Below, piece by piece: positions 1 through 50,056 of a DNA stretch of 50,056 nucleotides. The notes below the pieces were generated by a model, which was not told the origin of the DNA, made no database searches, and worked only from the letters and a program-made list of their open reading frames with translations. The position numbers and the translations under genes are program-made. Location: the IMG/VR virus record IMGVR_UViG_3300024518_004078, positions 1 to 50,056 of that record. One strand, 5' to 3'. How positions within the stretch are numbered: position 1 is the stretch's first letter; each line of letters begins with the position of its first letter. The stretch is from a virus. Lineage: Duplodnaviria > Caudoviricetes.

Positions 1-15
1 CTATATGTCGCAGCA
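1..15. repeat. Left copy of 15-bp terminal direct repeat CTATATGTCGCAGCA
   Basis: Identical to 50042-50056; indicates a circular assembly or a cohesive end. Confidence 0.95.
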
Positions 16-67
16 CGCGACCTCTTTTAACTAATACTGTAATTCGGTGAATAATCATACACCTGGG

Positions 68-82
68 GTGAATATTTATTCA
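68..82. promoter_or_regulatory. Palindromic box GTGAATATTTATTCA, putative protein-binding site near the genome end
   Basis: Exact reverse complement of 49796-49810; related boxes at 49818-49831 and 6095-6108. Confidence 0.55.
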
Positions 83-185
83 CTCGCGCGAAATGACTTT
101 TGTCAAGCACGAAATTATTTTCTTGACCGGCCCCGAAATACGTTGTAGCGTTTGGGGGAGGTCAGACACGAAAGGGAAAAACAGA

Positions 186-377
186 ATGGATAAAGTCGAA
201 AAAATAGTAATCGGATTTTTAGTTGTAGTGCTCGTGGCTGTTATTATGGGGGCAATCCTCGCCCCTGCAATCAAAACCCATACCGACGAAAACGGATGTC
301 AATATCTCAGAACGGTCCAGGGCGGAATAACCCCCCGCCTAAATAGCGACGGCAATCAGATGGGGTGTGGGAAATGA
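186..377 (+). CDS. Small membrane-anchored hypothetical protein
   Basis: AAAGGGA RBS before ATG 186; N-terminal hydrophobic helix; stop overlaps the next start (ATGA). Confidence 0.65.
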   Translation: MDKVEKIVIGFLVVVLVAVIMGAILAPAIKTHTDENGCQYLRTVQGGITPRLNSDGNQMGCGK

Positions 378-649
378 AAACCGAAGCCGATGCCGGGGGA
401 TATGAGATCAGAAGAATTCCAGGTTATGCAGATTTTGCGATCGGCACGCGGGGGGCGGTTGAGGAGTCGTTTAATTATTGGAAATACCGATCGATCCCGG
501 CCGGGTGTCTGGCGTCTCTAATGGTCGCGGGCCATATCGCCGACGAAAAGGCATTTTTAAAAGCGTTTCACTATTTACAGCTAGCCGGGGTGGAGGTCGT
601 CGGTTTCAACCCGTTGGCCGTCCGGTTGGCTGAGGGGGTTTCGATATGA
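374..649 (+). CDS. Hypothetical protein
   Basis: ATGA overlaps with both neighbours. Confidence 0.6.
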   Translation: MKTEADAGGYEIRRIPGYADFAIGTRGAVEESFNYWKYRSIPAGCLASLMVAGHIADEKAFLKAFHYLQLAGVEVVGFNPLAVRLAEGVSI

Positions 650-1056
650 AAACCGAAAAACCGAAATGCGAGGAGTGCTACTGGTGGATAGCCGGAGTCG
701 AGACGGTTTCAATTCCCACATCCATGAATGTAAAACAAATTGGTGTCTGCTACCGCTTTCCGGCCACAGAAGAAAAATGGGTTGACGACTTTTGCGGCGA
801 GTACACACCGAGGGCGTCGGAGAAACCGAAACCGAAAAAAACGGAGCCGGAAAAGGATTGTCAAAACTGCAACCACGGGGAAGGACAGAGAGGCGATCAG
901 CGGGCGTGTGTGGTGTGCAATATTAATCATTCTAACTGGGCGCCACAACCAGAGGAGCCGGAGCCGGTCGAACAAAATTGTGATGATTGCAAATATTTAG
1001 ATAGTCTCCCTTGTAAACAGTGTCGCCGCCGGGCATTCTGGGAACCCCGCACCTAA
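646..1056 (+). CDS. Cys-rich protein with three CxxC-containing modules
   Basis: CEEC, CQNC/CVVC and CDDC/CKQC motifs with Pro/Lys/Glu linkers; TAATG overlap with terS. Confidence 0.7.
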   Translation: MKTEKPKCEECYWWIAGVETVSIPTSMNVKQIGVCYRFPATEEKWVDDFCGEYTPRASEKPKPKKTEPEKDCQNCNHGEGQRGDQRACVVCNINHSNWAPQPEEPEPVEQNCDDCKYLDSLPCKQCRRRAFWEPRT

Positions 1057-1721
1057 TGCCCAAAAAACCAACGAAAAACAAAAAAGGGCACCTATCTCCA
1101 GCCGAGTTCGCCAAACGTTGCGGGGTCAGTCAGTCGGCGGTAAGCTTGGCGATCAAGCGCGGCGACATTATTAAGGGTGCGGACGGGTATATAGACAAAG
1201 AACTACCGGGTGCCGTGTATTTCCGCACGAAGCCGAAAAGCTGGCGAAATCGAAAACGGCGAGAGAAACCAAAATGGGATCAGTTACCCCCGGCCGGAGA
1301 GTTACCGGGCGGATACCACCCCGGCGGAGAGATATACGATCCACAGCAAAAAGTATATGAGGACGTACGCCTAAAAGCTGCGCAGGCGGATCTCAAGTCG
1401 TTAGAGTACGCTAACAAGTTGAAGGTTATTGTTGATCTCGATGCACTGGAACAGCGGTTTGGGGTGTTCAGGGATTTCCTTTTGAACGGTTTGATCTATA
1501 TGCCAGAGTCTGTTTGTGATATGCTTTGGCTAAAAGCCCAGGGGGCCGAGCACCCGGAACGAATAATTGAGGAGACCCTAAAAGACGTGATAGCCGAAAT
1601 TATAGAGCAGGCCAAACGCGCGGCGGCGGCAGTAGTTCCGCCCGTAGAGGGGACGAAATATATAATGATCCGTCCGGGGGAAGCCGGGGGTGATGGTGGT
1701 GGGGAGGAGTCGGATGAATAA
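1056..1721 (+). CDS. terS: Terminase small subunit, Nu1-like
   Basis: N-terminal HTH (LSPAEFAKRCGVSQSAVSLAIKRG), then coiled coil (RLKAAQADLKSLEYA) and helical C-terminus; upstream of a gpA-type TerL. Confidence 0.75.
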   Translation: MPKKPTKNKKGHLSPAEFAKRCGVSQSAVSLAIKRGDIIKGADGYIDKELPGAVYFRTKPKSWRNRKRREKPKWDQLPPAGELPGGYHPGGEIYDPQQKVYEDVRLKAAQADLKSLEYANKLKVIVDLDALEQRFGVFRDFLLNGLIYMPESVCDMLWLKAQGAEHPERIIEETLKDVIAEIIEQAKRAAAAVVPPVEGTKYIMIRPGEAGGDGGGEESDE

Positions 1722-2175
1722 CGGCGGCGATATCCGCTGGGATATAGTCGGGCAGGCCCAGCTATTGGCCCGATCGTACAGACTCTATCTGCATTCGTCC
1801 GGGAACGCGAGACGGGATCATCTGAAAATAATGCGAATCCATATGGGCACCGTCGAATTTATGGCTAATCAGTACGCAGCCCGGAAGTTATGCGAGTGCG
1901 GGCAAGCGACGGCGATGTCGAGCGACCCTCGATGTGTGGGTGATAGTAGATGTGGGGATTGCATGTGTCCGGTTGAAGAATTGGATGTGATCGATTATTC
2001 ACGGCGAGAGTCTAGTTTTTCCCTAGGGTGCCGGACTGGCGAGGGGTTACCCGAAGATTTCGAAAATAAAAAAGGGGAGTATCGGATGGCGCGAGAATTA
2101 CGAAAAAAGATGGGTCGACCGTGGGGAACGTTGAAATTCGCGGGGTCGATAGATTTTGCGGAGGAGAAAAAATGA
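1714..2175 (+). CDS. Hypothetical protein with Cys cluster
   Basis: GGAGGAG RBS before ATG 1714; CEC..C..CxxC. Confidence 0.65.
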   Translation: MNNGGDIRWDIVGQAQLLARSYRLYLHSSGNARRDHLKIMRIHMGTVEFMANQYAARKLCECGQATAMSSDPRCVGDSRCGDCMCPVEELDVIDYSRRESSFSLGCRTGEGLPEDFENKKGEYRMARELRKKMGRPWGTLKFAGSIDFAEEKK

Positions 2176-2438
2176 AAACGATGAATTGCACGACGTGTAA
2201 CGGGTCGATGAAAAACGACAAGATGTGGGTGTGTGTTGCCGGTATGGGTGCGATGAGTGCCGACGGTCAAGGGCATATATGTACCATGTGGACCACGAGA
2301 TCGGACACCATTGACGGTGGGGCGTTACCGTGGGACTCCGACCCGGAGAAGGCCCGCGCTATTTTCGAGGCTTGGGCTTGGGGGCTAGGGGTCGAATTGG
2401 AAAGATCCGAAAGGCGACGGGTGAAATGTATTATTTAA
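2172..2438 (+). CDS. Hypothetical protein
   Basis: GGAGGAG RBS; ATGA overlap; N-terminal CxxC. Confidence 0.6.
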   Translation: MKTMNCTTCNGSMKNDKMWVCVAGMGAMSADGQGHICTMWTTRSDTIDGGALPWDSDPEKARAIFEAWAWGLGVELERSERRRVKCII

Positions 2439-2650
2439 AACTGAGAGACGCCGACGAAAACGAAGCTGCGTTTTATTCCGGGTTCGAAGAAGTACAGCCG
2501 GGCTGGAAATATGAGAATATAAACGGAAATTTTCTAATGACAGAAAAGTTCAAGTATGCGGAGGCATTCGAAACATTGGACGCGGCCGAAAGGTTTTGGG
2601 CAAAATACGACACGCACGAACGTTTTGTTATTATGGAGAGGGTAGGATGA
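2426..2650 (+). CDS. Hypothetical protein
   Basis: Tightly packed ORF; stop overlaps the next start. Confidence 0.55.
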   Translation: MYYLKLRDADENEAAFYSGFEEVQPGWKYENINGNFLMTEKFKYAEAFETLDAAERFWAKYDTHERFVIMERVG

Positions 2651-2853
2651 CCGCCTGTCAGTCGGACAACGGCGGGCAGGAGGGGTGCGAAACCTACCGC
2701 GAGCGCGCCGCGATCATAGAATACCACGGAGCGATCGAACGGCCGGAGGCGGAACGGCGCGCGCGCGAGTATTGCTGTATCGGCTGTTCGGAATATGGCG
2801 AGCAGGGCGGATTATTTACGGAGGTAAAAAATGAAAAAATGTCCGGTATGTAA
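2647..2853 (+). CDS. Small protein with an ERAAI-EY-G motif
   Basis: YRERAAIIEYHGAIERPEAE resembles a short motif I recall from phage proteins; GAGGG RBS. Confidence 0.55.
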   Translation: MTACQSDNGGQEGCETYRERAAIIEYHGAIERPEAERRAREYCCIGCSEYGEQGGLFTEVKNEKMSGM

Positions 2854-3025
2854 AAAAACCGAATGCGTAAACGATGAAGTTTGCGAACTTCGCGCGCGCA
2901 AATTTCTAGATCTTATATTTTTTGGCAAGGAAAGAGGAAGCGCGATTGACAAGATCAAAAAGATGAAGATCAATCCGGGGGGAATGGGACTTCCGGGGGG
3001 AACCGTCCCGGAGGAGGATCGATAA
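2831..3025 (+). CDS. Hypothetical protein
   Basis: GGAGGT RBS; CPVC motif. Confidence 0.6.
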   Translation: MKKCPVCKKTECVNDEVCELRARKFLDLIFFGKERGSAIDKIKKMKINPGGMGLPGGTVPEEDR

Positions 3026-3246
3026 TGGGCACTGTTACGAATTTAGCAGATTGGAAACAGAGAAAAACCCGAGAAGTGAAAAAGTATATGGAAATCCTGT
3101 TTGAGACGTACAGCGAAAGCAGTGGGGAAAAGGTGGGGGAAAACGTGAGCGTTTGTAGGTTTTCTTACGACGAAAACGGGGATGTGGTAATACACAATGA
3201 AACGAAGGTGAAAAATGATCAGCCACGAAATATATTTCCTAGATAA
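3025..3246 (+). CDS. Hypothetical protein
   Basis: GGAGGA RBS; TAATG overlap. Confidence 0.6.
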   Translation: MGTVTNLADWKQRKTREVKKYMEILFETYSESSGEKVGENVSVCRFSYDENGDVVIHNETKVKNDQPRNIFPR

Positions 3247-3451
3247 TCCGCAGACGGCACAGCTGAAAGATGCGCTGAGAAAGGCGCGATCCGATCTAGC
3301 TGCCTTGGAAATCCGGTATGAAGGCGTGTGTGAATCGGATCTCAGATTTAACAAAATGTGTGCGGAACAGATAACGGAAATGCTAAGGTTGAGGAAAGAG
3401 ATAGCAGAGTTGAAGGGCGACCCGGTATACCTCCGGCCGGACGATGCCTAA
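3215..3451 (+). CDS. Coiled-coil hypothetical protein
   Basis: AAGGTG RBS; heptad pattern; overlaps the terL start. Confidence 0.6.
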   Translation: MISHEIYFLDNPQTAQLKDALRKARSDLAALEIRYEGVCESDLRFNKMCAEQITEMLRLRKEIAELKGDPVYLRPDDA

Positions 3452-5480
3452 AACCATAGAGACAACCCTAACGATTCCAGCGGCGACAGCCGCGCGTATG
3501 TATGCCGACGTCCAGAAGCTGATCGACGCCTGTCCATCTCGCGTGCCGACGATTACCGTTTCTGAGTTTGCGGCCAGCGACCGAGTTCTGCCCAGGGGGA
3601 CACCGTACCCCGGCCCATGGCGTAACGAGCGCACTCCGTATCTAGTAGAGATCATGGACGCACTCTCGGCCAGCAGTCCGATTACAGGCGTGGCGTTTGC
3701 GAAATCTGCACAGGTCGGCGCGACTAGTGCGGTAGAAAATCTGATTGCATATATCATCAAAAGCGTTCCTGGGCCAACGCTTTATTGTACGGCCAACGAA
3801 AAACTATTGGCCAAATGGGTCAACAAACGGTTGACTCCTCTGCTTGTATCGTGCGGACTCGACGGAGTAATTGACGCCCAAAGCAAGATGAAAGGTGGAA
3901 GACGCACGGGGAACAAGATGTTTTCCAAAGAGTTTCCCGGTGGAAGTTTGGACATGGTCACGGCCGGAAGCGCGGCGAACTTGAGATCGGATACGGTCAG
4001 GTATCTGATCCTCGATGAGCTCGACGGATATCCCTTGGACGTCGACAAAGAGGGAGACCCCGTATCGATCGCAGAGGCCCGGACGAAAAACTGGAAACGA
4101 CGGAAGAAAATTCTGTATATTTCGACACCCACCACGGCCGAGACGAGTCATATTTGGCCGCTCTACGAGTCGGGAGACAGACGAAAATATTTCGTCCCCT
4201 GCCCACATTGTGGCGAATTTCAGGTGCTGGAATTTGGATACGATTATACCGAGGATGAAGACGACGACCGGCCCAGCCACGGCATGAAATGGGAAGTCGT
4301 TAAGGGGCATTTGGATCCTAAGTCCATCTATTACGAGTGCGAACACTGCCACGAGTCGATCTATGAGTCGAAAAAATGGGCGATGTTACAAAAGGGAGAA
4401 TGGAGACCGACCGCGATCTCGAATAGTCCGCTGTTCAGGTCGTACCATATCAGCGCGATCTACTCATTGATGGAGGACTGGGTATTTGTTGTCCAGGCTC
4501 ACCTAAACGGTGAGGACAACGCCTTGAAAAAACGTGCGTTTGTAAATACCGGTTTGGGGCTGGCGTATCGCGAGGTGGGAAAGAAGATCAACCACAAGAA
4601 AATCAGAAATAACGCTGGGCTGTATAAATCCGGCACGATTCCCGACATGTTGCCGGGAGTTCTGTATTTGACAGCGGCGATCGATATCCAGAGGGGCCAG
4701 GCGAAGTCCACCGAGCTTGGGCCTAGGTTAGAGATGGAAATTTGCGGCCACGGCCGGGGGTATCGAACCTGGAGTATTTTGTATAAGGTGTTTCGCGGAG
4801 ATATTGGCGATGCGTTCGATGGGGCGTGGGAGGATCTTTTTCAGTGGGCCGTTAAAAACCGGTTGACATTCTTGCGTCCGGATGGTATGAGCTTTTCTCC
4901 TCAAATAATCGGAATCGACTCCGCAGACGGTGAGACAGAGGGGCAAGCGTTCCAGTTTTGTACCCGTTGGCAGAATACCTTTCCGATCAAAGGTTTTCAC
5001 GAGCTGAAAAAAACCGAGGGGAAGATCAATGATTATCTCGACCCCGAGAGACACACCGATTTCGATAGATTCCGTGAGCGGTCGAAGGCCGGGCAGACGG
5101 TTTTTCAGATATCGACGAACTGGTACAAAAAGCAGATATACAGCAATTTGGCCATCAACCGCCGCGAGGGAGACTTCCAACGCCCGAATTTCATGGATCA
5201 TCCCAAGGATTACGGCGAACGATATTATAAAATGTTGACAGCGGAGGAGTTGAGGCCGGATGGAACGTTCTGGAAGCCTTCAAGTAGGGCGAATGAGGCG
5301 TTGGATCTCAAGGTATATAATTGTTGTCTCGCGGAAATCTGGTTAGCGGCACAGGTCAAGCGCGCGCAGGGGGTCATTATGAAAGAGGGCAATTTGTCAA
5401 AAGAACAAGTCGAGCAGACGATACGATCTCCGTATGTGTTGGATTATTTGGAAAAGTTGACTGCTCGGAGGAAGGTATGA
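3444..5480 (+). CDS. terL: Terminase large subunit, lambda gpA family
   Basis: PGPWRNERTPYL; Walker A variant KSAQVGATS; Walker B LILDELD; STPT; CPHC..CEHC; nuclease acidic residues (AAIDIQ, GIDS, NEALD). Confidence 0.96.
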   Translation: MPKTIETTLTIPAATAARMYADVQKLIDACPSRVPTITVSEFAASDRVLPRGTPYPGPWRNERTPYLVEIMDALSASSPITGVAFAKSAQVGATSAVENLIAYIIKSVPGPTLYCTANEKLLAKWVNKRLTPLLVSCGLDGVIDAQSKMKGGRRTGNKMFSKEFPGGSLDMVTAGSAANLRSDTVRYLILDELDGYPLDVDKEGDPVSIAEARTKNWKRRKKILYISTPTTAETSHIWPLYESGDRRKYFVPCPHCGEFQVLEFGYDYTEDEDDDRPSHGMKWEVVKGHLDPKSIYYECEHCHESIYESKKWAMLQKGEWRPTAISNSPLFRSYHISAIYSLMEDWVFVVQAHLNGEDNALKKRAFVNTGLGLAYREVGKKINHKKIRNNAGLYKSGTIPDMLPGVLYLTAAIDIQRGQAKSTELGPRLEMEICGHGRGYRTWSILYKVFRGDIGDAFDGAWEDLFQWAVKNRLTFLRPDGMSFSPQIIGIDSADGETEGQAFQFCTRWQNTFPIKGFHELKKTEGKINDYLDPERHTDFDRFRERSKAGQTVFQISTNWYKKQIYSNLAINRREGDFQRPNFMDHPKDYGERYYKMLTAEELRPDGTFWKPSSRANEALDLKVYNCCLAEIWLAAQVKRAQGVIMKEGNLSKEQVEQTIRSPYVLDYLEKLTARRKV

Positions 5481-5662
5481 GCGAAATCGATAGCGCGTTT
5501 TATAGATTTGTTAACCGCATTTGCGATATACTAAAGGATCCTGAATTCGAACAATTAGCGGAGAACGTTAAACAGGAAGGTCGGGAGATCGTCGAAAAGA
5601 TGAAACTAGGCACCTATGAATATCTAAGAAAAAAACATTCCTCCGGCCCACAAAACAGTTGA
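5477..5662 (+). CDS. Hypothetical protein
   Basis: GGAGGAAGG RBS; ATGA overlap with the terL stop. Confidence 0.6.
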   Translation: MSEIDSAFYRFVNRICDILKDPEFEQLAENVKQEGREIVEKMKLGTYEYLRKKHSSGPQNS

Positions 5663-5726
5663 CAGCGGGGACGGATAGGTGGGATAAACAGTCACCTTGT
5701 TTTTCTGATCGGAAAAGGTACTTTTC

Positions 5727-5763
5727 AAAACGGCTAACTTTCCACGGTTGGGCCGTTTTTTTT
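5727..5763 (+). terminator. Intrinsic terminator
   Basis: AAAACGGC...GCCGTTTT stem followed by a T8 run. Confidence 0.75.
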
Positions 5764-5765
5764 AC

Positions 5766-5794
5766 TTGACACCCCCAACGAACTACGATATAAA
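5766..5794 (+). promoter_or_regulatory. Sigma70-like promoter
   Basis: TTGACA-17 nt-TATAAA. Confidence 0.7.
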
Positions 5795-5868
5795 AAGTTG
5801 TTTCATCCTTTTTCCCTTTGGATGTTGCTCTCCTCGCTCCGCCCCTTAAAATGGGCGGGGCACTTTAA

Positions 5869-5981
5869 TCTAATAAGTATCTAACTTTTAGCCTTAGACA
5901 TTTCTAACCCACCGTAATCATACAAAAACATTAGATCGGAATGTCTAAAATAGATCTAACTATCCGGTCTAGACATTCTAA
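5869..5981. repeat. Cluster of TCTAA/TTAGA and TAGACATT repeats
   Basis: Eight TCTAA/TTAGA pentamers plus TCTAGA in ~113 bp; TAGACATT at 5895 and 5970, inverted at 5940-5947. Confidence 0.7.
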
Positions 5982-6144
5982 TCGCAAAGCGAATAACTCA
6001 CCTGCGACCGACAAAACCGGTTGTCGCTAACGGAATCAAGATCCGTGCGCGACAAACTCCATCACCGCCCGATGTATAAAAACACACAGAATCCTGCATA
6101 AATATACAATTTCTCTTGACACCCACATGTAACCCGGTGTAGGT

Positions 6145-6444
6145 ATGAGTATGACTTGTCGTAATACGGCCCGTTTTGAGCGTATAATTACACAAATTCA
6201 AACTTTACAGGCGCAGCTTGAGGCGTTGAACCTTACTTTTTTGACAGCCTCCGCCACCGATGTAGACGAATACAGGTTTAATAGTAACGAGGGATCGCAA
6301 AGCACCGGCCGCCGATCGTTAACCGAGATGGGCGCCGCGATCGATAGACTTCAGGCTATGATTGACAAACTTTACCGCCAGCTCGAAGGCAACGGAATCA
6401 CGATCATGAATCTCCGCCGTAAGCAGAACGGGCCGCGCTGCTAA
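6145..6444 (+). CDS. Head completion protein, lambda gpW-like
   Basis: Small helix-hairpin-helix-like ORF (EYRFNSNEGSQSTGRRSLTEM) directly before the portal with TAATG coupling. Confidence 0.7.
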   Translation: MSMTCRNTARFERIITQIQTLQAQLEALNLTFLTASATDVDEYRFNSNEGSQSTGRRSLTEMGAAIDRLQAMIDKLYRQLEGNGITIMNLRRKQNGPRC

Positions 6445-8162
6445 TGGGGTGGCTCTCAAAGATCGCCGGGTTTTTCATTGGCATGAATACTGAACAACCC
6501 GAGATCGGCGCGTATTCGGGCAACTACGGCGGCGGGTACGGTGGATACGGCGGGTACGGTGGATACGGCGGCGGATATCCATACGGAGGAATAGGCAGCG
6601 GCGGCGGTAAATGGCCCGGTGGGATGTCGACTAACGGCAAAGCTCCAATTTTCGACCACTGCGCAATACGTCAAAACGCCCGATCGGCATACTTCGAATC
6701 CCCACTAGGTAAATCGATTGTTGATACTTATGCGGACTCGGTAGTTGACCAGGGTTTGAAATTACAGGCAGAACCGAAATCAGATATTCTGGGTATCACT
6801 CCCGAGGCGGCCGAAAAATGGGCCGAAGAAACAAACGAGGCGTTTGATCTCTGGGCCGGATCGAAAAAATCTAGTTTAGATGAAATGTTGACGTTTTATC
6901 AGATACAACGTCTAGCAGTTATCTATCAACAGAGAGACGGCGAGTACTTCAACCGCTTCCATTACTCCCGATCTCGGGCACTATTAAATCCGTTGCAACT
7001 GCAATTTATCGATCCGAATCAAATACGCGGTACGGAGTTCACGACCACTTACGGTTTCCAACGCGACAACGACGGAATAGAGAGAGACGCAGCGGGCCGG
7101 GAAATATCCTACAAAATTTGGGTAAGAGATAAAGAATATAACTACAAAGAAGTAACTGTCAAGAAAAAAAGCCGCTCCGGCCGAATTTTCATGGTACATG
7201 GTTTTATGCCAGAACTACCGGGCCAAACGCGCGGGTTTTCCAGGATGCAACATATTTTGCAGAACCTGGAAAACCAAGAAGATTATTCTCTCGGCATTTT
7301 AAAGAAGTGTATCAATCAGTCAAGTATTACGATGTTCGTCAAGCCGTCTCAAGATAACCCGGCGTCGAATCCATTTGAGGGCATAACGACTGGCGGAGCC
7401 GGGCCGGTTGCCACGGTGACACCGACAACCGATCCGGCGGCCATGGCCGCTACGATCGCCAACCAGGTACACTATCAACCGATGCCGGAGGCGACATCTA
7501 ACGTTCCCGGATCGATCGGTGTTTTTAATCTCAATGAGGGCGAAGAGATCAAGCCGTTCCAGGATACCGGCCCGCTTCCTCAATACGGTGATTATATCGA
7601 TTCTCTCAGTTCGTACGTGTGCGCGTCGATGGGCGTGCCGCTCGCGGTAGTGAAAAAACAATTTGAAGATTCATACTCCGCCAGCCGTGCCGCCCTCCTG
7701 TTATGGGATCGTATCCGAGGTATTTGGGAAAACGAACTAGACAGCGATCTTTTAGCAGACGTGTACGAGATGTGGTTATCCGGAGAAATAGCGGCCGGAC
7801 GACGTACCGCGCCGGGCTGGACCGATCCCCGTATGCGGGCGGCGTGGTTATCCCATAGTTGGGCCAGCCCGCCGATGCCCAACATAGACCCGATGCGCAC
7901 TGCGAAAGCCGACAAGGAATATATTGAAATGGGCGCGCAAACCCTCGATCGAGTTGCGCGGAATCACAACGGCAGCTCGGGTAAATCGAATCGTGCCAAA
8001 CTCGCGCGAGAGTTGCCAGAATTACCGCTTGCCCCATGGTCGGCAGCGGCGCAGGCGGCGGCGCAGGCCGAAGCGCAGGCCGATGCGTCCGCCGATACGA
8101 GCGACGACAAACCGAGCGAGAAAAAAACGAGCCGCAAACGCGGCAGACCGGCAGGAGTTTAA
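6444..8162 (+). CDS. Portal protein, lambda family
   Basis: QRDGEYF, LQLQFIDP, GIERDAAGR, PGQTRG, SYSASRAALL and IDPMR motifs; position after terL and gpW. Confidence 0.93.
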   Translation: MGWLSKIAGFFIGMNTEQPEIGAYSGNYGGGYGGYGGYGGYGGGYPYGGIGSGGGKWPGGMSTNGKAPIFDHCAIRQNARSAYFESPLGKSIVDTYADSVVDQGLKLQAEPKSDILGITPEAAEKWAEETNEAFDLWAGSKKSSLDEMLTFYQIQRLAVIYQQRDGEYFNRFHYSRSRALLNPLQLQFIDPNQIRGTEFTTTYGFQRDNDGIERDAAGREISYKIWVRDKEYNYKEVTVKKKSRSGRIFMVHGFMPELPGQTRGFSRMQHILQNLENQEDYSLGILKKCINQSSITMFVKPSQDNPASNPFEGITTGGAGPVATVTPTTDPAAMAATIANQVHYQPMPEATSNVPGSIGVFNLNEGEEIKPFQDTGPLPQYGDYIDSLSSYVCASMGVPLAVVKKQFEDSYSASRAALLLWDRIRGIWENELDSDLLADVYEMWLSGEIAAGRRTAPGWTDPRMRAAWLSHSWASPPMPNIDPMRTAKADKEYIEMGAQTLDRVARNHNGSSGKSNRAKLARELPELPLAPWSAAAQAAAQAEAQADASADTSDDKPSEKKTSRKRGRPAGV

Positions 8163-8165
8163 AAG

Positions 8166-8423
8166 ATGGCAGATCCCGTATTAATAGCAACCGTCGAAGA
8201 AGTTTGGAAAAAAGTCGCCACTGGTGTGTTGGTCGGTCAAATTTGGAAACAAATCATTGATTCGGATTATCTAATCACGTACCGCGCGACTGGAAACCCG
8301 GCGCCCACGGATTTATCAGACGCGCAACCGTGGGCCGGTCAATCGGCGTTGATCGAGTCTCCGACGCCGATCGATGTTTACGTGTATTCCAGAAAAGCCG
8401 GATCGGTGAGGGTGGATCTATGA
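8166..8423 (+). CDS. Putative virion-associated beta-rich protein
   Basis: AGGAG RBS; inside the head operon. Confidence 0.6.
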   Translation: MADPVLIATVEEVWKKVATGVLVGQIWKQIIDSDYLITYRATGNPAPTDLSDAQPWAGQSALIESPTPIDVYVYSRKAGSVRVDL

Positions 8424-9247
8424 AAATCGGGCCGGGATTAATCAGCGACCCGAATTATTTCCTTTCCGTGGCGCGCGGAAATGTAAAGGGAGTATCGGCC
8501 GTTCGAAAATACGGTAAAGCGAGATTGGACACGGGCGGATTCCGGGACGTGTGGTTTTTCGGGAGTGATAACAGGGGTAATTTGGATTATGTGCAGCCCG
8601 CCGATGGGACCGCGCCGATCACCCACCTTTCAAGTTCGGACAATACCGACGCCGGAGTAGCCATTCTAACGGGGTTGGACATTAACGGGGCCCTAACTGT
8701 CCAGCCCGCTACCGTCGCAGGAAATGCTAAAGTTGCGCTCACGACGCCCTTATGGCGCTGTCATACTACGCAGTTCACCAAGGCGGCCACTAGTTACATC
8801 ATAGGTTCGGCCGATGCGGGGGGCCGGTTGTCTGGGTTACAAGGAGATCTATACGTTTACGAAGATGTCGTTCCAGTGGCGGGAGTCCCGGCGGCCGCCG
8901 CCGTTCGATCTTACGTGGAACGATTTCACAATCGGACCCTACAGGCGTTTTATACGGTTCCGCTGGGTACAACCGCATTTGTGATGTGGGCCAGAAACAC
9001 AATCAACAAAAAGACGGCGGCAGCTGTGGAGGCAGAGGCATGGATTCGGCCATATGGCGGCGTTCCATTTATTGGGGACACAGGATCTGTTCACACGGAC
9101 GGAACGGGCACCTATCAAGAGTGTTGTTTTTTACAACAACCGGTTCCCGCGTTGACAGATATCATGATTCGCGCGGAGCCTGATTCAAATGATACGTCCT
9201 ACGGCGGACGTTTTGACATCTTACTCTTCGAAGACGGGGTACTTTAG
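8420..9247 (+). CDS. Putative virion structural protein
   Basis: GAGG RBS; ATGA overlap; Gly/Thr/Ala-rich, beta-strand-like composition. Confidence 0.65.
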   Translation: MKIGPGLISDPNYFLSVARGNVKGVSAVRKYGKARLDTGGFRDVWFFGSDNRGNLDYVQPADGTAPITHLSSSDNTDAGVAILTGLDINGALTVQPATVAGNAKVALTTPLWRCHTTQFTKAATSYIIGSADAGGRLSGLQGDLYVYEDVVPVAGVPAAAAVRSYVERFHNRTLQAFYTVPLGTTAFVMWARNTINKKTAAAVEAEAWIRPYGGVPFIGDTGSVHTDGTGTYQECCFLQQPVPALTDIMIRAEPDSNDTSYGGRFDILLFEDGVL

Positions 9248-9714
9248 TGTCAATCGTCCAAACACAGCAGATAATCGGGCCGGGTGGCGGAGGAGTTTTC
9301 GTCGAAAAAAACCGCACGGCGACTTTCGCAGTTGATGCTAGTTCGAATCACGGCGCATATCGCGGCCGATCGATTACGTCTAGTGGGGATCACAATTTCA
9401 CATTTGTGGTACCAGCTGAGTTTGATGCGTTAATTTCAATTGAACTTTACGGAATCCCGGAGTCGTCGTTCACGTCGCAGGATATCGACCTAGACAGTAA
9501 CTACGGGGGCCTGGGAGAAAATTACCAAACCCACGTAGAGGCCGATCACACGGGTACCTACTCCGGGGTTATTAATTCCGGGTTCAGCTTGGATCTGTCC
9601 TCGGTTTTCTCTGCCCTATCGGCCGGGGATCGGTGTGGTGTTCTGGTCGATCACAATGTGATTGGCGACACGATAAATTATTTAATGATTGTACTCAACT
9701 ACACGGTGGCATAA
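9247..9714 (+). CDS. Putative virion structural protein
   Basis: GTG start overlapping the upstream TAG; beta-sandwich-like composition. Confidence 0.6.
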   Translation: MSIVQTQQIIGPGGGGVFVEKNRTATFAVDASSNHGAYRGRSITSSGDHNFTFVVPAEFDALISIELYGIPESSFTSQDIDLDSNYGGLGENYQTHVEADHTGTYSGVINSGFSLDLSSVFSALSAGDRCGVLVDHNVIGDTINYLMIVLNYTVA

Positions 9715-9968
9715 TGGCTGAAACAACTTACACATATACACGAACACTCAAAACGGGCTATTACGATATCGGATATAACGACCCGTCCGCTACTCCAGCG
9801 AGGGTTGAGCCGGCTTTGATCGGCGAAGTGCTTGCGGCGATCAGTGTTGAGCCTCGCATGTGTTGCGACGGGACTGATTGTATGTTGATTTTTCCCGATG
9901 CCCTATCGGGCGGAGACAAAACAACCCTTGACACAGTGGTATCAGACCACAAGACGGCGGCCCCATGA
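9714..9968 (+). CDS. Hypothetical protein
   Basis: TAATG and ATGA overlaps with neighbours. Confidence 0.6.
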   Translation: MAETTYTYTRTLKTGYYDIGYNDPSATPARVEPALIGEVLAAISVEPRMCCDGTDCMLIFPDALSGGDKTTLDTVVSDHKTAAP

Positions 9969-11302
9969 AATATCCCAGGATTTTAAGCGAGCTTATCGGC
10001 CACCAATGGGCGATTTTACCAGAAGCGTTAAAGGGTATTTTGGCGGGAATAGAAAACGGGTTATCGCCCGAAGATTACAAACTTTTTCACGCGGTGTCTC
10101 AAGACGATATGTTTGCACTTACGGCCGAAGCCGGGGAGCAACCGGAGGGGACGCGATTTACTAGGATCAGTGGTGACACGGCGTTTCTATTTGTCAATGG
10201 GCCGATCATACCGCGTTCTAGTGCCATAACTGATATTTCTGGTTTGACCTCGATCAGCCAGTTGACCACCGAATGGCTAGCACTGGAAGCCGATGAGGAG
10301 ATCGTCAACATCATAGGAGTTTTTGATACTCCGGGAGGCGCCGTGGCGGGTGTTTCGGATTTCGCCGGTCTGATTGCAGCCAGCGGCAAAAACACGGTGG
10401 CGTATGTTTTCGGCAATGCCGCGAGCGCTGGGTTTTGGATCGCGTCGGCGTTTGATCATATTGTTTCTAGTGACACTGGTCTAGTTGGATCGGTGGGCGT
10501 CGTCATGTCGGTCAACATTCGCGAGGACGATCAGACGGTTGAAATTGTCTCGAATCAGTCTCCTTTTAAACGAGATAGTTTGAAGTCGAAAGCCGGAAAA
10601 GAGCGAGCGCAGACGATCGTCGATGATTTGGCGGACGTTTTTGTAAGCACGGTTGCCACCGGTCGCGGGGTGAGTAAAAAAACGGTTTTGTCGAAATTCG
10701 GTAAAGGCGGAATGCTAGTTGCCGCCCGAGCGCAAAAAGCAGGAATGATAGACGCAATTTCGACAATGCAAGGAACGATTGCACAACTAAAAAATAACGA
10801 AGACATGAGATCCGATACCGGATCTGACAATGCAAATATGTCCGCTGGCGCGGGCGAATCAATCACTATGGAGGTGAAAAAAATGAATTTGCAAGAAGCG
10901 ATCGCAGAGTCGCCGCGCATAGCCAGCGAGGTAGATAAGATCAAAGAAGAGGCTTACGCAGAGGGTGCAAAAGTGGCAGCGACAGCCGCCGCCGCAGATG
11001 CAACTGCCGCCACCGAGAGGACCAGACTTTCTGCTGAAATTTTGGTTAGCGAGGTCTACCCCAAGGCGATCAAAGAGATGGCCGCCAAGGTGCTGAATGG
11101 AAAAGTATCGGCCGACTCTCTCCAAGGTGCCGTAACCGTTTACGATGCCATGAAAGAAGACGAAAACGGGGAATCCGCCGAAGGCGAGCAATCCCCGCCG
11201 ACTCCGACACAGGGCGACGATCAGCCGTTGTCCGAAGATGGATCCGTTTCTACCGAGGCAGACGTTCAAGCGACGATCGCTCGACTGAGCGGGGAGGCAT
11301 AA
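9965..11302 (+). CDS. Head maturation protease, S49/SppA family (lambda gpC-like)
   Basis: DTPGG, AASAGFWIASA and VGSVGV S49 motifs; acidic, Ala-rich scaffold-like C-terminus. Confidence 0.92.
   Translation: MKYPRILSELIGHQWAILPEALKGILAGIENGLSPEDYKLFHAVSQDDMFALTAEAGEQPEGTRFTRISGDTAFLFVNGPIIPRSSAITDISGLTSISQLTTEWLALEADEEIVNIIGVFDTPGGAVAGVSDFAGLIAASGKNTVAYVFGNAASAGFWIASAFDHIVSSDTGLVGSVGVVMSVNIREDDQTVEIVSNQSPFKRDSLKSKAGKERAQTIVDDLADVFVSTVATGRGVSKKTVLSKFGKGGMLVAARAQKAGMIDAISTMQGTIAQLKNNEDMRSDTGSDNANMSAGAGESITMEVKKMNLQEAIAESPRIASEVDKIKEEAYAEGAKVAATAAAADATAATERTRLSAEILVSEVYPKAIKEMAAKVLNGKVSADSLQGAVTVYDAMKEDENGESAEGEQSPPTPTQGDDQPLSEDGSVSTEADVQATIARLSGEA
10883..11302 (+). CDS. Nested in-frame scaffold protein, Nu3-like
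   Basis: Strong internal RBS GGAGGTG before in-frame ATG 10883; same layout as lambda C/Nu3. Confidence 0.65.
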   Translation: MNLQEAIAESPRIASEVDKIKEEAYAEGAKVAATAAAADATAATERTRLSAEILVSEVYPKAIKEMAAKVLNGKVSADSLQGAVTVYDAMKEDENGESAEGEQSPPTPTQGDDQPLSEDGSVSTEADVQATIARLSGEA

Positions 11303-11303
11303 G

Positions 11304-11744
11304 ATGGCCGTACAAACAAGAACTGATTACACCAATAAGGCGTTTGTTCTTTCTGGCGAACCGGCCACCGATGAGGCGGCAACGCTTCTCCAGGACGCCG
11401 GACGCGGGGCCGTGGCGCTTGAGGAGTTCACCTTAATGTCTCAGGTTTCCGCCTCTGGAAAATGGGTTCCTTTTACCAATGAGGCCGCCACAAACGGCAC
11501 GCAGATTCCAGCCGGGATTATCCTTGCGACGGTTACCGGTGCCGAGCTGGTAGCCGGGGATGTTGTGGACATTCCGATTCTTGTAGGAATTGGGATCACT
11601 ATCGACGGCGGACAACTCGTTATCGAAAACTCCAAAACCCTCGCAACTGTGATCACAGATAGTACCCTCACTGTCAAAGCCGAGTTGAGGCGCCAGGGCA
11701 TTTTCACCGAATCCGTCATTGATATTGACGGCTTTGAGAACTAG
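11304..11744 (+). CDS. Head decoration protein, gpD-like
   Basis: Between protease and capsid; GKWVPF..ATNGTQIPAGII and ELRRQGI pattern. Confidence 0.75.
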   Translation: MAVQTRTDYTNKAFVLSGEPATDEAATLLQDAGRGAVALEEFTLMSQVSASGKWVPFTNEAATNGTQIPAGIILATVTGAELVAGDVVDIPILVGIGITIDGGQLVIENSKTLATVITDSTLTVKAELRRQGIFTESVIDIDGFEN

Positions 11745-11756
11745 GAAGGATTTAAA

Positions 11757-12974
11757 ATGGTAGCCTATAACACAACTCCCCTTTCCGTCGATCTGTACGG
11801 CCGCGTAATGGCGTCGTCTTTCAACGAGAAAGATATAGTCGGCGTTCCAACCGGCTTTCAAGTTTTTTTCGGACAGCCCGAGGGAAACAGTCAAACGATC
11901 TTTTCCCCCGACTCGAATGACGTCGATATCGATATCATTAGAGCCAACGAGCGCACGGCGGTACTAGTTCCGCGCAGTATACGGGGCCGAACCCTTGGCG
12001 ACACTCAAAAGGACGCCAACAACCAGCGTTTCACAAACATCAATCGCGTATTTCCTCTCTCTATTGAGGAGAGCGATTTCGCGGCCGGGCAACTGCTAAA
12101 CAGGCAGATGGGCGAAAATCCCTATGCGACGCGCACCCGTCGCGAACGGCTGCAGGCGTTGGCCGTAGATGCGCACCGTGAGCAAGTCCGGCGCGAGGTT
12201 CGACTATTTGAACGACTGGCGGCTTTGTCGATTTTAACGGGCAAGATGCCCGCAATTTTGGGTACATCCGATAGTACTCTTGAGTATGATTTCCTCAGAA
12301 ATTCGACTCACTCGGTAACTCTCGGCACCCAATGGTCGAATATTGCGGCCGATGCCCTAGGGGATATCGACGACTCATGGGATCTTATCCGTGAAGATGC
12401 CCACGTTTCCGCCGATATGATGCTTGCTGGTGAGGGTGCTTTTGAGGCGTTTCTTTTGAATACCGCCGTACTTGCGAAGGCCGACAACCGACGTTTTGAG
12501 ATGGTCATGGTCAATCAAAACATGCCGGTACCTGAGAAGTTTTCCAGGTTTATCGAAGCTGGGATGACTGCTCGCGGACGGCTCCGAACTCCTCGCGGTC
12601 ACGAAATCTGGATGTTCACTTACTCGGACGTTTACACCGCCTCCGGTGGCACGGCCACTAAGTACATGGACGACGACAAAGTTCTCATTTGTTACAGCCA
12701 AGCTCGCGCCGATCGGTATTTCGGGCCGCCTGAGTTGCTGCCCCAGGTCGAGCAACGCACCCAACTATATCAACAGCTTTTCGGCTTTGATATTACCACT
12801 CCGAATATGCCGCCCAATGTTAAAGGCGGTAGCCGAGTGATTCAACCCGGAATGTTCTACTTCGACGCATACGCAAACGCAGAGTGGACAAACGCAACAA
12901 CTCGATGCCAGACCGCGCCGATCTTTGCTACTACGCAAACCGACGCCTATGTTGTCATCGAAAACGCCATATAG
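11757..12974 (+). CDS. Major capsid protein, lambda gpE family
   Basis: 405 aa; position; DVDIDI, RLFERLAA..ILTGK, YDF.R and WSN..ADALGDI patterns. Confidence 0.88.
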   Translation: MVAYNTTPLSVDLYGRVMASSFNEKDIVGVPTGFQVFFGQPEGNSQTIFSPDSNDVDIDIIRANERTAVLVPRSIRGRTLGDTQKDANNQRFTNINRVFPLSIEESDFAAGQLLNRQMGENPYATRTRRERLQALAVDAHREQVRREVRLFERLAALSILTGKMPAILGTSDSTLEYDFLRNSTHSVTLGTQWSNIAADALGDIDDSWDLIREDAHVSADMMLAGEGAFEAFLLNTAVLAKADNRRFEMVMVNQNMPVPEKFSRFIEAGMTARGRLRTPRGHEIWMFTYSDVYTASGGTATKYMDDDKVLICYSQARADRYFGPPELLPQVEQRTQLYQQLFGFDITTPNMPPNVKGGSRVIQPGMFYFDAYANAEWTNATTRCQTAPIFATTQTDAYVVIENAI

Positions 12975-12985
12975 GAGGGCTTAAA

Positions 12986-13201
12986 ATGGGCGATGTAAAA
13001 TTATTGGAATGGACCGGATCGGGCGTCTTTAAAAAGGGGAAAAAAGATGTCTACAAAAAGGACGATTATGTCGATCCAGAAGGAATTGATCCGGATACAT
13101 TGGCAAAACTGAAAAAGGCCGGATTGCTGGTTGATCCTGATAAGGCGATTGCCAAGAAAAAGGCAGCGGCCACGAAAGCTAAATTGACGGGGAAGAAATG
13201 A
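12986..13201 (+). CDS. Small basic protein after the capsid gene
   Basis: GGAGGG RBS; Lys-rich; occupies the lambda gpFI position. Confidence 0.65.
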   Translation: MGDVKLLEWTGSGVFKKGKKDVYKKDDYVDPEGIDPDTLAKLKKAGLLVDPDKAIAKKKAAATKAKLTGKK

Positions 13202-13371
13202 AAATCCCCAAGGGTAAGGTCATGTATGTAGCCGGTGGAAGATTCGAGGAGGAGATCCCCGACGAAAAACTACCGCCCGGCTGCAAAGAGAAATTGGATC
13301 CGGAACCCGAGCCGAAACCCGATCCGAAACCCGATCCGAAACCGGACAAAACGAAGGCCGGAAAAAAATAG
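13198..13371 (+). CDS. 57-aa protein with DPKP repeats (absent from the ORF track)
   Basis: ATGA overlap; MKIPKGKVMYVAGG...DPEPEPKPDPKPDPKPDK; TAG abuts the next ATG. Confidence 0.6.
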   Translation: MKIPKGKVMYVAGGRFEEEIPDEKLPPGCKEKLDPEPEPKPDPKPDPKPDKTKAGKK

Positions 13372-13980
13372 ATGAACCTACGCGAACAAGTTGAGGCAGA
13401 TCTAGAAGTGACTCTCGAAGGCGAATGGGGTTTACCCGTCGTCCTCATTAGTCCCGACGGAGAAAAACAGGAATCTCCCGTTATTCTCTCGGCGTCCGAT
13501 CTGTCTTTTCTTGATTCGGATAGTAGTATCAACTCGGTTACGACCGACTTTAGATACTTGCGTTTAACTATTGGAGACACGATCACCGTTTCCGGATCCG
13601 CCTCGAACGATGGAACTCTAACTGTTGCAACTATATCACAAAACAAAATAACAGTTGATGAGGCCATAACGACTGAGGCGGCCGGGAGCGCGATCACTCT
13701 TGTAAACGATAGTTTGGATCTATTGGGTCAAATTATCTACGATACCCTTTCCGATAGCCCAGAGACGGGCGCGGAAATAATTGTCCACAAACCGGTTGTA
13801 ACTCTCAGACGCACGAGTTTAACCAGAATTCCCGTAGACGGTGAAAACTGGTATGTTGAAATACCTTTGAATCCTAGCCTTACTGGCACAAAGTATCCCT
13901 TTACTATGGAACGCCCTACAGAGGACGGCGGATCAATAGGGTTTATTCGTCTCTATCTCATACAGGCGGATCAGATATGA
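13372..13980 (+). CDS. Putative head-tail joining/closure protein with an inserted beta domain
   Basis: Neck position; aa 38-115 resemble the insert in baseplate J. Confidence 0.6.
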   Translation: MNLREQVEADLEVTLEGEWGLPVVLISPDGEKQESPVILSASDLSFLDSDSSINSVTTDFRYLRLTIGDTITVSGSASNDGTLTVATISQNKITVDEAITTEAAGSAITLVNDSLDLLGQIIYDTLSDSPETGAEIIVHKPVVTLRRTSLTRIPVDGENWYVEIPLNPSLTGTKYPFTMERPTEDGGSIGFIRLYLIQADQI

Positions 13981-14633
13981 CGATGAATTTCAGACTGATT
14001 AAAGCGTCGATTGTAACCATGTTGGGCGCGGCGGCGGCTGGACAATTTAGGGTTATTGGCTATCAAGAGCAGGGACAGGGCGCGACTGAGATCAAAGATC
14101 TGAATCGTTCGGTTCAGGTCTATTATAGGTCTGGCGACTTTCCGAAGTCGGCCGGATCGATAGTCGGATCGGTTACTCACGAAATGACGTTTAGTCTCGA
14201 TTTGGCGTTGTCTTCTCCTTCGAATGTGGATTTGACCGTGATGCAAAATCCAGCGTCTAGCCCGGCCGCGTTGACAGCGGCCCTTGCGGCGTTGCAAGAG
14301 TCTACCGAGTTGGCAGACGCGAGTTTCGATGAGTTCGCCGACGTCGTTTACAATATCGTCATGAACGCAGAAAATATCGATCTCGGTTGGACTAGCGAAG
14401 TCGGATCGCGTTGGATTGGAAATATAAATAAAGACGACCCCATAGAGCGCGGGGCTCTGGTCGTTCTGACTGGACAGATGAATTTGACATGTAAAATAGA
14501 CGAACAGCTTTCCGGCGAAACGCCGGTTCTGGGCGTCGCGCCTGTCCACGACATAGAATTAGAAACATATCAAACAGACAGCGAGTCAACCCCCGATGCA
14601 GAGGGTAAAGCTGGCGTATTAACAGGAGGCTAA
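13977..14633 (+). CDS. Putative tail terminator/completion protein
   Basis: Directly before the sheath gene; acidic; ATGA overlap. Confidence 0.55.
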   Translation: MTMNFRLIKASIVTMLGAAAAGQFRVIGYQEQGQGATEIKDLNRSVQVYYRSGDFPKSAGSIVGSVTHEMTFSLDLALSSPSNVDLTVMQNPASSPAALTAALAALQESTELADASFDEFADVVYNIVMNAENIDLGWTSEVGSRWIGNINKDDPIERGALVVLTGQMNLTCKIDEQLSGETPVLGVAPVHDIELETYQTDSESTPDAEGKAGVLTGG

Positions 14634-14636
14634 GGA

Positions 14637-16190
14637 ATGCCACTATCAGCAAGTAGTTTAGCTGCTGCCGTTGGATCATCGGTCGAAAACGTCCAGTTCC
14701 AATCATCGGCGGAAGTATTACCTAGGAAAATTTTAATTATCGGCACATATGATCCCGCTAAAACGGCGGTTGTTGCCGAGACGCCCGTCTTGGTAACCAA
14801 TGAGGCCGACGCCGGATCGGTTTTTGGGTTTGGTTTCATGGTGCACAGGCTGGCGATCAAGACGTTTGCCGGTGGTCTAGGTGTCGAAACTTGGATCCAA
14901 CCACAAGCGGAGACCGGCGCGCAATCTACCGGTGATATCGATTTCACAGGATCGGTTCCAACCGAAAACGGAACGATTTATCTTTATATCGCTGGCGATG
15001 CTGTTCCGGTGGATATACTGGCTACCGACACGGCCACGTCCATTGCGTTAAAAGTAAAGGACGCCATTGTGGCAAATACCGATCTACCCGTTACGGCCGC
15101 TTTGAACGTCACCCCGGAGATCGTAGACTTGACCGCCAAAAGTGAAGGTCCATGGGGCGATGATATCTCGATCACTTTCAACTGGGGAGTGGGCGAAGCT
15201 CTCCCCGATGGGGTGGTTACCGCACTCACTGCCATGACCGGCGGCACTGGTATTCCTGATATTGACGACGCACTCAACGGATTGGGGACCGGCGACGATC
15301 AGAACGAAAGTTTTTTTACGGATGTCGTCCACGGTTACGGGTCGGATACTACGACTCTCGACAAGCTCTCGGTTTATAACGGCATTGCAAACGGATTTAC
15401 CGGGAACTATGCCGAACTCGTTTCTCGACCTTTTAGGGCATTGATCGGAGACACGACCGCCGGATCCGGTGGCTTAACGGCCGTTTTGGCGTTGGGCAAC
15501 GGTCGCAAAACCGATCGAACAAACGGTATTATGTCGAATCCCGGATCACCCAACCATCCCGAGGAGATCGCCGCCATGGCGATCGGAATCATGGCGAGAA
15601 TAAACGCGAACCGCGCGGAGGAGTCTTACATAGGCCAAGTGATGGGCGGGATTATTCCCGGACTCAAAGCGGACCGGTGGACAAGTTCCTACGACTCTCG
15701 CGATACCGCCTTGAAAGCTGGCGTCTCTCCGATCAAAATTGAAAATGGCGTTTCGACCATGCAAAACGTCGCCTCGTTTTACCATCCCGATTCGGTCCCG
15801 GTGACTTCGAACGGCTATCGGTCCATGAGAAATATTTCGATTTTGCAAAACATCCTCAATAACGTGAAGGTAAATTTTTCTCAACCCAAGTGGCAGGGAA
15901 TCTCAATCGTTGCGGACGTCACGAAAGTAACCAATTCCACCGACCGAGAGAAAGCGCGAGATATTGACGCGGTGATCGATGACCTTCTAGCGCAGGCCAT
16001 TTCGTTTGAGGGGCACGCTTGGGTTTTTACGGCGGCGTTTACAGTTGCTAAACTTCAATCGGGAACAATGGTTTCTATTCGCGCCGGAGGCACCGGGTTT
16101 GATTCGACACTCCCTGTAATTCTGAGCGGCGAGGGTGGAATTTTTGACACTAATACTCAATTCGACACGTCGTTAGCCGTGTTGCTATAG
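14637..16190 (+). CDS. Contractile tail sheath, Mu gpL-like
   Basis: KILIIG, FGFGFMVH, GTIYLYIAG, DLPVTA, LTAKSEGPWGDDI and MTGGTG.PD patterns; 517 aa. Confidence 0.9.
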   Translation: MPLSASSLAAAVGSSVENVQFQSSAEVLPRKILIIGTYDPAKTAVVAETPVLVTNEADAGSVFGFGFMVHRLAIKTFAGGLGVETWIQPQAETGAQSTGDIDFTGSVPTENGTIYLYIAGDAVPVDILATDTATSIALKVKDAIVANTDLPVTAALNVTPEIVDLTAKSEGPWGDDISITFNWGVGEALPDGVVTALTAMTGGTGIPDIDDALNGLGTGDDQNESFFTDVVHGYGSDTTTLDKLSVYNGIANGFTGNYAELVSRPFRALIGDTTAGSGGLTAVLALGNGRKTDRTNGIMSNPGSPNHPEEIAAMAIGIMARINANRAEESYIGQVMGGIIPGLKADRWTSSYDSRDTALKAGVSPIKIENGVSTMQNVASFYHPDSVPVTSNGYRSMRNISILQNILNNVKVNFSQPKWQGISIVADVTKVTNSTDREKARDIDAVIDDLLAQAISFEGHAWVFTAAFTVAKLQSGTMVSIRAGGTGFDSTLPVILSGEGGIFDTNTQFDTSLAVLL

Positions 16191-16201
16191 GAGATTGAAC
16201 A

Positions 16202-16585
16202 ATGGCTAAAGATGTAGTTGGTAGTTTAAGGAAATTTACCTGGGAGGGCGTCTCGTATAACGTCGCGTTTGACACGAACGTTGCCGAAATGATCACGAGG
16301 TTCGAAAACAGTATGATTCCCTCATCTGGAAAAAACATGCGCAAGATGGTTAAGCGGGTCACCTCGCGCGAGGGTCTCGTTTTGCTCGTTAATGCAGCCG
16401 AAAAAGACCTTCTTAAAGCGGCGGCCGAGTCGCTTGATTCTGGAAGAATGGCATATACTAACGCGGCCGGGGATACCTACCGCGCGACCGGAACGATGGA
16501 GATTGAAAACAATGAAACAGAAGAGGGGCGATTGGCCGTTCAATTGCTTCCAGAGGACGACTGGACACCGTTTATTAATGCGTAA
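16202..16585 (+). CDS. Tail tube, Mu gpM-like
   Basis: 127 aa directly after the sheath; AGGAG RBS. Confidence 0.75.
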   Translation: MAKDVVGSLRKFTWEGVSYNVAFDTNVAEMITRFENSMIPSSGKNMRKMVKRVTSREGLVLLVNAAEKDLLKAAAESLDSGRMAYTNAAGDTYRATGTMEIENNETEEGRLAVQLLPEDDWTPFINA

Positions 16586-16617
16586 ACACGAACGAATAAA
16601 CACGAACGAATAAACAC
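16583..16617 (+). repeat. Tandem 14-bp repeat TAAACACGAACGAA x2.5
   Basis: Visible in the tube-chaperone intergenic gap. Confidence 0.85.
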
Positions 16618-16635
16618 TAATGAAAGGGAACAACA

Positions 16636-17064
16636 ATGTCAGAAAAATTATCAAAGGAATCAGCACAGGAACAGATTAAACTTCTGTTTGACAACTACAA
16701 TATGGACCCGGCAGACATTGAAGACGAGAAAAAAGCGAATAGTCTATTAGGTCTTAAAAACCTTTTAGAAATACTGGTCATGAACCGCCAAATCGAGGTA
16801 AAAGAAACCGACGACGGCGGAGTAATTGTAGAACAGCATCTACAGCGGCCGCCCAAGGATTTTGCCAATCCCGTGATCACATATGCGGAAATTTGCGGGA
16901 AACACAAAATCGCCATGAAGGACAACGACGAAAACGATAACTATGGAAAAATTCATTCTCTTATGGGTGCAATGTCCGGTTTGGGCGGCACGGCGATTTC
17001 TCAACTGAAAACTGTTGACATGTCTGCCATTGAAACATTGGGGGCCTATTTTTTGGCAGTGTGA
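16636..17064 (+). CDS. Tail assembly chaperone
   Basis: Between tube and tape measure; ends in slippery T TTT TTG. Confidence 0.8.
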   Translation: MSEKLSKESAQEQIKLLFDNYNMDPADIEDEKKANSLLGLKNLLEILVMNRQIEVKETDDGGVIVEQHLQRPPKDFANPVITYAEICGKHKIAMKDNDENDNYGKIHSLMGAMSGLGGTAISQLKTVDMSAIETLGAYFLAV

Positions 17065-17207
17065 TCCCACCGGTAGATCAGTGGATTGGTAATCTTTTCT
17101 ACCGTGGGGTACAGCCCAGTGAGATCGCAAAATTGAAATATCACGAGTTAAAATATTTTGATTCGTGGCACAAACTAATGTCCGAAGCGGAGAAGCCCAA
17201 AACCTAA
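17049..17207 (+). other. Programmed -1 frameshift site and chaperone extension
   Basis: T TTT TTG at 17049-17055; the -1 frame reads GSVIPPVDQWIGNLFYRGVQPSEIAKLKYHELKYFDSW... to TAA 17207. Confidence 0.75.
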
Positions 17208-19042
17208 TGCCCGATTTTGTAATAACGACGACTTTTAAGGCAGATGACAAGGTTACATTTGCGTTTAAAAAGATGACGAAAGGCGCCGATAAATTCGGTA
17301 AAAAGTCTGAGAAGTCGTTTAAGAAGGCCAGCCGCTCGGCACTTAGTTTTAAAAAGTTGGTGGGCGGAATTCTCACGGCCGGAGTGGTCCAGCGCGGTTT
17401 TAGTTTGCTGGAGCGGGGGGTCAGTGGCGTTGTAACCGAATTCGTTCAGTTTGACGATGCGATTACGGCGGCGGCTGCTAAATTCGATTTGATACCTAAG
17501 GGCACAAAAGAATTTGCAGCGCTGGAGAAGGCCGCGCGCGAGGTTGGCGCAACTACAGAATTTACGAGTACTCAAGCTGGCGAGGGGTTGCGGTTTTTGG
17601 CGAAGGCCGGTTTTGATGCTGAGTTTGCGATCAAGTCGTTAAAATCGTTTGTGGACTTATCGACCGCCTCTGAAATGGAGTTCAGCCGTGCCACCGATAT
17701 CGCCACCGATACCATGGGGGCATTCGGCCTAAACGTCGACGATACCAGTAAGAGAATGGAAAATCTCCAAATGGTCAACGACGTTTTATCCAAAGCCGTA
17801 AACATGGCAAACGTGGATTTAGAGGATTTATTTGAGACCATAAAAGGGGCAGCGCCTATCGCCAAACAGTCCGGAATTTCCATCCAGAAATTTACAGCCG
17901 TCGCAAGCTTCATAGGCGGCGCGGGAATTAAGGGATCTCTCGGCGCGACGGCGCTTAAGAATGCGATCATCAACCTTGCGGCCCCTACTCCGAAGATGAC
18001 AAAACAACTCCAAAAGTTTGGAGTGACACAGAAATTTGTCGCCAAAAACATACAGGATCCAGTCGCGGTATTAGCGAAGCTCAAAGATGGCCTTGTGGGT
18101 GTAGGCAAGGCGCAAAAGGTTGCGGCCCTTGCTACCATATTCGGAAGGCGCGCGGCGGCTGGTATGGCGATAACCATGGACGGCGGAACGAAGGCCCTTA
18201 ATAAATTTGAACAGTCGTTAATCGATTCAAAACAGCACTCTAAAAAGTTAGCCGACCTTATGCGGCAATCGCTAGGCAAAAAACTAGCGGAACTCGAATC
18301 AACCGCGATCGAAGTAGGCTTTAAATTCCTGGATGCGTTCAAAGGAGACATCCCCAAGGCCATCGACGCGGCAATAGCAGCGATACGGAAATTCGATGTC
18401 AAATCGATTATGGTCGAGGTTGAAAATGTGATAGAGGCGTTCCGTGGTTTTGATATTAACTCTTTCGTCCAAGGTATCGAAAAAGTAGTAAGGGTTACGG
18501 CCAAAGTCGTCTCAACTCTGGAAAAGATATCCCCGGCTATTGATTTTATAAATGACAAAATGTTCCCCTTTCTTAATACCGCGAAAAAGGTTTTTCTTGC
18601 GGTGGGTGGCTTCATTTTAGATGTGATCGACAATTGGGATATAATGGGCAGCTCGCTGAAAGAATCGTCTTTAGACGTCTGGCACTTCATCAAGACCGGG
18701 TTTAAAAATCTGTTCTTCGGAATATTGGGCGGTGTTCTTACACTCGGTTTGAAGGCTAAAAACATTCTACTCGGACGGGATCTGAACGCCGGGATGGATG
18801 AGTTACAGAAAAATATCGCGGGTGGAAGCTTATTCAGATCCGACGCCGAAAAGGGTTTGCCGGTGAAAGCCGAAAGAGAACTACCGGCACCCCGGCAGGC
18901 ACCCAACCAGGCGGAGATCGAGCGGAGCGAGTCGAGCGAATTCCGCGCCTTTTTAGATTTCCAGAACGCCCCCAAGGATTTGACTTTTATCGGTGCTCAG
19001 GGATCGCCCAAGGTTGAAGTAGAAGGGCTAGGGGCGCAATAG
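17207..19042 (+). CDS. Tape measure protein, TP901-type core
   Basis: AREVGATTEFTSTQAGEGLRFLAKAGF, GIKGSLGATAL and IFGRRA; TAATG start at 17207. Confidence 0.92.
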   Translation: MPDFVITTTFKADDKVTFAFKKMTKGADKFGKKSEKSFKKASRSALSFKKLVGGILTAGVVQRGFSLLERGVSGVVTEFVQFDDAITAAAAKFDLIPKGTKEFAALEKAAREVGATTEFTSTQAGEGLRFLAKAGFDAEFAIKSLKSFVDLSTASEMEFSRATDIATDTMGAFGLNVDDTSKRMENLQMVNDVLSKAVNMANVDLEDLFETIKGAAPIAKQSGISIQKFTAVASFIGGAGIKGSLGATALKNAIINLAAPTPKMTKQLQKFGVTQKFVAKNIQDPVAVLAKLKDGLVGVGKAQKVAALATIFGRRAAAGMAITMDGGTKALNKFEQSLIDSKQHSKKLADLMRQSLGKKLAELESTAIEVGFKFLDAFKGDIPKAIDAAIAAIRKFDVKSIMVEVENVIEAFRGFDINSFVQGIEKVVRVTAKVVSTLEKISPAIDFINDKMFPFLNTAKKVFLAVGGFILDVIDNWDIMGSSLKESSLDVWHFIKTGFKNLFFGILGGVLTLGLKAKNILLGRDLNAGMDELQKNIAGGSLFRSDAEKGLPVKAERELPAPRQAPNQAEIERSESSEFRAFLDFQNAPKDLTFIGAQGSPKVEVEGLGAQ

Positions 19043-20352
19043 TGGCAACACCTCTTACCAAAATAAAAGAGCTGTTGGGGCTAGGACCGAACGACTGGCG
19101 CGCGCGCCTCCGCCCGAACATAGAGCTACTTTCGCCAGATGGCGACGAATACGCGGCCAGTTGGACCGGGGACACCCGAGCAAAAGAGAAAAAGATCGGG
19201 TTATTTAATTACCCCAAGATTGTCGGCACGATTGCTCAAGATTTAGAGATGCAGTCGGCGCAATACGATATAACGTTTTTCTTCACCGGAAAAGATAACG
19301 ATATTTTAGCCCAACAGTTTTGGACTAGTTCGGATCAAAAAGGCGAGTGGACGATCACGCATCCCGTCCACGGCTTTTTAGGCTTGCAGATGTTGTCCGT
19401 ATATCAACAGGTGGAACCCGTTAGATCCGGAAACATAACCGAAATTCAAACCACCTGGATCGAACCGATCGACGAGGCGACTCTGAAGACCGCGCGCGAG
19501 TGGGCCGGGATTACCGACGCGCGGATCAAAGATCTGAATCTGAACGCGGCCCAGCAATTTGCGGACAATATCCAGCAGACCACCGAAATTTTACGCAATA
19601 CCACGCAGGACGCGGCCGATATAGTGGTAGGATTGACAGACAAGGCCCTTAGTCCACTGTTTACGACGTCCGACGCGCTCAATAATTTGGTGGATGGTAT
19701 TCAGACGTCGATTCAAGATATTTTAGGGGCCGTGATTCTGCAGCCGCTTGCGCTCGCGGGACAGATTCAGCAGTTGACACAATTGCCCCTACTGGCGATC
19801 AACGACATAGCCGGGCGGTTTGATTATTATCAGACTTTGACGGAAGAAATCTTTGGTATTGCTCCCGATAGCGCAACGCAGGTATCAAAAAACAAAACGT
19901 TGGTCAACGAGCTTTCATTATCGGCGGTCATCGGCGCCAATGCGAAGACGGCCACAACAGGCACGCTCCAAACTCGCGCTCAGGCCGTCGAATTCGCGGT
20001 AGACCTGACGGACAAATTCGAAGCGATTACTGACAATTTAGACGCTATAATGTTGGCGTTCAATCAGAACGATATTGATAAACAGTATTTTTCACAGTCC
20101 CAATCTTTTATCGACGCGGCCCTCGTTACATCGGCCGCGATGCAATATTTGTTTGTTGCGGCCTTCGACTTGCAAGTTGAAAAACGTTTTATTTTAGAAG
20201 AGGCGCGATCACCGATAGAAATTACAGTTACAGAATACGGATCGTTGGGGGAGAACGACGAAAATTTTGATCTATTTGTCGATTCGAACAAGCTCAAAGG
20301 AGACGACCTGCTCATTCTAGAAGCCGGGCGCGAGGTGGTCGTTTATGTCTAA
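19042..20352 (+). CDS. DNA circulation protein, Mu gpN-like
   Basis: N-terminal WRARLR..ASW..G, FNYP..QDL and GEWTITHPVHG; follows the tape measure gene as in Mu. Confidence 0.8.
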   Translation: MATPLTKIKELLGLGPNDWRARLRPNIELLSPDGDEYAASWTGDTRAKEKKIGLFNYPKIVGTIAQDLEMQSAQYDITFFFTGKDNDILAQQFWTSSDQKGEWTITHPVHGFLGLQMLSVYQQVEPVRSGNITEIQTTWIEPIDEATLKTAREWAGITDARIKDLNLNAAQQFADNIQQTTEILRNTTQDAADIVVGLTDKALSPLFTTSDALNNLVDGIQTSIQDILGAVILQPLALAGQIQQLTQLPLLAINDIAGRFDYYQTLTEEIFGIAPDSATQVSKNKTLVNELSLSAVIGANAKTATTGTLQTRAQAVEFAVDLTDKFEAITDNLDAIMLAFNQNDIDKQYFSQSQSFIDAALVTSAAMQYLFVAAFDLQVEKRFILEEARSPIEITVTEYGSLGENDENFDLFVDSNKLKGDDLLILEAGREVVVYV

Positions 20353-21613
20353 GGCAGTAGCAGGCGCGCCATATACCGTTGTGACCGGCGATCACCTATC
20401 CGGCATTGCTGCACAAGCGTACGGCAACGGCCGCAAGTGGCCGCTAATCTGGAAAGCCAATCAATCGACGTTAAGATCGGGAGATTCCGATCTTATTTTT
20501 CCAGGTGAAATAATAAATATCCCGGTTGATCCGGAACAGGTCGCGCTCGAAAATGAAATCACCCGACTGACTGCCGACGACCTCAAAGGAAAAGACAAAG
20601 ACGATTTTACGTTTGAGATGGACGGCAATGAAATTGCGATTGAAAGCGGTACGCTGATTCGGACGATGGACACGGCCGCCGATGGATTCACAGTCGTTTT
20701 GCAGTGGGATCCGACCGACGATTTTTTGTACGAACTTTTTCGGCCGTATCAATATCGCCCGGTCAAATGTTATTTGGGCGGCAAACGAGTATTTACTGGG
20801 ATCGCATATAAAACCACCCCGTCCATCGGAGACAATGGCGCAAAAATGACGATCTCCGGCGCCACCGCAACGGCCGATATAGTGGATTCGACAATGCGAC
20901 CCCCGTACGAGTCCAAAAAAATAACGCTCAAAGATCGAGCGGCGGAGCTACTGGAGCCGTTGGGGATCCCGGTCGTTTACGATTTCGACGATACGGAAAT
21001 ATTTAGCAAGGTCACGGCCGATCCAACTGATAAAATACTTGGTCACTTGGGCGACCTGTCCCGGCAGCGCGGCGTTTTAATTTCGTCCTCACGACTAGGC
21101 GAGCTGGTAATGTATCGCGCGAGCACCGATGGGCAACCAGTGGGCACGTTAGAAGAGGGCCGACCGCCCGTGCGCGATTTGGAATCTGAATTCGACGGTC
21201 GTGCGCGGTATAATTCTTATAAAGCAATTGCGAACAGTTCGAACAAAAAACGAAAGACGGCGATCGCGAAAGACAACAACGTCCCTAAATCTCGGTTTAT
21301 GACTTTTTCAGCGGAGGACTCTACAGCCGGAAACATTCAGACGGCGGCCGACTGGCGACGCTCTAAACAGTTGGCCAAATCGTTGACGCTCGATATCCCG
21401 GTTGATAGTTGGTACGATCCTAACGATGAGTTATGGGAAGAAAATACATTAGTGACATTGGTTTCTCGGTCGCTCTATATCCCCGATGGTTTCGACTTCT
21501 CAATCCAGCGGGTTGAATATGGCTTTAGCGATCAGGGTACCCCGTCCGTCTTGTCTTTGATACCCCCACAGGCGTACACGGGAGAGGAGTTGGTAGAGCC
21601 ATGGCTGCAATAG
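20345..21613 (+). CDS. LysM domain fused to baseplate hub (Mu gpP/gp44-like)
   Basis: LysM YTVVTGDHLSGIAAQAYG..W..IWKAN..LIFPGEIINIP; hub patterns TADIVDS and W....LWEENTLV. Confidence 0.82.
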   Translation: MSKAVAGAPYTVVTGDHLSGIAAQAYGNGRKWPLIWKANQSTLRSGDSDLIFPGEIINIPVDPEQVALENEITRLTADDLKGKDKDDFTFEMDGNEIAIESGTLIRTMDTAADGFTVVLQWDPTDDFLYELFRPYQYRPVKCYLGGKRVFTGIAYKTTPSIGDNGAKMTISGATATADIVDSTMRPPYESKKITLKDRAAELLEPLGIPVVYDFDDTEIFSKVTADPTDKILGHLGDLSRQRGVLISSSRLGELVMYRASTDGQPVGTLEEGRPPVRDLESEFDGRARYNSYKAIANSSNKKRKTAIAKDNNVPKSRFMTFSAEDSTAGNIQTAADWRRSKQLAKSLTLDIPVDSWYDPNDELWEENTLVTLVSRSLYIPDGFDFSIQRVEYGFSDQGTPSVLSLIPPQAYTGEELVEPWLQ

Positions 21614-22158
21614 GTAGAGTTTCAGGATCCACGGTCGGCACGAATAGAGATGGGGATAGCCCAGTGCGGTTGCTCCAGGTGATAATTTCCGATCCCGAAG
21701 ATGTGCAAGAGGTCGAGCAGTTTGGCCAGTCCGGCGAAGACTTCAACCCGCCGAATGAATCCAACGCGATCATTTTAGATTTGGGATCCGCGTTTAGGGT
21801 GGTTGTCGGCGTAGATGACGGGATTGAACCGACCATGGGCGTCGGCGAGCGGAAAATGTATTCGATAAAGGATGGGACGATAAAGGCGTTTATCAATCTT
21901 TTGTCTTCCGGGGTTATAGAATTAAATGGCAATGCGGATTATGCGGTTCGTTTCAACGAATTGAAAACGGCGTTCGATCAGTTGAAAAAGGATTTTGACG
22001 ATGCGATGTCACTGGGCTTAAACCCCCATACACACAACGATTCACTAGGGGCACCAACAACCGCTCCATTATTGCCCGGACCGACGTGGCCCGCTGGCGT
22101 GCTACCATCTACGGCGGATATCGATCCGGCCAAAATTGAAGAAATAAAGGTGCCCTAG
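21601..22158 (+). CDS. Baseplate spike, Mu gp45-like
   Basis: GVGERKMYS pattern; HTH (H-x-H) metal motif near the C-terminus; position. Confidence 0.72.
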   Translation: MAAIGRVSGSTVGTNRDGDSPVRLLQVIISDPEDVQEVEQFGQSGEDFNPPNESNAIILDLGSAFRVVVGVDDGIEPTMGVGERKMYSIKDGTIKAFINLLSSGVIELNGNADYAVRFNELKTAFDQLKKDFDDAMSLGLNPHTHNDSLGAPTTAPLLPGPTWPAGVLPSTADIDPAKIEEIKVP

Positions 22159-22611
22159 ATGCCAGATAGATTCCAAGGCGATCCACTTCTAATTTTGACC
22201 GACGACGGATCGGATATGGTTTTTCCCGGCGACGGCGGCCAGCCTCTTATGGATCAGGGGTTGGAAAATTCGGTGAACATTTCTCTTTTTACCGAACCCG
22301 GATGGGTGGGCAATGTACTTTTCGAGCCAAACGAGCAGATCGGCGCGGGATACGAGGCGGCCGGGAGGCAGCCGATTACTTTGACCAATATCAACAATTT
22401 GCAGAACACGGCCGAACTGGCGCTCAAGTGGATGATAGACGAACGTATGGCGTCAAAAATAACGGCCAAAACGACAAACTCCGAGGGCACCTTACGCACG
22501 ACGACAATTTTAATCGAACCGCCGGGCGCCGATATTCAAGAAGTGATTTTGACCAAATACGGCGAAAACTGGATTAACCAAACGGTCGATCCGGCGTACA
22601 GAAAGATATGA
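22159..22611 (+). CDS. Baseplate protein, Mu gp46-like
   Basis: DQGLENSVNISLFT, GWVGN and AELALKWMI patterns. Confidence 0.8.
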   Translation: MPDRFQGDPLLILTDDGSDMVFPGDGGQPLMDQGLENSVNISLFTEPGWVGNVLFEPNEQIGAGYEAAGRQPITLTNINNLQNTAELALKWMIDERMASKITAKTTNSEGTLRTTTILIEPPGADIQEVILTKYGENWINQTVDPAYRKI

Positions 22612-22612
22612 A

Positions 22613-24007
22613 ATGCCAGTAACGATCCCAAGTACGCAGTCATTGAAAGATTTATTTCTGTCCAATTATGAAGCCCGTCTTAATCAGTCGGTGCCGCTAT
22701 CGCTAAAAGCGTTCCTCCGCGTAGCGGCCGGGATTGACGCTCTAATGGGCACTTCTCTTTTTAGGTACGCAGCGGAACGAATACTTCAAAACCTCGCTCT
22801 AACAGCGACCGGCGACGATCTAAAACGTATCGGTGAGAATTATGGCATAATTCAAAACCCGGCGACGGCTTGTAACCTTACGATCACAATCGCGGCCGAT
22901 GTCGCGGCCACACTTCCTCAAACGGTCGAATGGGTAGGAGACGCAAACGACGAAAGATACTCTGCCGATTCATCGGGCGCGGAGGCGGCCGGGTTTATCA
23001 CGATCAATATCACCGCGAAAAATACCGGTGAGTCTGGAAACCTAGAAGTCTCCGACGCCTTGACGATCGGCACACAAACGCCAGGCGTCTCGAATATCGG
23101 AACGGTTACGGTTGTCAACACGGTCGGCGCGCCGGAAGAAACCGAAGCGTCTTACCGGGGTCGCGTTTTGACGGCGATTCGCACGGTGGGTGGCGGAGGA
23201 AATTCGGCCGACTATCGAACGTGGTCTGAAGAGGTTACCGGGGTTGAAAACGCTTTTCCATACGCGGGCAAGCCTCGTGCGTTAATTTTAACGGCAACAG
23301 ATATATTTTTCACGGCGCCTGATAAAATTGAATCCACGGTAACGGATTTGACGTCGATAGAATTTGCAGTGGGTCACGGAGTGACCGTCACGGGATCGGC
23401 CAGCAATGACGGGACTTACCCAGTCGTGTCGGCGGCGATCAATCAGTTGGTCGTGTCTGGATCTATCGCGGCGGAGATCGCGGGTGCGTCCGTCACTTTA
23501 GAAAACGAATCTCTCCCCGGAGACCGGACGGTATATGTTGAGGCGGTTTCGACTCTTGACCCGGACGGTATCGCGTCCCCTGCTCTGCTGGCGCAGGTCA
23601 GATCGGAAATAAATAACGACCCGGAGACGGGGCGCACGCGCCCGCCACTAGGCGAGACGGACGAAACGTTGTGGGTAGAATCGATCGAACGGACAACTCT
23701 GTATGTCGAGGTGAGATCGCTATCGGTCGACCCGGCGATCGAAGTAACTGTTAAAGCCGATATCGCCACGGCCGTAGACGAATATTTCCGATCCACACAA
23801 CCTTTTATAACCGGCCTAGATTTCGAAAGTGACAAAAATGACATTATCACAGACTTGACGGTTTCAAGCGTTGTTCAGGATATTTTAGAGCCGGTCGGCG
23901 CGTCCGCTGGTACCGTGGGATTTGGGGTTACACCGGGTATTTTTATACCGGTATATACTCTCAAAAAGGGCGAAATGGCCAAATCAGGCGGCGTAACGTA
24001 TATTTAG
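22613..24007 (+). CDS. Baseplate J / Mu gp47-like wedge protein with an inserted domain
   Basis: TATGDDL, GESGN, EETEASYRGRV and GGNSADYRTW motifs. Confidence 0.88.
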   Translation: MPVTIPSTQSLKDLFLSNYEARLNQSVPLSLKAFLRVAAGIDALMGTSLFRYAAERILQNLALTATGDDLKRIGENYGIIQNPATACNLTITIAADVAATLPQTVEWVGDANDERYSADSSGAEAAGFITINITAKNTGESGNLEVSDALTIGTQTPGVSNIGTVTVVNTVGAPEETEASYRGRVLTAIRTVGGGGNSADYRTWSEEVTGVENAFPYAGKPRALILTATDIFFTAPDKIESTVTDLTSIEFAVGHGVTVTGSASNDGTYPVVSAAINQLVVSGSIAAEIAGASVTLENESLPGDRTVYVEAVSTLDPDGIASPALLAQVRSEINNDPETGRTRPPLGETDETLWVESIERTTLYVEVRSLSVDPAIEVTVKADIATAVDEYFRSTQPFITGLDFESDKNDIITDLTVSSVVQDILEPVGASAGTVGFGVTPGIFIPVYTLKKGEMAKSGGVTYI

Positions 24008-24015
24008 GAGTTTAA

Positions 24016-25758
24016 ATGGCTATTAATCCAGAAATAAAAATCGATCTACCTGCCGATCCGGGCGTTGCTGGCGTCTCGCGCGAGGAGCTCTACGCGAAAA
24101 TTTCCGGCGCGCCGATACTGGTTACGCTCTCTCTGGGATCCGTTGTTGGGGTCACGGCCTACGAGTGGTCGCTGGTCGATAGGCCGGTAGGATCTACGGC
24201 GGTTCTTTCTTCGACCACGGCCGCGAGTCCGACGTTTACTGCCGATCAGGGACCGATCACAGGCACGTATTTGATCCGATGTATTATCAATTTCGGTACC
24301 GAATCTACTAAAGAGGGGATATCTTTTGGTACGGAAGTCGAAGATTTCCGGGAACCGGCGGCCGGGGAAACGAATGAATTTGATCTAGACGAGGGCTGGA
24401 AAGTTGCTATCACAAAAATAATAAGGGCCATGGATGCGGCCCTCTCTACAAATACACTAAACGAGGCATACGACGAAGGCGGGGCTGGGGCCGGGAGAAC
24501 AATAACAGTTGACTCGGGACCGGTGGCGCTTGTGGGGGTTGGTAATCTATTATTTGCCGGAGACCTCACACCAAGCGGCGATGATAGCGCGATACTAATG
24601 GGAAGGGGCATTTCGGGCGATTCTCTTTTTTCTCACGGCATAAGAGATGAAAGTACTTTTACGTCCACCACCACAGGCGCTTACAGCTCCTACGATTCTC
24701 AGTACGTGATCTCCGGGGCAACCCACTATAACCACATGAATCAGTACCAGGCGCGGGCACAATTTAACGGCACTGATCAGATAGATGCCTGTTACGGTTT
24801 AACTTTTTTATGCACGAACGCGAACACCGGAACGATTAACCAGGCGTTCGGTTTACATGTTCTAAACCCCGTGAATTCAGGCGGTGGGGCTATTAGTGAT
24901 TGGCGAGCGATCTACATACCGGCTATAACGGCAACATTGGCCCAAAAATATGCCTTTTACTCGGTGTCTACGGATCTGCCATCCTTTCACGGCGGTTTTT
25001 GGCAGACGGGTGGCGACATCACGGCGGCTGGAAACTTGCTTAGTACCAATCTTAAATCTTACGTGTCGGGAGAGTCGACAAATATAGGAGTGGGGTTTTC
25101 GAATAATTCATATTTCTTTTGCACCACGGGTGGGACCAATTCCGGAAATTCCTTAAGCGGTGGCATTGTCCGAACTACCCTATATGGCAATCGATCTGGG
25201 TATAATATGACCGATGCCAACGAGATGACCGCAATTGGTGCCTATTCAGCGTACAGTTCGGCGGGCGCGGATGGGGGTGTATATCTCGGACATGAATCTG
25301 GATATTTCGAAACGGCCGATAACAAACTTTTCATCGACAACGCCAAAAGAACAAACGAGGCGGACGGAAGGGTGAAAGCTCTCCTTTACGGAGTGTTCGA
25401 CGCGGCCACAGCCAATCAGGTCTTGACCTGTAATGGGAACTTTAATGCGACGGAACTCTTGCAGGGCGCGAAGGGCGCGGATTTGGCAAGCGCTACCGAT
25501 ATGGCCGTTCCTGGGGCTAACTACTGCGACGTAACTGGCACGACACAGATTGACACAATGGCCACAACGGGCATATTGGCCGGTTGTATTGTCGTTTTGC
25601 AATTTGACGCCTCTGTTACCGTCAAGCACAATACCGCAGGAGCAGGCGCGCTGTTTTTACTCTCAGGCGCGGTAGATTTCTCTGCGACTGTAAACGATAC
25701 ACTGACCATTGTTTACGATGGAACCAATTGGCGAGAATCAGCAAGAGCTGTAATATAG
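24016..25758 (+). CDS. Tail fibre/receptor-binding-like protein with N-terminal PKD/Ig-like domain
   Basis: YEWSLVDRPVGSTAVLS..SPTFTAD..GTYLI; Gly/Thr/Asn-rich body; C-terminal DTLTIVYDGTNW. Confidence 0.7.
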   Translation: MAINPEIKIDLPADPGVAGVSREELYAKISGAPILVTLSLGSVVGVTAYEWSLVDRPVGSTAVLSSTTAASPTFTADQGPITGTYLIRCIINFGTESTKEGISFGTEVEDFREPAAGETNEFDLDEGWKVAITKIIRAMDAALSTNTLNEAYDEGGAGAGRTITVDSGPVALVGVGNLLFAGDLTPSGDDSAILMGRGISGDSLFSHGIRDESTFTSTTTGAYSSYDSQYVISGATHYNHMNQYQARAQFNGTDQIDACYGLTFLCTNANTGTINQAFGLHVLNPVNSGGGAISDWRAIYIPAITATLAQKYAFYSVSTDLPSFHGGFWQTGGDITAAGNLLSTNLKSYVSGESTNIGVGFSNNSYFFCTTGGTNSGNSLSGGIVRTTLYGNRSGYNMTDANEMTAIGAYSAYSSAGADGGVYLGHESGYFETADNKLFIDNAKRTNEADGRVKALLYGVFDAATANQVLTCNGNFNATELLQGAKGADLASATDMAVPGANYCDVTGTTQIDTMATTGILAGCIVVLQFDASVTVKHNTAGAGALFLLSGAVDFSATVNDTLTIVYDGTNWRESARAVI

Positions 25759-25767
25759 GGAGATACT

Positions 25768-26067
25768 ATGATACTAACAGGCAAAAAGGCGCTCGCTTCC
25801 AAATTGGCCGATCCAAAGGTGAAAATACACAAATATAAGGGTGTAGTGAAGGGGGCAGACACGAAAGATGAAATTTTCTCGGGTGCGATAGAAGACATTG
25901 ATATCGTCATGGCCCGTAAAATACTCAACTATTCGGCGGATCTTTTGTGGTGCAAGATCGATCCTGTTAAAAGGTGTGAACACGGAAACCCAACAGAAGA
26001 AAACTGCTCCACGTGCGCTTTTGAGATCAAGATAGCGAAAGGCGAAAGATTGTCTAAATTCCATTGA
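25768..26067 (+). CDS. Hypothetical protein
   Basis: GGGGAG RBS; CEH..CSTC motif. Confidence 0.6.
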   Translation: MILTGKKALASKLADPKVKIHKYKGVVKGADTKDEIFSGAIEDIDIVMARKILNYSADLLWCKIDPVKRCEHGNPTEENCSTCAFEIKIAKGERLSKFH

Positions 26068-26093
26068 CATTGGCTGTTTAAATATACTAGAAT
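26064..26093 (+). promoter_or_regulatory. Possible internal sigma70-like promoter
   Basis: TTGACA-18 nt-TAGAAT, ahead of an RBS and ATG 26122. Confidence 0.45.
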
Positions 26094-26121
26094 TCGTGAA
26101 ACTTTAAACAAGGGAGAGCAA

Positions 26122-26448
26122 ATGAAAATTGATGTAACAAAACAGTTAACAAACTTCAACGGAGATCCAGCAATGGGACCCGATGGCACCCCTATTCTAG
26201 TAAGGTGGGCGCTGTGTACGGCTTTGGAAAGTGGAGATAAAGAGGCAGACGGGGAGATTAAATTCAGGCGCGGCGCGTTGGGACAAAAGATTATCAATTC
26301 CGATAGTCCCGACCTAGATGAAGAAGACCGAACAGAGTTAAAAAAATTAGTCAAGGAAATTCATAGCCCGTCCGTCGTTTTCCAGGTTGTGGGTATGTTA
26401 TCGGATCCGGTTCCGTCCGTCGCTCTCGCCCCGGAGGAAACAAAATAA
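26122..26448 (+). CDS. Hypothetical protein, possibly a fibre-associated chaperone
   Basis: AAGGGAG RBS; small helical ORF beside fibre genes. Confidence 0.6.
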   Translation: MKIDVTKQLTNFNGDPAMGPDGTPILVRWALCTALESGDKEADGEIKFRRGALGQKIINSDSPDLDEEDRTELKKLVKEIHSPSVVFQVVGMLSDPVPSVALAPEETK

Positions 26449-27237
26449 ATGGTTAGCGGTTACGGATTAGGCGGGTTCGGTGGTTTTTCGGAACCGTGGG
26501 GTAGTATTCTTCATGGCTTGGGGATCACTGTCAATCCACCCCTTCTAAACCGCATGTATCGCGCCCTATTGCCGCCGGGTTCACTCTGGAAACCCAAGGT
26601 TGACGGCTATTTCGATCAGTGGATCTGGGGGAAAGCCGATAATTTCGCGTATCTTCATAATTTCCTTTCCGGGTTGGCATTTCTTAGAGATCCGAACTTC
26701 ACACCTATATTAGAAGACCTGGAAAAGGAATTTGGGGTTGTAACCGATACCGCGATCAGCGAGTCAATCAGGCGGCAACAGCTTGCGGGAATTGCATACG
26801 CGGTGCCGGGGGGCGGGTCTCTGGACGATTTACAGGATGCTCTAACGGCCGCTGGGTTCGACGCCACGGTCTACGCAAACGACCCGATTATCGACCCGTC
26901 CCTAGTTATCTCCGATTCCGATCTGTTGGTCAATGGCGAAAACATTGAGACGCAGGGCCCGGCGTATTTGATGCAAGCCGGGGGCGCGTACACGGCCGGG
27001 AATACAAACGCAGTCGCGGGATATTTTCAGGCTATGACCACAACCACCGTCGACTATAAGATTCCCACGGATCCGCGTAGGTGGAATTTTATATTTTTCA
27101 TCGGTGGCACTCGACCTGTTCCGACGACGATCAACCCGGCGTTGATTCCGGCGGAGCGGCGTATGGCGTTTGAAAAAATAATTTTGAAATACAAACCCGA
27201 CCATTCTTGGGCCGGTTTAGTGGTTACGTATATATAG
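26449..27237 (+). CDS. Baseplate wedge protein, Mu gp48/DUF2313-like
   Basis: RALLPPGSLW, LEDLEKEFG, RRQQL and LKYKPDHSW patterns. Confidence 0.8.
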   Translation: MVSGYGLGGFGGFSEPWGSILHGLGITVNPPLLNRMYRALLPPGSLWKPKVDGYFDQWIWGKADNFAYLHNFLSGLAFLRDPNFTPILEDLEKEFGVVTDTAISESIRRQQLAGIAYAVPGGGSLDDLQDALTAAGFDATVYANDPIIDPSLVISDSDLLVNGENIETQGPAYLMQAGGAYTAGNTNAVAGYFQAMTTTTVDYKIPTDPRRWNFIFFIGGTRPVPTTINPALIPAERRMAFEKIILKYKPDHSWAGLVVTYI

Positions 27238-27247
27238 AGGTTTAAAA

Positions 27248-28735
27248 ATGATAGATTATTCCACATTGGCTAATACAGTTGGCGCGTTTCCGACCGTCAC
27301 GGGCAAGGATGCCACCGGGCCGTCTACTCCGGATGGAACGCCCTATAACGAGATAGTGATAAACGATCTATGGGGAGCGGCGCAAGCTCTACTATCAGCG
27401 GCCGGATTTGCCCCCGATGGCAACGCGGAGGCGGACGGAACTTCGCAACGCCTTGCGGCCCTTAAACGTTTGTTTGGAGAGCAGACATTGCCCCCAAATA
27501 TTTCAAACGAGCAGATAGCCTCTAAACGGTTCGGATCGACGGTCGCGACCGGCGCGCCGTGGGGCCATATGTGGTCAACTCAGAATTCCATCTCAGCGGG
27601 TGGCACTACGGAGATCGTAGATCTGGCGGTTGCGTTTGCAGATTCGAAAAAATATCTTTTAGCTCTCGATCGTTCGGTGCCGGAGGTCCTCCAATACGAT
27701 ACCGACACGCTCGTTCAAACGGCCGCCTCCGGATCGGTCGCGCTTTTAGCGGGTCTACCGTCCGGTGGTGGTGAGACGTGGGAGCCAACGGCGTTTTGTT
27801 CCGATGGAACGTTTGTTTTTATCATGTTTATGGACACGGCGGCGTCTCCAAACGAAACGCATTATATCCAAAAATACCGTGTCTCCGATTGGTCAACTGG
27901 TGCGGCGGTCGGATGGCCGGCCACCGGTACGGCGTTGGCCGGAACGGGGACTAATCCGTTCGGATCGGCCCCGTCGAATTACGGGAACGACCGGGTGATT
28001 ATTGCCGACGATACAAATATAGCCACGGCCAATTCCTGGATCGCGGCCACGGCTGGGGTGTCTACGTGTATCTCTATCGTGACCCGTGCAGCCGGAGTGA
28101 TAACAGCTAGCGGAGCCGGAGACAGTAACAACGGCGCGGCCATCTACCCTACGGGCGGTGGGCTGGTGTCCGATGGAACAAATATTTTCTGGGGCAATCG
28201 AGACGGCGCGGCGGCCGCGAATAGCCGGTATTGTAGCGCGGTCATTGCCGGACCCACGGCCGGGATCGGTTCTGGCGGCTGGCCGACCGACGTAGGATCG
28301 AAACAGGGAATTAGGGGTGCTGGTTTCGATGGCGATATATCGTATGCGTTTGTCGATAGTAACTCGATCGATCCAATCATTGCGTCGGTTGGGGATTCAA
28401 CTTTTGGGACAATCGATATCAGCCCCGCTTTCTTTAATGCCTTGACCGATGCGACCTTTGATGGGTCGTTTCTATGGGTCATGGGCAACGATGGAGCCGG
28501 GCAGGTATTGGTAGTCAAAATCGATGTTTCAGCACTCGAAACCGGCGCGAATACGTTTGAAACCTATCTCAGAGGTGTGTTTTATTTTGATACTGCTGTA
28601 ATTTCAGCGGGGAACACCAATGTTTTGGGCCGTATACTTTTCGACGGCCGCGACGTGTGGATGGTAGCCGACAAAAGAGCCGGACAGACGTTTTCCGGCG
28701 TAATCCGGCGCACTCCTCGCGCGATGGTCAGATAA
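27248..28735 (+). CDS. Tail fibre/receptor-binding protein
   Basis: N-terminal baseplate-anchor-like region (DGTPY..INDLWG..SQRLAAL); repeated xDGxxxW/F beta-propeller-like units. Confidence 0.75.
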   Translation: MIDYSTLANTVGAFPTVTGKDATGPSTPDGTPYNEIVINDLWGAAQALLSAAGFAPDGNAEADGTSQRLAALKRLFGEQTLPPNISNEQIASKRFGSTVATGAPWGHMWSTQNSISAGGTTEIVDLAVAFADSKKYLLALDRSVPEVLQYDTDTLVQTAASGSVALLAGLPSGGGETWEPTAFCSDGTFVFIMFMDTAASPNETHYIQKYRVSDWSTGAAVGWPATGTALAGTGTNPFGSAPSNYGNDRVIIADDTNIATANSWIAATAGVSTCISIVTRAAGVITASGAGDSNNGAAIYPTGGGLVSDGTNIFWGNRDGAAAANSRYCSAVIAGPTAGIGSGGWPTDVGSKQGIRGAGFDGDISYAFVDSNSIDPIIASVGDSTFGTIDISPAFFNALTDATFDGSFLWVMGNDGAGQVLVVKIDVSALETGANTFETYLRGVFYFDTAVISAGNTNVLGRILFDGRDVWMVADKRAGQTFSGVIRRTPRAMVR

Positions 28736-28747
28736 GGGAGAAATGAG

Positions 28748-29269
28748 ATGAAATATTTTTTAATAGCAATGTTTTTTTTTACCCCGACAATATCGGAGGC
28801 CGATCGCGTTACCGTTCGGACTGTCCTAACTGATCGGACTACCGTACGGGCCTATATCAGCTATTTTAAACGAGACGTAAAAGTGTCATACCGAAACCGA
28901 GCCGTAGCATTAACCGATAAAATCGTTTCGATATCCAGAAAAAACGGTGTGGATCCCTTTCTGACGGCTCTAATGATGCGTTACGAATCCAGTTATCAAC
29001 CGGGTGTCATTGGCAAATTAGGCGAGCGCGGTTTGATGCAAGTACACCCTATTTTGTTGGGATCCCGAGAAATGGAAACGATCGACGACGAGATCCGGAT
29101 CGGCGTAGAGCACCTCTCAAAGTCGCTCGACGCTTGTCCAAGTCTCAAGCAATCAATAAACCATTACATGTCCGGGCGTTGTTTTCCCATTTACCGAAAA
29201 CCCGAAATGCGATTTAATAATTATGTCAACGCTGTAAAAATATTCAGAGGTGAAGATGTCGATTTCTGA
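28748..29269 (+). CDS. Lytic transglycosylase (SLT domain) with putative signal peptide
   Basis: GVDPFL..MMRYESSY..GERGLMQV; hydrophobic N-terminus ending SEA. Confidence 0.85.
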   Translation: MKYFLIAMFFFTPTISEADRVTVRTVLTDRTTVRAYISYFKRDVKVSYRNRAVALTDKIVSISRKNGVDPFLTALMMRYESSYQPGVIGKLGERGLMQVHPILLGSREMETIDDEIRIGVEHLSKSLDACPSLKQSINHYMSGRCFPIYRKPEMRFNNYVNAVKIFRGEDVDF

Positions 29270-29678
29270 AATTCCTATTTCGAAAAAAATCAGCTGGGCC
29301 GCAAAGAATCTGAAAAATGTTATTTTTCTTGTTGTCTTCTCCGGGGGCGCGCTTACGTTTGTCTTGGGCTGGCGGTTTTATGATAAGACCGAAATCGACA
29401 CGCAACATCAGGCGACGCACGATTTAATATCCGGAGTTGTCGATCGCTTTGATGTCCATGTAGAAAAAAATGCAGACGATTTCGAAATACTCACCACCAC
29501 TATCGGCCAGATCCAAACCGTACAAAGGAAATCATACGCCCGAGATGAGGCGCGCCGGGTTACCGGTCATATTAGAGACAGGGACAAGAGAGAGCGGCAA
29601 TACGATTTTATCGTAGAAAAAAATATGTTCCGGCTGGAAAACAAACTGGATACCTGCTCGGATACCCGATGCCGATGA
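29256..29678 (+). CDS. Single-pass membrane protein, possible lysis accessory
   Basis: One hydrophobic helix, then a charged domain; follows the SLT gene. Confidence 0.55.
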   Translation: MSISEIPISKKISWAAKNLKNVIFLVVFSGGALTFVLGWRFYDKTEIDTQHQATHDLISGVVDRFDVHVEKNADDFEILTTTIGQIQTVQRKSYARDEARRVTGHIRDRDKRERQYDFIVEKNMFRLENKLDTCSDTRCR

Positions 29679-30016
29679 GAGAGGGCGAAAAAATAAGGGA
29701 AATTCTCGCGTGTCTCAGTCCGGCGAAACGACTATTCAGAATCAACGCGGGAATGGGTTGGGTCGGTAAGATCGTCCGCAGGGAAGGAAATATTCTCATT
29801 TTAAAAGATCCCCGGCCCCTACACGCAGCGCCCAAAGGTTGGCCCGATTTGTCCGGCTGGGAATCGATCACCGTCACTCCGGAGATGGTGGGCCAAAAGA
29901 TTGCGGTTTTCACGGGGATAGAAGTGAAAGTTACTGGGAACCTCCGCCCGGAACAGGCCAATTTTAAGAAAATTTTGGAGGATCAGGGTGGGATATTTGA
30001 GGTTGTTCGGGATTAG
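29675..30016 (+). CDS. VRR-NUC (PD-(D/E)XK) nuclease
   Basis: LFRINAG..GWPDLSG..FTGIEVK..G.LRPEQ.NF..GG. Confidence 0.88.
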   Translation: MREGEKIREILACLSPAKRLFRINAGMGWVGKIVRREGNILILKDPRPLHAAPKGWPDLSGWESITVTPEMVGQKIAVFTGIEVKVTGNLRPEQANFKKILEDQGGIFEVVRD

Positions 30017-30282
30017 CACCGGGATCGATTTTGCCAGGGGCCTAAACTCTTTTTGTTTTTTCGAGGATCCGGATCCTCGACTTCATAAGTCTCAACGATC
30101 GCAACGTCCGTAAATTCCTCACCCGTAAAATCGAAAAACTCTCTTTTGACTTCCTCTCTTTTCAATAGCTTTTTGCCGTGAATAAAGACCGCAACATCCC
30201 CGGCGTCTACTGGCGTGAAGATATTTCCCATTTGTACCATGTCCGGCCCGCATCCTTTGTTTTTGTATACTGTTAGGGTCAT
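30013..30282 (-). CDS. Hypothetical protein
   Basis: AGGA RBS; ATGA overlap; stop overlaps the convergent VRR-NUC stop. Confidence 0.6.
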   Translation of the reverse strand: MTLTVYKNKGCGPDMVQMGNIFTPVDAGDVAVFIHGKKLLKREEVKREFFDFTGEEFTDVAIVETYEVEDPDPRKNKKSLGPWQNRSRC

Positions 30283-30419
30283 TTTAATTTCCTGTCTTTG
30301 ATTATTTCCTGGATTACTAGGAGCGGCGAAGCGGATAAACATATAGGACAGACTAGCGTCTTTTTTCCTAGTTTTTCCCCGCATTCCTCACAAAATTGAT
30401 GTGGTATTATTGTTTCCAT
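30279..30419 (-). CDS. 46-aa zinc-ribbon protein
   Basis: GGAGGG RBS in the repeated leader; CEEC..CPIC. Confidence 0.6.
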   Translation of the reverse strand: METIIPHQFCEECGEKLGKKTLVCPICLSASPLLVIQEIIKDRKLK

Positions 30420-30490
30420 TTTCTTTCCCTCCGTGTTTTGTGTGTCCCTCATCATGAGGGAAATATAATACGGCGTGACGCCGGGGTCAA
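30417..30490 (-). promoter_or_regulatory. Repeated promoter/operator/leader cassette, copy 1
   Basis: TTGACC-17-TATATT; palindrome CGGCGTGACGCCG in the spacer; 40 bp identical to 30841-30880. Confidence 0.8.
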
Positions 30491-30552
30491 CCCCGATGAA
30501 CTCTTTTTTTGCTTTTTTACCTCCGCCGCCCCGAAGGGCGGCCGGTTTGTTG

Positions 30553-30843
30553 TTAAGAAATATCCGCGCAAAAAACCCGGTTATAGGCTTGGATGCATTC
30601 GTCATTGATACACTCAGGAATCGAAGTGGCCGGGGTGCGTCGGTGCCCATCCCAGTGGTTCGCGGCGATATTCAGATCCCGGCAAATTTTGCTGATCGTG
30701 CCGTGGGGGGATTTGATCCATCCCGGAATATTTGCGGCGTTTCTTCCCCCGCGCGGCCCGCGAGTTGGGAGCGCGTCGATCTCCTCGATGTAAAGTTTTT
30801 TGATAAATTTGATTCTTTTTTCTAATAAGTCTGTTTTCGTCAT
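30553..30843 (-). CDS. Hypothetical protein
   Basis: Starts at the ATG of the repeated leader, with GGAGGG RBS. Confidence 0.65.
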   Translation of the reverse strand: MTKTDLLEKRIKFIKKLYIEEIDALPTRGPRGGRNAANIPGWIKSPHGTISKICRDLNIAANHWDGHRRTPATSIPECINDECIQAYNRVFCADIS

Positions 30844-30914
30844 TTTCTTTCCCTCCGTGTTTTGTGTGTCCCTCATCATGTATAAAATATAACACGGCGT
30901 GACGCCGGTTTCAA
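30841..30914 (-). promoter_or_regulatory. Repeated promoter/operator/leader cassette, copy 2
   Basis: TTGAAA-17-TATATT; same palindrome at 30895-30907; same 40-bp leader. Confidence 0.8.
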
Positions 30915-30933
30915 CTGGAAAAGTGAAAATAAA

Positions 30934-31227
30934 TTATTTTTTTATCGCGCGGCGTTTTTTCAATATATTGACAGGGATCACAAAATTATTGTCGATTTCC
31001 TCGAAACACAGAGTTCCGTTTTTGTCATCCGAGTAACCCAGGTCGGGCAAGAACCGCCTAGTTTTCAGTGTCAATCGTTCACACAGTAGATCGAATCTAT
31101 CACCCGCATAGAATTCCAGGGCCGTCTCTCTGGAAACGTTTTCCAATTTCATCCAGTATTGGATCATTCTTTCCCTAAAATCCTTGGGTCCCTCTGCGTA
31201 AAAAATCTCAAAATATTTTATCCCCAT
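30934..31227 (-). CDS. Hypothetical protein
   Basis: GGAGGTG RBS. Confidence 0.65.
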   Translation of the reverse strand: MGIKYFEIFYAEGPKDFRERMIQYWMKLENVSRETALEFYAGDRFDLLCERLTLKTRRFLPDLGYSDDKNGTLCFEEIDNNFVIPVNILKKRRAIKK

Positions 31228-31230
31228 TTT

Positions 31231-32043
31231 TCACCTCCGTGCCAAAAAACCATTTTCGATCATCTCTCGATAATACTCCCCGGTTACCCGTTCGAACTCA
31301 CCATACCGGATCCCGGCTGCGTCGGTTTTACGTTTTGTCAGATGCATATGGAGAAGCAACCCATTGTGTTTCAGCGGCTTTTTAATATCCCGAAGCGGAA
31401 TTTCTCCAAACTGATCAGAAGGAAAAGCCGGAGCGATAGCGATCAAATCCCTTAACGTCGCCCTAGCTGCCCATAGGCCCGCGCACAGCCGCGCCATCGA
31501 GTCGATCTGTATGTCTGGCATGTGAAAGACCTTGCGGTCCCTCCCGCGAATCGTCTGCTCGATCACTTCATGGGGTGCGAGTCCTAAACGTTTGCATCTC
31601 GCTTCTGAGTATGCATTTGGCCGGAGGTCTGCCCAAGGATAGAGCACGTTTTCTATTCCGGGGCCGTGTGGGTTGGCCTTCCCAGCGTGCCAGGCGTATT
31701 CGACGGCGTCCAGGCATTGAAAGATCGTGCCGTAGTCGGAATTGATAAACGGCACCGATAGGCCGCGCTCTTTGTGCAAGGTATCAAAACACGTACGCGC
31801 GCGATATCCGCCGGTATGATGGATCGTTATCAGGTTGAATTTTTTCAAACCTTTTTCTAAATTGCGCGGAGTGTATCTTTTTCCCTTGACAATTACAATT
31901 TTGTCTTTTCCGGTTTTTCGATCTTCGGTTTTGTGGATATATTTCGTGGTGTCGTATCCGTCGAATCCGTTTCGCGAATCCCAGCGGAGGACCGGGACGC
32001 CAATATCGAATTTTACCCCGGCTACTGTTATGCATGTTGGCAT
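31231..32043 (-). CDS. N-acetylmuramoyl-L-alanine amidase (Amidase_2)
   Basis: ITIHHTGG, AWHAG, GIEN and LLHMHL..KTD zinc-amidase motifs. Confidence 0.88.
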   Translation of the reverse strand: MPTCITVAGVKFDIGVPVLRWDSRNGFDGYDTTKYIHKTEDRKTGKDKIVIVKGKRYTPRNLEKGLKKFNLITIHHTGGYRARTCFDTLHKERGLSVPFINSDYGTIFQCLDAVEYAWHAGKANPHGPGIENVLYPWADLRPNAYSEARCKRLGLAPHEVIEQTIRGRDRKVFHMPDIQIDSMARLCAGLWAARATLRDLIAIAPAFPSDQFGEIPLRDIKKPLKHNGLLLHMHLTKRKTDAAGIRYGEFERVTGEYYREMIENGFLARR

Positions 32044-32044
32044 T

Positions 32045-32437
32045 TCAGAAAACCTCCGATTTTAAGTTTTCAATTTCTTTCTGACAATAATGGACTGCCT
32101 TTTCCAGATCTTCAATCCGTTTTTCGGGATCTTTTTTTCTGATAATATACTTGACAGCGTTTCCTTCGTAAAAATTGAGATCGCACGCGTCAACTACGTG
32201 CCAGGGTTGGATCTTCAATTTTTTGTAGTGCTCTCCTCCTACTTGGCGATCAGTGGTGGGAGACACTTCGCCGCGCTCAATCGGCACCCGTGGCGCTTGC
32301 CACTTTGTTTTGTATAGACCAAACACGCATTCTTTCGGTTTAAATATTTCATCAGCTATCAGCGTGCAATTGCGGAGACAGCCCACACACTCCCATTCTG
32401 ACCGCTGTTTTTTCTCGTTCTGTTTTTTTTCCTTCAT
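32045..32437 (-). CDS. DUF3310 protein (T7 gp1.7-related domain)
   Basis: QVGGEHYK..IQPW..FYEGNAVKYI.R..IEDLEKA.HY. Confidence 0.85.
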   Translation of the reverse strand: MKEKKQNEKKQRSEWECVGCLRNCTLIADEIFKPKECVFGLYKTKWQAPRVPIERGEVSPTTDRQVGGEHYKKLKIQPWHVVDACDLNFYEGNAVKYIIRKKDPEKRIEDLEKAVHYCQKEIENLKSEVF

Positions 32438-33918
32438 ACTCGCCCCTTTAATTTCTCCGCCTGGAAATGTGCCCAGCCGGGTTTGTATTTTTTAACTCTC
32501 GCAATTTCGTACAGTAACGGAACGTTTACCATAGATTGGTTCTTATTCAGCTGATGATAGATCCAGACCGGCTTCCTGCCAAGCTCTAAAGCGATCGCGG
32601 CCATTTCTTCGATTGCGGAGTCGTCGATCGCGCGGTTGATCCGGTCGATCATCTCGCGGCGTTCTTCAATCGGGCGTTCGGCCATCTTGACGGGTCCGGT
32701 CACTTCGATCAGTCGCCCGTCTACTTCTTTTAATCCGGCTCTAGGTTTTGCCGGTTTTTCCTCTTGACAATTCGGGCATTTTGTGCCTTCGAAATACATG
32801 AAACAGGCCGGGCAGAGATGCAACGCGGCCGGGGCGACACCTTTCGGTTTTTTCGTCTTTAGCGTTCCGTGAAATTTCCATTCGTAATCCGCGAGCGGGT
32901 GCCCATGCTGGCGGAGGTTATTAACGTGGTCCAATATAACGCAATCCTGTTTTCCGGGCCAAGGGCGCAACCCACGGCCGACCATCTGCGAAAACAACGC
33001 CCTAGATAAAGTGGGGCGAAGCATGACGATGCAGGACACTCTCGGCACGTCTAGGCCATATGTGATCAAATCGCAGCTGGTTAACCCGTGGATCTTTCCA
33101 TCCCGGAGCGCGTCGATCAGTATCGTGCGTTTTTTATAGCTCATTTTGCCGTCGATATTTTCGAACAAATATCCGGCGTCATTGTATTTCTGCGCGGTAA
33201 GAGTCGCCATTTTGACAGACGAGCAGTAGACCAAACACGGCTTTTCGTGCGCGTGCTCGCGGTAGTGCTCAATCGTCTTGCCGAAAATTTGCCGTTCTTC
33301 CAGGAGCGCCTGCAGTTCATCGGCTTTGTATTCAGTTCCGCGCCGGGCCAGCGATTCGATACCTTCGATCGGTGGGCAGAAATATTTTACACCGGTTAAA
33401 AAGTCTTGCGAGATCAGCTCTGCAATGGTGGGCCCCTTGACGAGTATTTCGTAAACTTCCGACAGCCCGCGTCCGTCTAATCGTTCGGGGGTGGCGGTTA
33501 CTCCCAGAATTTTCGCATTTGGATATCGCGCGGCGATCTCTTTCTGGCGCTCCAGATATAAATGAACCTCGTCGAAAATTATAAAATTAGGCGGCGATTT
33601 AATTTTGTCGTACCGTCTCACGAGCGTATCTTTTGAGACGACGTGAACTTTATACAGTTTCGACTCGGACGATCCTGGCGCGATCCGGCCGTGGGGGATC
33701 CCAAGCTCTTTTAGTTGGTTACTGGTCTGCTTTAATAGTTCGTTTCTCGATACGATTATCCAAACGGAGTTACCACGCAAAACAGCCGCCTTGGTCATCT
33801 CCGTAAATAACCGGGTTTTTCCGGATCCGGTGGGCGCGGTCGCGCATACGGCTCGGAAGTTCCGGAACGCTTCCCGCACTTCCTGAAATAATTTGGTTTG
33901 GTAGGGGCGGAGGGGCAT
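32434..33918 (-). CDS. Superfamily 2 DExH helicase with C-terminal zinc ribbon
   Basis: LRPYQ, APTGSGKT, DEVH, TATP, GLDVP, QMVGRGLR and CPAC..CPNC. Confidence 0.95.
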   Translation of the reverse strand: MPLRPYQTKLFQEVREAFRNFRAVCATAPTGSGKTRLFTEMTKAAVLRGNSVWIIVSRNELLKQTSNQLKELGIPHGRIAPGSSESKLYKVHVVSKDTLVRRYDKIKSPPNFIIFDEVHLYLERQKEIAARYPNAKILGVTATPERLDGRGLSEVYEILVKGPTIAELISQDFLTGVKYFCPPIEGIESLARRGTEYKADELQALLEERQIFGKTIEHYREHAHEKPCLVYCSSVKMATLTAQKYNDAGYLFENIDGKMSYKKRTILIDALRDGKIHGLTSCDLITYGLDVPRVSCIVMLRPTLSRALFSQMVGRGLRPWPGKQDCVILDHVNNLRQHGHPLADYEWKFHGTLKTKKPKGVAPAALHLCPACFMYFEGTKCPNCQEEKPAKPRAGLKEVDGRLIEVTGPVKMAERPIEERREMIDRINRAIDDSAIEEMAAIALELGRKPVWIYHQLNKNQSMVNVPLLYEIARVKKYKPGWAHFQAEKLKGRV

Positions 33919-33919
33919 T

Positions 33920-34846
33920 TTATTCCACGGACGCCAGAAATTGACGACAGAATGCGGCAACCTTCCCGTTGAATATTTTGGTTACTTGTTTCCGTTCGTC
34001 TTTCAGGAGACAGTCGAAAATATCGGGTTCATCTTCTCGCGCGTCCGTAAAAATATCTTGATTGTAGGCACCTAGGAATTTACCGAAATCTTTCAATTCC
34101 CAAGGTTGTTTCCCAAATAAATTATCATATCGGGTTTGCGTTATATATTCTTCCAGCCGTGTCAGGATCTCCCCCTGTTCCCCGGAGAGTTCAACCGTTT
34201 TTTTCGGTTTCTTCACCCGTTCGGAGAAGCTGGCATTTTTGTTTTTGATAATCAAACGCTTCCCGCCGTTGTTAAACCGCGTGATATTGGGTTTTAAAAC
34301 TACGCCTTCCATTTGGTTGGGGCCGGAGGCATCTAGAAAAACACACGATTTATGATCGTTGGGGTGTTTCATGCCTTCCTCCAATGTTGCGCCGCCAAAA
34401 CCGGGCGGTGTTGCAAATCCTGGAATTTGGGACAGGAATTCTTGTGGCAAATATCTTTCACTATCGTCCCATATCAATACTACATCAAAGAGGGCAAAGT
34501 TTTTATCTGGGCCATAATCTACCCGCTTCTGAATTCCGGGGCCGTACAATTCCCCGTAAAAAATAACATAGTCACAATCAGAATCGGCGATCAGTTGGGC
34601 AGATTCGGCGATCGCGGGCTCACTATACCTATCAATTACCTCTTGACAATTGTAAAAAGTTCCATCCACAAACTGATTTCGAGACGCTACTTTGACCTCT
34701 TTCCCATCGCTGTAAAACGCGAAGTTTGCACCATCGATCTTTTCGGTGATAAACCATCTTTCGTTTTCTGGAACCGAGTTTTTGATTTGCGTTATGAATT
34801 TGCTATTATAGGCGTTTGTGATGCTGTTATATTTTTTAAACTTCAT
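33920..34846 (-). CDS. rnl2: RNA ligase 2, T4 Rnl2-like
   Basis: FKKYNSITNAYNSKFI N-terminus, motif I EKIDGANF, YGELYGPGIQK, FALFDV, EGVVLKP, IIKNKN and a helical C-terminal domain. Confidence 0.88.
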   Translation of the reverse strand: MKFKKYNSITNAYNSKFITQIKNSVPENERWFITEKIDGANFAFYSDGKEVKVASRNQFVDGTFYNCQEVIDRYSEPAIAESAQLIADSDCDYVIFYGELYGPGIQKRVDYGPDKNFALFDVVLIWDDSERYLPQEFLSQIPGFATPPGFGGATLEEGMKHPNDHKSCVFLDASGPNQMEGVVLKPNITRFNNGGKRLIIKNKNASFSERVKKPKKTVELSGEQGEILTRLEEYITQTRYDNLFGKQPWELKDFGKFLGAYNQDIFTDAREDEPDIFDCLLKDERKQVTKIFNGKVAAFCRQFLASVE

Positions 34847-35072
34847 TCTCCCCCTCTTTCTGATCCGTTTCGTCCGACTCCACATAGCCAATTTTAACCA
34901 TCAAGATAGTTAGGATTGTTTTGATGGCTATCAGGTTGGCAGAAAGAACCACCCCATCATCCACCTCTCGCCCTGGGCGTGAATCCTGGATCATGGCTAC
35001 TGCCTCGTTCACTAAGTCAACAATTTTTTTCGCGGCAATTTTCTCCAAATCAAAATTCTCGTGTTCATTCAT
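34836..35072 (-). CDS. Hypothetical protein
   Basis: AAAGGG RBS; overlaps neighbours. Confidence 0.6.
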   Translation of the reverse strand: MNEHENFDLEKIAAKKIVDLVNEAVAMIQDSRPGREVDDGVVLSANLIAIKTILTILMVKIGYVESDETDQKEGENEV

Positions 35073-36774
35073 AATCTTCCCTTTCGTTTAATACGCCCCC
35101 GATCACAGTACATGCAGCCGTGCGGCCCGCAATCAGACAGCGTTTGTTTTTTTCGACCAAGTCCGGGTGCCGATGTAATTGATGATGGTATCCGGATGTT
35201 CTCTCGATTATCGATTTGATTTTATGGTGATTATTCGCAATCACTAGATCGCCGTCTTTTGTCACTCCAACGCCGTACTGCCCGGCTAAATTTCTCAGAT
35301 ACGTTTTCCCGTCTTGATGCAATCCATTATCATTCAAAATCCCGGTGGCTACTGACGTTAAAATCTGAGCGATCGATAGTTGACACCGAATGATATCCAT
35401 CCCACCCGTGGGAATTTCGCATCGTACCGACTCGGACAATAACCGATCGATAATGTCGATTGTCTCGTCTCGGCCCGCGTCTAACGGTTTCATTTCGTAC
35501 ATCATTTTAACGGCCAGTGTGGCGGCCTCATCTCGGGGTGTCTCATCTCGCCAGACGATGTAGTACGCGGATAGTAACAGAGCCTCCGCATACGAAAACC
35601 GGTTATCTTTGCCAGTCTCTCCTCTGATATACGGCTCTAGGTATTCGGCATACTCCAAAATTTCAGGAAGTTTTCGCCACGTAAGCGCGCGAATCCCAGC
35701 ACAGTTTTCAGGGGTTGTCAACCTGGAAATCGTACTGGATAACTCTTTCCAGTTGTTTAGCTGGTCTCCCGTGGGCTTTCTCATCTCAATACGAAAAATT
35801 CTGTTTTCATCGGCGATGTTTCCGACCGTTGGATCGATCGCCACGAATAAAAACATATTCGACATGCGAAAAATCTGCGCCCGCCCCTCGATCGTCCCTT
35901 TGGCAATGATCGGCGCGTCGTCACTGGTGGACATTCTCATCAATGAGAACAGATCTTCAGTGGTCTGTTTTTTCTTGGCAGTGTCTTTTTCTGACTCCTC
36001 GATAATTACAGCACAACTGTCATTTGCAACCGATTGCCGGATTGCCGCTTCCGTAGTTCCGCCGGAAAACGTTTCGGGCTGTGCGATTTTTCTAACTATA
36101 TAGTTGACAATTGTAGATTTCCCTGATTTAGACGGCCCGGTTATCAACCCACACGGCCGCCAGGAGAGCGCCCCGGCGAAGGGAGCCAACGCAGTCCACC
36201 CCAAAACGCGGGATTTATCCGCGCCGCTCGCGAAAGAGAGTTTCCCAACCGTGTCGGCAATCTCGGCCCGGATATCCGGGCTTGCATCCGCGCTTGACAG
36301 ACCGATATCTTTTTGAGTCTTTCGGAGGTATAGCCGTTTTTCAGAGTATTCACCAATCGTTTTGCGTCCGTCGTGATAACAGATCCGGCCGTCGTTCTCG
36401 CGCCAACCTCCCCGCCCACGTATCAGCATCGGGTCGAAATCGGTATTTAAAGACGTCTCGATCAGGAAGCTGATCGCGTTATCCCATTTTGTAGTGCCAT
36501 CGATCGCGAAGTTTTGATCCCACCATTGAACAATCGCCAATGTCAAGAGAAAGTTTTTGCCAAATTTTTTCGGCAACTCAGACTGTAGACGATCGTGAAC
36601 GCCGACAAAATACGCGCGCCCGTCATCTCCCAAACCTAAAATCCGAAAGGGGAATTTTTTGGGCGGAGGGGGCGGTGGGGATTTTTTCTTTTTTTTGCGC
36701 GGTTTCGCGGGTTTGTCTTCCCAACACTCAGGCTCTTTTATCGGGGGTGCCGGTTTTTGGAAGGGGTCGATCAT
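35065..36774 (-). CDS. P-loop replicative helicase of the primase-associated type, no primase domain visible
   Basis: Walker A GPSKSGKST; Walker B-like VIIEESE; Pro/Lys-rich N-terminus. Confidence 0.72.
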   Translation of the reverse strand: MIDPFQKPAPPIKEPECWEDKPAKPRKKKKKSPPPPPPKKFPFRILGLGDDGRAYFVGVHDRLQSELPKKFGKNFLLTLAIVQWWDQNFAIDGTTKWDNAISFLIETSLNTDFDPMLIRGRGGWRENDGRICYHDGRKTIGEYSEKRLYLRKTQKDIGLSSADASPDIRAEIADTVGKLSFASGADKSRVLGWTALAPFAGALSWRPCGLITGPSKSGKSTIVNYIVRKIAQPETFSGGTTEAAIRQSVANDSCAVIIEESEKDTAKKKQTTEDLFSLMRMSTSDDAPIIAKGTIEGRAQIFRMSNMFLFVAIDPTVGNIADENRIFRIEMRKPTGDQLNNWKELSSTISRLTTPENCAGIRALTWRKLPEILEYAEYLEPYIRGETGKDNRFSYAEALLLSAYYIVWRDETPRDEAATLAVKMMYEMKPLDAGRDETIDIIDRLLSESVRCEIPTGGMDIIRCQLSIAQILTSVATGILNDNGLHQDGKTYLRNLAGQYGVGVTKDGDLVIANNHHKIKSIIERTSGYHHQLHRHPDLVEKNKRCLIAGRTAACTVIGGVLNEREDYE

Positions 36775-36775
36775 T

Positions 36776-37069
36776 TTACATCCAGTGTTGAGCGATCCAG
36801 CCAGTGAGCAGGGCGAACAGGGGCGCGAGATATGCCCCGGTTAGTAACCGTTTGGCGACCGTCCAGTCATCGGTTTTTTCGCCTAAATACACTTTCCCGG
36901 TCGCGAATGTTATCAACAAATCTAGTCCGATAGCATGAGCAAGCGACAGGGGTGGAAGTCCCAGCGGACATACAAACCACGCCCAGAGATGGCAGATCAC
37001 ATAACCGGCCAGTAATGCCGATGTGATAATCATAAAAACGGCCGCAATATAGACTGCTACTTTTTCCAT
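36776..37069 (-). CDS. Membrane protein, about three helices
   Basis: Hydrophobic segments; LWAWFV.PLGLP.LSLAHAIGL. Confidence 0.7.
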   Translation of the reverse strand: MEKVAVYIAAVFMIITSALLAGYVICHLWAWFVCPLGLPPLSLAHAIGLDLLITFATGKVYLGEKTDDWTVAKRLLTGAYLAPLFALLTGWIAQHWM

Positions 37070-37293
37070 TATTTTTCCCCTCTTTCATCATTTATAAAAA
37101 CCAACCGAGCGATCCGGCACTCTCCAAATTTGCCGTTTAATTTATCGATTTGATCCGCGCACTCCCGAAAACTCGCCCTCTGTACATACTGTTCCAAAAC
37201 GATCGGGCCGTCCGGATCCGTAAACTCCCCGTCGCAATTCCGACCGGGTTGATCGTTTTCGGCTACTATGACGTATATCTCGGGATCGGTCAT
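37069..37293 (-). CDS. Hypothetical protein
   Basis: GGAGGG RBS; overlaps neighbours. Confidence 0.6.
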   Translation of the reverse strand: MTDPEIYVIVAENDQPGRNCDGEFTDPDGPIVLEQYVQRASFRECADQIDKLNGKFGECRIARLVFINDERGEK

Positions 37294-37622
37294 TCCGCAC
37301 CCTCCAAACGTTCGCGCGCAAAATTACCCAACTCCAAAAGTTCCAGTTTAGATTGGATAAATTCGGCCGGAGCCGTAAACCCCAAACCCATAGGCGTCGG
37401 GGTGCCGTGGCAAATTAGTCCTACTTTCGGCCATTCTTTCATCTTTGCCAAGCCCAGGGCGGCACAATGAAAACTACAATACCCCGGACGGACAGGGCAC
37501 AGGAGAGGTGTAGATTTCAACGGTGTCACGTCGGTAACTCTGCAAATCTCGTTATCGGAATTTATCGCCAACATCTGATAACGCTTCTCCGGAGCGGTCC
37601 ATGGTTTATTATCATCGGACAT
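37290..37622 (-). CDS. Hypothetical protein
   Basis: TAATG coupling with recT; Cys residues. Confidence 0.6.
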   Translation of the reverse strand: MSDDNKPWTAPEKRYQMLAINSDNEICRVTDVTPLKSTPLLCPVRPGYCSFHCAALGLAKMKEWPKVGLICHGTPTPMGLGFTAPAEFIQSKLELLELGNFARERLEGAE

Positions 37623-38521
37623 TAAAACGTGTCTCCCTTTTTCGCCCCGTCCCTTTTCGCCCCGTCCGCCGTTTTAGCATCCGTTCCCCCTGCTGGTTGA
37701 TCGGTCGGTTTATCCGCAGCCGGTTCAACCCGTTCAACCGTCGCGGCGATCTCCCCGGCTAAATCTTCCGGCGAACTGCCGGGTCCGCGATCGGCGGCCG
37801 CTTTCTCTTCACGAATGGCCGCCTCTTTCTTGTCATCTTCGACCACGGCTTTTACTACGGTTTTGATATACATATTTCTTAATAGAGCTTTGATAACTGT
37901 TTTAATTGCCATGCCGTCAAACGACTTGCCCCAGGCGGAATCGGGTTTCATACTCCGACCGTAGATTTTGGCATGATCCCAAACTTGTTGGGCCGACATA
38001 TATTTTACATTCGTTCGTCCGTTTGTCATCAGGATCGCGGCGTAGTATCCAAGGGCAGGCCCGCGATCGGTCAGGGCAATGTCGTGGTGATAAATATCTC
38101 CGGTCACGGCTTTAGATATTCTAAATGTATCGTTCGTATAAACCGCGTCCGCCGTCATGGTTTCGACCTCTGGAGACTCCAGCGCCAACGCGATCAGGCC
38201 GTTTTTCATTAGCTGAAAATTCGCCTGATATTTACCGGTCTTATCCTTGTACGCGATGATCGTACCTTGCGCAAATTGAGGGTTTAAACTGATCCCCGTG
38301 CTCGCGGCGCGTTGTAGCGCGTTAAACAAGGAGATCTCCCCGTCTTTCGAATTTAAGCACGCCTGCAGATTTTTGTCTTGACAAATCAAAAAGTGCGCAC
38401 CGTTCATGAACTCTTGCTCTTTGCTGGTATCTCCTAGCAGCTTTTTTAGCCCGTTGATTTTGCCTTTTAGGTAATCCCCTACAATCGCACGTTCGGATTT
38501 TTGTATTTCTTTATTTGCCAT
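37622..38521 (-). CDS. recT: RecT-family single-strand annealing protein
   Basis: AASTGISLNP, FQLMKNGLI.LA, VYTNDTF, GYYA and W..SFDGMAIKTVIK; adjacent to YqaJ. Confidence 0.9.
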   Translation of the reverse strand: MANKEIQKSERAIVGDYLKGKINGLKKLLGDTSKEQEFMNGAHFLICQDKNLQACLNSKDGEISLFNALQRAASTGISLNPQFAQGTIIAYKDKTGKYQANFQLMKNGLIALALESPEVETMTADAVYTNDTFRISKAVTGDIYHHDIALTDRGPALGYYAAILMTNGRTNVKYMSAQQVWDHAKIYGRSMKPDSAWGKSFDGMAIKTVIKALLRNMYIKTVVKAVVEDDKKEAAIREEKAAADRGPGSSPEDLAGEIAATVERVEPAADKPTDQPAGGTDAKTADGAKRDGAKKGDTF

Positions 38522-38564
38522 CTTTGATCCCTTTCGTGTGTGGCGCGGTTATCGCGGCCAGTTC

Positions 38565-39518
38565 CTAACGGTACGTTTTACCATTATAAGAAGCAAGCTT
38601 TTTTCCGGTTGAATCGCGCAAAATCCACTTTTCGACGGACTCGTCGTCTATCGGTTTTTCCGCTTGACTTCCCATATATTTTAGTATTTCGGTTTTTAAC
38701 GCGGTCTTTCTTTTGTTGGCCTCTGAAATTTCTTTTCCAATGGCTTGGTATTCTCTTGCCAGCGATTCGATCCGCTCGTCTGCTAAGATGGTTCCCTTGG
38801 GGGCGGTGAAAAGCGCGCGCACGTCTGAATAGTCGACCGCCTCCGGAGGTACGCGCGGAATTACATATGTCTCCCAAAAGTCGACTTCGGCGGCTATTAT
38901 TTTTTTTTGAACTTCCGGGTTGGCTTGGATCCGGTATTCGTGGAAATATCCGAGATCCGCCAGGGTCGAAACCCATTGTTCCCAGTCGATGTTTTCGTTT
39001 TCCAGTTGGGCGATCTCGTCTTGACGGCGTGGGAAAACTAACACGGTAACAAACGCGCGAGGTAACCGAGCCACGGCCATATTGTGCTGAACTTGACATT
39101 GGTATTCAGTCGGTATTTTATCAGTGCCAGGCTCGCCCCATTTGTTGCTGAACGTAATCGCGTTTGTTGTTTTGCCTTCGAAAAGTTCCCGGTGTGTGAT
39201 CTGCCCATCGATATGGCATGTCAAAAAATCGTAATCAGGATGCACAAAAGCTTTCTCCTGATTGAATATCAGATATTTCCCGCCATCCTCCGCGCTCTCG
39301 GTTTCTAAAAACTCAATGATCGGCCCCTCCGCCGCGTTCCCTAATTCCGTAGCCGCGTTCCCTTCGAATATTTCGCGTTTGTATCCGTTCGCCTCACAAA
39401 AACCCGGCTCCAACTCCTCCACAATATCCATCCAGACAGACACCGGAGTTTTGAACGCATTAAGGCCGAGTATCGCGGACGCTCTCGATCCTGATATTTT
39501 GCTTGGTAGGGATCCCAT
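38565..39518 (-). CDS. YqaJ-like (lambda exonuclease family) nuclease
   Basis: ISGSRASAILG.N.FKTP, GNAAE, CHIDG, FEGKT, YQCQVQHNM and DFWE.YV. Confidence 0.92.
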   Translation of the reverse strand: MGSLPSKISGSRASAILGLNAFKTPVSVWMDIVEELEPGFCEANGYKREIFEGNAATELGNAAEGPIIEFLETESAEDGGKYLIFNQEKAFVHPDYDFLTCHIDGQITHRELFEGKTTNAITFSNKWGEPGTDKIPTEYQCQVQHNMAVARLPRAFVTVLVFPRRQDEIAQLENENIDWEQWVSTLADLGYFHEYRIQANPEVQKKIIAAEVDFWETYVIPRVPPEAVDYSDVRALFTAPKGTILADERIESLAREYQAIGKEISEANKRKTALKTEILKYMGSQAEKPIDDESVEKWILRDSTGKKLASYNGKTYR

Positions 39519-39805
39519 TATTTGTCGTCCCGCGTTTTAACCGTTGCCAAGAGCGCGCGGGCGGCGTCCAGGTTGAAACGCGCTCGGACTTCTGTTTTTG
39601 CCGCTCTTTCCCATTTTTCTAAGCAATCACCTTCTAAGTGTTCCGCCGCTTCTATCTCAGTATCAAAATAATATACACCCTCGCTGATCCGTTGACGTCG
39701 CCGTCCATTGATCCATACACTGGCCTTAGTAGAGCGTTCAACCTGTATTTTTTCTATTCCACAACGTTGCCATCTCCATGACGTTAATTCATAAACCGTT
39801 TTCAT
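39518..39805 (-). CDS. Hypothetical protein
   Basis: TAATG coupling with YqaJ; VERSTKASVWING..YYFDT. Confidence 0.65.
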   Translation of the reverse strand: MKTVYELTSWRWQRCGIEKIQVERSTKASVWINGRRRQRISEGVYYFDTEIEAAEHLEGDCLEKWERAAKTEVRARFNLDAARALLATVKTRDDK

Positions 39806-39964
39806 AATTCACCATCCTCTTTCTCCGGCGCCCCACAATACAAACAATAGGCCCAGACGCCAAAACCGGGGTCGTCCTCCGATTCTTCAAAATGGGCCGT
39901 GTGTTCCAAATCCTCCGACCCGTAGACCGGGAAAATACATTTTCCTTTTTCGTCGGTGCAGTCT

Positions 39965-40417
39965 TTACAGATCATCGATCGACTTTTCGCGGCCGTCCAT
40001 AATGACGATCATGCTATCGTGCATCCCGCATTTTCCGGATACAAAAACGCCCTTACTATTGACGCCCTCAAATTTTACACGCCCCCGGAGAAATCGGATC
40101 GGCTCCGTAATGTTCGGCTGGATTACGTCGTGAAATAATTTCGTACTAGTCGAAACCGGTAACAATAAAACGCACAGCTTCCCGGCGCCCCAAGACATTT
40201 CAACCGCGCGGCATACAAAAGCCGTTTTCAGTCTCAGAGAGTACGGCGGGTTGATAAAATTCCGGGATCCCCATTCGATTTCTAGGCCGTCTGTCTCCGG
40301 GGCGCCGTCCCAATGTAGAGGACACGGATCGAAATCAAAATTGAATTCCGTATTCAATTCGTTATAGAGCGATTCTGGAGTTTTCCAATTATCGTGTATT
40401 TTCGTTCGGGTTTTCAT
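39965..40417 (-). CDS. Phage-type DNA N6-adenine methyltransferase
   Basis: DNWKTP, FDFDPC, catalytic FINPPYS, LLPVST.T and FLRGRVKF. Confidence 0.88.
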   Translation of the reverse strand: MKTRTKIHDNWKTPESLYNELNTEFNFDFDPCPLHWDGAPETDGLEIEWGSRNFINPPYSLRLKTAFVCRAVEMSWGAGKLCVLLLPVSTSTKLFHDVIQPNITEPIRFLRGRVKFEGVNSKGVFVSGKCGMHDSMIVIMDGREKSIDDL

Positions 40418-40419
40418 TT

Positions 40420-40605
40420 TTAACCCCGTCTACTTTCCAAAAAAGCCACCAATAACAAAATAGCGTTCTCCATCTTCGCGCTAATATTCCGCCGCCCCGC
40501 GCGCCAATGTCCAATTGATGAGATATTGACACCTAGATTGATCGCCATGGTTATATTGTCCATCTTTAGATCCTTTTGGATCTGTTTGAATTCGGAGGGG
40601 GTCAC
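40420..40605 (-). CDS. Small XRE/Cro-like HTH protein
   Basis: MTPSEFKQIQKDL..MAINLGVNISSIGHWRAGRR.I. Confidence 0.8.
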   Translation of the reverse strand: MTPSEFKQIQKDLKMDNITMAINLGVNISSIGHWRAGRRNISAKMENAILLLVAFLESRRG

Positions 40606-40811
40606 GGTTGTGCCGTGCCGATTTCCATCTTAGTAACGTAAATTTCAGATCCGGTGGTTCCCCAAATATATCGATGGGGACCGGCGATAATTTCCGTTAT
40701 CAGTGGAAAACTCCGGAACAGCTCGGCGGCCTTATCTATTCCGATCTCGCAATTTACGGCCATTATCCCGGTTTCTTTATCCCATTTTTTTATTTCGCCT
40801 ATTCCAGTCAT
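40602..40811 (-). CDS. Hypothetical protein
   Basis: GGGAG RBS before ATG 40811; stop overlaps the next start. Confidence 0.55.
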   Translation of the reverse strand: MTGIGEIKKWDKETGIMAVNCEIGIDKAAELFRSFPLITEIIAGPHRYIWGTTGSEIYVTKMEIGTAQP

Positions 40812-40812
40812 T

Positions 40813-41016
40813 TTATGCGCTCCCGAATCTGTCAGAGTAAAAACATCTCCCGTTGTGATCCTCCTCAAATCCCAGAATTCCCAGCTCCACCCTATCCGCC
40901 CCCGATACATCGGACGGGTCGACATGGACATACCTCACGCCATGACTGCACGTGGTCGGGTGTTCGTCGTCTTTGTATTGACAAAATATCTGTAATGCTT
41001 TTATTAAATCTTTCAT
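40813..41016 (-). CDS. Small phage hypothetical protein
   Basis: AAGGGG RBS; MKDLIKALQIF..FYSDRFGSA; candidate promoter TTGACA-16-TATTAT at 41041-41068. Confidence 0.65.
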   Translation of the reverse strand: MKDLIKALQIFCQYKDDEHPTTCSHGVRYVHVDPSDVSGADRVELGILGFEEDHNGRCFYSDRFGSA

Positions 41017-41095
41017 CCCAATTCCCCTTTCGTTCTCTCCATAATAAACTACTAGGTAGCCCTGTCAACCGAAATCGACACCCACCGAAATAAAA

Positions 41096-41326
41096 TTATT
41101 CCGACGATTTCAAAACCTCCAAAACATCATCTACCCGTGCGCCAATATCGCACATTTTTTCGATCTCCTCTTGTTTCGGTACCGGCGCCAACTTAGCAGA
41201 CAGACACGCCTGCTTAACCGACTGTCTCACGGTGTTTTTCGATATCCCCGCGCAACTGGTTAGAATTAGAGCGAAGACTACCCCTATCATTGCGGTTACT
41301 GTAAATTCTGAAATCCATTTTTTCAT
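41096..41326 (-). CDS. Predicted lipoprotein
   Basis: MKK, hydrophobic stretch, lipobox-like LTSC; AAGGAG RBS. Confidence 0.7.
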   Translation of the reverse strand: MKKWISEFTVTAMIGVVFALILTSCAGISKNTVRQSVKQACLSAKLAPVPKQEEIEKMCDIGARVDDVLEVLKSSE

Positions 41327-41331
41327 AAAAA

Positions 41332-41619
41332 TTACTCCTTAAACGATTGAACAGCGGATTCAATCTCTTGTTCGCTTACTTCCAAATTAAACCAGTGTTC
41401 CAACACGTGGCCGAACTCATGCATTATAGTCTCAACTATAGCCCTTTTCCTATCGTCGGTCGTAAATTCCACCGGGTTATTATCCTCGTCGACCAGCTCA
41501 CCAAGCAGGTAATCTACATTGATCACAATCAAGGGTTCATCGTCTACCGGCCCCTCCATATTCCGGAGATAGGCCCCAACGGCCGGTAGAGAATCGCCCC
41601 TGTTTACTCTGATTTTCAT
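41332..41619 (-). CDS. HExxH zincin-like small protein
   Basis: TIMHEFGHVLEH followed by EQEIE. Confidence 0.7.
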   Translation of the reverse strand: MKIRVNRGDSLPAVGAYLRNMEGPVDDEPLIVINVDYLLGELVDEDNNPVEFTTDDRKRAIVETIMHEFGHVLEHWFNLEVSEQEIESAVQSFKE

Positions 41620-42065
41620 TTCGATTCATCCTGTGAGATCTCATGGGCAAACTCGAAGGCCAGCGCGCCCACAACACCGTAATTATCTGCGCGGTTTTCT
41701 TCAAACAGCGGGTGTTCTTCCAGTTCCTCTTTCGTCGGTTCGGTCATAGAGTGGCCGATCTCGTGCCCGAAAAAGTATATCAAGTCAACCAGGGTTACCC
41801 GCTCCCTATCCACGGCGATGTAAATGATCCACTTCCCCTCTCCATCCTCCTCTATCATTCCAAACACCGGCTGTATCTTGACAGACTCCCGGTAGTCTGT
41901 TATGGAAACGTCTTCTTCTTTGCCCTCCGAATCCATCGAGAATGGGGAAAGCCCCTCTTTCTCTAAGTGGTCAACGGCTTCATCAAAAGTTATCTCTTTG
42001 ACGGTGTATTTATCCCGCTGGTCGATCACCCAGGCTACCAGATCACTTTTTCCGTGTATTTTCAT
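41616..42065 (-). CDS. HExxH zincin protein, ImmA/IrrE-like
   Basis: FFGHEIGH...EENRADNYG. Confidence 0.7.
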   Translation of the reverse strand: MKIHGKSDLVAWVIDQRDKYTVKEITFDEAVDHLEKEGLSPFSMDSEGKEEDVSITDYRESVKIQPVFGMIEEDGEGKWIIYIAVDRERVTLVDLIYFFGHEIGHSMTEPTKEELEEHPLFEENRADNYGVVGALAFEFAHEISQDESK

Positions 42066-42075
42066 TGAAAAGGGC

Positions 42076-42288
42076 TCACATTCTGTTTCTTGTTATGCTC
42101 CGACGAAAGGCCAATAAATCCATCATGAGTCTGGTATCAGACTCTACCATGGGGCGCCCTGCCACGCGGTCCTCAACCCCTTTGATAAGTTTATCAATCT
42201 CGGTGATCTCAAAATCCCTATCGGCTTTTGTCTCTACAACTCGGCCCGTCTCCAAACCTTCCGGCCCACCATCTTCATATTCTTTCAT
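42076..42288 (-). CDS. Hypothetical protein
   Basis: AAAGGA RBS; packed operon. Confidence 0.55.
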   Translation of the reverse strand: MKEYEDGGPEGLETGRVVETKADRDFEITEIDKLIKGVEDRVAGRPMVESDTRLMMDLLAFRRSITRNRM

Positions 42289-42612
42289 TTCTCTTTTCCT
42301 TTCGACGCCGCCCGTCGGCGTAAATTAATAACTTTTCTCGCTAACTCGTCTCGCTCTTTTCGTACTAGGATAAGAGCATCGTTTAATTCTTTTATATCTT
42401 CCATCAATTGAGCGTTTTCGAATTTTAATAGATCTTCTTTTGTTATCATTTTATTTTAACCGGATCTTTAAAAACCGCCCCCGTCCAACGTGTCAAGGCG
42501 TTGAGTGTCGAAAGGGGGCGACCATATCCATCGATCGTAACTTCCACAGATTGTATAATCGGCGACCGGAGTCGCCTTTCTTTTTAGTTGTTTTGCCTCG
42601 ACATTCATTATT

Positions 42613-42963
42613 TTATTTTAATCGGTTGGCGGTGTCAATTTTTTTATTTATCTCCAGACATTTTCTCGTCTGCCCTGCGGATTTCACAATCAGTCGATGG
42701 CACTCTTTTCTATACTCAACTAATTTGTCCACTATCTTCAGACATTCATCACCGTTATCCGCCACCGCGTAAAATTGCTCTTGACTTCTTTCGATTTCTG
42801 CTTTCCATCGGGACGCCTGCCAAATATTCGTTAACGAGAGAATCGCCAAACACGCCAGGGCGACCCATTGGGGAAAGTTTGTTTTTTTATCGTTTCTCCT
42901 TAACTCAAAAAGCTCCTCTTTCAATTCGGTGGCGGCTTTTTCGGTTTCTGGGCTCGTTTTCAT
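42613..42963 (-). CDS. Membrane-anchored coiled-coil protein
   Basis: GGAGG RBS; one hydrophobic helix. Confidence 0.6.
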   Translation of the reverse strand: MKTSPETEKAATELKEELFELRRNDKKTNFPQWVALACLAILSLTNIWQASRWKAEIERSQEQFYAVADNGDECLKIVDKLVEYRKECHRLIVKSAGQTRKCLEINKKIDTANRLK

Positions 42964-43217
42964 GATTCCTCCGCGTTTCTCTTCTTCGGTTCACGCCACT
43001 CCACTTTGACAATATGCCTTTTTTCTTCTGAAAACCAACCTTCAGGTTGTGTGACACGCCACCTTTTTCGTCCCACGAGAAATACAATTTCCCCTCCACA
43101 CTTGGGGCACACCTCATAGGGGCCATACCAAGGTTGAGGTACACGTTTTAGACAATCCACACACCTCGGCATTCTGTTCCAAATCGTCCAGTACTCATCT
43201 CCCGCTTTACTTTTCAT
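42960..43217 (-). CDS. Zinc-ribbon hypothetical protein
   Basis: CVDC..CPKC; GGGAGG RBS. Confidence 0.6.
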   Translation of the reverse strand: MKSKAGDEYWTIWNRMPRCVDCLKRVPQPWYGPYEVCPKCGGEIVFLVGRKRWRVTQPEGWFSEEKRHIVKVEWREPKKRNAEES

Positions 43218-43561
43218 TTTCCCTCCCTTTCATGCGTTTCGATCAGTATTTCAAAAGACCGCTCAAGAGTATGGAACGCCCGCTGTTGAACTAACATCAC
43301 TTTTTCTAGACGTTCGCTTTCTAGTTCGTATTTTGCGACCAGTTCGCTCTTTTCTTTTGCGTGTCGTCTTTTGAGGCTGTCCTTTTCTTCCATGTGGTTT
43401 TGACTAATGTAGGATTCAGTCTGCCAATTTCTTTTTCCCTCCCTTTTGTTATTTTCCTTCAGGCGACACACCATATCTTCCAGACTCTTTATCTCAGCTT
43501 GTAACTCTTTCCGGCCCGGCTCCCCTGAATCCGGTTTCTTCTTTTTTCGCCACCAACTCAT
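43214..43561 (-). CDS. Coiled-coil hypothetical protein
   Basis: GGAGGT RBS; ATGA overlaps. Confidence 0.6.
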   Translation of the reverse strand: MSWWRKKKKPDSGEPGRKELQAEIKSLEDMVCRLKENNKREGKRNWQTESYISQNHMEEKDSLKRRHAKEKSELVAKYELESERLEKVMLVQQRAFHTLERSFEILIETHEREGK

Positions 43562-43881
43562 TCGAAAACCTCCCCACAATCAGAACAGAGTCGGCAACCG
43601 CTGCGCGGTAGATCCTCGATCTCAGTACTGCAACATATCGGACAAATAACTACCCCGGCCGCGCCCTCCGGTTTTGCTAAATCCGGCACACCTAGATCTT
43701 CTCGCATCTTCAAAAGTAACTCCGATTGCCGAGACATATTTAACGACCCGGCCGCCCACTTTTCCACCGTGCGCTTATCGACCCCGAATACCTCTCCCAT
43801 TTGTGGCCAGGTGAGCCCGTGTTTTTGTTTGAAGTTCCGAATCGATTTTGCGTTTTTTTTCGTTTTATCGGCGTTTTTCAT
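43558..43881 (-). CDS. XRE-type HTH protein with C-terminal zinc ribbon
   Basis: GLTWPQMGEVFGVDKRTVEKWAAG; CPIC..CSDC. Confidence 0.78.
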   Translation of the reverse strand: MKNADKTKKNAKSIRNFKQKHGLTWPQMGEVFGVDKRTVEKWAAGSLNMSRQSELLLKMREDLGVPDLAKPEGAAGVVICPICCSTEIEDLPRSGCRLCSDCGEVFE

Positions 43882-44087
43882 TTCGGATCCGTCCATCCCT
43901 CATCTGTGAAAATGTAGTTCTCAGGCGCGATAGCCCAGGCAAATGAATATGGGTAAAAAGCCTCAAACACTACAAGCGCATCAATAGCTTGAAGCCTAGT
44001 CCAGTCGGTATGCTGGTTACTGGCGCGCCCCGATATACTCGACCCATCGCAGTTTACCAATTTATATTTTCCTTTTTCTTTTTTCAT
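43878..44087 (-). CDS. Hypothetical protein
   Basis: GAGGG RBS; ATGA overlaps. Confidence 0.55.
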   Translation of the reverse strand: MKKEKGKYKLVNCDGSSISGRASNQHTDWTRLQAIDALVVFEAFYPYSFAWAIAPENYIFTDEGWTDPK

Positions 44088-44266
44088 CTTTCCCTCTTCT
44101 TTTCGATCGCCTCGATACACTGTTTAATCCAACCTTTTGCGAAGTCACCCAGTCCCTCACCATCTAGTGCCTCGTCAATCATCACTATTGGATCGATTCC
44201 CCTCTTTATGCTCTCATCGGCGGAATCGCGCCCGGTTTCATATCTGGTTTTTTTCGGTTTTTTCAT
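44084..44266 (-). CDS. Hypothetical protein
   Basis: GGAGGTG RBS; ATGA overlaps. Confidence 0.55.
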   Translation of the reverse strand: MKKPKKTRYETGRDSADESIKRGIDPIVMIDEALDGEGLGDFAKGWIKQCIEAIEKKRER

Positions 44267-44493
44267 CCCATCACCTCCAAAATCCGACGCAACTCCCCGG
44301 TAAACCCTCCGGCCGCGCACACCGACGGGATCCCGGTTTTCAGTGAGATCGATATATTTCCTATAACAGCCTTCGTGCCCCGGATATTTTTTTTGACAAA
44401 AACTTTCGTCTCGTCTCTGCCTTCCCAAATAAATCCGGATAACCCCGATCCGATGACGGCAGTTAGGATCTCGCTTGCTTTTTCCATTTTCAT
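44263..44493 (-). CDS. Hypothetical protein
   Basis: Follows the third repeated leader (AAGGGG RBS). Confidence 0.6.
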   Translation of the reverse strand: MKMEKASEILTAVIGSGLSGFIWEGRDETKVFVKKNIRGTKAVIGNISISLKTGIPSVCAAGGFTGELRRILEVMG

Positions 44494-44559
44494 TTCGTCC
44501 CCTTTGTTTGTGTCCCTCATCATGTAAACAGTTATGTCACGGTCTTGAGCCGTGGTCAA
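44491..44559 (-). promoter_or_regulatory. Repeated promoter/leader cassette, copy 3 (diverged)
   Basis: TTGACC; CACGG-N7-CCGTG palindrome; shared CATGATGAGGGACACA leader; weak -10. Confidence 0.65.
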
Positions 44560-44771
44560 GGGTTATTTTGATATTCCGGTACGTTCTTTTTTACCCAGTT
44601 AGAATAAGCGCGATCCTCACATTGATCCCTATCCAACCAGGGTTGCCACGACTTCGCGCCGTTCACCCACACATAAAAGCCGTCCAGGCAACCGAGCCAC
44701 GTTCGGGGCCGCGATTTTACAACCATCTTTTGACCGTCCACGTAAAACGTTCTTTGTTTTGAACAGCCCAT
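44556..44771 (-). CDS. Hypothetical protein
   Basis: GGGG RBS; Trp-rich. Confidence 0.55.
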   Translation of the reverse strand: MGCSKQRTFYVDGQKMVVKSRPRTWLGCLDGFYVWVNGAKSWQPWLDRDQCEDRAYSNWVKKNVPEYQNNP

Positions 44772-44772
44772 C

Positions 44773-44955
44773 TTACCAATCCCCCAATTTTTTCGCGACC
44801 GACTTGCAATCCCAACAAAGCGGCGATCCTGTTTTCTCCTCGTGCGCCTTGTTATCCGCCACGGTGCGGAGCCACGTGGCCGTATTTCTGCAACCGGCGT
44901 CAAAGGTTACGTGTTTTTTTTCTGATTTACTGAGCTTTTTCCATCCTTTAACCAT
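44773..44955 (-). CDS. Hypothetical protein
   Basis: AGGGAAAGAAAATG RBS-start, shared with copies 1 and 2 of the cassette; CWDC. Confidence 0.6.
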   Translation of the reverse strand: MVKGWKKLSKSEKKHVTFDAGCRNTATWLRTVADNKAHEEKTGSPLCWDCKSVAKKLGDW

Positions 44956-44994
44956 TTTCTTTCCCTTTCGGTGGTAACTCCCGACTACTCAATA

Positions 44995-45024
44995 AACATA
45001 ACCCAGGCGTGAGACCGTGGTCAA
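44995..45024 (-). promoter_or_regulatory. Sigma70-like promoter of the same family, copy 4
   Basis: TTGACC-18-TATGTT; spacer ACGGTCTCACGCC is a hybrid of the spacers in copies 1-3. Confidence 0.6.
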
Positions 45025-45167
45025 CACCTTTTTAATTATTTTTTCACTTTCTCACTTTTTATCGTTATCCCGGTTGATTCTCTCTATCGCACGCCATGAG
45101 TACACTATTAATGTCAGGGCGCAAGAGGTCAGAAATAGGACAACCGCTTCTTTTATTTCGAGTGGGG

Positions 45168-45482
45168 TCACTTCGGATCCTCCGCGCACCAACCCGGCCG
45201 ATCGGGGTAGATTTCGCAGCTTGAACAGTAGCAACCCGGCAGACCGGTCCGGATCGATCTCCATTTACAATCGCGGCAATTTCGAACGGTCGACCCACTT
45301 TCGATTTTTTCGATCTCCGTGTTTTCTAGGGTTTCGAGTTCGGCGCCGTAGTCGGTTCGTTTGCGTGCCAAGCGGAGGGCTTCTATCTCCCCCACTGCGT
45401 GCATCTGGCGCGTCAATTCTATCCTCTTATCCCGCAGCCAATCGATCCTCCCCATCTTCTCCATTAATTCTTTTATGATCAT
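45168..45482 (-). CDS. Coiled-coil plus Cys-rich hypothetical protein
   Basis: GGAGGG RBS; CRDC..CSSC..W, similar in pattern to modules in 646..1056. Confidence 0.6.
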   Translation of the reverse strand: MIIKELMEKMGRIDWLRDKRIELTRQMHAVGEIEALRLARKRTDYGAELETLENTEIEKIESGSTVRNCRDCKWRSIRTGLPGCYCSSCEIYPDRPGWCAEDPK

Positions 45483-45715
45483 TTTGATCCCTCCAATGCA
45501 GCGATGGCGCAGCGTAGGCCTGATAGGGCGATATCGGCCGAGAGACGGGGAAGGGGTAAAAGACGCATCAAGAGAGCCTGTATCGCCCCTAAACTATCCT
45601 CGTGATCCTGGCCCTCCAATATGTCATACATCTTTTGTACGTCCTCCTCCGGAAGTCCATATATTAGGGATAGTGACTCGATTCTTTTTTTAATTTCGTT
45701 CTCCGTTTCGGTCAT
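45479..45715 (-). CDS. Hypothetical protein
   Basis: AAGGAG RBS; ATGA overlaps. Confidence 0.6.
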   Translation of the reverse strand: MTETENEIKKRIESLSLIYGLPEEDVQKMYDILEGQDHEDSLGAIQALLMRLLPLPRLSADIALSGLRCAIAALEGSK

Positions 45716-46041
45716 TTTAACATCTCCTTTAGCATTTCGAGGGCGTCGGGTGCGATGCCGGTCGTATCTCCTGATTTGTTCCGGCAAGCGACAACACCGT
45801 TAAATGCATCCGTTATGTTGGCGCCCACGTTTTGGCAGATATGCAAACCGGCGGCAAAAACAGCCGCAAAAATCATCTTTTCCCCGTCGGTTAGTCGCTG
45901 GCGATCCGGGGTAATCGGCGGTGACAGTCCGGCGTCATCGGGGCAATCGGAAAGTCTACACCGACTATCGCGCGAATCCGGGTGGGTACAGCTAAAAATT
46001 CCACTATTGGTATATTTACAATCTTTTTTTTCGTTTTTCAT
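45712..46041 (-). CDS. Hypothetical protein
   Basis: GAGGGG RBS; Cys-rich N-terminus. Confidence 0.6.
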   Translation of the reverse strand: MKNEKKDCKYTNSGIFSCTHPDSRDSRCRLSDCPDDAGLSPPITPDRQRLTDGEKMIFAAVFAAGLHICQNVGANITDAFNGVVACRNKSGDTTGIAPDALEMLKEMLK

Positions 46042-46226
46042 TCCGTCCCCTCTTTCTCCTCAACAACCGCGTCCGCTTTGACTACCAGCCCGGTGTCTTC
46101 GCTGTATTCTATTGAGTCGGCCCAGACCTCGATCGACCATAGAAGGCAGCTGATATCCTTGAATCCATCCTTATTTTTCGCGGTCTTCCCGCACGCATTA
46201 CAAACCCATATTTTTTTTCGTTTCAT
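46038..46226 (-). CDS. Hypothetical protein
   Basis: GAGGT RBS; WVCNACGK. Confidence 0.6.
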   Translation of the reverse strand: MKRKKIWVCNACGKTAKNKDGFKDISCLLWSIEVWADSIEYSEDTGLVVKADAVVEEKEGTE

Positions 46227-46417
46227 TTTACCTCGCTTTCCAAACATTCCTTACAGCGCTTGAGTGTGTCCATGATTTTCTCAGTAGTATTCGCCTTTTT
46301 ATCGGATATTAAAGGTCGGCGAAAGATTCTACAAAAATAGTTCTCATCAAAATGTCGACAGTCCGAGCAAGACACACCATCGGCCCAGATCGTTAATTCG
46401 CCTATTTTTATTTGCAT
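46223..46417 (-). CDS. Cys-rich hypothetical protein
   Basis: AAGGAG RBS; CSDC..C..RCKECL. Confidence 0.6.
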   Translation of the reverse strand: MQIKIGELTIWADGVSCSDCRHFDENYFCRIFRRPLISDKKANTTEKIMDTLKRCKECLESEVK

Positions 46418-46490
46418 TTTTCCTCTCCTTTAACCTTTGTCACCTGCTCGTCAAATATTTCGAATCTGCGGCCATCTTGTTCATGTTTCA

Positions 46491-46679
46491 TTATTTCGCC
46501 GCCTTCCAATATTCGCAACCGGCGCAAATTTCGCCGATTGGCGACCGGCGAGCCCGCTTTAATCCATCGGTATACGTTGCCCAAGTCCAGCAATAACCGA
46601 AAATATCCGGCTCAAACGGATATTGACACCGGGGATCCGGGTTGCGGTATTTTTCGTATTTTTCGGCTTTTTCACTCAT
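46491..46679 (-). CDS. Cys-rich hypothetical protein
   Basis: GGAGGA RBS. Confidence 0.6.
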   Translation of the reverse strand: MSEKAEKYEKYRNPDPRCQYPFEPDIFGYCWTWATYTDGLKRARRSPIGEICAGCEYWKAAK

Positions 46680-46852
46680 TTCGAGTCCTCCCCTTCCAGT
46701 TTTTCTCCTTTTTCTACTCGCTCCAATTCATTACAAATCAGAATTCCGAGAGCTTTGGCCATCGAAATTTCGTAATCGGTACACAGTTTTTTATACTTTT
46801 TGAATGTTTCATTGTCTACATCAACTCTCATTGTCTTCCCGTAATTCTTCAC
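46676..46852 (-). CDS. Putative ribbon-helix-helix DNA-binding protein, 58 aa (absent from the ORF track)
   Basis: GGAAGG RBS and GTG; MKNYGKTMRVDVDNETFKKYKKLCTDYEISMAKALGILICNEL; first gene of the leftward arm. Confidence 0.6.
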   Translation of the reverse strand: MKNYGKTMRVDVDNETFKKYKKLCTDYEISMAKALGILICNELERVEKGEKLEGEDSK

Positions 46853-46882
46853 TTTTTAGCCTTCCGTTGTGGGTACAAGGGG

Positions 46883-46910
46883 ACTATAACACATATTTCC
46901 AAGTTGCAAA
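46883..46910 (-). promoter_or_regulatory. Leftward promoter with extended -10
   Basis: TGn-TATAGT with TTGCAA 15 nt upstream. Confidence 0.5.
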
Positions 46911-47020
46911 GTTTTTTTGTAACTTTTCCAAGCCCCTGTAATCATTCAGTTGACACATTTGCCGCAATCGAACAATTAGACACGTAAAATGCGCGTACTT
47001 TTTCGGCCATAATCTCCGAA

Positions 47021-47313
47021 ATTACAGAATATTACCCCAAAAAGGTAATATTCCCCCGGTCCGTAATTGCCAAAACGCCAATAATAACGGGCACATTACC
47101 AATATTCCGGAAATTATCGCTAGGACAGGCACTATGTGTGTGTGTGCGGGCGTGTGTGTGCGTACGCCTATATATATAATTTTTCTTTTTTAAGTAATAA
47201 TATAATAAAGAGAAAGAGAACATTAAAAAGGCGAGCAGCTACGCGGGGTTCAAAATATCGAGACACGATATATTTTTTGTAATAACCCGTAATATGGGGT
47301 AATATGGGGTAAT
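47021..47313. other. Putative replication origin / control region
   Basis: Ten GTAAT/ATTAC copies, four at 10-bp phase; (GT)n tract; AT-rich block; lies at the strand divergence point. Confidence 0.5.
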
Positions 47314-47346
47314 AAGGGGGTTTTCCCCCAAGATCGTGATTTTAGC

Positions 47347-47375
47347 GTGACAACAGGCGCGCCCGGCATTATACT
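47347..47375 (+). promoter_or_regulatory. Rightward promoter, probably giving a leaderless mRNA
   Basis: GTGACA-17-TATACT; ATG 47382 lies 7 nt after the -10, with no RBS. Confidence 0.55.
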
Positions 47376-47381
47376 TTTCAA

Positions 47382-47567
47382 ATGCCACCAAATATAGAGA
47401 AATACCGCCCCACCAATCGAGAGAAATCCAAAGCAGACAACCGGCGGTGTTTGCATTGGTGTTATAGTTGCGACATGGAGAGAGTAGGGGCCGTGGGCAA
47501 GTGTCCGTTCTGCGGAAACAGAAATAACAGGAAAAAGAGAATCGATCCCCACCTAGAGGCCCATTAA
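47382..47567 (+). CDS. Zinc-ribbon protein
   Basis: WCYSCD..KCPFCG. Confidence 0.65.
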   Translation: MPPNIEKYRPTNREKSKADNRRCLHWCYSCDMERVGAVGKCPFCGNRNNRKKRIDPHLEAH

Positions 47568-47568
47568 C

Positions 47569-48285
47569 ATGCCACCAATGTTCCAGCTAAAACAGCAAGA
47601 CCTCAAGCAGCTTGAGGAAGCGTTCCGTAAGAGCCCCAAGCGGTTTCGCAGTGTAACCGGTCGGGTGCTCAATACCTTCGCGTTCGAGTCCAGGCTCCGA
47701 GCTATCAAAATAGTCGAGTCTGAGATGATGTCTCGCCGTAAGGGCTTCGCCAACAAGGTGCTCAAGGTTGAGCGCGCAAACTTCTTTAGACCGATAGACG
47801 CTCAGAGGTCCCAGGTGGGGTCCATAAGACTCCCGCGCTTCTCCGGGTGGGTAGCGCAGCAGAATGGGAGAAAGACGAACAGGACACGTGTAGCGACATC
47901 CCTGGGGCGTGGTGGCAAGGATTCGAGGCAGATCGCTCCGTCTAACAGGCTCAGAAAGGGAAAAGACTTCAAATCACCCGACGAATACAAGGGTCGTTCC
48001 CAGACTCACAGGGCCGTCGTAATGCTCCAGCACCTCAACTCCATAGGCTACAAAAAGCCGTTCATAATTACCGGTCACAAACGCATGGCGCCGGGTCTCT
48101 ATAAATTTCGCGGCCGTGGCAAAAAACGCGGCCCTCAAATGCTCCAATCGTTTAATCCGATCCAGGTGCAGCCGAAAGTTAATCGGTGGCTTACGAAATC
48201 TGTTGACAGAATGTTCAAAATGGTAAATATTCGTTCGGTGTACTCAAGTGCGTTGAAAAAGGCGTTTAAGGTTGGGCTGAAATGA
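47569..48285 (+). CDS. Basic protein, possibly gpZ/HK97 gp10-like neck or tail completion protein
   Basis: LKQLEEAF..P..VLNTFAF amphipathic N-terminus; very Arg/Lys-rich; family call tentative. Confidence 0.45.
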   Translation: MPPMFQLKQQDLKQLEEAFRKSPKRFRSVTGRVLNTFAFESRLRAIKIVESEMMSRRKGFANKVLKVERANFFRPIDAQRSQVGSIRLPRFSGWVAQQNGRKTNRTRVATSLGRGGKDSRQIAPSNRLRKGKDFKSPDEYKGRSQTHRAVVMLQHLNSIGYKKPFIITGHKRMAPGLYKFRGRGKKRGPQMLQSFNPIQVQPKVNRWLTKSVDRMFKMVNIRSVYSSALKKAFKVGLK

Positions 48286-48325
48286 AAATGACGGGATCCG
48301 GTGTGGGCCGTCACCCGTGCCGGTG

Positions 48326-48406
48326 GGAATTGTAGTTTAATAGGCAAAACACGTTCAGTTATCCGGATTAATTGAGCAGATTCCGGTTCGACTCCGGGCG
48401 ATTCGC
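48326..48406 (+). ncRNA. tRNA-like RNA with an elongated anticodon arm
   Basis: Acceptor GGAATTG/CGATTCG (6 of 7 pairs); T8A9; D arm GTTT-AATAGGCA-AAAC; T arm TCCGG-TTCGACT-CCGGG; 9-bp anticodon stem; no CCA; intergenic. Confidence 0.72.
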
Positions 48407-48436
48407 TATTTTTTTGAGCAATGAAAAGGGGAAATT

Positions 48437-48637
48437 ATGGAAACCGAACACGCGAGTTATCTCGTTTCAACAATCGAAATTTCTAAATGTGGGGAGTGTC
48501 TGGCGTCGAAGCCCTCCTCGCGCGGTTATTGCCGGTGCGTCCTTCTCAGCCAAATAACAGACGTAAATTATCCACCTACGGACGATTGCCCGCTCCGAGA
48601 AAAGCCGATCTTGCTTCGGTTGGGCGAGGGGGTTTAG
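48437..48637 (+). CDS. Cys-rich hypothetical protein
   Basis: AAGGGG RBS; CGEC..C..DDCPL. Confidence 0.6.
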   Translation: METEHASYLVSTIEISKCGECLASKPSSRGYCRCVLLSQITDVNYPPTDDCPLREKPILLRLGEGV

Positions 48638-48638
48638 G

Positions 48639-49034
48639 ATGGGGGATCTGGAAATGGGGGATCCTGATACTTGCGGATATTCATTTTGGTATGCCCAGGG
48701 CAGATTTACGTGTCAATTCGATCCAGCTATCGCGCTCCACAGTAGAGAGTGCGATAGCTTCGATTGCCCGGCCAAGAAAGCCGCGCTTTTGCCAGCGGTC
48801 AAACCGCCCAAAAAGGAGAAAAGGGAAATGTCAACCAGAAAAGAGATCAGACAGAAAAGGTTTACTATTGAATTTATTGCAAAGGTGGGACCGTCCTCGA
48901 CAAACACGGAAGTAGCGCGCGAGCTACTAGATAGTTTCGGCGACGATTGTGCATATGAGATCGTAGAAGCACAGATTTCCTTCGAGGAAACTTCCGTCCT
49001 TCTCCTTACACCGGGGGAGCTCAATGGAAATTAA
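48639..49034 (+). CDS. Hypothetical protein, possible internal start at 48828
   Basis: GAGGGG RBS; second RBS-like AAGGAGAAAAGGG before an in-frame ATG. Confidence 0.55.
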   Translation: MGDLEMGDPDTCGYSFWYAQGRFTCQFDPAIALHSRECDSFDCPAKKAALLPAVKPPKKEKREMSTRKEIRQKRFTIEFIAKVGPSSTNTEVARELLDSFGDDCAYEIVEAQISFEETSVLLLTPGELNGN

Positions 49035-49180
49035 CCGAGACGAAAAAACATGTAATTCTTGTTGCAAAGGGATAAAAGGTGAATACTACTCTTTTTGGAC
49101 GGCATTTGGAGATGAAGAGGACATATGCCCCGATTGTCTCCAGGAGTGGTTAGACGCGAGCAAAGAGGGAGCGCCTTCAG

Positions 49181-49420
49181 ATGGATAGTTTCAGAAAAAC
49201 GAAGCCGATTTCTTGGCCGGATAAGGCGGGTTATTGGTGGTTTTGGGGAAAGAAATATGAAAATTCCGAATCAGAACTCCTTGCTGTGAGCGTTATCGAT
49301 CGAGGAGACGGGAAGGGCGTGATGATGGTGTTGTTGCTCGGTTACCGCCTATGTGGGGGCTATTTCGATTCTGCCCAATTCATCCCGGCCACGTTGCCGG
49401 AGTTGCCGGAGGGTGAGTGA
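49181..49420 (+). CDS. Hypothetical protein
   Basis: GAGGGAG RBS; PDKAGYWW motif. Confidence 0.6.
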   Translation: MDSFRKTKPISWPDKAGYWWFWGKKYENSESELLAVSVIDRGDGKGVMMVLLLGYRLCGGYFDSAQFIPATLPELPEGE

Positions 49421-49692
49421 TGGAGTATCAGGTTAAGATAGATTTGATAATAGACGATGATAAAGAGTTGTATTTCTTCGCTTATTTGCCCCAATTTGGA
49501 AGGAGTGCATGCAGCGCGACAGGGGAAACCGCAATAGGGGCGTTGACAAACCTTGGATATGTGTTTGGGGATATCAAGCAGCTATATGCGGATAAGGGCG
49601 CACCAATGCCTCCCATACTGGCGCACGAAGATGAACTTTATCACTCATCACCGGAAGGCTCCTGCGTGCCAACCCACGTTATCACGCACTAG
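49420..49692 (+). CDS. HicB-like protein with no DNA-binding domain
   Basis: YQVKI..DDD..FFAYLPQFG..CSATGET..AL.NL..Y.DKG.PMP fits the HicB N-terminal pattern. Confidence 0.72.
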   Translation: MEYQVKIDLIIDDDKELYFFAYLPQFGRSACSATGETAIGALTNLGYVFGDIKQLYADKGAPMPPILAHEDELYHSSPEGSCVPTHVITH

Positions 49693-49693
49693 C

Positions 49694-49795
49694 CCACAAT
49701 CCCCTACATATACCGAAACCACACGCATACACACACATTGCCCTACACATCCCACCACAACCTACACACACCCACATACACGCACCCCCCAACAC
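49694..49795 (+). repeat. C/A-rich, G-poor low-complexity tract
   Basis: CACA/CCC-rich with only four G in about 100 nt. Confidence 0.75.
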
Positions 49796-49832
49796 TGAAT
49801 AAATATTCACTAATCGCTGTATAAATATACAG
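49796..49832. promoter_or_regulatory. Two palindromic boxes, TGAATAAATATTCA and CTGTATAAATATACAG
   Basis: Shared TG-H-ATA-WW-TAT-W-CA layout; the second also fits CTGT-N8-ACAG. Confidence 0.6.
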
Positions 49833-50041
49833 TCGCAACACGATACAATGTGTGCCAATGTTGTGCCACATTAGCGTGTTCTCCCTAAATAGTGGCACAA
49901 CTATTCTCAAAAGTGGGACAGTGGGTCACGAATGACCCATATTGCTACAGCCCAGCAAATGCGCGGGTCGTAGCTTGTCTGCACGTAGGTGGGGGTGGGG
50001 GCATGTAAGGTACTCTCGCACCCCCTCCCACTGTGTGCGCC

Positions 50042-50056
50042 CTATATGTCGCAGCA
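50042..50056. repeat. Right copy of the 15-bp terminal direct repeat
   Basis: Identical to 1-15. Confidence 0.95.

What the first reader, a model, noticed from the sequence alone, without database searches (positions are those of the whole stretch)
48326..48406. tRNA-like RNA with a 9-bp anticodon stem
Seen: an intergenic 81-nt element with canonical D arm, T8A9, T arm (TTCGACT loop) and a 6/7 acceptor stem. Its anticodon stem, however, is 9 bp (GTTCAGTTA 48353-48361 with TAATTGAGC 48369-48377, two G-U pairs) around a 7-nt loop TCCGGAT. It lacks U33, has a G1/G72 mismatch and encodes no CCA. Known: canonical anticodon stems are 5 bp. Inference: the extra bases pair on both sides, which argues for selection rather than decay. 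It could be a tRNA mimic (decoy for anticodon nucleases or tRNA-modifying toxins, or a Y-RNA-like adaptor), a processing signal, or a precursor that is cut and religated.
Basis: partly seen in the sequence, partly recalled or inferred. Interest (0 to 1): 0.75.

Follow-up and report, generated by a model that had tools for sequence, protein, structure and literature searches.

The report
Orphan phage tRNA look-alike, over-long anticodon stem
A marine phage carries one tRNA-shaped gene whose codon-reading arm is four base pairs too long to work on a ribosome, so it is either a non-decoding tRNA look-alike or a tRNA gene disabled by a small palindromic insert, and no relative exists to tell which.

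Summary
Window 48325-48407 (+) is a real tRNA-derived gene and the only one in this 50-kb marine cos-phage. It has normal acceptor, D and T arms, and an anticodon arm that folds as 9 bp plus the loop UCCGGAU.

New points:
- The extra length is a perfect 8-nt palindrome, ATCCGGAT (48361-48368), in the middle of the loop, plus one extra hinge base, C48352.
- Without the palindrome the arm would be a normal 5 bp plus the loop GUUUAAU (U33, anticodon UUA, A37).
- G48325:C48406 makes the acceptor helix 8 bp.
- The arm folds only on the + strand.

Context:
- The gene lies in a variable cargo slot between the last conserved gene and the conserved genome end.
- None of 21 related loci or 20 related whole records has a tRNA there.
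- No homologue turned up in the viral, metagenome or genome collections, so covariation cannot be tested. No RNA data exist.
- Unlike all 20 relatives searched, this phage also has a T4 Rnl2-type RNA ligase.

Best reading (0.36): a processed, non-decoding tRNA look-alike used in RNA-level conflict. Close rival (0.30): a tRNA gene killed by one palindromic insertion.

The scan has noted other phage tRNA look-alikes with rebuilt anticodon arms on other DNA, and I met four more here. This is a new variant of a poorly understood known kind. Interest is moderate.

The parts
48203..48231 (+). Promoter-like site TTGACA-17-AATATT inside the 3' end of the upstream gene
   Evidence: 10 of 12 matches. 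One site was found in 1.8 kb where shuffles give 1.2, so it is not significant on its own.
48325..48407 (+). tRNA-derived gene (whole element, ARAGORN limits; Rfam limits 48326-48406)
48326..48332 (+). Acceptor stem 5' strand. It pairs with 48399-48405 in 6 of 7 positions (G48326/G48405 mismatch). G48325:C48406 adds an eighth pair.
48335..48350 (+). D arm: 4-bp stem and 8-nt loop with G18 G19
48351..48352 (+). Hinge: A at position 26 plus one extra base, C48352
   Evidence: 26 nt against 17 model positions = 8 + 1 extra.
48353..48377 (+). Anticodon arm: 9-bp stem (48353-48361 / 48369-48377) and 7-nt loop TCCGGAT (48362-48368)
48361..48368 (+). Perfect 8-nt palindrome ATCCGGAT. This is the stretch that ARAGORN treats as an 'intron' when introns are allowed.
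48378..48398 (+). 4-nt variable loop and T arm (5 bp, loop TTCGACT)
48409..48415 (+). Run of seven T two bases after the element: a possible transcript end or 3' trimming site
   Evidence: Not called as a terminator.
48437..49692 (+). Five small overlapping ORFs (66, 131, 54, 79 and 91 aa) that share the cargo slot with the element. None matches a family.
33920..34888 (-). T4 Rnl2-type RNA ligase. A possible partner, linkage not shown.
   Evidence: PF09414 1.9e-20, PF18043 1.5e-7; T4 Rnl2 2hvq, 1.2e-29; 0 of 20 relatives.
50007..50056 (+). Conserved genome-end motif (AAGGTACTC, then 41 further bases to the record's end) that bounds the cargo slot

Best explanation
The element is a phage-borne gene derived from a class-I tRNA that makes a tRNA-shaped RNA unable to read codons.

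Why it should be processed: its upper half (acceptor helix, T arm, D/T-loop contacts) is intact. I therefore expect the transcript to be cut out by RNase P and the 3' trimming enzymes and to receive CCA (inferred).

Why it cannot decode:
- The lower half is a 25-nt near-palindrome that folds as 9 bp plus a 7-nt loop. This is shown by sequence and by predicted folding.
- Four extra pairs lengthen the anticodon arm by about 11 A. That follows from the A-form helix rise, which is established knowledge.
- The loop also lacks U33.
- So it cannot span the decoding centre and the peptidyl-transferase centre at once (inferred).

Favoured role: a stable small RNA that occupies tRNA-binding proteins, most plausibly a decoy or competitor for a host anticodon-loop nuclease or tRNA-modifying toxin. 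It lies in the accessory-gene slot at the right genome end. This phage, alone among the relatives searched, also acquired an Rnl2 RNA ligase, the kind of enzyme that a review takes to repair cleaved tRNAs in phages. Expression, processing and any target are not shown.
For: - tRNA ancestry.
- Intact body: all of U8, A14, G18 G19, A21, the T-loop TTCGA and 24 of 25 stem pairs.
- Stable arm on the + strand only, owing to two G-U pairs.
- Working tRNAs have at most 6-bp anticodon stems (passages of PMC7609411).
- Intergenic position, with a promoter-like site upstream and a T run downstream.
- Cargo-slot location.
- Rnl2 is present here and in 0 of 20 relatives' records. A review states that phage Rnl1, Rnl2 and RtcB ligate cleaved tRNAs (passages of PMC7824862).
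Against: - No homologue was found anywhere, so there is no conservation or covariation.
- No RNA run holds the sequence, so expression is untested.
- One 8-nt palindromic insertion into an ordinary tRNA explains the whole anatomy without any new function.
- The G1/G72 mismatch and the extra hinge base look like damage.
- The promoter-like site is no more than chance gives.
- The Rnl2 link rests on one genome. No end-healing kinase or phosphatase was recognised among 80 ORFs.
- No defence nuclease or target is known for the unknown host.
Confidence: 0.36

Rival explanations
1. A dead gene. An ordinary phage tRNA was knocked out by a single insertion of the 8-nt palindrome ATCCGGAT into its anticodon, and has not yet decayed or been deleted. 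The tRNA had a 5-bp stem and the loop GUUUAAU, that is anticodon UUA, an ochre-suppressor type, possibly of glutamine-tRNA stock.
For: - Removing 48361-48368 leaves a textbook arm with U33 and A37.
- When introns are allowed but not forced, ARAGORN prefers this model, tRNA-Stop(tta) of 75 nt plus an 8-nt insert, over the intron-less one.
- The flanks GUU/AAU are complementary by themselves, so the 9-bp stem follows automatically.
- The best other match of the element's own model is a phage tRNA-Gln(UUG), L066 13716-13790, at 46.9 bits. It has the loop GUUUGAU and the same variable loop and T arm.
- The gene is an orphan in a hypervariable slot.
- The G1/G72 mismatch fits a damaged gene.
Against: - Nothing else in the molecule has decayed: 24 of 25 pairs and all tertiary bases are intact.
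- No natural process known to me inserts a clean 8-nt palindrome.
- The extra base C48352 is not explained.
- ARAGORN's intron mode fits 'introns' to ordinary tRNAs too: all 46 calls had one when an intron was forced, so its model is a fit and not evidence.
- Comparing the body with about 170 phage tRNAs singles out no isotype.
- The phage uses the standard code, and 33 of its 84 ORFs end in TAA, so an ochre suppressor has no obvious use.
Confidence: 0.3
2. A cis-acting processing signal. The tRNA shape serves only as an RNase P / 3'-end cleavage site that separates the upstream gene's message from the five small downstream ORFs and sets their mRNA end. The excised RNA itself has no job.
For: - The element sits 40 nt after the stop codon of gene 47569-48285 and 30 nt before the start of ORF 48437 on the same strand, with a T run in between.
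- Only the upper half, which is what RNase P needs (established knowledge), is canonical.
Against: - A processing signal would not need a stable 9-bp lower arm or an intact D arm.
- Relatives manage without one: 0 of 21 loci.
- There are no RNA ends to look at.
Confidence: 0.1
3. A working decoder as it stands: tRNA-Pro(CGG) as ARAGORN calls it, or an Arg(CCG) reading with U48362 as U33 in a widened loop.
For: - ARAGORN's call.
- CCG is the phage's commonest proline codon, 20.9 per 1000; CGG is at 12.4 per 1000.
- The 7-nt loop is kept.
Against: - A 9-bp stem against at most 6 bp in any working tRNA.
- C at position 33.
- A at 37 and C at 73, where bacterial proline tRNAs carry G37 and A73 (recalled, not tested).
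- The four proline tRNAs in the comparison set are among the least like its body, with a best score of 5 against 19 for the top match.
Confidence: 0.05
4. A precursor that is cut and rejoined. The 8-nt palindrome is removed at the RNA level and the halves are joined by the phage's Rnl2 ligase, giving a 75-nt tRNA with anticodon UUA.
For: - The clean result of removing exactly the palindrome.
- An RNA ligase found in this phage and in 0 of 20 relatives.
- Unexplained inserts in phage tRNA genes are in print for Lak megaphages (passages of PMC6784885).
Against: - No bulge-helix-bulge motif, no room for a ribozyme, and no recognised endonuclease or end-healing enzyme.
- Rnl2 seals nicks in duplex RNA (abstract of PMC3884662). 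Here the ends would lie in a loop that must open, which is the task of Rnl1-type ligases (recalled).
- The Rnl2 gene lies 13.4 kb away on the other strand.
- The phage has no evident need for ochre suppression.
Confidence: 0.05
5. A chance resemblance or an assembly artefact.
For: None beyond the lack of relatives.
Against: - Two independent detectors call it.
- Contigs from two runs are identical across it.
- The arm's z-score is -3.66.
Confidence: 0.01

Closest known systems
Canonical bacterial/phage tRNA (Rfam RF00005)
   Same: Acceptor, D and T arms, conserved tertiary bases and a 7-nt loop. It scores 30.0 bits against a cut-off of 29.
   Different: The anticodon stem is 9 bp, not 5. There is C33, an extra hinge base, a G1/G72 mismatch and an optional eighth acceptor pair. 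The model reaches its cut-off only by skipping the arm.
tRNA genes with 'enigmatic introns' in Lak megaphages (Devoto et al. 2019, PMC6784885; abstract and passages seen)
   Same: A phage tRNA gene that is longer than expected because of an unexplained insert in the anticodon region. No splicing mechanism is known.
   Different: The Lak inserts recur identically across genomes, and one may itself encode a tRNA. Their sizes are in supplements I could not open. Here the insert is 8 nt, palindromic and found in a single phage.
SpF41 sRNA of Streptococcus prophages and satellites (Rfam RF02435)
   Same: A tRNA-shaped small RNA on a mobile element whose anticodon arm is a short closed hairpin. 33 of 36 bases are identical to element 48368-48403. 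The tRNA model scores 20.9 bits on the Javan731 copy.
   Different: The element scores only 20.3 bits against the family's cut-off of 52, and it lacks the terminator hairpin. The host group and habitat differ. The function of SpF41 is unknown too (passages of PMC6064168).
RNA species I and II of the phage T4 tRNA gene region
   Same: Phage-encoded small RNAs related to tRNAs that do not decode.
   Different: Those lie inside a tRNA gene cluster and are larger. This gene stands alone. No T4 sequence was compared here.
tRNA-Pyl, tRNA-Sec and mitochondrial tRNA-Ser(UCN), the working tRNAs with lengthened anticodon stems (PMC7609411)
   Same: An anticodon stem longer than 5 bp.
   Different: Theirs is 6 bp and is offset by a shortened variable loop, D loop or connector. 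Here it is 9 bp with a normal D arm.
Y RNA (YrlA) with Ro/TROVE protein and RtcB ligase (mentioned in PMC7824862)
   Same: A tRNA-like RNA in a genome that also has an RNA ligase.
   Different: No TROVE protein was found among 80 ORFs. In YrlA the RNA ends lie at the foot of the long stem (recalled), whereas here they lie at the acceptor as in a tRNA.

Membership tests
tRNA (RF00005) | Score at or above Rfam's gathering cut-off | tested here: met
   30.0 against 29 bits with relaxed filters on 351 nt. It was missed in the whole-window gathering run.
tRNA (RF00005) | 7-bp acceptor, D arm with G18 G19, T arm with the TTCRA loop | tested here: met
   The acceptor pairs in 6 of 7 positions.
tRNA (RF00005) | 5-bp (at most 6-bp) anticodon stem, 7-nt loop with U33 and a purine at 37 | tested here: not met
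   9 bp and C33. The upper limit of 6 bp comes from PMC7609411.
tRNA (RF00005) | Processed, given CCA, aminoacylated and used on the ribosome | not testable with these tools
   No RNA run is listed.
tRNA-Pro (ARAGORN's label) | G37 and the acceptor identity set of bacterial proline tRNAs (recalled); a body like other proline tRNAs | tested here: not met
   A at 37 and C at 73. The four proline tRNAs of the comparison set score at most 5, against 19 for the best match.
Suppressor tRNA(UUA) with an intron | A canonical tRNA once a defined insert is removed | tested here: inconclusive
   ARAGORN -i gives tRNA-Stop(tta), 75 nt plus 8 nt. The same mode, when forced, puts inserts into 46 of 46 calls.
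Suppressor tRNA(UUA) with an intron | A known splicing signal: a bulge-helix-bulge motif or a group I ribozyme | tested here: not met
   The stem is fully paired with no bulges, and the insert is 8 nt. There is no intron family hit in Rfam.
Suppressor tRNA(UUA) with an intron | The genome reads TAA as a sense codon | tested here: not met
   The standard code gives 92% cover by ORFs of at least 100 aa. TAA ends 33 of 84 ORFs. Reading through TAA gave nothing telling.
SpF41 sRNA (RF02435) | Score at or above the cut-off of 52 bits, including the 3' terminator hairpin | tested here: not met
   20.3 bits, with the hairpin absent.
tmRNA | A tRNA-like domain plus a tag reading frame | tested here: not met
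   ARAGORN reports no tmRNA, and Rfam gives no hit.
Y RNA / YrlA module | A Ro (TROVE) protein gene in the genome | tested here: not met
   No TROVE family appears among the 23 Pfam families found in 80 ORFs.
Phage tRNA-like stable RNAs (T4 species I/II type) | Placed inside a tRNA gene cluster and co-processed with tRNAs | tested here: not met
   It is the only tRNA-type gene in the genome.
Phage tRNA-like stable RNAs (T4 species I/II type) | Sequence or structure likeness to the T4/T5 RNAs | not tested
   No T4 or T5 sequence was fetched.

The most novel reading that the evidence does not exclude
The 8-nt palindrome is a true mini-intron of a bacteriophage tRNA. The primary transcript is locked as a non-decoding hairpin, alone or as a dimer through its self-complementary loop. 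A double-strand-specific cut removes the palindrome, the phage's own Rnl2 ligase rejoins the halves, and the result is an ochre-suppressor tRNA made only when the ligase is expressed. That would be protein-dependent tRNA splicing in a bacterial virus, and a first natural task for Rnl2.
Probability: 0.05. Interest if true: 0.85.

Novelty: new variant of a known kind. Interest (0 to 1): 0.42.

Why it matters
Phages keep turning up with tRNA-shaped genes whose decoding arm has been rebuilt, and nobody knows what they do. The oldest cases (the T4 RNA species) have, to my recollection, stayed unexplained for decades.

This one is the simplest so far: a perfect tRNA body, one 8-nt palindrome, one promoter-like site, in a 50-kb phage that also picked up an Rnl2 ligase whose natural substrate, to my knowledge, is likewise unknown. 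If it is alive, it is a compact test object for three ideas:
- tRNA decoys against anticodon nucleases;
- tRNA-shaped processing signals;
- ligase-dependent tRNA maturation.

If it is dead, it shows how a single small insertion can make a tRNA gene look designed. That is a caution for reading other such finds.

Tried and rejected
Homologue hunts that found nothing useful:
- The exact 25-nt arm in viral contigs: 0 hits.
- Loop plus T-arm pattern in viral contigs: 0 hits.
- D-arm plus T-arm pattern in viral contigs: 1 hit, an unrelated look-alike, L018.
- The same kind of pattern in metagenome contigs: 6 hits, all ordinary tRNA-Arg(GCG) genes in tRNA arrays.
- A 23-nt variable-loop/T-arm string in genome contigs: 1 hit, a Patescibacteria tRNA-Arg(CCU).
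- blastn of 46000-50056 against GenBank phages: no match.
- Model R1, built from the element alone, searched over 100 sources and 1.6 Mb: no second copy of the 9-bp design.
- Earlier-findings look-ups by sequence and by place: nothing.

Relatives by protein:
- The upstream gene as a single sequence gave nothing, and neither did Rnl2 as a single sequence.
- The terminase search gave only loci of 43% identity or less, with no tRNA in 16 of them.

RNA evidence: no RNA holder was listed for 47500-50056. The contigs that were laid show presence only.

Isotype: comparing the body with about 170 distinct phage tRNAs gave no clear isotype.

Palindrome as a genome-wide signal:
- TCCGGA occurs 29 times against 24 expected.
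- ATCCGGAT occurs 6 times against 1.8 expected, but it ranks only tenth of 256 8-mer palindromes. I dropped this line.

TAA read-through: two in-frame gene pairs, which is no more than chance. Dropped.

Rnl2 co-occurrence:
- Among 80 Rnl2 loci I saw one further look-alike family (L076/L078/L079) and several tRNAs with odd inserts.
- I had no matched control set, so I make no claim of enrichment.

Rejected readings: attP remnant (the whole cloverleaf is present, and no integrase appears among the Pfam hits); tmRNA; Y RNA; archaeal-type intron.

Papers: full-text searches for extended or long anticodon stems in phage tRNAs found no described case of a 9-bp stem. Searches on Rnl2 with tRNA and on tRNA-like decoys found no described link. 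Supplements of PMC6784885, which hold the intron sizes, could not be seen.

Full report
**What the window is.** The window is a whole viral record of 50,056 bases, judged 98% complete.
- Its head genes are lambda-like (gpA terminase, lambda-family portal, S49 protease, head decoration protein D, capsid protein E) and its baseplate is Mu/P2-like.
- It also has RecT/YqaJ recombination genes, a Dam methylase, a helicase and a primase.
- The standard genetic code covers 92% of it with ORFs of at least 100 aa.
- It occurs in seawater metagenome runs.
- No cultured phage is close: the best terminase match in GenBank phages is 33% identical.

- ARAGORN calls one tRNA gene in the genome, tRNA-Pro(cgg) at 48325-48407.
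- Rfam's tRNA model just passes its cut-off (30.0 against 29 bits), and only by treating the anticodon arm as a local break: 26 nt where the model has 17. The standard whole-window run misses it.
- The minimum-energy fold is the cloverleaf with a 9-bp stem and a 7-nt loop.
- The arm alone is far more stable than its shuffles (z -3.66). Its reverse complement does not fold, because two of the nine pairs are G-U.
- Contigs from two runs agree with the window base for base across the element.

- (a) The surplus is 9 nt, not 8. One is an extra hinge base, C48352. The other eight are the perfect palindrome ATCCGGAT at 48361-48368, in the middle of the arm.
- (b) Take the palindrome away and what remains is a textbook arm: stem GUUCA/UGAGC and loop GUUUAAU with U33, anticodon UUA and A37. 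When ARAGORN may choose between an intron and none, it prefers this model, 'tRNA-Stop(tta)' of 75 nt plus an 8-nt insert.
- I treat that only as a fit. When an intron is forced, the same program puts one into every one of 46 calls, most of them ordinary tRNAs. Ours is the only insert longer than 2 nt that is a palindrome.
- (c) The bases flanking the palindrome (GUU on one side, AAU on the other) are complementary by themselves. A single insertion would therefore create the 9-bp stem automatically. Pairing on both sides is no proof of selection.
- (d) G48325 pairs with C48406, so the acceptor helix can be 8 bp with one G/G mismatch. ARAGORN draws it that way. A G-1:C73 pair is the mark of bacterial histidine tRNAs (recalled, not tested).

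**Where it sits.**
- The upstream gene (47569-48285, 238 aa, a weak 'minor tail' PHROG) has relatives. An alignment of them fetched 21 related viral loci.
- In 13 of those 21 loci the contig stops 45-49 nt after the motif AGGTACT, which lies shortly after this gene. In the window the same motif stands 48 nt before the record's end. The window's first 15 bases repeat its last 15. This is the physical right end of a cos-type genome.
- The distance from the gene to the motif is 20-146 nt in most relatives. It is 652, 917, 1163 and 1709 nt in four relatives (the 917-nt tail stands in two loci, L026 and L036, that are identical there), and 1723 nt here.
- So the tRNA-like gene, five small unknown ORFs and a CA-rich spacer fill a variable cargo slot between the last conserved gene and the genome end.

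**Relatives.**
- None of the 21 loci has a tRNA in that slot. The one ARAGORN call, in L037, lies inside the protein gene.
- The Rfam tRNA model was searched in the whole records of 20 relatives (L029's record is not held). It finds nothing over the cut-off in 18. It finds hits elsewhere in the genome in two, G014 and G009.
- The closest collinear relative, G001, matches the window from 1326 to 48255 by tblastx. Its contig ends at the motif, 42 nt after the gene.
- A roughly 85%-identical variant seen in run X2 departs from the window after 48218.
- Pattern scans of the viral, metagenome and genome collections found no homologue.

**Which tRNA was it?** Unclear.
- The loop read as it stands gives CGG (Pro). 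But position 37 is A and position 73 is C, and the proline tRNAs in my comparison set are among the least similar.
- The element's own covariance model finds a phage tRNA-Gln(UUG) as its best other match. That tRNA has the same variable loop and T arm and the loop GUUUGAU, one base away from the 'spliced' loop.
- The only genome hit to the T-arm string is an arginine tRNA.
- I leave the isotype open.

**The ligase.**
- ORF 33920-34888 (minus strand) is a T4 Rnl2-type RNA ligase. It has both Pfam domains and matches T4 Rnl2 structures at 1.2e-29. The motif-I lysine region is invariant in an alignment of 24 homologues.
- It sits between the helicase and primase genes. In G001 those two genes are only about 470 nt apart.
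- None of 20 relatives' records has the ligase. The search does find it in the window itself.
- A review takes phage Rnl1, Rnl2 and RtcB to repair tRNAs cut by host nucleases.
- So this phage alone acquired both an RNA ligase and a tRNA-shaped gene. That is one genome and hence an anecdote.
- No end-healing enzyme was recognised among the 80 ORFs.

**Other look-alikes met on the way.**
- L018, from a 225-kb phage, has a tRNA body whose arm is a 6-bp stem capped by UUCG.
- Relative G014 has two adjacent paralogous look-alikes. One has an 8-bp bulged stem and a 4-nt loop. The other has 52 nt in place of the 17-nt arm.
- Three contigs with an Rnl2 gene (L076, L078, L079) share a 99-nt look-alike with a capped arm. 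It is the only tRNA hit in the two of their records that were searched, G021 and G022.
- Streptococcus SpF41 sRNA is a catalogued tRNA-shaped RNA on satellite prophages. It shares 33 of 36 bases with the 3' part of our element, but the element fails that family's cut-off.
- Earlier notes of this scan describe further such cases on other DNA, some with self-complementary loops. Those are unchecked leads.

**Weighing.**
- As it stands the RNA cannot decode. The longest anticodon stems in working tRNAs are 6 bp, and four more pairs add about 11 A.
- Everything RNase P, CCA-adding enzyme and other upper-half binders need is intact.
- Two readings are close.
- A maintained non-decoding look-alike (0.36) is favoured by the flawless rest of the molecule, the strand-specific stable arm, the recurrence of the design idea in other phages, and the ligase.
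- A freshly disabled tRNA gene (0.30) is favoured by the one-event explanation, the orphan status, the cargo-slot setting and the G1/G72 flaw.
- A pure cis processing signal (0.10), a decoder as it stands (0.05) and cut-and-rejoin maturation (0.05) trail behind.
- The last is the boldest. It is weakened because Rnl2 seals nicks in duplex RNA, whereas the ends here would lie in a loop that must open.

**Verdict.** This is a real, odd, single-copy tRNA-derived gene: a new variant within the poorly understood class of phage tRNA look-alikes. Its function is unproven. RNA-level data or a handful of relatives would settle it.

Noticed in passing
window 50007-50056 and 1-15; L025-L043 tails: This phage family has a conserved right genome end. 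The motif AGGTACT is followed 45-49 nt later by the contig end in 13 of 21 related loci and in the window. The window's first 15 bases repeat its last 15. Between the last conserved gene and this end lies a cargo slot of 20 to 1723 nt.
   Followed up: yes
window 33920-34888 (-): A T4 Rnl2-type RNA ligase is inserted between the helicase and primase genes. It is absent from all 20 relatives' records searched, including the collinear G001.
   Followed up: partly
L018 5666-5736: A 225-kb phage contig has a tRNA body with nearly the same D arm as ours, but its anticodon arm is a 6-bp stem capped by a UUCG tetraloop. ARAGORN labels it 'tRNA-???'.
   Followed up: partly
L051 1501-1573 (-) and 1293-1399 (-) (record G014): A phage of the same family carries two adjacent paralogous tRNA look-alikes. 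One is 73 nt with an 8-bp bulged stem and a 4-nt loop. The other is 107 nt with 52 nt in place of the anticodon arm. They score 40.3 and 37.8 bits with Rfam's tRNA model.
   Followed up: partly
L076 337-435 (also L078, L079): A 99-nt tRNA look-alike with a capped anticodon arm and a long variable arm, 9.6 kb from an Rnl2 gene. It is the only tRNA hit in the two searched records.
   Followed up: partly
L052 1501-1574 (record G009): A 74-nt element with only a tRNA acceptor stem and T arm (29.1 bits). It ends in CCA, and its middle part is unlike any tRNA.
   Followed up: no
L068/L069 15278-15364: An 87-nt phage tRNA-His(GUG) with C at position 33 and an extra hairpin in the variable region. Neighbouring tRNAs (Val, 89 nt) also carry inserts.
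   Followed up: no
window 30062-30079: An 18-nt perfect palindrome that contains ATCCGGAT, exactly at the switch from + strand to - strand genes. It is probably a two-way terminator.
   Followed up: no
window 49693-49800: A non-coding stretch rich in CA/CAC repeats between the last small ORF and the genome end.
   Followed up: no
L050 368-470 (GenBank satellite phage Javan731): SpF41 sRNA (108.9 bits) is itself tRNA-shaped: the tRNA model gives 20.9 bits. It lies about 70 nt from the end of the 12.5-kb satellite record, behind a TATAAT-like box.
   Followed up: partly
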